Shown piece by piece: positions 1-45,195 of a DNA stretch of 45,195 nt (position 1 is the first letter of the stretch; each line of letters begins with the position of its first letter). A model generated the notes under the pieces. It was not told the DNA's origin. It searched no databases and saw only the letters and a program-made list of their open reading frames with translations. The stretch is from NCBI GenBank assembly GCA_018260615.1, contig JAGWDQ010000087.1:1-45195 (forward strand), given 5' to 3'. The position numbers and the translations under genes are program-made. This stretch comes from Candidatus Altarchaeum sp. (GTDB taxonomy: Archaea; Altiarchaeota; Altiarchaeia; Altiarchaeales; Altiarchaeaceae).

Positions 1-123
1 CATAATTATAGGAAGAATAAAATATTTTTCCCTTTTTGGAATCTGATTGCCACAAAACCTATAGACAAACATTAATTATCCCAATTTTAGTGGGTCAGCA
101 CCAAATTTTGACAGAAATTTTTC

Positions 124-1311
124 TTAAATTTCCAGTTTCCGCTGTTTAAAAGGTATAAATTTCTCAGGAACAAATTCCTTTTGCCTGTCAGCATATTTTC
201 CCTCCCCATAAATGCAAAAACTCAACCGCGAAATTTCCGCCTTCTTCAGTGCCTTTGCAAGTTCTGAAATTTCCTCTATTTTGTAAATTTCATTATTTGA
301 AGCAATCATCGCATCGTATTCTTTCAGCCGTATTTCCGGCAAATCAGCGAGCAGATAATCATAAGGAATGTTCAATGCATCGCAAATTTTGCATTCAAAT
401 TTTTTCTCATCGTCTTTAACATCTCCACAAAAAATTTCCCCTATTTCTTCGTATTTCGCGACATAAAACCGCTTGAATAAATTTCTGTTTTTTATGCGGG
501 TTAAAATTTCTTTTATGTATGGATTTGCAGTACTCTCATTAGATTTATTTTCCAGAAAATTTAATAAATCGCAGTCATCCATTTCCGATAATTTTTCAAT
601 TGTTAAATTTTCTTTTGCATAGTCATAAGCCCTTGAAAACATCTTTTCGGCGATCCGTTTTGTGTGATGTCTGTAAACCGTCTGGTGCATCATATTTCTC
701 GCTATGAGCAATTTTTCTACTGCTTCCAATCCGCCTTCGTCAATGACTAAATTTTTTTTGTCCGATTTTATGCAGCCGATTATCCGGTCAATATCAATAA
801 TCCCGTAAGCAACTCCTGCATAATACGAATCCCTGATTAAATAGTCCATCTTGTCAACATCAATATCCGATGAGATAATTTTTCCGTAAATGCCTTTTCC
901 GAATATAAGGTCTGTGATTTTGTTTACATTAATTCCGTAAAAATTTAATATGTCTGTAATTTCGCTTTGTTTTATAAGTCGTGCGGAATTTTCCTCATGA
1001 GAGAAATTTTTTATTTTTAAAAGATGCGAGAACGGAAGGTGGCCCGTATCGTGCAGTAATCCCGCGAGACGCAAATCCTGTGTGTCTTCTTTACTTAAAT
1101 TTAAGTGCATACCAACTTTTCCTGCCAGATACATCACACCAAGAGAATGTTCAAATCTTGTCGCATTCATAGCAGGATAAACAATATAAGCGAGTCCGTT
1201 CTGTTTTATTCTCCGCAGTCGCTGCATTTGCGGAGTGTCTAAAATTTTTAATTCAGCTTCGGTTAATTCAATGTCCTTGTGGATTGGATCGCGGATTATT
1301 TTGGAATCCAT
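124..1311 (-). CDS. HD-superfamily metal-dependent phosphohydrolase (SAMHD1/dNTP triphosphohydrolase-like)
   Basis: Motifs IRDPIH, RLRRIKQNG, TRFEHSLGVM, LLHDTGHLPFSH (HD) and IDVDKMDYLIRDS typical of the family. Confidence 0.9.
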   Translation of the reverse strand: MDSKIIRDPIHKDIELTEAELKILDTPQMQRLRRIKQNGLAYIVYPAMNATRFEHSLGVMYLAGKVGMHLNLSKEDTQDLRLAGLLHDTGHLPFSHLLKIKNFSHEENSARLIKQSEITDILNFYGINVNKITDLIFGKGIYGKIISSDIDVDKMDYLIRDSYYAGVAYGIIDIDRIIGCIKSDKKNLVIDEGGLEAVEKLLIARNMMHQTVYRHHTKRIAEKMFSRAYDYAKENLTIEKLSEMDDCDLLNFLENKSNESTANPYIKEILTRIKNRNLFKRFYVAKYEEIGEIFCGDVKDDEKKFECKICDALNIPYDYLLADLPEIRLKEYDAMIASNNEIYKIEEISELAKALKKAEISRLSFCIYGEGKYADRQKEFVPEKFIPFKQRKLEI

Positions 1312-1430
1312 TTTAAATTTCTAAATTTAGGTTTATTTATGTTTAAATTTATATGTAAAAAATTTATCTTACAAATATAATTACTTATTTTTACAATTAA
1401 ATTTTACAATTAAATTTCACTATTGGCAAC

Positions 1431-2627
1431 ATGGATGCAGAAAAACTCAAAGAAATAATAAGGAACGGAGAAAGTTCTACCGTTGAATTTAAAGAAACAC
1501 TCACCTATAAATTGCCCCTGGAGAAGGAAATCGTCGCATTTTTAAATTTAAGGGGTGGGAAAATTTTGATCGGGGTTAGTGATGATAAGGATATTGTGGG
1601 GATTGATGAGAAGGAGTTAAAAGATATTGAGGAAAAGATTATGAATAAATGCAGGAGTGTTGTAAAGCCGGAAATAATTCCGATATATGAGACGGTTTTT
1701 GTTGACGGAAAGTATGTCGTTGTTTTGGAGGTTCGCGGAATTGATAAGCCGTACTATGTCTTCAAAGATGACAGAAAAACATATTATATCAGGGTGGGAA
1801 CAACGGAGAGAGAGGCAACGAGGGAAGAGTTAAAGAGGTTGTTTCAGGCATCGGGGATGATTCATTATGAAGAGAATCCGGTTTTCGGAAGCAAACCTGA
1901 AGATCTTGATATAAAAGAGATAGAAAAGTATTTTATAGAAAAGAGAAATATAGATACCTCTAAAATGAATAAATATGAAAGGACAAACATACTTATTAAT
2001 GCGGGAATCCTCTGTAATGTTGAAGGAGAAATTTTATGCTCTGTGGCAGGTATTCTTTTATTCGGGAAAGAACCTGCAAAATTTCTTCCCCAGTCAGGAA
2101 TGATGTTTGCACATTTTGACGGGAATGAAATTTCAGGTAAACTGACAGATAGAAAAGAATTAAAAGGAACACTTGTTAAGAATATAGAAGAAATGGTGAA
2201 TATTATTAACTTAAATTTACCTGAACAATCAGAAATACAGGGCTTAAAAAGGGTTGAAAAGGTCTTATATCCCTGCGATGTCATAAGGGAGGCAATTGTA
2301 AATGCGTGTGCTCACAGGGACTATACTATTTTTGGATCTAAAATTATGGTTTTTCTTTTTAACGACCGGCTTGAAATAAAAAGCCCGGGAAAATTGCCGA
2401 ACAGCATAACTATAGAAAATATAAAAATCGGAAGGTCCGTTCGCAGAAATCATTTAATTGCCCAATTCCTCAATGATTATAGATATATGGAGAAGTTGGG
2501 GCTGGGGATACGTATGATTATAAGAGAAATGAAAGATTTATCCGGAATAGAGCCGGATATTAAAGAAGAAGGAGAGGAATTTATAATCATTTTGTATAAA
2601 AAGAGAGAAAATGATGAAAATGAGTGA
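1431..2627 (+). CDS. AlbA_2 (Schlafen-like) domain plus C-terminal HATPase_c_4/RecG-C-like domain protein
   Basis: N-terminal GESSTVEFKE and IVAFLNLRGGKILIGVSD (AlbA_2); C-terminal IREAIVNACAHRDY, SPGKLP, RNHLIAQFL, MEKLGLGI. Confidence 0.88.
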   Translation: MDAEKLKEIIRNGESSTVEFKETLTYKLPLEKEIVAFLNLRGGKILIGVSDDKDIVGIDEKELKDIEEKIMNKCRSVVKPEIIPIYETVFVDGKYVVVLEVRGIDKPYYVFKDDRKTYYIRVGTTEREATREELKRLFQASGMIHYEENPVFGSKPEDLDIKEIEKYFIEKRNIDTSKMNKYERTNILINAGILCNVEGEILCSVAGILLFGKEPAKFLPQSGMMFAHFDGNEISGKLTDRKELKGTLVKNIEEMVNIINLNLPEQSEIQGLKRVEKVLYPCDVIREAIVNACAHRDYTIFGSKIMVFLFNDRLEIKSPGKLPNSITIENIKIGRSVRRNHLIAQFLNDYRYMEKLGLGIRMIIREMKDLSGIEPDIKEEGEEFIIILYKKRENDENE

Positions 2628-5157
2628 CGAGGGGAATGAAGAAATGAAAGAAGGAAAAAAGTATGCCGTATTTGTTTGCATTGATTATGTCGGTTCAACA
2701 AAACTCATTGAAACATTGGGAGAAAAAGAAGCAGGGAGAAGGATAAATTTTTACAGGGATACGGTTGACAGAATTTTTGAAAATTTTAAAGGCATAGGAA
2801 AGGGATGGAGCGGCGAGGGAAATTTCTTTTTTTTCTTTTATTCGGAGGAAAATAAAGCAATTGAAGATAATGCTGTCCAGGCGGCAATAAGATGTATCGC
2901 GGACTTAAGAACAGGAATTGATGTAGAGATTTCTGCAAGAATCTCAATAGGTTCGGGAATTATTGAAGCTGGGAAGGATTTGGGAAAAATAACTTCGCAT
3001 GAAATTTCACTTACAGGACATATTAATTCTGCATGTCCGGAAAATTCGATTTTAATTACTGAAAATGTTTATTTTGGACTTTCAGAGGAATTAAGGCATA
3101 AATTTAAAATTTGCGGAACAACAAAAAGAGATAATGTGCTAACCTTTATTTATCCCGTTGAAAAGAAGGATAAAGTAAAAAGAGAGGAATTTTTGGATGA
3201 AAGGGATGATTGGTCAAAAGATTATTTTAATTACATTAAATTTATTGAAAGTTCCAATACAACTTTACTAGTTACAGGTATAAGGCAGATAGAAAAGATT
3301 CCGACTTTAGACCTTGAAGAAGGATTTTTTCCAATAAGATTGACAAAAGCAGAAAAAAGAATATTTACTCCCGAATTGCTGGAAAGGGAACTTGAAAAAG
3401 AGAAAACTATAAAAAATATAAGAGAAACTGCTGTGTCGCGTAATTTTCTTGATGTGCTTAAAACAGACAAACACATTGTAATTTTAGGCGATCCTGGTGC
3501 AGGAAAGACAACCATTCTCAAATATATTGCACTTATGTATTCAAGAGGACTGAAAAAGATCTATGAAAAATTTGGCTTTGAGGAATGCTTACTTCCAATT
3601 CTTGTTCCTGTTTCTGCGATATACACTTTAATGGAAAATGGAAATAAGTACATCCTTGATGCCATTTGTGATTACTTCAAAACTCAGGGAATAGAAAATA
3701 TGGAAAAATTTATTAAGGAAAATTTAGATAAAGGAAAATGTATAATTTTGCTTGACGGAATTGATGAAGTTCCCACATATCAGGGAAGATTTTCAATAGT
3801 AAAAAATATTGAAAAATTTATAAAAAGGTACGGCAATAACCGGTTTATTATAACAAGCAGAATTATTGGATATGAAAGAATAAACATTGATTCAATAACC
3901 GAATACTATGTTTCTCAGTTAGATGACAATGAGATAAAAAAATTTGTGGATAATTGGTTTATGGCATTTGAAAAAAAGATTAATAAAAGTATGCCTGAAA
4001 GTGCAATTAAAAAGATTGTGGATTCCAATACAACACAATTAATAAATTCAATAAACGAAGATAAAAATATAAAGGATTTGGCGAGGAATCCGTTCCTTTT
4101 ATCATTAATTTGTTTGGTTCAAAAAAGCGGGTTTAAACTTCCAAGATACAGGGTTGAATTGTACAGAATTATCACAGAAACATTATTTGAGACATGGGTT
4201 ATGGCAAGAAATATTGGAGGTAAATCGTTGGTAGAAGCAAAGGACTATAAAGAAGGTGAAAAAGTTCTTGCTCCCATGGCTTTATGGATGCACGAAAATT
4301 GTCCTGGAGGAATTGGAAAGGAAGAGAAACTTAAAGAAAAGCTCATTGAAATAATGAAAGAAAGAGGGATTGCAGAAAATGAAGCAAGAAACACAACAAT
4401 TGAATTCTTCAAGTATCTTGCCGAGCAAACACAAATCATTATTCCGAAAGGAGGAGATTATTATGGATTCAGACATTTATCATTTGAAGAATTTTTGGCT
4501 GCAAGAGCGTTGATAATGAAAGAAAAATATGATAAATATTTAGAAAAATACAGCAAGGATCCGAGATGGACAGAGGTTTTTTTGCTTACAGCAGGATGGC
4601 TTGGAATCGTTGACGGAAGGGAAGAAGAAGTAACGAGAATTGTTGAAAGTTTAATGAAAAGTGAAAAATTAGGAGATTTGATACTTGCCGGAAAAATTGT
4701 TGCCGAAAATTTAGGTGTTAAAAAAGATGTTGGCAAAAAAGTAATAAATATGATTAGAAATAAATGGCTTTATAAATCTTTTGAATTTATGGATGTTGTG
4801 GATGTAAGGGCGGAAATAATAGAGAAAATTTTTGAAAAAACATTATTAAGGGATGAAGGAAAAGAGACATATGAAAAATTTATTGAGATATTAAAGAACA
4901 AGGGAGAAAACGAATTGATGCGAGAACGTGCAGCAAATGGTTTATGTTCCTTACTCAGAGAAGATGCAAACATCAAGGAAATTTTTATTGAGGTATTAAA
5001 GAACAAGGGAGAAAACAAATTCGTGCGAGGAAGAGCAGCATTCTATTTATCTTCATTAATTAAGGAAGATGCAAACATCAAGGAAATTTTTATTGAAATA
5101 TTAAAGGATAAATATGAAAGTAAAAAACTAAAAGAAACAATAAGAAAACATATTTAA
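2611..5157 (+). CDS. Class III nucleotidyl-cyclase-like domain + NACHT (STAND) NTPase + C-terminal HEAT/ARM-like repeats
   Basis: Cyclase-like VCIDYVGST, WSGEG, RISIGSG, NSILITENVY; Walker A GDPGAGKTT; Walker B IILLDGIDEV; ITSR; NPFLLSLI; FRHLSFEEFLAA; 35-aa helical repeats at the C-terminus. Start could be 2611, 2614 or 2620; overlaps the upstream gene. Confidence 0.85.
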   Translation: MMKMSDEGNEEMKEGKKYAVFVCIDYVGSTKLIETLGEKEAGRRINFYRDTVDRIFENFKGIGKGWSGEGNFFFFFYSEENKAIEDNAVQAAIRCIADLRTGIDVEISARISIGSGIIEAGKDLGKITSHEISLTGHINSACPENSILITENVYFGLSEELRHKFKICGTTKRDNVLTFIYPVEKKDKVKREEFLDERDDWSKDYFNYIKFIESSNTTLLVTGIRQIEKIPTLDLEEGFFPIRLTKAEKRIFTPELLERELEKEKTIKNIRETAVSRNFLDVLKTDKHIVILGDPGAGKTTILKYIALMYSRGLKKIYEKFGFEECLLPILVPVSAIYTLMENGNKYILDAICDYFKTQGIENMEKFIKENLDKGKCIILLDGIDEVPTYQGRFSIVKNIEKFIKRYGNNRFIITSRIIGYERINIDSITEYYVSQLDDNEIKKFVDNWFMAFEKKINKSMPESAIKKIVDSNTTQLINSINEDKNIKDLARNPFLLSLICLVQKSGFKLPRYRVELYRIITETLFETWVMARNIGGKSLVEAKDYKEGEKVLAPMALWMHENCPGGIGKEEKLKEKLIEIMKERGIAENEARNTTIEFFKYLAEQTQIIIPKGGDYYGFRHLSFEEFLAARALIMKEKYDKYLEKYSKDPRWTEVFLLTAGWLGIVDGREEEVTRIVESLMKSEKLGDLILAGKIVAENLGVKKDVGKKVINMIRNKWLYKSFEFMDVVDVRAEIIEKIFEKTLLRDEGKETYEKFIEILKNKGENELMRERAANGLCSLLREDANIKEIFIEVLKNKGENKFVRGRAAFYLSSLIKEDANIKEIFIEILKDKYESKKLKETIRKHI
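4882..5106 (+). repeat. 105-bp (35-aa) intragenic tandem repeat, two full units plus a partial third
   Basis: attga(g/a)(a/g)tattaaag recurs at 4882, 4987 and 5092; gaagatgcaaacatcaaggaaatttttattga is repeated verbatim. Confidence 0.9.
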
Positions 5158-5172
5158 AAACCTGAAAATATT

Positions 5173-5553
5173 TTAGAATTCGTTTTTTATGCAAAGATTC
5201 ACTCTTTTTCCGTGTTTGTTGTATGCTGCCACATCTTCAAGACATTTATATGGCTTTTTCACTATCAAATTTACTCTGTATTTTTCAAAAAAATTTAAAT
5301 CCGCCCGAGACGGAGTGAAACATTCATTCGGATGGCTGTGTATGGAACCAATTGCGTTAATTCCTATCGGAACCATCCACAAATCAATTGAGGAAAATGT
5401 ATCGCCAAAGGTAGTGTTCGGAATTATGTAAATTTCGTTCAAAGCATCATTTTCTTCCGAAAGTAATGCTATAAATTCCTTCGGGTAGAAATTTTTAGAT
5501 GCCTCAAGGATAAATCGGAGACATTTTTCCGTGATGAAATTTTCATCTTCCAT
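5173..5553 (-). CDS. JAMM/MPN+ metalloprotease (Mov34 family)
   Basis: N-terminal E (KEFIALL) and H-x-H-x7-S-x2-D motif IHSHPNECFTPSRAD. Confidence 0.88.
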   Translation of the reverse strand: MEDENFITEKCLRFILEASKNFYPKEFIALLSEENDALNEIYIIPNTTFGDTFSSIDLWMVPIGINAIGSIHSHPNECFTPSRADLNFFEKYRVNLIVKKPYKCLEDVAAYNKHGKRVNLCIKNEF

Positions 5554-5616
5554 TTTTCAATACTGCTAAATTTAATAAATTTTAAATTTATAATCATAAA
5601 TTATTATCCTTTTAAA

Positions 5617-6372
5617 ATGGAAACAAAATCATCTGTCAGATTGGTTGAAACGAAATGTCTAAATTTTAAAAATCTGGTTGTTATTATCGGATTTCCCGAT
5701 GTCGGACTTGTCGGGACAATAGTGGCGCACTACATCATAGACGAATTAAAATTAGATGAAATCGGACACATTGAATCGCAGTTGTTTCCGCCAATTCTCG
5801 TGGTTCATAATGAAAAGATACAGAACATAATACAGATTAACGGAAATGAGCATGTAATTGTCTTTACCTCCGAAATACCCATTCCTTTGGAAATTCTTAA
5901 TGATCTGGCGAATGCAATTATAACATGGCTCACTGCAAAAAAAGCGGGAATGACCTATATAATAGGCGGAATGCCAAATCAGAACCGGCTTGAAATGAAA
6001 AACATTGCCACTTATGCTATTCCGACAACATCTCGCGCATCGGCAATTTTAAATAAGGGAAATTTACAGTTATTTGATGAAGGCGTCATTATGGGAATGA
6101 ATGCGTTATTTTTAAGAAAATTTTTTGAGGAAAAATCAGACGGCATAGCTTTACTGGCGGACTCATTCCTTGCTTTTCCCGATCCCGAATCATCTGCTGT
6201 TGTAATTGAAAATTTAAACAAAATGCTCGGATGGAATATTGACATTAAAAAACTCATAGAGAAAGGAGAGGAAATACGGCTAAATGCGCGCGACTTGATG
6301 AAAAGAACAAAGGAAAATTTAAACAAAATGCGTGAGCCGAAGGAAGAGGAAATTCCGATGATGTATCGCTAA
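5617..6372 (+). CDS. Proteasome assembly chaperone, PAC2 family
   Basis: IIGFPDVGLVGTIVAHYII, ESQLFPP and FPDPESSAVVIE motifs; 251 aa. Confidence 0.88.
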   Translation: METKSSVRLVETKCLNFKNLVVIIGFPDVGLVGTIVAHYIIDELKLDEIGHIESQLFPPILVVHNEKIQNIIQINGNEHVIVFTSEIPIPLEILNDLANAIITWLTAKKAGMTYIIGGMPNQNRLEMKNIATYAIPTTSRASAILNKGNLQLFDEGVIMGMNALFLRKFFEEKSDGIALLADSFLAFPDPESSAVVIENLNKMLGWNIDIKKLIEKGEEIRLNARDLMKRTKENLNKMREPKEEEIPMMYR

Positions 6373-6412
6373 ATTTTCAGGTATAAATTTTATTGATGTT
6401 ACTTATTACAAA

Positions 6413-6748
6413 ATGAACGATGCAGTTGAAATTTTTAACAATGAAAGTTATGTTGAACCGCTTGTCCATATCGGCGAATCAGACGCTCAAATTGTTGTGA
6501 TGATTGACCTGCCGTGTGTCAGGAAAGAGGATATTGACTTAAAGGTGAGCGAAAAAGCGGTTGAGATAAAGACCATAATAAAAACGACGATTAAAAATAA
6601 ACGAGGTGTGAAATTTTGTCTTTTTCATAAAATTATAGACCTTCCGGCAAAGATAGTTCGGGAAAAAGTAAAGGCAAAATTTGAAAAAGGCATCTTGCTG
6701 ATAACACTGCCAAAAGAAAGGACGAGCAAAAGGATAAAAATTGAATAA
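6413..6748 (+). CDS. Small heat-shock protein (Hsp20/alpha-crystallin)
   Basis: VMIDLPCVRKEDIDL and AKFEKGILLITLPK alpha-crystallin motifs. Confidence 0.85.
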   Translation: MNDAVEIFNNESYVEPLVHIGESDAQIVVMIDLPCVRKEDIDLKVSEKAVEIKTIIKTTIKNKRGVKFCLFHKIIDLPAKIVREKVKAKFEKGILLITLPKERTSKRIKIE

Positions 6749-6757
6749 AAATAAAAA

Positions 6758-6832
6758 CGGGCCTGACGGGATTTGAACCCGTGATCTACAGCTTAGAAGG
6801 CTGTCGCCTTGTCCAAGCTAGGCTACAGGTCC
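6758..6832 (-). tRNA. tRNA-Arg(UCU), no intron, CCA not encoded
   Basis: Reverse complement GGACCTGTAGCCTAGCTTGGACAAGGCGACAGCCTTCTAAGCTGTAGATCACGGGTTCAAATCCCGTCAGGCCCG; anticodon arm ACAGC-CTTCTAA-GCTGT; T-loop GTTCAAATC. Confidence 0.95.
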
Positions 6833-6923
6833 ATAAAATTTAATAAAATTTAAATTTATTGAACAACTATTTAAATTTATTTATAAATTTATTTAATAAT
6901 TTATATTTGTGAAATAAATTTAA

Positions 6924-6931
6924 TTTATAAT
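6924..6931 (+). promoter_or_regulatory. Putative TATA box (TTTATAAT) about 21-28 nt upstream of the ATG; identical copy at 8640-8647
   Basis: Position fits an archaeal promoter for a leaderless mRNA; the ~45-bp upstream segment is conserved in both tandem paralogs. Confidence 0.5.
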
Positions 6932-6951
6932 ATTTAATTTAACCGTTCAAA

Positions 6952-8634
6952 ATGAACCAAATATTTTTTAAATCCAGACTGATTGCATTTTTGATGTTTT
7001 TTGTGATGTTTGTATCTGCAAATGTAAGTGCTTACGAAATAGAAAGCAACTTGTGTAAATGTACTTCCTGTGAGGATTGCACAGATGCATTACATAATAA
7101 AGCGTGTTCTGTTGTTCAACTAATAATAGACCTGACAGAATCAACAATGGGAAAAAGCAGTGCAAGTTGCATCGTTAATCCACCATTTTCAGATGGAAAA
7201 ACATTTGATTGTAATAATCATAAAATAGAACGATGCCCGACTTGTGGTCAGAAAGACACATACGGGGTGTATTTAAGAGACAAGAAAAATATGCTCATAA
7301 AAAATTGCAATATTATAAATTTTGATATTGGAATAGGTATTTATTCATCATCAGATATAAAGGTAACAAATAATAAATTTTCTAACGGACATACCGGTGT
7401 TTATCTTAACGGGACAACAAAATGTGATATTGAAGGCAATGTCATTGGAAATATGGAAAATGGAATACATCTTTCAGAGTCCGATTATAATACCGTCGCA
7501 AACAATGACCTTACAGGCATTAAGGGGAATACCGCAATGGCTATATTTTTAGAAGAATCATCTGAAAATTTAATAAAAAACAATAACGCAAACGGAAAAA
7601 AAGAAAAGGGGATATTTTTAAAGGAATCAGATGATAATACAATAAATGGAAATTCTGTTAATGAGTGTACTGTCGGAATACAAATAGAACATTCTTCATC
7701 CAATAATATATCGGAAAATAAAGGGAGTAACTGTCAGGAATCAGCAATTTTACTCACATATTCCTCAAAAAACAAAATATCAAAAAATAATGTGAATTCA
7801 AACAAAAAATACGGAATACAACTTCTCAGGTCAGATAAGAATTTAATAACCCTGAATGAAATGAAAAATAATATATTTTCTTATGGTTTGTCTGTTGAAT
7901 ACTCATCAGATAATAATATATCGGAAAACTTAATTTTATCAAATCGTGCAGGAATACACAGCACACAAAGTAAAAATTTTATATCTGGAAATAAAGTATG
8001 CCGAAATAAAGAGTATGATTTTGACTCTTCGGACTGGATGAAATCCGAAGGATACAACAATTATTGTGATATTTCGGGCGTATGGAATGACATAAATGCA
8101 AGCAGATGTAGCAAAAAATGCAAATGTGAGTCAAATGATGAATGCAACGATGATGAAAGTTGTAAAAATGCGGGATGTGAAAAGTTAAAATGTGGTAAAA
8201 TTTATGAGCATAAATGTGTTGAATGTTTAAATGACAGCGACTGTCCAAAATCTGAGAAATGTGCAAACAATAAGTGCAAACTGAAAGATGGATTTTGTAA
8301 TAGTAACAAGGATTGTAAAAGTGATGAGAAATGTGAAAATAACAAATGTATGCAATTGGAATGTCCAAGCAATGAAAAACCGGAAGAACATAAATGCGTT
8401 CCGAAAGAGACGAAGGAAGAAAAAACTACAAATGAGACAAACATAATAAATAATGTAAGTGATGGAAAAGAAAAACCAAAAGATGAATCGCAAAATTTAC
8501 TGCCTTTAATTCTGCTGGTAATTATTGTGATAATCGTGCTTTACTTTTTATTCGGAAGAAAAAAAAATACCAAAAGCACAAATGTTAAGGAGAAACCTAA
8601 AGAAGTTAAAGGGGGAGAAAATTTAAAAAAATAA
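6952..8634 (+). CDS. Membrane-anchored surface protein: signal peptide, right-handed beta-helix (PbH1/NosD-like) repeats, Cys-rich repeats, C-terminal TM (paralog 1)
   Basis: Hydrophobic N-terminus ending NVSA|Y; GIxLxxSxxNxIxxN repeats; C-x4-[DE]C-x5-C-x4-C modules; TM LLPLILLVIIVIIVLYFLFG followed by a basic tail. Confidence 0.85.
   Translation: MNQIFFKSRLIAFLMFFVMFVSANVSAYEIESNLCKCTSCEDCTDALHNKACSVVQLIIDLTESTMGKSSASCIVNPPFSDGKTFDCNNHKIERCPTCGQKDTYGVYLRDKKNMLIKNCNIINFDIGIGIYSSSDIKVTNNKFSNGHTGVYLNGTTKCDIEGNVIGNMENGIHLSESDYNTVANNDLTGIKGNTAMAIFLEESSENLIKNNNANGKKEKGIFLKESDDNTINGNSVNECTVGIQIEHSSSNNISENKGSNCQESAILLTYSSKNKISKNNVNSNKKYGIQLLRSDKNLITLNEMKNNIFSYGLSVEYSSDNNISENLILSNRAGIHSTQSKNFISGNKVCRNKEYDFDSSDWMKSEGYNNYCDISGVWNDINASRCSKKCKCESNDECNDDESCKNAGCEKLKCGKIYEHKCVECLNDSDCPKSEKCANNKCKLKDGFCNSNKDCKSDEKCENNKCMQLECPSNEKPEEHKCVPKETKEEKTTNETNIINNVSDGKEKPKDESQNLLPLILLVIIVIIVLYFLFGRKKNTKSTNVKEKPKEVKGGENLKK
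8131..8483 (+). repeat. 353-bp block identical to 9850-10202
   Basis: Compared by eye from tcaaatgatgaatgc to gaaaaaccaaaaga; no mismatch seen, while flanking sequence diverges. Confidence 0.85.
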
Positions 8635-8667
8635 TTTAATTTATAATATTTAATTTAACCGTTCAAA

Positions 8668-10344
8668 ATGAACCAAATATTTTTTAAATCCGGATTGATT
8701 GTCGTCTTGATATTTTTTGTGTTTTTTGCGATGAATGTAAGTGCTTATGAAATGGAAAATAATTTGTGCAAATGCACTCACTGTGAGGACTGCACAAAGG
8801 CATTAGATGACGGAGCATGTTCTGTTGTTCAGCTTACGAGGGACCTGGATGAGTCCGTAATGGGAAAAAGCGGTGCGAGTTGTATTATCAATCCCGCATT
8901 CGGAAGCGGCAAAATTTTTGACTGCAATAACCATAAAATAGAAAGATGTTCGTCTTGCGGCCAGGACGAAAACACTTACGGAGTGTATTTAAGGGACAAA
9001 AAGGACATGACAATAAAAAACTGCAATTTTATAAATTTCAGAAACGGAGTAAATATTTATTCCTCCTCAAACATAAAAATAACAAATAATAAATTTTCCA
9101 GCGGATATGAAGGGATTTACATCAAGGAAGGAACAAAGTGCGCTCTTGAAAACAATGTCCTTAAAAATATGGAATTGACAGGAATACATCTTTTAAATTC
9201 TAATGGGAATTCTATCCGCAACAACGACCTTACAGGCATCACCGGAAATAGTGTGACTGCAATATTCCTGGAGAAGTCCGCTCAAAATTTAATAAAAAAC
9301 AATAATGCGAACGACAGGAAAGAAAGAGGAATATTTTTAAAGGAATCAAATAATAATACTCTCAATAAAAATTTTGTTAACGGATGTAATGTCGGAATAC
9401 AAATAGAATATTCTTCCGGAAATGATATATCAGAAAATAAAGCAAGCAAATGTATGGATTCATCAATATTTCTTTTACATTCGTCAAAAAATACCATATC
9501 AAAAAACGAGGCAAATTCAAACCAAAAATACGGAATGCAAATTTCCCAGTCAAACGAAAATTTAATAAGCAATAATGAGATAAAAAACAATGTGTTTTCT
9601 TATGGTTTATATATTGATTACTCCTCTGACAACAACATATCTGAAAATTTAATTACATCAAATCGTAAAGGAATATATAGCATCGGAAGTAAAAATTTTA
9701 TATATAAAAATAAGGTATGCTGGAATAAGGATTATGATTTTGATTCTTCAAAATGGATGGGATCGAGCGGAAATGATAATTGTTGTGATATTCCCGGCGG
9801 ATGGAATGACCTCAATGCGAACGGATGCAGTAAGAAATGTAAATGTGAATCAAATGATGAATGCAACGATGATGAAAGTTGTAAAAATGCGGGATGTGAA
9901 AAGTTAAAATGTGGTAAAATTTATGAGCATAAATGTGTTGAATGTTTAAATGACAGCGACTGTCCAAAATCTGAGAAATGTGCAAACAATAAGTGCAAAC
10001 TGAAAGATGGATTTTGTAATAGTAACAAGGATTGTAAAAGTGATGAGAAATGTGAAAATAACAAATGTATGCAATTGGAATGTCCAAGCAATGAAAAACC
10101 GGAAGAACATAAATGCGTTCCGAAAGAGACGAAGGAAGAAAAAACTACAAATGAGACAAACATAATAAATAATGTAAGTGATGGAAAAGAAAAACCAAAA
10201 GAAGAACCGCAAAATTTACTGCCTTTAATTCTGCTGGTAATTGTTGTGATAATTGTTCTTTACTTTTTATTCGGAAGGAAAAAAAATACCAAAGGCACAA
10301 ATGTTAAGGAGAAACCTAAAGAAGTTAAAGGAGAAAAAATTTAA
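8668..10344 (+). CDS. Membrane-anchored beta-helix/Cys-rich surface protein (paralog 2, tandem duplicate)
   Basis: Same architecture and co-linear with 6952-8634 at an offset of 1716-1719 bp. Confidence 0.85.
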   Translation: MNQIFFKSGLIVVLIFFVFFAMNVSAYEMENNLCKCTHCEDCTKALDDGACSVVQLTRDLDESVMGKSGASCIINPAFGSGKIFDCNNHKIERCSSCGQDENTYGVYLRDKKDMTIKNCNFINFRNGVNIYSSSNIKITNNKFSSGYEGIYIKEGTKCALENNVLKNMELTGIHLLNSNGNSIRNNDLTGITGNSVTAIFLEKSAQNLIKNNNANDRKERGIFLKESNNNTLNKNFVNGCNVGIQIEYSSGNDISENKASKCMDSSIFLLHSSKNTISKNEANSNQKYGMQISQSNENLISNNEIKNNVFSYGLYIDYSSDNNISENLITSNRKGIYSIGSKNFIYKNKVCWNKDYDFDSSKWMGSSGNDNCCDIPGGWNDLNANGCSKKCKCESNDECNDDESCKNAGCEKLKCGKIYEHKCVECLNDSDCPKSEKCANNKCKLKDGFCNSNKDCKSDEKCENNKCMQLECPSNEKPEEHKCVPKETKEEKTTNETNIINNVSDGKEKPKEEPQNLLPLILLVIVVIIVLYFLFGRKKNTKGTNVKEKPKEVKGEKI

Positions 10345-10345
10345 A

Positions 10346-10906
10346 TTGAATAGAAAAACAATTAAAGAATTTTTAAAGCCAGATTGGAAAAAGATTTTAA
10401 TCTTTGGGGTATTCGTATTTATTGCCGTTGGCGGCAGTATTCAGAGTTGGGCGTTTTCAGATATACCTCCAAAGCCGCCTTTATATGATGTTTTAGCTCC
10501 GTTTCCTTTTTGGACAACATGGATTTTTCTAATGATACCTCTCGGAATACTGACAGCACCTTTTAACTATATCGGTTTCTGTCTATTCTGTCCACCGTAT
10601 TTTTATCCGCTTGAAGCGATTTATTTTTATCTCCTTTCTTGTGCAGTGGTTTCTGCTTATCATTACAAAGACAGAATCAACAAGAAGTATTTCTTAATAG
10701 CGCTTCTCCCAATTATACTAATATTTTTTTACGAATTTGGTTCTTTTGTTGTATTCAGTGCATTTATGAATATTAGGGATGTATCCGCAACAGAGATTTT
10801 TTGGTTCGCATTTGCATTAATTGCGGTGTTTTTTGTGGTGGTTCTTTACACATATCTTATTTTTTGTCTGATAACATATTTATGGAATAAATTTTTCAGA
10901 CCTTAA
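10346..10906 (+). CDS. Hypothetical multi-pass membrane protein
   Basis: About five hydrophobic segments; a TTG start at 10346 just after the upstream TAA is preferred to the track start at 10253, which overlaps the upstream CDS. Confidence 0.65.
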   Translation: MNRKTIKEFLKPDWKKILIFGVFVFIAVGGSIQSWAFSDIPPKPPLYDVLAPFPFWTTWIFLMIPLGILTAPFNYIGFCLFCPPYFYPLEAIYFYLLSCAVVSAYHYKDRINKKYFLIALLPIILIFFYEFGSFVVFSAFMNIRDVSATEIFWFAFALIAVFFVVVLYTYLIFCLITYLWNKFFRP

Positions 10907-11711
10907 ATTTCACCTTCCCTTCAAAAACATACTTTGCACCCCCAGTCAAAAAAATTTCTTCTTCTCCTGCATTATTTTCATTTATCTCTACATTCAAATC
11001 CCCACCCCTCGCGTGAATTAAAAATTTCTTCTTCCCGTGCTTTTTATACATAGCATAAGATGCGGCACAAATTCCCGTCCCGCAGGCAAGTGTTTCATCT
11101 TCAACCCCTCTTTCATAAGTTCTTATTCTGAATTCATCATCGCCAAGGCGCTGGATAAAATGCGCATTTGCCCCGTTCTTAAACACATTGGAATTTCTTA
11201 TTTCCCTTCCCAATTCCTTCACATTTACATAATCAACATCGCTCCATGAAGTAATAAAATGCGGATTTCCGACATTAACATAATATCCGCTAAATCCGCG
11301 GGCGTTCATCTCGCTAAATTCTAATACCTTTCCCAAATTTACCTTAACCTCAAAGTCCTTATTTGTCTTTTTCGGAAAAATTTCCAAATTTAATATTCCC
11401 TTCAGTGTATCTGCTTTAATAAAATTTTTCTTTTCAATAAAATCATAAAAATATCGGGCAAAACATCTTATTCCGTTTCCGCACATCTCGGCAATACTTC
11501 CGTCCGGATTAAAGAAGTGAAATTTTGCATCCGCATCCTTATCCGGTTTTTGTAAAAATATCACTCCGTCGCTTCCTATTCCGAAATGCCTGTCTGAAAT
11601 TTTCTTAACAAAGTTGGACTTTTTATCTTCGGGAATTAAAATTTTGTCGTATTCGTTCACTAATACAAAGTCGTTTCCTGCTGCCTGCATCTTCACAAAC
11701 GGGATTTTCAT
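10896..11711 (-). CDS. dapF: Diaminopimelate epimerase
   Basis: KMQAAGNDF, GIGSDG, AEMCGNGIRC, VNVGNPH, RTYERGVEDETLACGTG. Confidence 0.96.
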   Translation of the reverse strand: MKIPFVKMQAAGNDFVLVNEYDKILIPEDKKSNFVKKISDRHFGIGSDGVIFLQKPDKDADAKFHFFNPDGSIAEMCGNGIRCFARYFYDFIEKKNFIKADTLKGILNLEIFPKKTNKDFEVKVNLGKVLEFSEMNARGFSGYYVNVGNPHFITSWSDVDYVNVKELGREIRNSNVFKNGANAHFIQRLGDDEFRIRTYERGVEDETLACGTGICAASYAMYKKHGKKKFLIHARGGDLNVEINENNAGEEEIFLTGGAKYVFEGKVKFKV

Positions 11712-11774
11712 TTTATTTATAAAGTTATAAATTTAATTATCAAAGATAAATTTTAAAAATTTTAAGACATAAAA

Positions 11775-12668
11775 TTGGATGTTCAAAATTCTAAACCATT
11801 GGTTTTGTTGGGATTAAATAAAGTCGGATGCAAAGGAATAAAAAAGCAAATAATAAGGGATGGCAATACACTTTATGCTGACATAGATGCGTATGTGGAT
11901 TTGGCAGGGGACAGGAAAGGAATTCACATGTCAAGGATTATAGAAAGCATAGATGAAATCATAGAAAAGATAGATAAAAAGGTAAATAACTGCGAGGACT
12001 TTTGTGTTGAAATTGCAAAGAAGATCATTGAGACGCAGAATGATGCCGAAAGGTCAGAAGTAAATTTAACTGCTGATTTCAGCACGCAACGGGATAAATT
12101 TGGAAAAAGTGTTGAAAAGATATATAAATTGCTCGCATCCGGTATTATAACAAAGAAAGAACACAATATGGAAGTCAGAAAAAAGATTGGCTGCAAAGTG
12201 CTTGGATTAAATGCTTGTCCGTGTGCACAGGAAACAATAAAACAAAGAACTGCTGAAAAATTAAAAAATTTCTTTAATAAACAGCAAACAGATAAAATTT
12301 TATCAGTAATGCCTTTGGCAACACATAACCAGAGAGCGGAAATTACATTAATTGTTGAGACGTCTGAAAACGAACATGTTGAACTTGAGGATTTGATTGA
12401 TGTGTGCGAAAATTCATTTAGTTCTGAAATTTTTGAGATGCTAAAACGACCCGAAGAGGCATCTGTTGTTGAAAATGCACACGCAAAGCCATTATTTGTT
12501 GAGGACAGCGTGAGAGAGGTTGCGGGAAATTTTTATAAAATGTATGGAAATTTAAGAAACGGAATTATAAATGTAAAGGTTAAGAGTTTTGAATCAATTC
12601 ATCCGCATGATGCTTTTGCGGAGTGTAAAATTTTAACAGATGACTTGAGGAAAATTTTTAAATACTGA
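11775..12668 (+). CDS. mptA: GTP cyclohydrolase MptA/FolE2 family
   Basis: KGIHMSR, NACPCAQ, ATHNQRA, PLFVEDSVRE, ESIHPHDAFA; TTG start. Confidence 0.9.
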   Translation: MDVQNSKPLVLLGLNKVGCKGIKKQIIRDGNTLYADIDAYVDLAGDRKGIHMSRIIESIDEIIEKIDKKVNNCEDFCVEIAKKIIETQNDAERSEVNLTADFSTQRDKFGKSVEKIYKLLASGIITKKEHNMEVRKKIGCKVLGLNACPCAQETIKQRTAEKLKNFFNKQQTDKILSVMPLATHNQRAEITLIVETSENEHVELEDLIDVCENSFSSEIFEMLKRPEEASVVENAHAKPLFVEDSVREVAGNFYKMYGNLRNGIINVKVKSFESIHPHDAFAECKILTDDLRKIFKY

Positions 12669-12690
12669 AAATCTACAAGATTTTCAATCT
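12661..12690. repeat. Modular palindromic element unit (TGAAAATCT-aca-AGATTTTCA) that contains the mptA stop codon
   Basis: Same hairpin family as 24399-24419 and 39171-39197. Confidence 0.7.
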
Positions 12691-12783
12691 TTAAAAATAC
12701 TTGAAATATTTTTAAATAATAAATACATAACTTACAAATTTAAAAACAGGAATTAAAAAAGTTAAAAATTTAAAAACAATAAA

Positions 12784-13251
12784 ATGTTCAAAAAAATTTT
12801 GTTTGCAACAGACGGAAGTGAATGTGCAAAAAGGGCGGAAAAATATGCGATAGAACTTGCAAAAGACGAAAACGGGGAAGTTACAGCCATAAGCGTTGGC
12901 AATATATCTTATGCGGCAGTTCCTATAGGAATCGACGGAACCAGTATGCTGCAGGCAACAATTGCCGATGCGATAGAAAATGAAACGAAGAATGCGGAAA
13001 AATTTTTGAATGAATTTAAGGAAATTGCAGAAAAGGAAAATGTAAAGGTAAATACAATTGTAAAAATCGGAAACCCGGATACGGAAATTATTGAAGAAAG
13101 TGAAAAGAACTATGATGTTATAATTATCGGCTCAAAGGGATTAAGCGGAATAAAAAGATATCTGCTTGGAAGTGTTGCAGAGCATGTTGTCCGATATTCA
13201 AAAATACCTGTTTTGGTTGTGAAAAGCAAAAAAGGAGAATGTGAGGATTGA
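12784..13251 (+). CDS. Universal stress protein (UspA family)
   Basis: KKILFATDGS N-terminus; IIIGSKGLSGIKRYLLGSVAEHVVRYSKIPVLVV. Confidence 0.95.
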   Translation: MFKKILFATDGSECAKRAEKYAIELAKDENGEVTAISVGNISYAAVPIGIDGTSMLQATIADAIENETKNAEKFLNEFKEIAEKENVKVNTIVKIGNPDTEIIEESEKNYDVIIIGSKGLSGIKRYLLGSVAEHVVRYSKIPVLVVKSKKGECED

Positions 13252-13275
13252 AATTTAAAATAAATTTAAGATAAG

Positions 13276-13312
13276 TTCGCTTCGCTCTCATATTTTAAAA
13301 CAAGTTTTAAAA
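13276..13312. repeat. Modular palindromic element remnant abutting the dcd start
   Basis: ttcgcttcgctc followed by TTTTAAAAC-aa-GTTTTAAAA, whose last A is the A of the ATG. Confidence 0.6.
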
Positions 13313-13902
13313 TGATACTATCAGATAAGGATATAAAAGAAGCACTTAAAAAAGGAAATATTAGTATAGAACCCCTGCTGGATGCCGAACTTCAAATTCA
13401 GCCGTCTTCCGTTGATTTGCGGCTGGGAAACGAGTTTCGTCTTTTTAAGTATGTTGAAATGCCCTTTATAGATCCGAGAAACAAAGCAGAAACAAGTTCT
13501 GAAATAACCGAATTAAGAAGTATTAAAGACGACGAGCGGTTTATTGTTCATCCGGGTGATTTTTTGCTCGGGACAACATTAGAATATGTTAAAGTTCCGG
13601 ATGATATGGTGGCACGATTAGAAGGAAGAAGTAGTATGGGTCGGCTGGGCTTAATTATCCACAGCACGGCAGGTTACATTGACCCTGGATTTGAAGGAAA
13701 AATCACACTTGAAATTTCAAATTTGGGAAAAATGCCCGTAGCTTTATATGCAAAGATGAGAATATGCCAGATTGTGTTTGAGAAAATGACATCACCTGCG
13801 GAAAGACCTTACGGAATAAACCGGGACTCAAAGTATCAAAAGCAGGAACATCCCGAGGAAAGTAAAATTTCACAGGACAAGGAATTTAAAAATTTAAAAT
13901 GA
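13312..13902 (+). CDS. dcd: dCTP deaminase
   Basis: MILSDKDI, QIQPSSVDLRLG, LEGRSSMGRLG, AGYIDPGFEGKITLE, RICQIVF. Confidence 0.96.
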   Translation: MILSDKDIKEALKKGNISIEPLLDAELQIQPSSVDLRLGNEFRLFKYVEMPFIDPRNKAETSSEITELRSIKDDERFIVHPGDFLLGTTLEYVKVPDDMVARLEGRSSMGRLGLIIHSTAGYIDPGFEGKITLEISNLGKMPVALYAKMRICQIVFEKMTSPAERPYGINRDSKYQKQEHPEESKISQDKEFKNLK

Positions 13903-15446
13903 AATTTGTATTGGATACAAATGTTATAATTAACGAGAAAGTCGATGAATTTTTGAAGGATATGCCGGAAAAAGAAGATATTGAAATTTTAATCCCAGAG
14001 ATCGTAATCCGTGAACTTGAACACATAGCAGGCAAGGGAAAGGACGAGGGAATCAAAGGAATTGAATATATAAAAAAATTACGGGAAAATTTAGATGTCA
14101 AAATTGTTTCTTCACAGGAAAACAAAGCGGAAACCGGGATAAACAGGAATGACCGCATCATAATGAACATCGCAAAGGAAAATAATGCCGTTTTGGTAAC
14201 AAGTGACAGATTGCTCGCAAAAATTTCCGAACTGTATGATGTCCATGTCAGGTTGTTAAAATTTACCCACAAAGAGCCAGAAATTTTTAAATTTTTTGAT
14301 GAAAATACCTTGTCTCTGCATGTAAAAGGAGGAGTAATATTTGCAAAAAAAGGCGGTGTCGGAAATTTTCGTTTGGAAAAAATTTCGGAAGGAATAAGCG
14401 AGGAAAAAATTAAGGAGTATGCAGATGAAATTTACGAATACGGAAAGGAAAATAAATTTATTGAAATTGAAGAAAGAGGAGTAACCGTAATACAGGTGGG
14501 AATTTTCAGAGTCGTTTTAGCAAAACCACCGTTTTGTGACGGTTATGAGATTACCGCTGTTAAACCGCTCGTCAAAAAAACATTGGAGGATTACAACATA
14601 ACAAAGAAGTTGCTTAAACGATTAGAAGAAAGGGCGGAAGGAATATTCATAAGCGGACCTCCGGGAGCGGGAAAATCAACATTTGCACAGGGTCTGGCAG
14701 AATTTTATCTGAATAAGGGAAAAATCGTTAAAACAATGGAATCACCGCGTGATTTGCAGGTCAGGGATGAAATTTCGCAGTACGCACCATTGGAAGGAAA
14801 TATGGAAAAAACAGCAGATATTTTGCTTTTGGTCAGACCTGATTATACGATTTATGACGAACTGCGAAAGACAAAGGATTTTGAAATTTTTGCTGATATG
14901 CGACTTGCAGGTGTCGGGATGGTCGGAGTTACTCACTCATCAAAACCGATAGATGCCATCCAGCGACTGATCGGAAGGGTTGAATTCGGCATGATTCCGC
15001 ATATTATTGATACGGTAATATTTATAAAAGGAGGAGTGATAGAGAAGGTTTATGAATTAAACATGGAGATAAAGGTACCTCGCGGAATGAGGGATATGGA
15101 TTTAACAAGACCGGTAATTGTTGTCAGGGACTTTGATAAATTAAATGTAGAATATGAATTGTATAGTTTCGGGAACGAGGTTGTTGTCGCTCCTGTAAAA
15201 ACAAAAGAAATGACCAAGACGGAAAATGAACTGGGTATTTCAGGAATTTCAATAATGAAGTCAAAAAAGCACATAACAATAAAAGCAAACACAAATTTTA
15301 CAGGTGAAACAAAAATATATGCGGATGATGAATTTTTATTTTCGGATTTTTGCAGAAACGGAAGTGTCCGAATTTTAAGGAATACGCATTACGGGAATAT
15401 AATTATGGATTGTCTTAAAGCCGGGAAAAAGATTGAAATGAGATAA
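13899..15446 (+). CDS. PIN-domain ATPase (PINA / MJ1533-like)
   Basis: PIN motif FVLDTNVII; Walker A GPPGAGKST; TMESPRDLQ, RPDYTIYDE, RLAGVGMVGVTH. Confidence 0.92.
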   Translation: MKFVLDTNVIINEKVDEFLKDMPEKEDIEILIPEIVIRELEHIAGKGKDEGIKGIEYIKKLRENLDVKIVSSQENKAETGINRNDRIIMNIAKENNAVLVTSDRLLAKISELYDVHVRLLKFTHKEPEIFKFFDENTLSLHVKGGVIFAKKGGVGNFRLEKISEGISEEKIKEYADEIYEYGKENKFIEIEERGVTVIQVGIFRVVLAKPPFCDGYEITAVKPLVKKTLEDYNITKKLLKRLEERAEGIFISGPPGAGKSTFAQGLAEFYLNKGKIVKTMESPRDLQVRDEISQYAPLEGNMEKTADILLLVRPDYTIYDELRKTKDFEIFADMRLAGVGMVGVTHSSKPIDAIQRLIGRVEFGMIPHIIDTVIFIKGGVIEKVYELNMEIKVPRGMRDMDLTRPVIVVRDFDKLNVEYELYSFGNEVVVAPVKTKEMTKTENELGISGISIMKSKKHITIKANTNFTGETKIYADDEFLFSDFCRNGSVRILRNTHYGNIIMDCLKAGKKIEMR

Positions 15447-15525
15447 AATAAATTTGAGGGTTTTAATACAAACATAAAGCATATAGGAAAATTTAAAAAT
15501 TTTGTAGTTATTAGCGTCTCTCGGT

Positions 15526-15753
15526 TTAAACCTTTTCCCATTCTTTATCATATTCGTTATCCCACAGTTCTTTCATCTTATGTCCCTGAATTTTATGGAA
15601 AAATTCGTCATGCTGATTTCTTGTCTCTATATTTCTGAATGCTTCAATCATACTGGCAATTAGTTCATTGTATGTCTGCCCGGGATATTCTTTAATTTTA
15701 TTCAGGGACTCTAACAGTAGTTTATCTATTTGTATGTTTGCCGTAGCACTCAT
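15526..15753 (-). CDS. Small antitoxin-like (ribbon-helix-helix-type) protein
   Basis: 75 aa; N-terminal strand-helix-helix pattern (TANIQID...TYNELI) and acidic ELWDNEYDKEWEKV tail common in archaeal antitoxins. Confidence 0.55.
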   Translation of the reverse strand: MSATANIQIDKLLLESLNKIKEYPGQTYNELIASMIEAFRNIETRNQHDEFFHKIQGHKMKELWDNEYDKEWEKV

Positions 15754-15848
15754 TTTAAATTTTATTAAATTGTTCCTGATATTTTAAAAATATAAAATAA
15801 TTTGTTATAGAAATATAAATATTTACAAATACAATTATAATATTACAA

Positions 15849-16346
15849 ATGAAAAATTTGGAAATTTTAATAAAAAGCAGAAGGAGTATAAGGAAATTTA
15901 AAAATTTTGAAGTTGAAGAAGAAAAGATAACAAAAATTTTAGAGTTGGGAAGATGGGCATCATCGGGATTGAATAATCAGCCGTGGAGATTTTGCGTGTT
16001 GAGAGCAAAGGAAAAAGATAAAATTTCAAAATTTACTTCTTATGAAAATATCATAACTGAAAGTAATGTTTGCATCTGTGTATTTATGGATAGTAAAGCT
16101 TGCTATGACAGAACAAAGGATTTGCTCGCTGTTGGTGCGTGTATTCAGAATATGCTTTTAACTGCTGAAAATTTAAATTTAGGAACCTGTTGGCTCGGAG
16201 AAATTTTAAAAAACAAAGAGAAGATTAATGAATTGCTGAATATTGACAAATCAAGATACGAATTGGTTGCGGTAATTGCTGTTGGTTATAAAGATGAAAG
16301 TCCTGTTTCTAAGAGGGAAGAACTTGATAAATTGATTTTAAGATAA
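15849..16346 (+). CDS. Nitroreductase family protein
   Basis: RRSIRKF, ASSGLNNQPWRF, QNMLLTAENLNLGTCW, VIAVGY. Confidence 0.93.
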   Translation: MKNLEILIKSRRSIRKFKNFEVEEEKITKILELGRWASSGLNNQPWRFCVLRAKEKDKISKFTSYENIITESNVCICVFMDSKACYDRTKDLLAVGACIQNMLLTAENLNLGTCWLGEILKNKEKINELLNIDKSRYELVAVIAVGYKDESPVSKREELDKLILR

Positions 16347-16403
16347 TAAAAAAAGATATTGGATTAATTTTAATTAAACTTTTATAAAATAATTAATTAT
16401 ACG

Positions 16404-17711
16404 ATGAACGACACCACAGTTTTAAAAAAAACTGAACTCTCAGATATTCCCATCGACTATTCATGGTCGTTTTCTGACAAGACAATAAAAGACACTTCTT
16501 ACATTACACACGGTTACTATACTTATCCTGCAAAGTTTATCCCGCAACTTGCAGCACGACTGATAAAAGAACATAGCAATGAAAACGACATCGTAATTGA
16601 CCCGTTTATGGGAAGCGGAACTACTATTGTGGAAGCAATCATAAATAACAGAATTGGAATTGGCACAGACATTAACAATATTGCTTACTTGCTTGCGAAA
16701 GTTAAAACAACACCAATCAAGACGGCAGAACTACTCCAAGAATTCAGCAACATTGAATTTGACTTGCAGAACCGACTAAACGGACAATATGATTATTTTT
16801 TAAAAAAAGCCTTAAAGGTTGTTCCTCAGAAGGATAGGATTGATTACTGGTTTAAGCCAAAGCAAAAAGAAAAGCTGTCAATAATTTTTGCAAGAATTTT
16901 AGAAGTAAAAAATAATGACATCAGAAATTTCTTTTTAGTTGCATTCGCACAAATTTTAAAATCGTGTTCCATTTGGTTACAGAAAAGTGTTAAACCAACA
17001 AGAAACCAAAACAAGAAAATTTACGAACCGCTGACTTTGTTTCTTAATCAATCAAAGAAAATGATTAAGAGACATTTTGAGTTTGACAAAATTTTAAATC
17101 CGAAAATAAAACAGAACATTGATAAATATAGAGTAGTGAAATGTGATGATTCACGAAATTTACCTTGCGAAAAAAATAAAGCAACACTAATAGTTACAAG
17201 TCCACCTTATGTAACTTCTTATGAGTATGCTGACTTGCATCAATTGCCATCATTGTGGTTTGGATATTTGAGCAATTTAGCAGAGTTTAGAAAAAAATTC
17301 ATTGGCAGTGCTTACAAAGACAGGGAAAGAATTGATTTGAAAAGTTCTTTGGCAGAAGAAATTGTTACACAACTCGGAGAAAATAAAAAAGGTAGAGAGG
17401 TAAAAAATTATTTTGCCGATATGCTGGAAACATTTTTTGAAATGAAACGTGTTTTGAAAAAAGGAGGTAGGGCTTGCATTGTCATTGGCAACACACAATT
17501 TCAAGGAGTAAATATTTTAAATGCAGAGGTTTTTCAAGAACAATTTGAAAATATTGAATTTAAGACACATAATATTATTAATAGAGAAATTCCCTCTAAA
17601 ATGTTGCCATCAACAAGAGACTCAGAGACAGGACAATTTGTAAAAGCAAATGATAAAAATTTGAAATTGGCGTATCCAACAGAATATATTTTAATAATGG
17701 AAAAATTATGA
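16404..17711 (+). CDS. Amino-DNA methyltransferase, probably N4-cytosine (motif I before motif IV)
   Basis: THGYYTYPAKF, DPFMGSGTT (motif I), VTSPPY (motif IV, SPPY). Confidence 0.88.
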   Translation: MNDTTVLKKTELSDIPIDYSWSFSDKTIKDTSYITHGYYTYPAKFIPQLAARLIKEHSNENDIVIDPFMGSGTTIVEAIINNRIGIGTDINNIAYLLAKVKTTPIKTAELLQEFSNIEFDLQNRLNGQYDYFLKKALKVVPQKDRIDYWFKPKQKEKLSIIFARILEVKNNDIRNFFLVAFAQILKSCSIWLQKSVKPTRNQNKKIYEPLTLFLNQSKKMIKRHFEFDKILNPKIKQNIDKYRVVKCDDSRNLPCEKNKATLIVTSPPYVTSYEYADLHQLPSLWFGYLSNLAEFRKKFIGSAYKDRERIDLKSSLAEEIVTQLGENKKGREVKNYFADMLETFFEMKRVLKKGGRACIVIGNTQFQGVNILNAEVFQEQFENIEFKTHNIINREIPSKMLPSTRDSETGQFVKANDKNLKLAYPTEYILIMEKL

Positions 17712-18376
17712 ACATCAACGACCTCATTGCATCATACAACAAGAAAAAAGAGGAATACGGTAAGGAAGCATATCGGCACATTTCAAATCTTTTGAGAGAA
17801 GCAAAATTACAGCATAAAAAAGATTTTCAAGGAGATGACCACGAACAATCTTGGAGAGCATTTAAAGGAAAAAATCTTGAAAAATTAATTGAGTTTATCA
17901 TAACGGATGAAGTTAGAACTTTGGGGCTTGAAGTTATGAATGGAAATTCTCTTGAAAGAACTAACGGAAAAAATCTCTCCAAAGAATTGGGATTAGTGAA
18001 AAGGAATCTACTCGTTGATTATGGGGAATTTGGCTCTCATCTTCCAGATGTGGATATTATCATTTATCGTCCAAAGACAGGTAAAGTTATTGCCGTACTT
18101 TCAAGTAAAGTAACTTTGCGAGAACGTATTGCTCAAACTGGCTATTGGAAAATAAAACTTGCATCCGATGAAGTAACAAAGCACATCAAAGTTTATTTCG
18201 TAACGCCTGATGAGGATGGAACATTGGCAGTAAAGAAACCAACAAAGAAAGGCAGAGCAATAGTTGAAGTAGATTTAGATGGTAGTTATGTGTTGAGCGA
18301 AACTAACATTGAAGAAAGTGGAAAAGTAAAAATGTTTGATAAATTTATTGATGATTTAAAAAAACTGATAAAATGA
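17708..18376 (+). CDS. Type II restriction endonuclease, BsaWI/Cfr10I-like PD-(D/E)XK family
   Basis: KGKNLE, LPDVDIII and LSSKVTLRERIAQ match the PD...K-x3-RER pattern; ATGA overlaps with both flanking methylases. Confidence 0.75.
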   Translation: MNINDLIASYNKKKEEYGKEAYRHISNLLREAKLQHKKDFQGDDHEQSWRAFKGKNLEKLIEFIITDEVRTLGLEVMNGNSLERTNGKNLSKELGLVKRNLLVDYGEFGSHLPDVDIIIYRPKTGKVIAVLSSKVTLRERIAQTGYWKIKLASDEVTKHIKVYFVTPDEDGTLAVKKPTKKGRAIVEVDLDGSYVLSETNIEESGKVKMFDKFIDDLKKLIK

Positions 18377-19308
18377 AATATTTACTATTTATTTCTTTTA
18401 ACAACGGTTTAAAACACAATGCTGTTTATGAAAACCTTGCTATTCTACACGAAAGCATAGAACAACTTGTTGAAGAAGAAAAATTAAACTTAAAGAAAGA
18501 GAAATTACCATCTTTTTCTGAATTAGAAAATCATTTCAAAAACGAAGAGGATTTTTTTCGCCCATTATCTAATGGAACTTGGTTACATATACAAGAATTG
18601 TCAGGGAGAAATTATATCAGAGATGAAATGTGCCAGGAAGAATTAGTTTTAGAATCTACTACCCTTTGGGATTTTCCCACCCAAAATTACGGAGACAAAC
18701 CCCACGGCAACAACAAATACAACGGAGTAACTCCCGCCTTTATCATTTGGAATTTATTGCAACGCTACACAAAAGAGAATGATTTGGTAATTGACCCGAT
18801 GTGCGGCAGCGGAACAACCATTGATGTTGCCAAAGAACTAAACCGAAAAGTTATTGGCTACGACATAAATGTTGTGAGACAAGATGTAATAAAAAATGAC
18901 TCAAGAAAAATTCCGCTTGCAGATAGTATTGTTGATTTTGTTTTCATTGACTCGCCGTATTCCGACAACATAAAATATTCTGATGACAAAAACTGCATTG
19001 GGAAAATTTCTTGTGAAAAGACAGAGTTTTATGACGAGTTAGAAAAGGTCGCAAAAGAAATTTACAGAATACTAAAGCCAGGTAAAGTAATGGCGTGGCT
19101 CATTGGCGACCAATGGCTCAAAAAGAAATTTACACCAACAGGATTTTTACTCTATCAGCGATTAGAAAAATATTTTGAGCCAATAGACACTATTTGCGTA
19201 ACACGGCACAATCAAACATCAAACACTGGACTTTGGCACGACCGAGCAAGGCGATATAATTTTTATCTCAGGGGTTTCAAATATTTATTCATAATGAGGA
19301 AAATTTAA
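18373..19308 (+). CDS. Second amino-DNA methyltransferase with an ~90-aa N-terminal extension
   Basis: TTLWDF, DPMCGSGTT (motif I), FIDSPY (motif IV variant), LKPGK. Confidence 0.8.
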   Translation: MKYLLFISFNNGLKHNAVYENLAILHESIEQLVEEEKLNLKKEKLPSFSELENHFKNEEDFFRPLSNGTWLHIQELSGRNYIRDEMCQEELVLESTTLWDFPTQNYGDKPHGNNKYNGVTPAFIIWNLLQRYTKENDLVIDPMCGSGTTIDVAKELNRKVIGYDINVVRQDVIKNDSRKIPLADSIVDFVFIDSPYSDNIKYSDDKNCIGKISCEKTEFYDELEKVAKEIYRILKPGKVMAWLIGDQWLKKKFTPTGFLLYQRLEKYFEPIDTICVTRHNQTSNTGLWHDRARRYNFYLRGFKYLFIMRKI

Positions 19309-19325
19309 AATAACTCAGCGATAAG

Positions 19326-20369
19326 ATGGACCGAAAACTTGCATCAATACAAAAAATAGAGGCCATAAAACCAATTCCTGACGCCGACAAAATTGAAATG
19401 GCAAGAGTCCTGGGTTGGGAATGTGTTGTAGAAAAAGGAAAATATAAATCCGGCGATTTGGTAATTTATTTTGAAGTTGATTCACTGATTCCAAGGGTCT
19501 TCTGGTCGGAATTTCTTTTCAAAAACACAGACAAACAGGAATATCGGCTAAGGACAATGACATTCAGAGGACAAATTAGTCAGGGCCTTATAGTTCCTTT
19601 TTCAATATTAGACGAAATACTTCATGAAAATTTAAAAGATGAGGCAATTCATTTTGAGCGGAATATCGGAACGGATGTTTCCGCCTTATTGAAAATAAAA
19701 AAATATGAACCCGTGATTCCGGCAGTTATCAGTGGAGAGGCCGTTGGATTGCTCCCTTCTTATATTCCTAAAACAGATGAGATGCGTATCCAGTCCTTTC
19801 CAGATGTGTTAAAGGAAATAGACGGAGAAGAGGTCTATATCACAACAAAACTTGACGGGACGAGCATGACTACGTATTTTTTTGAAGGTCATTTCGGTGT
19901 CTGCAGCAGAAATCTCGAATTAAAAGAAAACGCCCGGAATACTTTATGGAATATTGTTAAGGACTATAACTTAAAAGAAAAACTTTGTTCATTAACCGGA
20001 TGTTTCGCAATTCAGGGAGAAGCGGTTGGACCCGGCATAGCAAAAAATCATCTTAATCTTAAAAAACACGGCTGGTTTGTTTTTAGTGTGTTTAATATTA
20101 AAGAAGGTATATATTTAGATTACTTGTCATTAATTAAATTTTGCAGGGATTTGGAATTACCAACCGTGCCTGTTGAAGAAATTACAATAGCGAAGGACTG
20201 GAGTGTTGAACAATTGCTTGAAAGAGCAAAGGGCTTATACGAGGGAACAACCCACCAAAAAGAAGGAATCGTGCTCAGACCCGTCCTGGAAAAATATTCA
20301 CAAACATTAAAGGGAAGAATGTCTTTTAAAGTAATAAACAACGATTATTTGCTTTCAACAGGCAATTAG
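19326..20369 (+). CDS. ATP-dependent RNA ligase, Rnl2/DRB0094-like family
   Basis: N-terminal RKLASIQKI...IPDADKIE...GWECVV domain; adenylation motif TKLDGTS; QGEAVG; EGIV; SFKVINNDYLL. Confidence 0.9.
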   Translation: MDRKLASIQKIEAIKPIPDADKIEMARVLGWECVVEKGKYKSGDLVIYFEVDSLIPRVFWSEFLFKNTDKQEYRLRTMTFRGQISQGLIVPFSILDEILHENLKDEAIHFERNIGTDVSALLKIKKYEPVIPAVISGEAVGLLPSYIPKTDEMRIQSFPDVLKEIDGEEVYITTKLDGTSMTTYFFEGHFGVCSRNLELKENARNTLWNIVKDYNLKEKLCSLTGCFAIQGEAVGPGIAKNHLNLKKHGWFVFSVFNIKEGIYLDYLSLIKFCRDLELPTVPVEEITIAKDWSVEQLLERAKGLYEGTTHQKEGIVLRPVLEKYSQTLKGRMSFKVINNDYLLSTGN

Positions 20370-20407
20370 TTTTAGCTGTTTATAAGGGAAAAATTTAAAA
20401 ATCAACG

Positions 20408-20442
20408 ATGAACCAAAATTTCATGATTGATAAAAATTTAAT
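20408..20442 (+). repeat. Direct-repeat copy of the first 35 bp of rsmA (21924-21958)
   Basis: atgaaccaaaatttcatga(t/c)tgataaaaatttaat, 34/35 identical. Confidence 0.9.
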
Positions 20443-20672
20443 GCAGAAAACTTAAAATTTAAATAATTGAAGGTCAACTTATAACCTTTTAAAAGTTTAT
20501 AGATGGAAGGCAGGGAAGATATAATCCATAGATAAAAATAAGGGAATGAAGGAACAAATGTACTTATTTAGTTTTTAAATTGAAATTATATTTACAAAAA
20601 AATTAAATATGTAAGCATTAATTAATAAAATCAAAATGGAAGGCGGCAGAGCATGGGTATAACCTGTGGGGG

Positions 20673-21830
20673 ATGGCAAAAAATAATATGAAAAAAACAG
20701 CATTTATGGCACATAGTTTTGAGGATGATGAATCTGTGAAAAAAGTTATAAATAGCTTTAAAAATATTTTTAGTTGTTATTTTGATATTATTACCTGTGA
20801 AGAACCAAGTTCAGATAAATCCATTTCTGAGAAGGTTAGAAATATGATAAAAAAGCAAGAAGTGTTTATAGGGATTATAACAAAAAGAAAAAATAGCGAA
20901 TGGAACACATCTGCGTGGGTTCTAACCGAAGCGACAATAGCAGTGGATTTTAACAAACCCATCTTACTCTTGGTTGAGAAAGATATAAAAGAAAACGATA
21001 TTGGAATAATTGGAAAAGTAAGAGAATATATTCATTTTGATCCTAATGATATTTCTGAATGTATCCCTAAAGTTCTTAAAATTCTTAACGATATGAATAA
21101 GACATCTCCTGAAAACAATCTTTGTTTTCCTTACAAATTCAGAGAGGTAATAAACAGAATTACAATATACCCCGATGGAAGAGGAATTTATGATAGAAGG
21201 TGCGTATTAGAGGTGCTTTCTGATGATTTTAAAAAAGTTACTCACGGGATAGGAATAGGTGAGGATACTCCAAAAACCACCGTTTTGCAATCGTGGAGTA
21301 ATCTCAAAACTACAAAAATCTCTGACAGGTTTACAAAGAATCAGTGTTTGTTTTGGAGGATTTTTAAACCACAAAACATTATTTTGGGGGAGAAAGATGT
21401 TTTATATGAAGATGAATGGAAAGATAAAGATGTTTTAAAAGGATTTAATTTTTCTTTTAATTTTGGAAAATTTCCAATCGGAAGTATAATAGAATATTCT
21501 TATGGACTCTCTTGTAAAGGCATGTTTCCATGGATTAAGAGGCAGATGGAAAATGGAGAATTGTATAAAGAAAAGACAAACAAGCTTTCCGACTGGATGG
21601 AAGTAAGAAGTGAGGTTGATAAACTTACAATTATTATCCAGTTTGACCATGATTATGGACTAAAAGGAACACCCGAATTGAGAATAACAATGCAGGATGG
21701 AGAAAAAGTAACACACAATTATAAATTTGAGAAAGAAGATTCACTTTTTTACGAAACATATAAAGTAACTATGGGAAGAACAACTCCGGGATTTAAGTAT
21801 GTGGTTGAATGGAAACCCGAAATTTTATAA
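20673..21830 (+). CDS. TIR/nucleoside-deoxyribosyltransferase-like N-terminal domain plus uncharacterised beta-rich C-terminal domain
   Basis: TAFMAHSF, ISEKVRNMIKKQEVFIGIIT, SAWVLTEATIA (putative catalytic Glu), KPILLLVE, REYIHFD; the remaining ~240 aa are not recognised. Confidence 0.7.
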   Translation: MAKNNMKKTAFMAHSFEDDESVKKVINSFKNIFSCYFDIITCEEPSSDKSISEKVRNMIKKQEVFIGIITKRKNSEWNTSAWVLTEATIAVDFNKPILLLVEKDIKENDIGIIGKVREYIHFDPNDISECIPKVLKILNDMNKTSPENNLCFPYKFREVINRITIYPDGRGIYDRRCVLEVLSDDFKKVTHGIGIGEDTPKTTVLQSWSNLKTTKISDRFTKNQCLFWRIFKPQNIILGEKDVLYEDEWKDKDVLKGFNFSFNFGKFPIGSIIEYSYGLSCKGMFPWIKRQMENGELYKEKTNKLSDWMEVRSEVDKLTIIIQFDHDYGLKGTPELRITMQDGEKVTHNYKFEKEDSLFYETYKVTMGRTTPGFKYVVEWKPEIL

Positions 21831-21858
21831 ATTTTTCTAAAAATTTTTTCAGAGTGCT

Positions 21859-21923
21859 TACTCTTACTTCGTTATATCAAAAATCACCTCGCTATCTTTC
21901 GGAGATTTTTCAACAAGTTGAAA
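21859..21923. repeat. Modular palindromic element between the TIR gene and the rsmA start
   Basis: cttacttcgtt...aaaatcacctcgc...ttcggagattttt followed by TTTTCAAC-aa-GTTGAAAA running into the ATG; co-linear with 22643-22712. Confidence 0.75.
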
Positions 21924-22595
21924 ATGAACCAAAATTTCATGACTGATAAAAATTTAATACGAAAAATTTGCGATTATGCTGACCTGAAAGATGATGAAAT
22001 TGTGCTTGAAATCGGTGCAGGAACGGGAAATTTAACCGCCGAATTATCAGAAAGATGCAGGAATGTCATAGCAATAGAAAGAGACGAACGGCTTGTCAAT
22101 TTTCTCATTAAAAGGTTCAAAGACGATTCAAAAGTTAATATAATCAAAGGTGATGCTCTAAAAATTTCATTTCCAAAATTTGACAAAATCGTCGCAAACC
22201 TTCCGTATTCTATATCCCGCAAAATCACCGAAAAATTTTTGACACATAAATTTAGCACGGCGATTCTCGTTGAACAAAAGGAATTTGCAGAAAAGTTGAT
22301 GGCAAAGCCAAAGACGGCAAACTACAGAGCAATATCCGTAATCGTGCAGGCATCATCCGATGTTAAAATTTTGGACTATATTGACAGAAAGGTATTTTTT
22401 CCTGTTCCTGCCGTTGATTCGGTAATTGTTAAAGTCGTTCAAAAATTTCCCGCCGAAGAAAATTTTATAAAATTTGTTAAGGGTATGTTTAACAGGAGAA
22501 ATAAAATTCTGGGAAATTTTGGAAAAAGAATATACGAATTAACTCCCGATGAAATTTTTGAATTGTGGAAAACATCAGAAAATTTATTATACTAA
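21924..22595 (+). CDS. rsmA: 16S rRNA dimethyladenosine transferase KsgA/Dim1
   Basis: QNF, VLEIGAGTGNLT, IAIERD, IKGDAL, VANLPYSIS, FFPVPAVDS. The track TTG at 21918 lies inside the palindrome, so ATG 21924 is preferred. Confidence 0.93.
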   Translation: MNQNFMTDKNLIRKICDYADLKDDEIVLEIGAGTGNLTAELSERCRNVIAIERDERLVNFLIKRFKDDSKVNIIKGDALKISFPKFDKIVANLPYSISRKITEKFLTHKFSTAILVEQKEFAEKLMAKPKTANYRAISVIVQASSDVKILDYIDRKVFFPVPAVDSVIVKVVQKFPAEENFIKFVKGMFNRRNKILGNFGKRIYELTPDEIFELWKTSENLLY

Positions 22596-23165
22596 TAGTA
22601 ATGGTTATGAAATTTTCTTTTTTGAGCACACAGCAAAAAAGATACACTCACTTCGTTCGTGCATTTCAAAATCACCTCACTTCGTTCGGAGATTTTTAAA
22701 CAAGTTTAAAAATGCTTCAAGCATTTTGAAAGATTGAAAAACCCATAGTTTTTCAGTATTTCAAACAAGTTTGAAAAATCATTCAGAAAAGAAAAAAGAA
22801 ATTTTACATCTATAATTTTAGAAAATAGAAAAGGTGGAAAACATCAAAAAATTTATTATACTAATAGTAATGGTTATGAACTTTTCTTTTTTGAGCACAT
22901 AGCACCCTTAGCACACAGCAAAAAAGAAAACATTCAGAAAAGAAAAAAGAAATTTTACATATATAATTTTAGAAAATAGAAAAGGTGGAAAACATCAGAA
23001 AATTTATTATAGTAATGGTTATGAACTTTTCTTTTTTGAGCACATAGCATCCTTATCACCTATAAAAAAAGAAAACATTCAGAAAAGAAAAAAGAAATTT
23101 TACATCTATAATTTTAGAAAATAAAAAAGGTGGAAAACATCAAAAAATTTATTATACTAATAGTA
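22565..23165 (+). repeat. Tandem array of ~145-151-bp units containing the rsmA 3' end (about 4 copies, first and last partial)
   Basis: gtggaaaacatca(g/a)aaaatttattat occurs four times; cattcagaaaagaaaaaagaaattttac at 22780, 22931 and 23076. Confidence 0.9.
22642..22779. mobile_element. Modular palindromic element inserted into the first tandem-repeat unit
   Basis: cactcacttcgttcg and tcacctcacttcgttcggagatttt plus four hairpins; absent at the equivalent site of the next two units (aaaaaagaaaa|cattcag). Confidence 0.65.
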
Positions 23166-23209
23166 ATTTATTCTTTTAATTTAAATTTAACTTAAAATTT
23201 TAGCCAAAA

Positions 23210-23863
23210 ATGTATTATTTAATAACTGCGGAGGACTTTATCCGGGTTCCTGCGGAGCGATTAGGGAAAAATATTGAAAATGTAGTATATTCCGAACTTG
23301 AGAGGGAATTATCAAAAGGGGTCTTTGAAACAGATAGCAATAAAGGCGTAATTGTTGCGATTGAAAAAATAGATCATATTGGAGAAGGTAAGATAATTCC
23401 AGGTGATGGAGGAGTGTATTTTGATGTGAAATTTACTGCTGTTGCAGATGTTCCTGCAAATCTTGAATTTGTCAGAGGGCATGTTAAAAGCATTATGGAG
23501 TTTGGTGTTTTTATTGACATCGGTACATTAGACGGGCTTTGCCACATTTCTCAGGTTTTTGATGATTATGCAAGTTATGATGGCCGAAATAAAATGATAG
23601 TTGGCAAAGAAACAGGAAAAAAACTTATGGTGGGAGATGAGGTCAAAGCAAGAATCAATGCAATAAGCTGGAGAGGTGATGTGCTTAATACCAAAATCGG
23701 TTTAACTATGCGGCAGCCGTATTTGGGAAAGGACGAATGGACAGAGACAGATAAAAAAATACATGAAAAAGAGGAAAAAATGAAAGAAAAGGAAAAGGAA
23801 AGTAAGTCGCAGAAAGAAGATGTGAAAAAAGGAAAAGACGAAAAGAAGGACAAGAAAAAATAA
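23210..23863 (+). CDS. rpoE1: DNA-directed RNA polymerase subunit E' (Rpo7)
   Basis: IIPGDGGVY, FGVFIDIGTLDGLCHISQV, KIGLTMRQPYLGK; Lys-rich tail. Confidence 0.95.
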   Translation: MYYLITAEDFIRVPAERLGKNIENVVYSELERELSKGVFETDSNKGVIVAIEKIDHIGEGKIIPGDGGVYFDVKFTAVADVPANLEFVRGHVKSIMEFGVFIDIGTLDGLCHISQVFDDYASYDGRNKMIVGKETGKKLMVGDEVKARINAISWRGDVLNTKIGLTMRQPYLGKDEWTETDKKIHEKEEKMKEKEKESKSQKEDVKKGKDEKKDKKK

Positions 23864-23905
23864 TAAATAAAAAAGAGAAAAACAACTCCGAAAATTTATT
23901 AAATT

Positions 23906-23940
23906 TAAAATGAGCGAAGGCAGAGCGTGCAGGAATGTTT
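23906..23940 (+). repeat. Frameshifted copy of the spt4 5' end (24058-24093), 152 bp upstream
   Basis: taaaatgagcgaaggcagagcgtgcaggaa is identical for 30 bp, then a 1-nt deletion. Confidence 0.9.
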
Positions 23941-24061
23941 GCACTTTTCTTTCTTTAAAAAAGAAAGAAAACACGCCGAAAAGAAAGAAAAAGTAATCTC
24001 TACAATAAATTTAATCTTACAATTCTTACAATAATACCATAAATTTAACAAATCAGATAAA

Positions 24062-24268
24062 ATGAGCGAAGGCAGAGCGTGCAGGAAATGTTTTATGATG
24101 TATGACGATAATGTAAAAAGATGTCCTGTTTGTAAAATTCCGACAAGTGAAACACACAGCGGGTTTGTAGGAATTACAAATCCGGAAAAATCAGAGGTTG
24201 CAAAGAAGATTGAGGAAAGAACTAATACGAAGGTTTTAAGCGGAAGATATGCGCTGATTGTCAGGTAA
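24062..24268 (+). CDS. spt4: Transcription elongation factor Spt4 (RpoE'')
   Basis: Zn ribbon RACRKC...CPVC; PEKSEVAKK; GRYALIVR; downstream of rpoE1. Confidence 0.93.
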   Translation: MSEGRACRKCFMMYDDNVKRCPVCKIPTSETHSGFVGITNPEKSEVAKKIEERTNTKVLSGRYALIVR

Positions 24269-24269
24269 T

Positions 24270-24560
24270 TTTTAAAACGCATTTTCAAAACGCGAAGTTT
24301 TGAAAATCTCCGAGCAGGAGCGAGGTGAGAGTTTTAAAAATATCCGTGCAATATCAAAAATGCTTCAAGCATTTTCAAATCGTAGAGATTTGAAATACTG
24401 AAAATCTGCAAGATTTTCAATCTTACAAAATGTTCTAAACATTTTGTAAATCTCCGAACGAAGTGAGGTGATTTTTGAATGTCCTAAAAACCTTGAAGGT
24501 TTTTACGATAGTAAAAATGCTACGAGCATTTTTAGTATCCCAAAAATCTTGTAGATTTTT
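24270..24560. repeat. Largest modular palindromic array: eight short hairpins plus two conserved CACCTC..TCGGAGATTTT modules (reverse orientation)
   Basis: e.g. ATTTTCAAAAC-gcgaa-GTTTTGAAAAT (24281-24307), AAAATGCT-tca-AGCATTTT, TGAAAATCT-gca-AGATTTTCA, TTACAAAATGT-tctaa-ACATTTTGTAA, TAAAAACCT-tga-AGGTTTTTA. Confidence 0.9.
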
Positions 24561-24605
24561 ACGACAGCGAAATTATTTTAAATTTTTAATTTTTCAACTC
24601 AAACC

Positions 24606-26558
24606 ATGAGCGAAAGTCCTGTTATGTTTAAATCGGACTATGTAGTATGGAAAGCGGAGTATTTAATCACAAACGGACTTGGCGGATATGCTTCATCAAC
24701 AATTTTAAATTTAAACACGCGAAAATATCACGGATTGCTTGTCGCAAAGCACAATAATGAGAGATATGTTGTATTTTCATGTATTGATGAAAGGATAGAA
24801 ACTGACGGGAAAATTTATGAACTTGGGACTCATCACTATAAGAAGGATTATGATGCGAACAAAGAAGATATATTTCATCCGCAGGGGTTTAAATTTCCCG
24901 TTAAAAGTGATATTTCTCCGTTTCCGAAATTTTATTATCATATTGAAGATGAAGGTGTTGCGGTTGAAAAGGAAATTTTAATGCCTCATGGAAAAAATGC
25001 AGTTCTCGTTCATTATAAAATTAAAAATAAGTGTTCTCACCCTCGCAGTATAAAATTTTTTCTCTCGCCTCTGCTGAATATGAGAAATTTTCACAAAAAT
25101 TTACATTTATCTGATTTAAATGAAAACTTCATGACTGATGTCTCTGAAAATCAAAAACATGTTTTAGCTGGGCATAAAAATTTAAAGCTCAAATTTACAT
25201 CGGAATTAAACTTCTTAAAGAAAGAACACATATTATGGAACACATTTTACAGGGAAGAAAAAGAGCGCGGCTATGATTGTTTTGAGGATTTATATTGTCC
25301 GGGATATTTCTTTGATAAATTTAATGAAGGAGAAAAAGAGATTACAATCATAGCAACAACAGATGAAAATATAAAAATTGAAGAACTAAATTATGAAACA
25401 ATCAGAAGCAATGAAATTCTGCGTATAAAAAATCTGGCAAATTTAACCCGGAACAAAGGAGACAAAATTTTTCAAAACCTTTCAATATTAGCAGATAAAT
25501 TTATAATTAAACATACGGATGGTTATGGAATAATTGCCGGTTATCACTGGTTTGATGAATGGGGCAGAGACACGATGCTCTCAATTCCGGGATTATGCCT
25601 GACAACAGGACGGTATGAAATTGCAAAAGATATAATAAAGAGATGGTTAAATTTTCTCAAAGACGGATTAATTCCAAATTTTATTCCGGTAAATTATCCT
25701 TTTGAATGTCCGAACAATTCAAGTGACGCATCACTTTGGCTTTTTAATGCGGTATATCATTACTACATTTATACAAAAGATGTAAAATTTATTGAAGAAA
25801 TCCATCAAAAATTGTGCGAAATCACTGAAGGTTATATTCATGGAAATTCTACATGTAAAATGGATGCCGACTGCTTAATTATTTCAAATCCGCAAACAAC
25901 ATGGATGGATACGAAATGGACAAAGCGGGAAGGAAAATGTGTTGAGATAAATGCCTTGTGGTTTAATGCGTTAAGTATATTGAAATTTTTCGGAAAATTG
26001 CTTAATAAAAAATTTATCTACGAAGAAATTTTAGAGAATGTGAAGAGAAATTTTGAAATTTTCTGGAATGTAGAAAAGCAATGTCTTTATGATGTAATTT
26101 CTGATAATAAGATGGATGAATCCATAAGACCAAACCAGATTTTTGCAACAGGTCTGCCTTTTAATGTTATTGACAATGAAAGAGGAAGAAAAATTTTCAA
26201 TGTGGTTTTTGAGGAGTTATATACTCCTTATGGATTGAGGACATTAAGTAAGAAAGATGAGAATTACATAGGAATTTATGAAGGAAATGAAGAAAACAGG
26301 GATAAGGCATATCATAACGGAACCGTATGGCCGTTTTTGACGGGAAGTTTTATAGATGCATATCTAAAGATAAATAATTATTCAGTTGAAAGCAAGCAGA
26401 ACGCAATGAAATTTTTAACTCCTCTTTTGGAATATTCCGAAAAATTTGGAACAATTCCGGAAATTTTTGACGGCGATTTTCCTCATAACCCGAGGGGATG
26501 TATTGCACAGGCGTGGAGCGTTGCAGAGATTTTAAGAGCGTATTCTTTGCTGATTTAA
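24606..26558 (+). CDS. Glycogen debranching enzyme (amylo-alpha-1,6-glucosidase), archaeal type
   Basis: EYLITNGLGGYASST, TRKYHGLL, IIAGYHWFDEWGRDTM, RPNQIF, YHNGTVWP, RGCIAQAWSVAE. Confidence 0.95.
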   Translation: MSESPVMFKSDYVVWKAEYLITNGLGGYASSTILNLNTRKYHGLLVAKHNNERYVVFSCIDERIETDGKIYELGTHHYKKDYDANKEDIFHPQGFKFPVKSDISPFPKFYYHIEDEGVAVEKEILMPHGKNAVLVHYKIKNKCSHPRSIKFFLSPLLNMRNFHKNLHLSDLNENFMTDVSENQKHVLAGHKNLKLKFTSELNFLKKEHILWNTFYREEKERGYDCFEDLYCPGYFFDKFNEGEKEITIIATTDENIKIEELNYETIRSNEILRIKNLANLTRNKGDKIFQNLSILADKFIIKHTDGYGIIAGYHWFDEWGRDTMLSIPGLCLTTGRYEIAKDIIKRWLNFLKDGLIPNFIPVNYPFECPNNSSDASLWLFNAVYHYYIYTKDVKFIEEIHQKLCEITEGYIHGNSTCKMDADCLIISNPQTTWMDTKWTKREGKCVEINALWFNALSILKFFGKLLNKKFIYEEILENVKRNFEIFWNVEKQCLYDVISDNKMDESIRPNQIFATGLPFNVIDNERGRKIFNVVFEELYTPYGLRTLSKKDENYIGIYEGNEENRDKAYHNGTVWPFLTGSFIDAYLKINNYSVESKQNAMKFLTPLLEYSEKFGTIPEIFDGDFPHNPRGCIAQAWSVAEILRAYSLLI

Positions 26559-26586
26559 AACTTACCAACTCTGTCGGTAGGTTTTT
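26557..26586 (+). terminator. Possible stem-loop plus T-run terminator
   Basis: AAAACTTACC-aactctgtc-GGTAGGTTTT (one G:U pair) directly at the stop codon. Confidence 0.35.
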
Positions 26587-26679
26587 ATTTAACTTACCGA
26601 TGAACCAATGGATTTGTAGAAAACAATTATTAGAATATACAGAAAAATTTAAAAAAATCAGAAGAATACTCACACAATA

Positions 26680-26772
26680 ACCTCGCTGTTCACCTCGCTG
26701 TTGCTCGGAGATTTTCAAAACTTCGCGTTTTGAAAATGCTCGGAGATTTTCAAAACCTTTGGGTTTTGAAAA
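26680..26772. repeat. Modular palindromic element; 26690-26739 is a 48/50 inverted repeat of 24279-24328
   Basis: tcacctcgctgttgctcggagattttcaaaacttcgcgttttgaaaatgc, then a second gctcggagattttcaaaac..gttttgaaaa unit. Confidence 0.85.
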
Positions 26773-26868
26773 AGCCACAAAGTCACCAGGTTACAGAATA
26801 TAACTCCTTTGTGTCTCTGTGTCTTGGTGTGAGGGACCAAAAATAAAACGAACTTTCCCGTACTATAA

Positions 26869-26986
26869 AAAATTCGGTACAATTCCGGAAATTTTTGACT
26901 GGGACTTTCCGCATAACCCGAGAGGATGTATTGCAATAGGCGTGGAGTGTTATGGAAGTTTTAAGGGCGTATTCTTTGGCAATTAA
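26869..26986 (+). pseudogene. Diverged, frameshifted copy of the 3' ~115 bp of the debranching enzyme gene
   Basis: Aligns to 26441-26558 with about 16 differences in ~110 nt including one indel; encodes KFGTIPEIFDWDFPHNPRGCIA before the frameshift. Confidence 0.85.
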
Positions 26987-27039
26987 GATTTTGTTGATTT
27001 CCTCTATAAATCTTTTGATTTTTATTTTTTTGTGTGCAA

Positions 27040-27080
27040 TTTTAAACTTGTTTAAAATACACGAACGGAGTGAGCGTATA
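27040..27080. repeat. Modular palindromic element (reverse orientation) near the downstream border of the Lamassu island
   Basis: TTTTAAAC-tt-GTTTAAAA plus acacgaacggagtgagcgtat, the reverse complement of the 22642-22663 module. Confidence 0.7.
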
Positions 27081-27304
27081 ACTAATTATTTTATGAAAGT
27101 TTATTTAGAATGTATATAAAACAAAATAATAAAGTTGGCAAATATAAATTTATTTACTATTGGGAATATAAAAGAATATGCCAAATTTAATTTTGCGTGC
27201 AATATAGAATTGTCATTTAGTTAATTTGGTGCAATTTCTTAAACTTAATTTCCCTGCACATTCTTTCCTCCGTAGCACAAGGATGTGCGGAGGATGTATT
27301 CAAA

Positions 27305-29029
27305 TTATCCTTTCTCAATTTTGAAAAGTTTATTATCTTCTGACAATTCTAAAATAAAATATTCTTGTTTATTTAATTCATCCGGCAATTTATCCTTTAA
27401 GATTGACGCCACAAACTGAATATTGCTTTTATTAGCGAGTTCAGCGATTTTAATAAGCTGATTATCGTGCATAAGTTCTTTTTTATCATTAAGAATAAAA
27501 TGCATACAAGGCATATTCTCTTCATCTGCAAAAAATACATAAGCAATATCAAAGGATGAAATTTCACCTTGTTTTTTACCTGATGCAACATTAGGTCCAT
27601 AAGGTACGAAAGTGCTAAATTTATATAGTTGCTGACCTTTTGAATTTGGTACTATGCTATATTGTAATGCATATTTTTCATCATATAATAATTCTGAAAA
27701 GGACGCAAAATGTTTATTAAATTTATTGCACTGCATCTTTATAGTATTTTCAAACTCATTAGAAAAAAGTTCTTCATTTATGGAACTCAACCTTTTATGG
27801 TACTCCTTTAAGTTATTGTCAACTTCATTTAATTGCTCTATTATATTTTTATATTCTCCTTTTAATACATTTTTTTGACTTATTTCAGAAATTAGTTTTT
27901 CTAATTCTTCATAAGTATCACTCTTTGATATAATAGAAGTTAGAATAGATTCTTCTTTTAATAAAGATTTCAGGTTGTTGTTTTTTTCCCTAATTTTTGA
28001 TTCAAGTTGGGGTAGTTCCTTCGTGATAAACTTCACTTTTTCAGATAACATCTGATTATGGTATTTTACCAATTCTTCAAATGATTTCTGTAATTTTCCC
28101 AAGCTACTTGTTGCTTGTTCATAAATTTGCCTCAACTGTTGCATATCAATATTTGATTTACTTGATTCTAACTCTTTTTTAGCTTCCAATATTAAATCTT
28201 TTCTTATATTCAATTTACTTATCTCAGAACTTAACTTACTAATTGTGTATTTAACATTATTCAAATTATCCAAATCAGTTTCAAAATTTTCATTTATATT
28301 TAGGTTTGACTTTTTCTTGTTTAATTCTTCAATCTCCCGTTCAATTAATGACAAGGTTGTCTCATATGCGGACTTTGTTTGATCTTTCTCTAATCTTTTT
28401 TTAAAAATATCTTCCTGCTTGATCTTTCCTATAATTTCTTGCTTGATACTACCTTTTGTAAAATCGCAACCAAGTAAAAAAAGATGTAAGGTCTCATACT
28501 CGGCATCAGAGGTATATCTATCTAAAGTTCTTAATGTATTAATTAAACTCAAATCTTTATAACGAATGTTGTGAGAAATTATTTGTCTTAAAGTAGGTTT
28601 CTCTGCCTGATGTTCAGGATAAAATATTTCTTTCAGTTTTTGTTCAAATTCTTCCTCTGAAAAATAATCCCCATTAATTTTTCGGACAACTTTTTTGCCT
28701 CTGCTTATAAAATTGCGTTCTATTACAATTTTTTGCGCATTCTTATCATCAATATTTTCAGTTAAGCATAAAGTAATTAAAATCGCATTTTCAATTAGAT
28801 AATTTTTTACAATAGTATATTCTTGTTTTTTGTTTTCGGGATCTTCCCAAACAATTTTTTTATTTGCACCAAAGCAGAAATCTATTAATTTCAAAACAGT
28901 TGTTTTTCCAACACTGTTTCCTGTAATTTGTCCAATGCTCTCATCAACAATTAGATTAATGCCTTTTCTAAAGTTTATGGTGCGAATTACAGATGACCCC
29001 TTTGTAATTTTGAGATATTTTAAGAACAT
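27305..29029 (-). CDS. lmuB: Lamassu/ABC-3C SMC-like ABC ATPase (LmuB; DUF2326-like)
   Basis: Walker A GNSVGKTT, long heptad coiled coil, signature-like ASGKKQG, Walker-B-like HFILND, C-terminal ELSEDNKLFKI. Confidence 0.82.
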   Translation of the reverse strand: MFLKYLKITKGSSVIRTINFRKGINLIVDESIGQITGNSVGKTTVLKLIDFCFGANKKIVWEDPENKKQEYTIVKNYLIENAILITLCLTENIDDKNAQKIVIERNFISRGKKVVRKINGDYFSEEEFEQKLKEIFYPEHQAEKPTLRQIISHNIRYKDLSLINTLRTLDRYTSDAEYETLHLFLLGCDFTKGSIKQEIIGKIKQEDIFKKRLEKDQTKSAYETTLSLIEREIEELNKKKSNLNINENFETDLDNLNNVKYTISKLSSEISKLNIRKDLILEAKKELESSKSNIDMQQLRQIYEQATSSLGKLQKSFEELVKYHNQMLSEKVKFITKELPQLESKIREKNNNLKSLLKEESILTSIISKSDTYEELEKLISEISQKNVLKGEYKNIIEQLNEVDNNLKEYHKRLSSINEELFSNEFENTIKMQCNKFNKHFASFSELLYDEKYALQYSIVPNSKGQQLYKFSTFVPYGPNVASGKKQGEISSFDIAYVFFADEENMPCMHFILNDKKELMHDNQLIKIAELANKSNIQFVASILKDKLPDELNKQEYFILELSEDNKLFKIEKG

Positions 29030-29244
29030 AGTTTTATTCTCCCATTAATAAGTTCAGCAATGTTTGCAAGATATAACCAATCTATACAAAGGATAAAAAC
29101 AGGAAAAGACATATTTCTAATCTTTTTCACTTCTTGATATAAATCTATCAGATCAAGCTTATTTTTGTTCTGTAATATTTGAATCAAAAATGCTCCATTG
29201 TAATAGATGCTATTTTCAGGATGTATATTATCAGGAAGTAGCAT
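29020..29244 (-). CDS. lmuC: Lamassu/ABC-3C middle component (LmuC-like)
   Basis: 74 aa MLLPDNIHPENSIYYNGA...LCIDWLYL; overlaps both neighbours; GGAGG precedes the ATG at 29244. Confidence 0.78.
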   Translation of the reverse strand: MLLPDNIHPENSIYYNGAFLIQILQNKNKLDLIDLYQEVKKIRNMSFPVFILCIDWLYLANIAELINGRIKLCS

Positions 29245-30196
29245 AATTGTACTCCTCCGGATTTTCAAATATTTTACAACGGACAAATGCATCTACAACA
29301 AGAATATCAACACATAATTCTAATTCATCAATTGGTATTTGCTCAAAATTGGAACTGTTTAACACTTTATTCTTAACACTATCAATGACTGATAAAAAAA
29401 TAGAGTCAGCGTCTTTATCTTTGAATTTTAAATACTCTCGTTTAATTGAAGCAAGTACTGAATTGCTTTTGTTTACGCCTCTATTATCAAATTCGGTATA
29501 TTTCTCATCTACTTTCCGGTAATACACACAATACTCTTTGATAGTATCTCTTGCATTTTTTAATTCATTAAAGGTAATTTTCCTTTCTATTTCAAAAATG
29601 TTTTCAATGTTGGTTTGGTTTGCTTCATCCCACTGCTCTTCCGATAAAATATTTATTATTGTTGCCAAATTGCTATCAAGTTTAACTATGTCAACATCTT
29701 CACCAAGTTCCTTCTTAATATACTCATAAATTGCTTTAATTTCATCAATATTTTTAATGCGAATCTCATTTAGAATTTTAACCTTATCATATATGTCCTG
29801 AGCAGGTGTGAAATTTATTTGATATGGATTTGCATAATTTTTTTGTCTTAAATCAGATGCATGTTTTGAGATTGAAATAAACTTAAAGGTGTATCCATTA
29901 TACTTTTTCATTATATCTTTACTTAATGCCGATTCAATTTTTTGTTTTGTACTTGTTGCTGATACTTGGATGAGAATTTTGTTTTTATCGTCAATTAAAT
30001 CAATAGCTTCAACATTTTGGTGTTTAATGTTTAAGTTCACTAATTCGTAACCATATACCAAGTTGAAAAAATGAACATAAAAATTTTCGGAATGGTTATG
30101 AATGTCAAAAAGATTCATTTTTCCTTTTGTTTCAATTCTTGTCGACAAAGTATTAAGTTTTTCTTCAATATAATCAAAGTATTTATTTCTATTCAT
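29231..30196 (-). CDS. lmuA: Lamassu/ABC-3C effector (LmuA) with SMEK-like N-terminal domain and ABC-3C C-terminal domain
   Basis: SENFY...LVNLN...AIDLID...IQVSAT...K (SMEK-like nuclease fold); C-terminal ILVVDAFVRCKIFENP; first gene of an effector-middle-ATPase triad. Confidence 0.78.
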   Translation of the reverse strand: MNRNKYFDYIEEKLNTLSTRIETKGKMNLFDIHNHSENFYVHFFNLVYGYELVNLNIKHQNVEAIDLIDDKNKILIQVSATSTKQKIESALSKDIMKKYNGYTFKFISISKHASDLRQKNYANPYQINFTPAQDIYDKVKILNEIRIKNIDEIKAIYEYIKKELGEDVDIVKLDSNLATIINILSEEQWDEANQTNIENIFEIERKITFNELKNARDTIKEYCVYYRKVDEKYTEFDNRGVNKSNSVLASIKREYLKFKDKDADSIFLSVIDSVKNKVLNSSNFEQIPIDELELCVDILVVDAFVRCKIFENPEEYNYATS

Positions 30197-30456
30197 GCTT
30201 TTTTTCCATCACCGTTTCAAAAACTTCTAACCTTATCATTTGATGTCGCAGTGTATTCTCATCCCTAAGTTTTAGAGATGCCTGGGTAGGCTTTTTATTA
30301 ACGATGGAAGGAATCCACGAGTATTTTCCACCGGTCCCGCATTTGATTCCTAAGGACTGTAAGTTCATTTTCGTAAAATATAAATAAATAAACATTAAAC
30401 AAATTAAATTTTTAAATAAATTAAATTAAATACGATAATCCTATTACAATTTAAAA

Positions 30457-31317
30457 ATGGAACCTTTCAGAAAGACCTGCGGATTTGACTTTTACATTTT
30501 ATGCAGGAAACTCAAAGATGAAATTTCAAACGGACGCATTGAGAAAATTTATTATATCAAAAGAGAAGAGGGCTATGTCATTAAATTTGTGGTTCATAAA
30601 CAGGACAAAAAAATTTTCTTCATCACAAATAAAGGTGCATTTGTTCATGCTAATGCTCTTATTGAAAATCCGCAGATGCCGTCAACTTTTGCGATGGTTT
30701 TGAGGAAATATCTTGAGAATAAATTTATATCGGAGGTCTCGCAATGCAACAATGACAAAATTTTGTCTATAAAGACCACCAACCACATAATTTATCTTGA
30801 ATTTTTTGGCAGCGGAAATGTTGTGTTATGCGATAACGGGAATAAGATAATAGATGCATTGGTTAAGAGAGAATGGAAAGGCAGGGCAATAAAGCCGGGA
30901 GAAATTTATAAATTTCCGGAAAACATACAGGGCGAGATGGCTAAAATGTTGAAAATGTTTTTCGGGGCATATTATCCGAGCGTAAAGGATGTTGAATTTG
31001 AGGAAGGTGTTAAAATTTTAGAGAATAAGGAAGGCGAAATTTTGGAAATGTTTAAAAATTTAATTGAGGGCAATTTACGCAGGGATTATGAAAATGAGAA
31101 AATAGAGAAGGACTTAAAAAAACTGGAATTTGTCGCTGAACAGCAACGAAAAAGGACAGAAGAACTTGGCGAGGAAGCATTAGCATACATAAAAACAGGC
31201 GACGAAATTTATCAGAATTTTAACATTATTGAGGAAATTTTAGAGAATGCAAAAAATAAAAGACCTGATAGCAGGATAAAGAGGATTGAAGGAACTAATG
31301 TTGTTGTTGAAATTTAA
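30457..31317 (+). CDS. NFACT/Rqc2 (FbpA) N-terminal domain protein, short form
   Basis: RIEKIY, PSTFAMVLRKYL, IYLEFFGSGNVVLCD, IIDAL, PGEIYKFP, YIKTGDEIYQNF; 286 aa with no recognisable NFACT-R domain. Confidence 0.75.
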   Translation: MEPFRKTCGFDFYILCRKLKDEISNGRIEKIYYIKREEGYVIKFVVHKQDKKIFFITNKGAFVHANALIENPQMPSTFAMVLRKYLENKFISEVSQCNNDKILSIKTTNHIIYLEFFGSGNVVLCDNGNKIIDALVKREWKGRAIKPGEIYKFPENIQGEMAKMLKMFFGAYYPSVKDVEFEEGVKILENKEGEILEMFKNLIEGNLRRDYENEKIEKDLKKLEFVAEQQRKRTEELGEEALAYIKTGDEIYQNFNIIEEILENAKNKRPDSRIKRIEGTNVVVEI

Positions 31318-31339
31318 ATTTTTCTCGCATAAAAACACA

Positions 31340-31420
31340 ATCACATCATTTCATTCGGAGATTTTAAAAAGGCAGAGAAATATAAAATTTTTTCCGATTT
31401 CATTTTCAAATCTCTGCGAA
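31340..31420. repeat. Degenerate modular palindromic element
   Basis: atcacatcatttcattcggagatttt and cattttcaaatctctgcgaaaat resemble the modules at 22671-22697 and 39249-39275. Confidence 0.45.
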
Positions 31421-31527
31421 AATTCCATTATTCTTTAAAGTTTTATGTTTCCTTTCTAATTTTTAATTAATTTCTAAACTTAATTTCTAAACTTAAATTT
31501 AAATTTTCAAATTTATACCTAATCAAA

Positions 31528-34500
31528 ATGACACGGCAAGTTTTTGTCAGGAAAAGCGACAAAATGGAGAAATTTAATGATGACAAAATTATCAATTCGC
31601 TTTTAAATGTAGGACTACAGGCATCGTTAGCAGTAAGCATAGCAACTGAAATTTTTGAGGAAATAAAAAATAATGTATCAGACCACGAAATAGAAATTTC
31701 AAGCAAGGAAATCAGAGCAAAGGTCTATGAAAAATTAAAGGACACCGATAATAATCTTGCCGATAAATATCTCAAAGGAAATACAACAAAGGTTAGAACT
31801 TCTTTATCTACCTTTGAGGATTTTGATGCGAATAAAATCACGAGGTCGCTTATTGAAGAAACAGATATTGATGAAAAAATTGCCGAAAGAATATCAAAAA
31901 ATGTTAAAAAACAAATGGGAAAGTTAAATCCGGAATTTGTTACAGCTCCTTTAATAAGAGAAATGGTTTGTGTTGAATTATTAAAAGGTGGCTTTGAAAA
32001 TGAAAGAAAATTATACACACGATTAGGTATGCCGGTTTATGATGTTACCTTTCTTATTGAGCATGGAAGCAAGGAGAATGCAAATTTGCAGTTTAATCCG
32101 GAATCTTTACCTTATGATGAAAAGGTTCTTGTTGGTATAAATGGAAAAATTAGGTCTGAAAAAATAGGAAAAATTGTTGAAGATGTCATCTCAAAATATG
32201 AAAATAAGAAAACAATTAGTCAGAATGGCAGGAGTGAAATTGTGGAGACTGATGCAGGCATTTCTGTTTTTTCCTTTGATGAAAATTTTAAGGTGCGTGA
32301 ATTTCCCGTTAAGGCATTCATAAAAAATAAGCCCGATGAGATTTTTGAAGTTAAATTTTCTCATGGAAAGTCAGTGAGGATAACAAAAAACCACAACCTT
32401 TTTTTTCTGATAAACGGTTCTGTTACTTCTGTTCCTTTATCCGAATTTAAAATTAGCGATAAAATTTTAGTTCCGCGAAAAATAGAGCGGGCAAAAATAC
32501 AAAAATTTATAAACGGGTATGAAAATCTTGTAAAGTCGGAATTTATCAATGATAAAGAGATACTTCTTTTCGGAAGACCAATAGACAGGTTTATAGAGAA
32601 AAACAACACGAATCCGATAAAAAAATTTGGAAAAAATTGTTTAACGCTCAAGACCCTGAAAGAACTTAAATTTGAGCCGGAAGAAGAGGAAATAAAGGAC
32701 TTAAGTTGTATAACTCACAATTCCTTTAAAACAACACCTCCATTAAGGGTTTATTATGAAATGAATGAGGATTTAGGTGCATGGTTTGGACTTATGCTTA
32801 GCGAAGGTCACTTTGGAACAACATTATTTTTTTCCAACAAAGATAAGTCACTTCACGAAAAATTCAAAAGATGTACTAAGTCCGTTTTTAAAGGGATGTC
32901 ATTAAGAGAAAGCAAAAAGAACAAAGGTTGCTATAATACGATTTTAGGTTCCACAGCGACCGCGAAAATTATTCCTGCCATTTTTGATGTCATAGACGGA
33001 AATGAGAAAAAAATTCCGGATTATATGTTTAACGCACCTTTATCTTTCATAAAAGAATTTATAAAAGCGTATCATGAAGGGGATGGAGAAAAAGGGAGAA
33101 TGAGAATAACAACCACAAATGAAGATATAAAGGGCATACTCACATATTTTTTCCTGGTGCTTGGTGAAGTTGTTGGTTCTTGCGAGCGCGAATTTAAAAA
33201 TCCAAAGTGGAAAAAAGCTTATGATATTGAAATTGCTAACGGGAAATCATCTCTTGATGTCTCAAAGTCCCTGGGAATTCCTATAAACAAGTATGAGAAA
33301 AAATCCAAAGGGTATGAATATATGTGCGGCGACATTGTAAAGCAAACAGTTGAACTTATCGAAAATCAGACAAATCAGGTCAACACAGATATTTATAAAT
33401 TTAGAAACATTTCTAACATCATCACGGAGAATATTTTGCGAAGATTTATAGAAAAAGCAAACATCATCCTGAAGAATAACAGGACATTTGTGCTTTTAGA
33501 GATGTTTGGAGAAAGTGAAATAAAAAGACAGGATGTATCAAAAATTTCTGGTTTAAATGGGACAGCTGCAAAAGAATATTTAAAACGGCTTTGCGAGAGG
33601 GGCATGGCTATTGAAAAGGAAAATTATTTTTCAAAAATAAAATTTGAAACGCATGCCATTAAAAAATTTAAGAAAATAAAAGAAAATTTAGCTCTGCTCG
33701 AAAAAATTTTAAATAGTGATATTGCTTTGGTCTCAATAAAAAGTATAAAAAAAGCCGGGTTTGAACCAACTTATGACATGAGTATTGATAGTGAGACAGA
33801 AAACTTTATTGCCGGAAACGGTTGCGTATTTGTTCATAATACAATCCATAAATTAATGGCCGACCAGATAAGCAAAGAATATTCTTTAATTAAGGTTTTG
33901 CCTTTGGATTTGGCAGATGCGCACATGAACGGGGAAATACATATACACGATTTAGATTATTTCGCGCTCAGGCCGTTTTGTTTCAGTCACGACATCAGGT
34001 TTTTCCTTAAACACGGATTAAAAGTAGATGGTGTAGGAAATCATACCGCTGTTGCAGGACCGTCAAAAAAGCCGGATGTTGCATTTTTACACGCTGCAAA
34101 GGTTTTGGCGTCTGCTCAAGTTAACTGCGCGGGCGGTCAGGGATTTTCTTATTTTAACACTTTTCTGGCACCTTATGTTAGCGGATTGCCTTATGAAAAG
34201 GTTAAACAGTTAGCACAGATGTTTATTTATGAGATGTCAATGATGTATGTGGCGAGAGGGGGGCAGTCGATTCACTATGATGATTTTATTTGGATAAAAA
34301 AAGATGAAAAATTAAAGTCGGTAAAAATTGGTGAATTTGTAGATAAAGTTTTAGAAAGCGGAAATCCTGTAAAAAATGATGGAATGGAAATTTTGAGATT
34401 GAAAGATGATACAAAAACGGTGTCTCTTGACCTAAAAACTATGAAATTTAAGGAGTTTAACATTACGGCTGTCTCAAGACATAAGCCAAAAAAAGATATA

Positions 34501-37500
34501 TTGTATAAAATAAAAACAAAAAGTGGCAAAAGCGTCAGAGTTACGGATTTTCACAGCATTTACACAGTTAAGGATGGGATTATAAAGAAAGTTAAAGCGA
34601 GCGAATTAAAAGAAGGTGATTTTGTTATAACACCTAACGGATTTGATTTAAAAGAAGAAATTTCAGAGATTGACTTAATAAAAGAATTGAAAAAGAATGC
34701 CCCGGAAGAAATTTTAAAAAACATTTATGTAAAAGACAAGGACATCAAAATTCCATTTACAGAGTTTTCAGGGAGCTCTAATGGAAAATATATTGGTTTC
34801 GGTAATTCTAAATCTGCTACGAGAAGTTTAGAAATGCCCGCTATTATTCATTTGGATGATGATATTTTAACATTGTTGGGTTTGTTTATAGGAGATGGTT
34901 CTTTCAAGGATTTTAGTTCTAAAAATGTTTATATCTTTTTATCAATCCCCGAAAGCGAGGGTTTGGATTCTTTTATCTCAAAAGCTGTAAATAAGTTGGG
35001 ATACAATAATTTAAAAAGGATTGATACAGTAAATTTATCATTTGGCTCAATGATTTTAAAAGTTGTCTTTCAATATGTTCTTAACACAGGCAGAACAAGT
35101 GAAGAGCGTTCTGTACCTCCGATAATATTTTCTTTATCTAAAAAGCAGATTATGGCATTTTTAAAAGGACTTTATTCAAGTGATGGCTGGGCATCTAAAA
35201 GTAACAAAAATACTGTACGTATTGGATATGATACTATAAATGAGAAATTAGCCCATGATTTATCTTTTTTACTTTCAGAAATAGGGATAATTCCCGATGT
35301 ACACTTAAAGGATAGAACTAACAAGAATATAATAATAAAAGGAAGATCTGTAAGAAAAGTTCAACTGATATATGATTTACAAATAAACTCTTATGAACAA
35401 AAAAGAATTTTTGCCAAAAGTATTGGATTTTTACAAAAAGAAAAACAAAATCTTGTAAATGAAATTTTAACAAATGAAAAATTAGGAAAAATATCAAAAC
35501 AACACCATACAAGGAGGTTACCAAAGGACTTGATATATGCTGCATTTAGGGATTTAAATATATGGGTTCCCGAAAGCATTAGAACATCCGAAAATTTATA
35601 TGCCTGGAATGTTGAGCGAGAATTGACTAAAATACCACACAACACTCCGGCAAGTGTAAAATTTGTTGAGGATTTGATAGAGTCACATATAGGCCTGGAC
35701 GAAATTGTTTCTATTGAAAGGACTAAAGCAAGCGAATATGTGTATGATCTGGAAGTTAATCCTAATGGAGAACATATTGAGAATTTCTTGGGTGGTTTCG
35801 GTTCAATTCTTGTTTCAAATACAGTATTTTCAAGCATTGACTGTGATATGGAAGTTTCCGAACAGTTTAAAAATATTCCGGCTGTTTTACCGGGGGGAAT
35901 AGTCAAAGAAAATACAACTTATGGTGACTTTGAAGACGAGGTTAAAACATTATTTAATGCGTTTATTGATGTCTATCTGCAAGGTGATTGGACAGACAAA
36001 GCGTTCAATTTTCCAAAATTTGAGGTTCAAATTTATCCGAAGAAAATAGACAAAAACGAGGATATGCTTTTAAAGGTTTCCCAGCTCGCGGCAAAATTCG
36101 GAACTCCTTACTACATTATTAACCAGCCATATATGCCGTTGTATGCGTGTTACCAGTCACTGCCTTATGATGAAAAGGTATGGATTATCAAAGGCGAGGA
36201 ATTACATTTAGTCAGGATTGGTGAATATGTAAATGGGTTAATGGATAAAGAAATGAAAGAAAAAGGGCATATTGAGATTGGCAGGGGATTTGAAGGTGAA
36301 GTTGAAATTGCCGAATCTCAGGATTATGTAATCTCATTTAATCCGAAAACCCTGAAAATTGAAAAGAAAAAGATCGGAAAGGTAATGAGACATCCAAAAA
36401 GAGAAATGATTTACAGATTTCATCTTACTTTTCGCAGAAGTATTACCGTAACTGCAAAACACAAACTGCTCATAGAAAGAAATGGGAAAATAATAGAAGA
36501 GCGTGCTGAAAATATTAAATTTGGCGATCGTCTGACAGGAATTAGAAACATGGGAGGAGCAATTAAGGATATGAATTTAACAATTGTTGAAGAAGAAAAT
36601 AAAAATACTGATGTCAGATATCATGAAGTTGGTGCATCCTGGTATACTAACATGGAAGGAAGTAATGTTACTTTAAAACCTGAAAGAGATGAAACAGTTT
36701 CTCTTTATCGTACTTTGGACAGATTCGGATATGATTTTGCATTCTCTAATTTATCTGTCTATGAGGTTAGAACAATAGAACAGGTTATAGGAAGTCCTTA
36801 TGTATATGACTTTGCAGATGTTGAGGACTATCATAATTTTGTAAATATATATGGAATATTTTCATCAAACTGCTGCTCTTTCCTTATGCCATTAACGGAT
36901 GCAAATACAGAAGATGATGTCCGGGACGGAACAATCAGGGGAGGAGGCTTGCAGGTTGTAACCATAAATCTCCCGCAAATTGCTTACGAAAGTAATCGCA
37001 GCGAAGAAAAATTTAATGAAATTTTAAAAGACAGAATGGAAAAAGCAAAAAAAGTGCACCTTCTAAAACGGGAAATTATAAAGAAAAACCAGAATTTAGG
37101 GATGCTCCCTTTTATGTCCCAGATAGTTAATGAGAAAGGAGATAAATATTTGGAGGTGGACAGACAAAGTTTTATCATGGGGTTGGTTGGAATGAACGAA
37201 TGTGTTAAATTTATGACTGACTGCGAATTACACGAAGATGCAGGATGGAAATTCGGACTGAAGATTATGAATGCTATGAAAGGTATCGTTGCTGATATTA
37301 GAAAAGAAACAGGTCTGACTTTCTCTCTGGCGAGAACTCCCGCCGAAAGTTGTTCATACCGCCTGGCACAAATAGACAGCAGAAGATTTCAGGATAAATT
37401 TATTGCTAACGGAAACGGTAAGGATGCTTATTATACAAATTCTTTTCATGTCAGGCCATCGGCAAATATTCCTTTGTGGAAACGACTGAGTGTTGAGGGT

Positions 37501-37935
37501 GCATTCCACCCATTGACTGACGGGGGAGCAATGTCGCACGTCTGGCTCGGAGAACAAAATCCGGATCCCGAAGGAATTTTATCCCTGACAAAAAAGATTG
37601 CCACAAAAACAGCAATCCAGTATATGGCTTTCACAAAGGATTTAACCGTTTGCAGTAACTGTAATTTTGTAACCGGGGGTTTGCACGATAAATGTTCAAG
37701 TTGTAATTCCGAAAATGTTGAATGGTGGAGCAGGATTACCGGCTATTATCAGAACATCAAGGGCTGGAATAAAGGAAAGCTTAAAGAACTTCAGGACAGG
37801 AGAAGATACGGATTTGAAAATAATGATAAAATTACTGCGAAGGAAATTTCCTTCACGATGAAAGAAGGCGATTATGAGGCAAAATTTGAAAAACTGAAGG
37901 AAAAATTAAAATACGATACCTCGTTGGACTTTTAA
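31528..37935 (+). CDS. nrdD: Anaerobic (class III) ribonucleoside-triphosphate reductase with two ATP-cone domains and three inteins; spliced product about 800 aa
   Basis: ATP cones (VRKSDKMEKF; VRTSLSTFEDFD), AHMNGEIHIHDL, RGGQ, FNFPK, ARTPAES, YYTNSFH, Zn ribbon CSNC..CSSC, glycyl-radical motif RITGY. Confidence 0.95.
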   Translation: MTRQVFVRKSDKMEKFNDDKIINSLLNVGLQASLAVSIATEIFEEIKNNVSDHEIEISSKEIRAKVYEKLKDTDNNLADKYLKGNTTKVRTSLSTFEDFDANKITRSLIEETDIDEKIAERISKNVKKQMGKLNPEFVTAPLIREMVCVELLKGGFENERKLYTRLGMPVYDVTFLIEHGSKENANLQFNPESLPYDEKVLVGINGKIRSEKIGKIVEDVISKYENKKTISQNGRSEIVETDAGISVFSFDENFKVREFPVKAFIKNKPDEIFEVKFSHGKSVRITKNHNLFFLINGSVTSVPLSEFKISDKILVPRKIERAKIQKFINGYENLVKSEFINDKEILLFGRPIDRFIEKNNTNPIKKFGKNCLTLKTLKELKFEPEEEEIKDLSCITHNSFKTTPPLRVYYEMNEDLGAWFGLMLSEGHFGTTLFFSNKDKSLHEKFKRCTKSVFKGMSLRESKKNKGCYNTILGSTATAKIIPAIFDVIDGNEKKIPDYMFNAPLSFIKEFIKAYHEGDGEKGRMRITTTNEDIKGILTYFFLVLGEVVGSCEREFKNPKWKKAYDIEIANGKSSLDVSKSLGIPINKYEKKSKGYEYMCGDIVKQTVELIENQTNQVNTDIYKFRNISNIITENILRRFIEKANIILKNNRTFVLLEMFGESEIKRQDVSKISGLNGTAAKEYLKRLCERGMAIEKENYFSKIKFETHAIKKFKKIKENLALLEKILNSDIALVSIKSIKKAGFEPTYDMSIDSETENFIAGNGCVFVHNTIHKLMADQISKEYSLIKVLPLDLADAHMNGEIHIHDLDYFALRPFCFSHDIRFFLKHGLKVDGVGNHTAVAGPSKKPDVAFLHAAKVLASAQVNCAGGQGFSYFNTFLAPYVSGLPYEKVKQLAQMFIYEMSMMYVARGGQSIHYDDFIWIKKDEKLKSVKIGEFVDKVLESGNPVKNDGMEILRLKDDTKTVSLDLKTMKFKEFNITAVSRHKPKKDILYKIKTKSGKSVRVTDFHSIYTVKDGIIKKVKASELKEGDFVITPNGFDLKEEISEIDLIKELKKNAPEEILKNIYVKDKDIKIPFTEFSGSSNGKYIGFGNSKSATRSLEMPAIIHLDDDILTLLGLFIGDGSFKDFSSKNVYIFLSIPESEGLDSFISKAVNKLGYNNLKRIDTVNLSFGSMILKVVFQYVLNTGRTSEERSVPPIIFSLSKKQIMAFLKGLYSSDGWASKSNKNTVRIGYDTINEKLAHDLSFLLSEIGIIPDVHLKDRTNKNIIIKGRSVRKVQLIYDLQINSYEQKRIFAKSIGFLQKEKQNLVNEILTNEKLGKISKQHHTRRLPKDLIYAAFRDLNIWVPESIRTSENLYAWNVERELTKIPHNTPASVKFVEDLIESHIGLDEIVSIERTKASEYVYDLEVNPNGEHIENFLGGFGSILVSNTVFSSIDCDMEVSEQFKNIPAVLPGGIVKENTTYGDFEDEVKTLFNAFIDVYLQGDWTDKAFNFPKFEVQIYPKKIDKNEDMLLKVSQLAAKFGTPYYIINQPYMPLYACYQSLPYDEKVWIIKGEELHLVRIGEYVNGLMDKEMKEKGHIEIGRGFEGEVEIAESQDYVISFNPKTLKIEKKKIGKVMRHPKREMIYRFHLTFRRSITVTAKHKLLIERNGKIIEERAENIKFGDRLTGIRNMGGAIKDMNLTIVEEENKNTDVRYHEVGASWYTNMEGSNVTLKPERDETVSLYRTLDRFGYDFAFSNLSVYEVRTIEQVIGSPYVYDFADVEDYHNFVNIYGIFSSNCCSFLMPLTDANTEDDVRDGTIRGGGLQVVTINLPQIAYESNRSEEKFNEILKDRMEKAKKVHLLKREIIKKNQNLGMLPFMSQIVNEKGDKYLEVDRQSFIMGLVGMNECVKFMTDCELHEDAGWKFGLKIMNAMKGIVADIRKETGLTFSLARTPAESCSYRLAQIDSRRFQDKFIANGNGKDAYYTNSFHVRPSANIPLWKRLSVEGAFHPLTDGGAMSHVWLGEQNPDPEGILSLTKKIATKTAIQYMAFTKDLTVCSNCNFVTGGLHDKCSSCNSENVEWWSRITGYYQNIKGWNKGKLKELQDRRRYGFENNDKITAKEISFTMKEGDYEAKFEKLKEKLKYDTSLDF
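32104..33840 (+). mobile_element. Intein 1 in NrdD (579 aa) with LAGLIDADG homing endonuclease
   Basis: NPE|SLPYDEKV...FVHN|TIHK; block B ITKNH; WFGLMLSEG and FIKAYHEGDG. Confidence 0.9.
34267..35820 (+). mobile_element. Intein 2 in NrdD (518 aa) with LAGLIDADG homing endonuclease
   Basis: RGGQ|SIHYDDFI...ILVSN|TVFS; block B VTDFH; LLGLFIGDG and FLKGLYSSDG. Confidence 0.9.
36157..36870 (+). mobile_element. Intein 3 in NrdD (238-aa mini-intein, no endonuclease)
   Basis: CYQ|SLPYDEKV...IFSSN|CCSF; block B VTAKH; block F YVYDF. Confidence 0.88.
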
Positions 37936-37946
37936 ATTTAAGAAAA

Positions 37947-38219
37947 ATGTCAAAAATTACATTGTATACTGCAACAACTTGTATTAAATGTCCTGCTGCA
38001 AAGAAAATACTCGGAGAAGTTGTAAGGGAATTAGACCTAAGAGAAGGTTACGACTACGAAATTAAGAATATTGATGAAGGCGACAACATTTATGAAGCAC
38101 TGCAAAAACAGGTTGCGGCAACACCGTCTATATTAATTGATGATGAATTGTTCTATAACGGAGAGGTTCCAAAAAAAGAAGAAATATTAAAAATTTTAAA
38201 GGAAAAATTTAAAAAATAA
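37947..38219 (+). CDS. Glutaredoxin/thioredoxin-like redoxin (NrdH-like)
   Basis: CIKC active site in TLYTATTCIKCP; cis-Pro motif ATPSILID; 11 bp after nrdD. Confidence 0.85.
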   Translation: MSKITLYTATTCIKCPAAKKILGEVVRELDLREGYDYEIKNIDEGDNIYEALQKQVAATPSILIDDELFYNGEVPKKEEILKILKEKFKK

Positions 38220-38251
38220 AATTTTAAATTTCACCACCTTTACTCATCCAC

Positions 38252-38286
38252 AATCATAATCCCAATTCTCTTCTCCGTAAAAATTT
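38252..38286 (-). repeat. Diverged copy of the argB 3' end (38324-38358), 72 bp downstream of the original
   Basis: 31/35 identical; the copy translates IFTEKRIGIMIVDE* versus argB IFTEKGSGTMIIL. Confidence 0.75.
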
Positions 38287-38290
38287 AATT

Positions 38291-39118
38291 TCAAAGGTTT
38301 ACTTTTTTCTCTTTTCGCAGTATAATCATAGTCCCGCTTCCCTTCTCCGTAAAAATTTCATTAATTAAGGACTCTTCATAAGCACAAACAATATGCGCAC
38401 TTTCCACGCCTTTTTGTATGGCTTCCTTGCACGCTCTTATCTTTGGAATCATACCTTCCGTTATTGTTCCGTCCGCAATCAGTTCATCGCACTGCGTTAA
38501 GGTCAGTTTATTCATTAAATTTCCATTTTTATCAAGCACACCTTTTGCAGATGTCAAAACAATAAATTTTTTTGCATTCAGTTTCTGTGCAATTTCAGTT
38601 GCCGCAAAGTCGGCATTGATATTGAGGGGGGTTAAATTTTTAATATCAATTCCTATGGGGTTAATTACCGGCAAATATCCTTCATCTGTTAAATTTTTAA
38701 GCACACCGAGCTTAACATCCTCAACCTCTCCGACAAATCCCAGATTTTCCTTTCTTCTTGCATAGATTATTCCGCCGATGCCTACCGCCTTGACACCTAT
38801 TTCATTAAATTTTTCAACAATGTCTTTGTTTATTGCCAGCAAACCGCCGATTACAACATACAGGGACTTTTCATCGGTAATTCTCTCCCCGTTATAAAAA
38901 TTTACCTTTAAATTTAACGATTTCATCGTGCCTGAAATAAGCGGTCCTCCCCCATGAATTAAGACAACATTTATTCCGACATCCATCAGATATTTTAAAT
39001 TTTTTCCCACTGAAATAATTGCATCTTTATTGTTCAGCGTTGAACCGCCAAATTTTACCACGAATGTTTCGCCTTTAAATTTTTTGACATAATTCAGACC
39101 TTCGGATATTTCCATCAT
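38291..39118 (-). CDS. argB: Acetylglutamate kinase
   Basis: FVVKFGGS, VLIHGGGP, GERITD, NINADFAA, EGMIPKI, EIFTEKGSGTMI; start moved to the ATG at 39118 (MMEIS). Confidence 0.95.
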   Translation of the reverse strand: MMEISEGLNYVKKFKGETFVVKFGGSTLNNKDAIISVGKNLKYLMDVGINVVLIHGGGPLISGTMKSLNLKVNFYNGERITDEKSLYVVIGGLLAINKDIVEKFNEIGVKAVGIGGIIYARRKENLGFVGEVEDVKLGVLKNLTDEGYLPVINPIGIDIKNLTPLNINADFAATEIAQKLNAKKFIVLTSAKGVLDKNGNLMNKLTLTQCDELIADGTITEGMIPKIRACKEAIQKGVESAHIVCAYEESLINEIFTEKGSGTMIILRKEKKVNL

Positions 39119-39170
39119 TAAAACATAGTTAATAGGATGTATTTTGTAACTATTCAGAGGGTACAAAAAT

Positions 39171-39340
39171 TACTGAAAATCTGCAAGATTTTCAGTATTT
39201 CAAATCTGTGCGATTTGAAAATAATTTTTGAAATCGTTTCACTCTCACATTTTCAAAACTCTGCGTTTTGAAAATCGTTTGAAAAATGAGTGTAAAAAAT
39301 CAAAAATTTACCTCTAATTTTAAAAACTTGAAGTTTTTAG
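39171..39340. repeat. Modular palindromic element upstream of argB
   Basis: TACTGAAAATCT-gca-AGATTTTCAGTA, TTTCAAATC-tgtgc-GATTTGAAA, ATTTTCAAAAC-tctgc-GTTTTGAAAAT, TAAAAACT-tga-AGTTTTTA. Confidence 0.85.
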
Positions 39341-39527
39341 ATTTTTTGAGTGGCTGAATAGTTACTTTCGTTGTTTGTTTTTACCCTCACATTCAAACTC
39401 CGGCTCACATTCATCAAAAATCCAGTATGTTACGGGTTAAAATTTTATGTGCCAAAACTTTTCCGAATTTTAAATTATGTTTTGATATTTAAATTATTCA
39501 AAGTCCCAACCTTGCTTATTCCTTTGC

Positions 39528-42500
39528 TTAGTCCCTTAATTTAAAAATCTCCCTTAATTTTTCATTTGAAAAGTCGGTAATTGCCGATTCCCCTGCACTT
39601 AATATTTTTTCGGAGAGTTCCTTCTTGCTTTCAATCATTTCATCAATTTTTTCTTCAAGAGTACCTTTTGCTATGAATTTATGAACAAAAACATTCTTTG
39701 ACTGCCCGATTCTGAATGCCCTGTCAGTTGCCTGTGTTTCAACGGCAGGATTCCACCATCTGTCAAAATGAAATACATGATTTGCTTTCGTTAAATTTAA
39801 TCCGAATCCGCCTGCTTTTATAGACAAAATAAAGAGCGGGGAATCGCTGCAATTCTGAAATTTATCAACCATCATATCTCTTTTATTCCTTGAAACGCCA
39901 CCATGCAAAAAGAAAATTTCCCTTCCGTACAATGACTCAAAGTAATTCTTTAAAATTTCGCCCATCTCACTATATTGTGTAAATATCAAAGCTTTCTCTT
40001 TGCTTTCTATGACTTCTTCAGCCATTTCTTTCAGACGGGACAATTTTCCCGACCTGTCATCGGTCCTGCTGTTGTCGTGCAAAAACAACGCCGGATGATT
40101 GCATATCTGCTTCAGCTTTGTTAATGCAGAAAGAATCATTCCTCTTCGCTTAATTCCTTCGGATTCTTCAATTACCTGCATCATATCCTCAACAACTGCT
40201 TTGTAAAGAGTTACCTGTTCTTTTGTAAGAGTACAGTACATTTTCATCTCCATCTTTTCCGGAAGATCGCTGATAATGCTTTTGTCCGTCTTAAGTCGTC
40301 TCATTATAAACGGAGAAACCAGTTTTCTCAGTTTCTCAGATGCATCTTCATTTCTGTATCTTTCAATCGGAATTGAAAAATTTTCCTTAAATTTGCTGAG
40401 CTCGGAAAGATAAGAAGGATTTAGAAAATCCATGATGCTCCATAATTCTGTCAGCCGGTTTTCAATTGGAGTTCCTGTTAACGCAATTTTGTAATTTGAC
40501 TTCAGACCTTTTATTGCCCTTGCCTGCTTTGTTTCCGGATTTTTAATGTTCTGTGCCTCGTCTAAAATTATTCCGTTCCATTTGACTTTGTCAAAAATTT
40601 CTCCGTCTCTGACTGCCAAAGAGTATGTTGTTACAACGACATCATATCCCTTACTTTCCTTTAAAAATTTCCTGGTTTCAAGTCGTCCGGAGCCGTGATG
40701 AACCATAATCCTTAAATCCGGAGAAAATTTCTCAAATTCATGCTTCCAGTTTCCAACAACAGACATCGGAGCAACAAGTAAAACAGGAGTATTTTTTTCG
40801 GCGTTATTATTTTCTTTTTCATGAAGCAGGAATGCTATAACTTCTATTGTTTTTCCCAGTCCCATGTCATCTGCCAGACATGCTCCGAATCCGAAATTTT
40901 TAAGAAAATTTAGCCATGAAAAGCCCTTAATCTGATAATTCCTGAGCACTCCGTTAAATGATTCCGGGGTTTTAATTTCCTGATATGTTTCTGTGGAAAT
41001 AAAATTTTTAACCCATTTCTTTGCATTAAATTTTAATACGGGAATCCCGATATCTTCAATTCCGGCATTTAGCCGCATGGCAAGTGATAAATCCATGCCG
41101 TCATTTTCAACACCGGATAAAAATTTTAATGCCTTTTCAACATCCTCTTTTTTAAATTCAACCCATTTTCCCCTCACATTTATTAAGGGAATTTTTAGTT
41201 TTGCAAGTCCTTCAAGTTCCGTCTTACTTAAAGACATATCACCAATGGCAATTTCCCATTTGAAATCCAGAATGTCATCCAGTCCGAAAAATTTTACCGT
41301 TTTGTTGTCGGACTTTGGAGATGCAGTTATATTAACTCCCAACTGAGCTGCTGCTTTATCTCTTTTCCACCATGACGGAACGAGAATCCCGTATCCGCAT
41401 TCCTCCAGTAACCACGCATCTTCCTTTAAAAATTTATACGCCTCAGGTAAATTTAAGCTGCATTCACTTGGAGACCTTTCCCTTAAACCTCTGTTTACGG
41501 GACTAAAATGTCTTGATGCCGCTGCCAGATCCCTGAGGAGATATTCTTCTGCGTTAAATTTCTTATGTATAATTTTTGAAATTGATTTAATATTATGCAT
41601 CATTATGTCTCTTGCAGACAGAAGCAAACTCGGGTCTTCTGTGTTTTGTAAATGGAAGGAAATTTTCCATTCATTGTCCAAAGGTTCTTCCAGGCGAAAG
41701 CATGTCCTGAACGGCGAATGTGCTGTTGAATCTGATTTTGTTTCTTCAAATATCGCAGTCCATTTTTCAAATCCGTCAGTCAGTGTATTTTGCTGGTAGG
41801 TTGTTCCTTTAATTTTATTGTCGTCTGAAAGCAGTGATGAAAGCAGCATTCCCATTAAATTTTCCCCGATTTTTGCCTTCCATGTTTCTGATTTGATTTT
41901 ATCCCTAAACCACGCTCTTATGGACTCATCGGCGCAGGTATTTAAAAAGTCCTCAAGTATTTTATCAGGAGAAATTTTATTGCCGTAAGAGAAACATGCA
42001 TAAGGTATTGAATTGATGAGAATTTTATACCTTTTGGCATCATCTGTGTAATTAAAAATCATTCTCCATTTTGCGGTCTTATTGCGGGCAACGAAAGGAA
42101 TAAACCGCTGTCTCGCTATTAATTCAAGACAAAATTTTGCCGATGTGCTCCAGAAACTGATGTCATTGCCCATACATTTTTCGTTGGTTGAAATTTGGGA
42201 AAGGAGAAAAAGTGCATCGCCTGCAGAAATTTCTATTCCGGGAACATTCCATTGTGCCAGATGAATTTCATCGGAAGGTGATGATAATGATGTTGAGAGT
42301 AAAGGTAAATTTTTTGATGTGGGAAGATAAAGCAAAAGGGATCTTTCGGAACATACTTTTTTGAAATTAAAAAACGACATGAGAAAATTTAAAATTTCGT
42401 TTGTGCCTGAAGCAAAAGGATGAATTTTTTTATTTTTGATTTTTGATTTTTCAACTGGTTTGAATGCTTCTCCCCATATAAAAAATTTTTTATTTTCGGT

Positions 42501-43454
42501 CTGCCAGACGCCATGAAGAATTATATTGCCATGTTGAACATCATATTCATTATTATTTTCACTTTTGCCCTCTTTTTGTTCTTTTTCATAGGACTGCTTT
42601 ATCGCATTCTCGCTTATAAATTTATAAATTTTTTCCATTTCTTCAAAGAAGTTGTCGCAGGCCAGAAATTGCGGATTTCCCAATCGTTTAAGAAGCGGCA
42701 TTGAAACAACGGGTAAATTTACTGATATGGAAATTTTCTCAAATTCGTTATCTTTAATCCAGAATTGAGCAATATTGCTCTTACTTAAAATTTCTTCGTT
42801 GCTTTCGGCGATTTTTTGTTTTGTTTTCTCTTTTTCATGTGTTTTTTCTTCGGTTCCCCTGATTTTGCGAAGTTCTTCCATAATTTCATTTTCATCCATG
42901 CCCCTTAGCTTAAAGAGCATAAACGGATTCCTGTCAAATTCCTCTGCCAGAATATAATGAACTGCGGCTATATGTTTACACGGAACCGCAGAATCCGGGC
43001 ACGAGCAATTCATTTCAATGTCATTTCCCTTTTTTGGAAATAATGAAACACCTGCCGCATCAAATGCCTTTTCTATGTCTTCGGGCATTTCCCTATTTAG
43101 CAGTTTTGCAGTAAATATCGCCTGTTTTCCCATTTCACCAATAATCTTTTTCCATTCATTGTTCTCAAATTCCTTAATTTCAATTTTTACGGAATACGGT
43201 TTACTTGCAGAGCCCTGAACTTTTGCACTGATAATTCCTTTCTCAATCTTAAAATTCATAACCTGCCCCCGCCTTGCATATTTCCTTCCTCTTTCAAGCC
43301 GGTTATCCCATCCGAATGACTCAAGCAAAGAAATCCATTTCTTTGACCACCATGTTGAGGCGATGTTTTTTGACTGCAGTTTTATTCCGTCCTTAACTTC
43401 CTTTGGTTTTGTAGGTGCGTAATAATTGCCGTAGTTATAATCCCAATAACTCAT
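39528..43454 (-). CDS. SWIM zinc-finger domain fused to a SNF2-family (DUF3670-type) helicase
   Basis: RLERGRKYARRG and CSCPDSAVPCKHIAAV (SWIM); LRNYQ, ADDMGLGKT, LDEAQNIKN, ALTGTPIENRL, MRRLK, LIFTQY, KAGGFGLNLT, RWWNPAVETQATDRAFRIGQ. Confidence 0.92.
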   Translation of the reverse strand: MSYWDYNYGNYYAPTKPKEVKDGIKLQSKNIASTWWSKKWISLLESFGWDNRLERGRKYARRGQVMNFKIEKGIISAKVQGSASKPYSVKIEIKEFENNEWKKIIGEMGKQAIFTAKLLNREMPEDIEKAFDAAGVSLFPKKGNDIEMNCSCPDSAVPCKHIAAVHYILAEEFDRNPFMLFKLRGMDENEIMEELRKIRGTEEKTHEKEKTKQKIAESNEEILSKSNIAQFWIKDNEFEKISISVNLPVVSMPLLKRLGNPQFLACDNFFEEMEKIYKFISENAIKQSYEKEQKEGKSENNNEYDVQHGNIILHGVWQTENKKFFIWGEAFKPVEKSKIKNKKIHPFASGTNEILNFLMSFFNFKKVCSERSLLLYLPTSKNLPLLSTSLSSPSDEIHLAQWNVPGIEISAGDALFLLSQISTNEKCMGNDISFWSTSAKFCLELIARQRFIPFVARNKTAKWRMIFNYTDDAKRYKILINSIPYACFSYGNKISPDKILEDFLNTCADESIRAWFRDKIKSETWKAKIGENLMGMLLSSLLSDDNKIKGTTYQQNTLTDGFEKWTAIFEETKSDSTAHSPFRTCFRLEEPLDNEWKISFHLQNTEDPSLLLSARDIMMHNIKSISKIIHKKFNAEEYLLRDLAAASRHFSPVNRGLRERSPSECSLNLPEAYKFLKEDAWLLEECGYGILVPSWWKRDKAAAQLGVNITASPKSDNKTVKFFGLDDILDFKWEIAIGDMSLSKTELEGLAKLKIPLINVRGKWVEFKKEDVEKALKFLSGVENDGMDLSLAMRLNAGIEDIGIPVLKFNAKKWVKNFISTETYQEIKTPESFNGVLRNYQIKGFSWLNFLKNFGFGACLADDMGLGKTIEVIAFLLHEKENNNAEKNTPVLLVAPMSVVGNWKHEFEKFSPDLRIMVHHGSGRLETRKFLKESKGYDVVVTTYSLAVRDGEIFDKVKWNGIILDEAQNIKNPETKQARAIKGLKSNYKIALTGTPIENRLTELWSIMDFLNPSYLSELSKFKENFSIPIERYRNEDASEKLRKLVSPFIMRRLKTDKSIISDLPEKMEMKMYCTLTKEQVTLYKAVVEDMMQVIEESEGIKRRGMILSALTKLKQICNHPALFLHDNSRTDDRSGKLSRLKEMAEEVIESKEKALIFTQYSEMGEILKNYFESLYGREIFFLHGGVSRNKRDMMVDKFQNCSDSPLFILSIKAGGFGLNLTKANHVFHFDRWWNPAVETQATDRAFRIGQSKNVFVHKFIAKGTLEEKIDEMIESKKELSEKILSAGESAITDFSNEKLREIFKLRD

Positions 43455-43508
43455 TTTAACAGATTATTTTAAAAATTTAAATCAAATTCAATCATTCAAT
43501 ATTTAAAT

Positions 43509-45179
43509 TTATCCTTCAATAACAATCTTATGAATTAAAGCAAAAACATCCATTAAATCAATTTCGTTATTGTTTGAGATTCTTGCAGTGCATCCTTCAC
43601 CGGAAATATATTTTCCGGAAGATAGATGTTCAAGTGCTGCTACAGCATCAAAAATATCAATTGCAGTATTATTATCAAAATCAAATTCAGTGCAGCATTC
43701 ATTAGTTATGTTCTTATTATTATCATCACAATCCCCGGGAGTCAATGTCCAATTTCCGGATGGTTTATTACAGTTTGTTTGGTTTGTTGTACCTCCATAA
43801 GTATCATTATCGTTATCAACATACCATTTTGTATTTGGATTAATTAAAGCATTATTATCATCACAGTCAGTTCCACCGCAAATTGAAGAATTGACATAGT
43901 AATCATTATCCGCATCGCAATTAATTCCATTACATCTGTACCTGCAACCTTTTTCAATTCCACTATCATTCCATCCGTTTGAATTATTGCATGTATTGTT
44001 ATATCCATAAGTTGATTGCCAGTTTGTTGAATTAAAATTTAATTGTATATTTCCACAAATAGTATTGCTGTTTACTGTTGAATTTGAATTCTCCGAGTAA
44101 ATTCCGATGGTGTTGTTGAATAAGGTATTATTCACCAAAATATTTTTTGAAGACGAATTTAAATAAATCCCGTATTTGTTGTTTTCTATGTTGTTTTTCT
44201 CTATTATGCCCATTAGAACAGCAGATGACAAATTCTGATTGTAATAATACGAGCCCTGCGTTTTAATTTTGTAGCCAACAGTAACTTCAAAATTTTCCTC
44301 TTTTGCGTAAAGCCCTGAGAACATATCGTAGCTGTGGTTAGCCCAGTTCATTTCATTGAAATTCCATTCTATGGTGCCGTTTTGATATAGTATAATCTGG
44401 AAATTTATCTGATAATCAGTTGATTCATAATCGGTAGCAGTTGAGCCCAGCAATTCTATAACGATCTTATCATCCATGCTGCAGATTGCTAAATACTGTG
44501 TTTCTGAATCGTAGATGGTCTGTAAATTATCATTTGAGGCAAATATTACATCCATATTGCTTCTGTAATTTCCATCGGCATGTGTTGAACCATAATCATT
44601 ACAATCGTAACAACCTTCCCCTGCTTCAAGTAATTCAATGAAACCGTTTGTGCTTGCACTGATTTTTGTGATATTTCTCCCGAAATAATTGAATGTCCGG
44701 TTTAAGACATACTCTGTATTATTATCATCACCTTGAATGTAATTCGCCGCATTGCTCATGTTGCAGGAATACCATTCATAACTCCTGTTTTTCGCGTTAT
44801 CAGTCATGCCTCCGCCTGAATTATCAACATGTACTCCATAAGTTGATTCGGATATTGTGTTGTTGTATATACGGTTGCCCCCGTCAGAGCGGTCAACATA
44901 TACTCCTGATATTAAGTTACCTCGTATTGTGTTTCCTGATAAGATATTTTGTGTTGAGAACGCTAAATATATCCCGTCGCCATAACTGCTGTTGAGTATA
45001 GTGTTGTTGGTTAGATTGTTGCCTGAAGAATATCGCAAATAAATTCCATCATCGCTGTTTGAAACCAGCGTATTATTATCTATGATATTGTTTGATGAGG
45101 AATCAAGGTAAACTCCATTAACATTTGAATACAAACTGTTGTAACTTCTCAATAACTTGTGGAAAGATGATAAAACCAA
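43509..45179 (-). CDS. C-terminal part of a beta-helix surface protein with DCDD (MopE-like) metal-binding repeats and a dockerin-like C-terminus; 5' end disrupted or outside the window
   Basis: GIYLxxSSxNxIxNN repeats; DADND..TDCDDNNALINP and GDCDDNN; DFDNNTAIDIFDAVAAL; no signal peptide and an in-frame TAG immediately before the track start. Confidence 0.7.
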   Translation of the reverse strand: MVLSSFHKLLRSYNSLYSNVNGVYLDSSSNNIIDNNTLVSNSDDGIYLRYSSGNNLTNNTILNSSYGDGIYLAFSTQNILSGNTIRGNLISGVYVDRSDGGNRIYNNTISESTYGVHVDNSGGGMTDNAKNRSYEWYSCNMSNAANYIQGDDNNTEYVLNRTFNYFGRNITKISASTNGFIELLEAGEGCYDCNDYGSTHADGNYRSNMDVIFASNDNLQTIYDSETQYLAICSMDDKIVIELLGSTATDYESTDYQINFQIILYQNGTIEWNFNEMNWANHSYDMFSGLYAKEENFEVTVGYKIKTQGSYYYNQNLSSAVLMGIIEKNNIENNKYGIYLNSSSKNILVNNTLFNNTIGIYSENSNSTVNSNTICGNIQLNFNSTNWQSTYGYNNTCNNSNGWNDSGIEKGCRYRCNGINCDADNDYYVNSSICGGTDCDDNNALINPNTKWYVDNDNDTYGGTTNQTNCNKPSGNWTLTPGDCDDNNKNITNECCTEFDFDNNTAIDIFDAVAALEHLSSGKYISGEGCTARISNNNEIDLMDVFALIHKIVIEG

Positions 45180-45195
45180 CTACTTGTTTGTAATA

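Follow-up and report, generated by a model that had tools for sequence, protein, structure and literature searches.

Locus architecture

The window analysed here is a 45,195-nucleotide stretch of a contig from the groundwater archaeon Candidatus Altarchaeum, in which two co-oriented genes encode a Schlafen-type protein with an ATPase part (hereafter Schlatpase) and a NACHT protein with a cyclase-type N-terminus (Table 1). As a preliminary description of the locus had stated, the genes overlap and lie between opposite-strand genes; the ORF coordinates agreed with this and placed the flanking minus-strand ORFs at 124-1311 and 5173-5553. The overlap would amount to 8 nt if gene 2 started at the ATG at 2620, and in related loci the Schlatpase and NACHT genes either overlapped by 1-8 nt, in most cases as ATGA or GTGA, or were separated by 3 nt. 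The AT-rich intergenic region contains, at 1391-1416, a 13-bp direct repeat in tandem, which may have arisen by chance.

Table 1. Coordinates of the features of the Schlatpase/cyclase-NACHT locus
Feature	Positions	Strand	Basis
AT-rich intergenic stretch 5' of gene 1, putative archaeal promoter region	1312..1430	+	Read directly
Gene 1, Schlatpase (Schlafen/AlbA_2 + GHKL ATPase), 398 aa, no C-terminal HTH	1431..2627	+	Pfam, AF2, Foldseek
SLFN/AlbA_2 domain, residues 14-129; E14-x4-E19-x-K21, Schlafen-box-like VAFLN, D51	1470..1817	+	Invariant residues
GHKL ATP-binding core; N-box R-E287-x3-N291-x3-HRDY, SPG, G357-x-G359	2286..2594	+	Pfam, invariant residues
Overlap of both reading frames, 17 nt (translational coupling)	2611..2627	+	ORF coordinates
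Gene 2, cyclase-fold + NACHT + HEAT-type repeat protein, 848 aa	2611..5157	+	ORF, Pfam, homologues
Class III nucleotidyl-cyclase-fold domain, residues 15-190	2653..3180	+	Foldseek, profile vs PDB cyclases, residue counts
NACHT/nSTAND3 NTPase core, residues 272-450	3424..3960	+	Pfam, invariant residues
C-terminal helical HEAT-type repeat region	4528..5154	+	TRF; HEAT_2 in homologues

Gene 1 encodes a candidate Schlafen-type RNase

Both domains of gene 1 passed the curated Pfam cut-offs, SLFN_AlbA_2 (PF04326) with an E-value of 1e-24 (87.6 bits) and HATPase_c_4 (PF13749), covering residues 302-388, with 8e-25 (87.1 bits). The AF2 model reached a pLDDT of 86, and its top Foldseek match, 3lmm (E 1e-20), was followed by Schlafen and SAMD9 nuclease domains and then by the GHKL folds of PDK and histidine kinases. 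When 13 partner Schlatpases sharing 28-64% identity were aligned, residues G13, E14, E19, K21, N39, G42, G43, G48, V49 and D51 of the SLFN domain were invariant, as were N291, H295, R296, D297, Y298, P319, G320, G357 and G359 of the GHKL part, while E287 was nearly so. The E-x4-(D/E)-x-K motif defined for Schlatpases (bioRxiv 10.64898/2026.05.29.728809) corresponds to ESSTVEFK at residues 14-21, and this string and the other motifs quoted in the preliminary description (IDYVGST, WSGEG and ISLTGH) were all located in the two proteins. In SLFN-pAgo (RzAgo), the Schlatpase cleaves tRNA after a tetramerisation driven by ATP and the GHKL domain (bioRxiv 10.64898/2026.05.29.728809), and RzAgo is the only Schlatpase for which ATP-dependent oligomerisation and tRNA cleavage are known. 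Gene 1 would encode a metal-dependent Schlafen-type RNase, most likely with tRNA as its target. About 20 Schlatpase paralogues are present in the source genome. Domain searches of gene 1, including Pfam, recognised no cNMP-binding, SAVED, CARF or GAF domain.

Gene 2 combines a class III cyclase fold with an intact NACHT core

The AF2 model of residues 1-200 of gene 2 (pLDDT 74, pTM 0.78) retrieved exclusively class III cyclases among its top 50 Foldseek matches in the PDB (E ~1e-9, TM 0.62-0.70). Similarly, the family profile of this N-terminal domain matched 3mr7 (E 3e-25), Ma1120 (E 3e-21) and the cUMP and cCMP synthases 7r65, 8jsz and 8jsf (~1e-11) when compared to the PDB. Fold and profile thus upheld the class III cyclase proposed in the preliminary description, which had named a different fold as a possible refutation. 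Pfam Guanylate_cyc gave no match at E <=0.1 on the gene 2 protein itself, so that the homology to cyclases is visible solely at the profile level and not in the Pfam score of the single protein.

The key residues of the domain are D25, W66, E69, R110, S133 and G136-H137, contained for the most part in the IDYVGST (24-30), WSGEG (66-70) and ISLTGH (132-137) motifs. An HMM alignment to 3mr7 and Ma1120 placed S133 and H137 on the canonical Asn and Arg, in agreement with the earlier alignment of N-x3-R onto ISLTGH, and G65 and K126 on the substrate-specifying positions; the canonical Asn-x3-Arg and the Lys/Asp (or Glu/Cys) substrate pair are absent from gene 2 in this alignment. Outside Myxococcota, the first metal Asp (D25) was found in 151 of 156 domains, the remaining five being alignment gaps and none a substitution. 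At the second metal site (E69), the close clade had Glu in 12 of its 14 members, all 142 other relatives had Asp, and one close relative carried Lys. At the transition-state Arg position, His turned out to be usual across a large subfamily (109 out of 156 domains). The residues altered at S133, H137 and E69 had been read as signs of a degenerate cyclase; the alterations are real, but the term is overstated, given that the His is a subfamily norm and the Glu a clade trait. Five myxobacterial N-terminal domains, homologous by hhalign (99.7%, E 2e-25), have neither the first metal Asp nor the G-H motif; their Schlatpase partners are intact. Since these members lost the catalytic residues and kept the partner, cyclase catalysis is not universally needed, and the alternative of a pseudo-cyclase or dimeriser, raised in the preliminary description, gains support. 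Within the altiarchaeal clade, the cyclase domain was the best-conserved part of the pair (79, 72, 72 and 51% identity vs 64, 60, 62 and 45% for the partner), and the domain of the archaeal copy probably still binds nucleotide and metal.

The NACHT NTPase was intact, as previously described: Walker A (GDPGAGKTT, residues 293-301), Walker B (LLDGIDE, 380-386) and the sensor Arg are present, and Walker A, D382, D385, E386 and R417 were invariant in 26 family members. Gene 2 scored 44 bits with Pfam nSTAND3 (cut-off 27.2) and 25.3 bits with Pfam NACHT, slightly under the cut-off of 26.7 that its relatives exceeded (38-53 bits); the NCBIfam model EruA matched partially, at 47 bits where its cut-off is 1000. 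In the C-terminal region, TRF detected a 105-bp (35-aa) tandem repeat of 2.2 copies at 4879-5106. HEAT_2 matched gene 2 weakly (E 0.018), whereas its matches to close homologues (E 1e-32) and to relatives were strong. Repeat copy number varied among close relatives, whose proteins ranged from 829 to 1253 aa. Contigs were observed to break inside the HEAT-type repeat array.

The two genes are paired in distant archaea and bacteria

A failure of the homologues to co-locate had been named beforehand as refuting the preliminary description, and the survey bore the pairing out. Among other genomes and metagenomes, 15 distinct loci encoded a NACHT protein with this cyclase-fold domain, and every one of them carried a Schlatpase gene immediately upstream in the same orientation; of the 58 NACHT-only controls, each including 1.3 kb or more of upstream sequence, not one did (Fisher p 7e-16, the kin among them not being independent). 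The paired loci spanned Altiarchaeota, Armatimonadota, Planctomycetota, Myxococcota and unclassified bacteria, and three more metagenome loci carried a GHKL-type gene upstream. Pairwise identities of Schlatpases and NACHT modules were correlated with an r of 0.97, a value reached by none of 5000 Mantel permutations. An explanation by chance neighbours without a functional link could draw only on the general frequency of Schlatpase genes; the counts of 15/15 vs 0/58, the conserved order and strand, the overlapping junctions and the co-divergence make its probability practically negligible. Chance adjacency was effectively refuted by this survey.

In all surveyed loci the Schlatpase and the cyclase-NACHT protein were encoded by two separate genes, and looking for gene 1 in longer fusion proteins yielded no relevant case, which is weak evidence. 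Polypeptides with AlbA_2+HATPase_c_4+NACHT and HATPase_c_4+DrHyd+NACHT architectures are listed among bNACHT proteins (Kibby et al., Table S1; bioRxiv 10.1101/2022.07.19.500537) and, as Rosetta-stone fusions, support a coupling of Schlatpase and NACHT. No cyclase-NACHT gene stood alone in the loci surveyed, and a congeneric genome carried an intact Schlatpase between the HD and JAB genes without the NACHT gene, a distribution that fits an effector with an accessory sensor. Two metagenome loci had a GHKL-only partner upstream, with no detectable SLFN domain, so the RNase is perhaps not the constant element. Altogether, these results make it very probable that the two genes form one functional unit.

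A patchy distribution suggests an accessory conflict module

The module showed an accessory, patchy distribution: within the genus, 3 of 4 genomes had it, against 0 of 57 from elsewhere in the phylum, and it showed presence/replacement polymorphism at the strain level. Flanking genes differed in every lineage, the HD gene being common to one congener only and the JAB gene to none. Judging from these comparisons, both are mere neighbours, and the suggestion that the HD/dNTPase gene could be a third component was abandoned. No enrichment of PADLOC families was detected among the flanking genes, which were mostly housekeeping, and support from a defence island is therefore absent. PADLOC itself, proposed earlier as a check, returned only partial or weak matches: a pAgo model spanning the Schlatpase module was the top match for gene 1 (E 5e-24) and PycC matched gene 2 weakly (E 4e-5), while no single system of PADLOC-DB v2 matched both proteins over their full length.

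The housekeeping flanks outside any defence-island enrichment and the many paralogues in the genome would suit a non-immune pair acting in housekeeping or stress signalling, for instance in tRNA or RNA turnover under an NTP-dependent switch. We consider this very unlikely, as the pair is scattered patchily over an archaeon and several bacterial phyla, occurs in three of the four congeners and nowhere in the rest of the phylum, is polymorphic between strains and varies in repeat number, and every constituent family has a published immune role. A role of the module in conflict or defence is, in our assessment, likely.

Proposed coupling between the NACHT protein and the Schlatpase

The best reading, to which we give about an even chance, is a co-inherited, translationally coupled, bNACHT-like conflict module with a trans-encoded Schlafen effector and coupling by contact. 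Gene 2 would be the sensor and switch, whose variable HEAT-type array would recognise the trigger; the triggered NACHT NTPase would oligomerise and cluster the N-terminal cyclase-fold domains. Gene 1 would be the effector, active, by analogy with SLFN-pAgo, through ATP-driven oligomerisation of its GHKL domain. The clustered cyclase-fold domains would serve as docking sites for the GHKL part of the Schlatpase and assemble its protomers into an active oligomer, and the resulting RNA cleavage would lead to growth arrest or abortive infection. Coupling would occur mainly by direct contact or proximity, and cyclase catalysis would not be essential to the module.

A predicted complex of the Schlatpase with the cyclase-fold domain gave an ipSAE of 0.35 (runs 0.32, 0.43 and 0.35; best control 0.00). 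Among solved complexes, 58 of 80 got to that mark, as did 2 of 110 mismatched pairs; only 7 of the 80, and both of the passing mismatches, did so with a value of 0.60 or below. The runs agreed in at least 91% of contacts, with a partner pLDDT of at least 80, and the prediction, which reported no interface, lends weak support to a contact between the two. The lack of a recognised cNMP-sensor domain in gene 1 was also counted for direct coupling.

Class III cyclases require dimerisation, and a second-messenger relay can be envisaged in which NACHT oligomerisation dimerises the cyclases and the nucleotide made binds the Schlatpase, maybe in its GHKL pocket or middle domain, switching on the RNase. 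We regard this as possible but doubtful. In its favour are the fold and the homology to active cyclases, including the Pycsar cCMP and cUMP synthases, the weak PycC match and the conservation of D25, D/E69, R110 and H137 in most of the subfamily, in a domain better conserved than any other part in the archaeal clade. Further points are the activation of a Schlafen nuclease by cA4 in Cash (PMC13462974) and the NACHT fusions that put a Schlatpase beside another nucleotide-processing domain, DrHyd. Against it stand the replacement of the canonical Asn and Arg and of both substrate-specifying residues (S133, H137, G65 and K126), the Glu for Asp at metal site 2 with Lys in one close relative, the myxobacterial members that keep the partner without metal ligands, the partner devoid of a known cNMP-binding domain and the absent Guanylate_cyc match. 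Direct coupling is therefore slightly favoured over a diffusible signal. Nevertheless, retention of the cyclase residues outside Myxococcota and the top conservation of the domain are hard to explain by a mere docking platform and favour ligand binding or catalysis.

Roles could also be reversed, with the Schlatpase as sensor or regulator, for example of foreign nucleic acid via AlbA_2, and the cyclase-NACHT protein as effector through a toxic or signalling nucleotide or NTP depletion. Nucleic acid binding is known for AlbA_2 domains, an effector role has been proposed for cyclase-type domains of further conflict systems (PAACC) and the GHKL part stays constant even where SLFN is missing. The variable-copy HEAT array, however, sits where NLR-like proteins typically have their sensor, none of the 13 partners deviates at the SLFN catalytic residues, and a whole clade lost the cyclase residues, which makes this arrangement unlikely.

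More generally, and tentatively, the class III cyclase-fold domain may serve as an NLR coupling device, either exapted as a docking and activation platform for the trans-encoded GHKL-Schlafen RNase or as a maker of a nucleotide read by the GHKL pocket or middle domain of the partner. The nucleotide option would imply a new type of receptor for an immune nucleotide signal. Active-looking and pseudo-enzyme states both survive, in different phyla. Should the domain indeed act as such a coupling device, the dyad would represent a new, widely scattered defence system common to archaea and bacteria.

Comparison with known systems

The domain order of gene 2, in which a class III cyclase precedes a STAND NTPase and helical repeats, is also that of Rv0386-type regulators. 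These are transcription regulators of the MalT/AAA_16 type with a LuxR HTH, and they are not known to have a Schlatpase partner. As in Pycsar, gene 2 contains an immune-type class III cyclase fold. Pycsar, however, uses effectors with a cNMP-binding domain, which the partner lacks, and a PycC that is not part of a NACHT fusion; in gene 2, the canonical catalytic set is altered. Cash (Schlafen-Csx15, type III CRISPR) resembles the proposed module as a prokaryotic Schlafen tRNase turned on by oligomerisation under a nucleotide signal; it senses cA4 via a Rossmann-like Csx15 domain (PMC13462974), and a Csx15-type sensor is absent here.

Gene 1 shares SLFN(AlbA_2)+GHKL(PF13749), the E-x4-(D/E)-x-K motif and an intact GHKL N-box with SLFN-pAgo, whereas its sensor would be a trans-encoded NACHT-HEAT protein instead of a cis-fused Argonaute core, and guide RNA logic is absent. 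Avs9 and SAMD9/9L also combine an AlbA_2 nuclease effector, whose acidic site is required for toxicity (PMC12680541), with a STAND NTPase and repeats. In contrast to the split over two genes seen here, Avs9 and SAMD9 are single polypeptides without a GHKL or cyclase-fold domain.

In overall plan the locus resembles bNACHT proteins, with a tripartite N-terminal enzymatic domain, NACHT and C-terminal repeats; cyclase and Schlafen-ATPase are both known N-terminal additions, and an ACYC+NACHT architecture has been catalogued (Kibby et al., bioRxiv 10.1101/2022.07.19.500537). Unlike in the bNACHT fusions, the N-terminus is here taken by the cyclase-fold domain, and the Schlatpase has a gene of its own, strictly linked and located upstream. 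No description of a Schlatpase and cyclase-NACHT dyad was found in the searchable literature. Given the conservation of the pairing in distant archaea and bacteria, the dyad is probably a two-gene, apparently undescribed variant of microbial NLR-type immune systems.

Pairing of the two genes

Gene 1 and gene 2 are co-oriented and have 17 nt in common, as read from the ORFs of the window. Three homologues recovered by protein search lay in unrelated neighbourhoods, each with a gene for a Schlatpase (SLFN/AlbA_2 nuclease domain plus GHKL ATPase) directly 5′. We then used a profile built on the N-terminal domain and NACHT to survey prokaryotes, taking a single genome from each species, which yielded 80 loci; the survey pattern fell in the Walker A region, so most of them contained the NACHT only and were used as controls. 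Of the distinct loci that have the N-terminal domain, 15 out of 15 showed a Schlatpase match immediately upstream and on the same strand, versus 0 out of 58 NACHT-only controls whose fetched flanks included 1.3 kb or more upstream. The identities of the Schlatpase and the NACHT module co-varied (r 0.97); the surveyed loci are related by descent, and these statistics therefore overstate independence. The preliminary description had made its proposal hinge on co-location of the homologues elsewhere, which is what the survey returned. The junctions of the paired genes were for the most part ATGA or GTGA overlaps. Sources of the pair include planctomycete, armatimonadete and myxobacterial genomes, with complete ones for instance in Cystobacter and Corallococcus. 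Among public runs, no RNA data set covering this stretch was listed.

Four extra metagenome representatives were also checked, one of which was the L008 contig again (L105) and three of which were new. One new locus carried a full Schlatpase adjoining PIN, HepT/MNT and BrxC-like genes. In the other two, the upstream gene was GHKL-only and encoded ~250 aa (L103:2985-3743 and L102:171-992), matching only the middle and GHKL part (Schlatpase profile positions 131/145-393), with no detectable SLFN domain, L102 being limited by the contig end. Two surveyed loci carried lesions: an in-frame stop interrupts the paired Schlatpase of an Armatimonadetes MAG (L008, 141-1190), and a frameshift within the cyclase-like domain affects the NACHT gene of Cystobacter fuscus (L010, 5487-6125 / 5860-8964). 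Both lesions may reflect either gene decay or errors in sequencing.

The genes flanking the dyad are neighbours and not components. The preliminary description had left the HD gene as either a third component or a bystander, and only the latter holds, since a homologue accompanies the pair solely in congeneric Altarchaeum (locus L006 and the genus genomes). The JAB gene had no homologue across the L001-L085 loci, and it does adjoin the corresponding locus of the congener G003. When 85 ORFs flanking the dyad at 15 loci were searched with PADLOC, only scattered single matches appeared (a UvrD/GajB-like helicase, IetA-like and mad6), without enrichment of any PADLOC family, and the flanks thus lend no defence-island support. 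Upstream of gene 1, a 13-bp tandem direct repeat (window 1391-1416, TTACAATTAAATT twice) stops 14 nt short of the start codon; it may be a regulatory site or a chance occurrence given the AT-rich DNA. On its downstream side, the dyad is followed by ordinary genes.

Features of the locus and its surroundings (window coordinates)
Feature	Position	Strand	Remark
HD + HD_assoc_2 gene	124-1311	minus	flanks dyad
Gene 1 (Schlatpase)	1431-2627	+	398 aa
Gene 2 (cyclase fold-NACHT-HEAT)	2611-5157	+	848 aa
Prok-JAB gene	5173-5553	minus	flanks dyad
PAC2 proteasome-assembly chaperone, HSP20, two NosD/beta-helix proteins, DAP epimerase, FolE2	within 5617-12668		downstream of dyad
tRNA-Arg(TCT)	6757-6833		downstream of dyad

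Gene 1 encodes a Schlatpase

Pfam matches place SLFN_AlbA_2 at residues 14-129 (E 1e-24) and HATPase_c_4 at residues 302-388 (E 8e-25) of the gene 1 product. The best structural match of its AF2 model (pLDDT 86) was 3lmm, a structural-genomics protein, followed by the nuclease domains of Schlafen 5/11/12/13/14 and SAMD9, and the C-terminal half resembled the GHKL folds of PDK and histidine kinases. This AlbA_2/Schlafen plus GHKL supradomain has recently been named Schlatpase, with the GHKL catalytic Glu, the Schlafen box and E-x4-(D/E)-x-K as hallmarks; in SLFN-pAgo, ATP drives its tetramerisation via the GHKL part, followed by tRNA cleavage (bioRxiv 10.64898/2026.05.29.728809). Comparison of gene 1 with 12 partner proteins of other loci (28-64% identity) showed that G13, E14, E19, K21, N39 and D51 in the SLFN part and N291, H295-Y298, P319, G320, G357 and G359 in the GHKL part were invariant, and that E287, which corresponds to the GHKL catalytic Glu, was nearly so. 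Unlike most Schlatpases, gene 1 and its paired counterparts have no C-terminal HTH. The search for longer or fused forms gave just three proteins, 718-775 aa in length, that contained AlbA_2 and/or HATPase_c_4 and in no case NACHT, which is weak evidence. The organism's own genome (G000, 2.2 Mb) encodes ~20 Schlatpase paralogues (e.g. C86:3751-4938, C99:19381-20517 and C23:5059-6189), most of them in open frames 455-485 aa long that probably include a C-terminal HTH; among them, the length of 398 aa and the NACHT pairing are unique to gene 1.

Gene 2 joins a cyclase fold to NACHT and helical repeats

The class III cyclase fold proposed from the first inspection was borne out for residues 15-190 of gene 2 (AF2 model, pLDDT 74). 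The top 50 Foldseek matches in the PDB were class III cyclases only, one of them a Pycsar cUMP synthase, and a 50-sequence domain profile matched the solved cyclases 3mr7 (E 3e-25) and Ma1120 (E 3e-21). The profile alone succeeded, as single-sequence phmmer with residues 1-210 gave 0 matches in the PDB. Aligning this profile to the solved cyclases identified D25 as the first metal Asp, E69 as the counterpart of the second, R110 as the conserved Arg in the R-I-G-I-H strand and G65 and K126 as the substrate-specifying pair. The Asn and Arg of N-x3-R fell on S133 and H137, as originally placed, which ruled out N139...P143 as that motif. All the motifs quoted in the preliminary description were located at their positions in both proteins.

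Its label of a degenerate cyclase stood only in part. A library-wide search found 360 relatives of the domain, and ~54 among the matches listed combined it with Walker A/NACHT and HEAT in proteins of 640-1250 aa. Across 156 aligned domains, D25 and R110 were almost universal and His occupied the N-x3-R Arg position in 109, making it the subfamily norm. Outside the close clade, every one of the 142 domains had Asp at the second metal site, versus Glu in 12, Lys in 1 and Asp in 1 of the 14 domains within it. These counts indicate a conserved variant, which may or may not be active, rather than a decayed copy. The nearest non-NACHT relatives included proteins (P0046 and alike) combining FHA, Guanylate_cyc and TCAD9, a ternary-complex-associated domain. 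These relatives link the subfamily to the conflict systems of Kaur et al. 2020.

Residues 272-450 form a NACHT/nSTAND3 NTPase with intact Walker A, Walker B and sensor Arg. The C-terminus is built of a 35-aa helical repeat, of which the window copy has 2.2 units; its HEAT score was weak, while that of close homologues with more units was strong. Close relatives measure 829-1253 aa and differ in repeat number. Within this array, whose units span 105 bp, the assembly graph is broken, as are contigs from each of the two samples. In the repeat region at window 4957-5094, one contig has 105 other letters between 4986 and 5167. The database twin (Candidatus Altiarchaeales archaeon HGW-Altiarchaeales-1) is longer, with 917 rather than 848 aa, so that repeat units may have been collapsed in the window. 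The genome contained no further copy of gene 2.

Proposed coupling between the two proteins

We favour, at about even confidence, direct, proximity-driven activation of the Schlatpase by the gene 2 product over a diffusible signal. A nucleotide relay from the cyclase-fold domain to the Schlatpase, which we consider rather doubtful, would agree with the strong conservation of the metal and phosphate ligands, with this domain being the best-conserved part in the archaeal clade and with the precedents of Pycsar and the cA4-activated Schlafen Cash. However, five myxobacterial N-terminal domains that are clearly homologous (hhalign probability 99.7%) have neither the first metal Asp nor the G-H motif and lose other sites variably, while their partners and reading frames are intact. 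Moreover, Lys occupies the second metal site in one close relative, and the partner contains no known cyclic-nucleotide sensor. These observations argue against a relay as an essential step, and the dead domains and sensorless partner are among the grounds for preferring direct activation. Further grounds are the fusions catalogued by Kibby et al., in which AlbA_2+HATPase_c_4 stands directly ahead of NACHT, or HATPase_c_4 and NACHT are separated by another nucleotide-processing domain (HATPase_c_4+DrHyd+NACHT); they show that placing a Schlatpase physically close to the N-terminus of NACHT is a design that works. When the Schlatpase and the cyclase-fold domain were predicted as a complex, the result added weak support (ipSAE 0.35 versus 0.00 for the best control; in the range up to 0.60, no more than 7 of the 80 solved complexes reached the mark, and both of the 2 mismatched pairs that passed lay there too); at least 91% of contacts agreed between runs, with partner pLDDT of at least 80. 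The cyclase-fold domain of the archaeal copy has probably kept its nucleotide binding. The trigger, RNA target and oligomeric state of the module are putative and taken by analogy.

Accessory behaviour and strain variation

The domain profile detected the gene in 3 out of 4 genus genomes; elsewhere in the phylum it was found in 0 out of 57 genomes, which are 57-97% complete, so that single absences are unproven. A second groundwater sample contains a low-depth strain that has the cassette with ~2-4% differences, together with a high-depth contig in which 1361 is linked to 5189; precisely the two genes are left out, possibly with other sequence in their place. The dyad is therefore absent or replaced in the high-depth strain. 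The fourth congener (G003) lacks a NACHT gene between HD and JAB, where an intact Schlatpase of 394 aa is encoded. This solo Schlatpase (L101:2081-3265, G003:C57; compared with window 1389-2554) shares 67% identity with gene 1, the first ~140 residues being nearly identical and the rest far more diverged, a mosaic that suggests recombination at the HD-JAB locus. A Schlatpase of this type is probably what occupies the site in the high-depth strain.

The solo Schlatpase speaks against a toxin-antitoxin pair with the NACHT protein as the brake on the nuclease. Because a Schlatpase is able to survive by itself and the cyclase-NACHT gene was never found without it, the arrangement fits an effector plus an accessory activator.

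Significance and relation to known systems

With this dyad, prokaryotic NLR-like immune proteins would gain a conserved two-gene form, in which a Schlafen RNase effector is encoded in trans, coupling taking place at a cyclase-shaped domain. The same partner accompanies both catalytic-looking and clearly dead cyclase domains, a natural experiment in how an enzymatic signalling domain may become an adaptor. The module offers a direct route to how NLR oligomers switch on Schlafen nucleases, which bears on animal SAMD9 and Schlafen biology. It is also among the few candidate NLR-type modules of uncultivated Altiarchaeota, with evidence of exchange with bacteria.

The preliminary description knew the pair under no name, and neither PADLOC nor NCBIfam contains a named system for it. 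The strictly linked dyad of an HTH-less Schlatpase and a cyclase-fold-NACHT-HEAT protein was absent from the literature searched, PADLOC-DB v2 and NCBIfam, description elsewhere being possible; the dyad itself thus appears undescribed, while each of its parts is known in immunity. Cyclase and Schlafen N-terminal domains are among the catalogued bNACHT architectures (Kibby et al.), ternary conflict systems contain cNMP cyclase domains, some of them inactive (Kaur et al. 2020), and bacterial Schlafen defence has been published. The Schlatpase is also a module of SLFN-pAgo, and AlbA_2-STAND fusions are represented by Avs9 and SAMD9.
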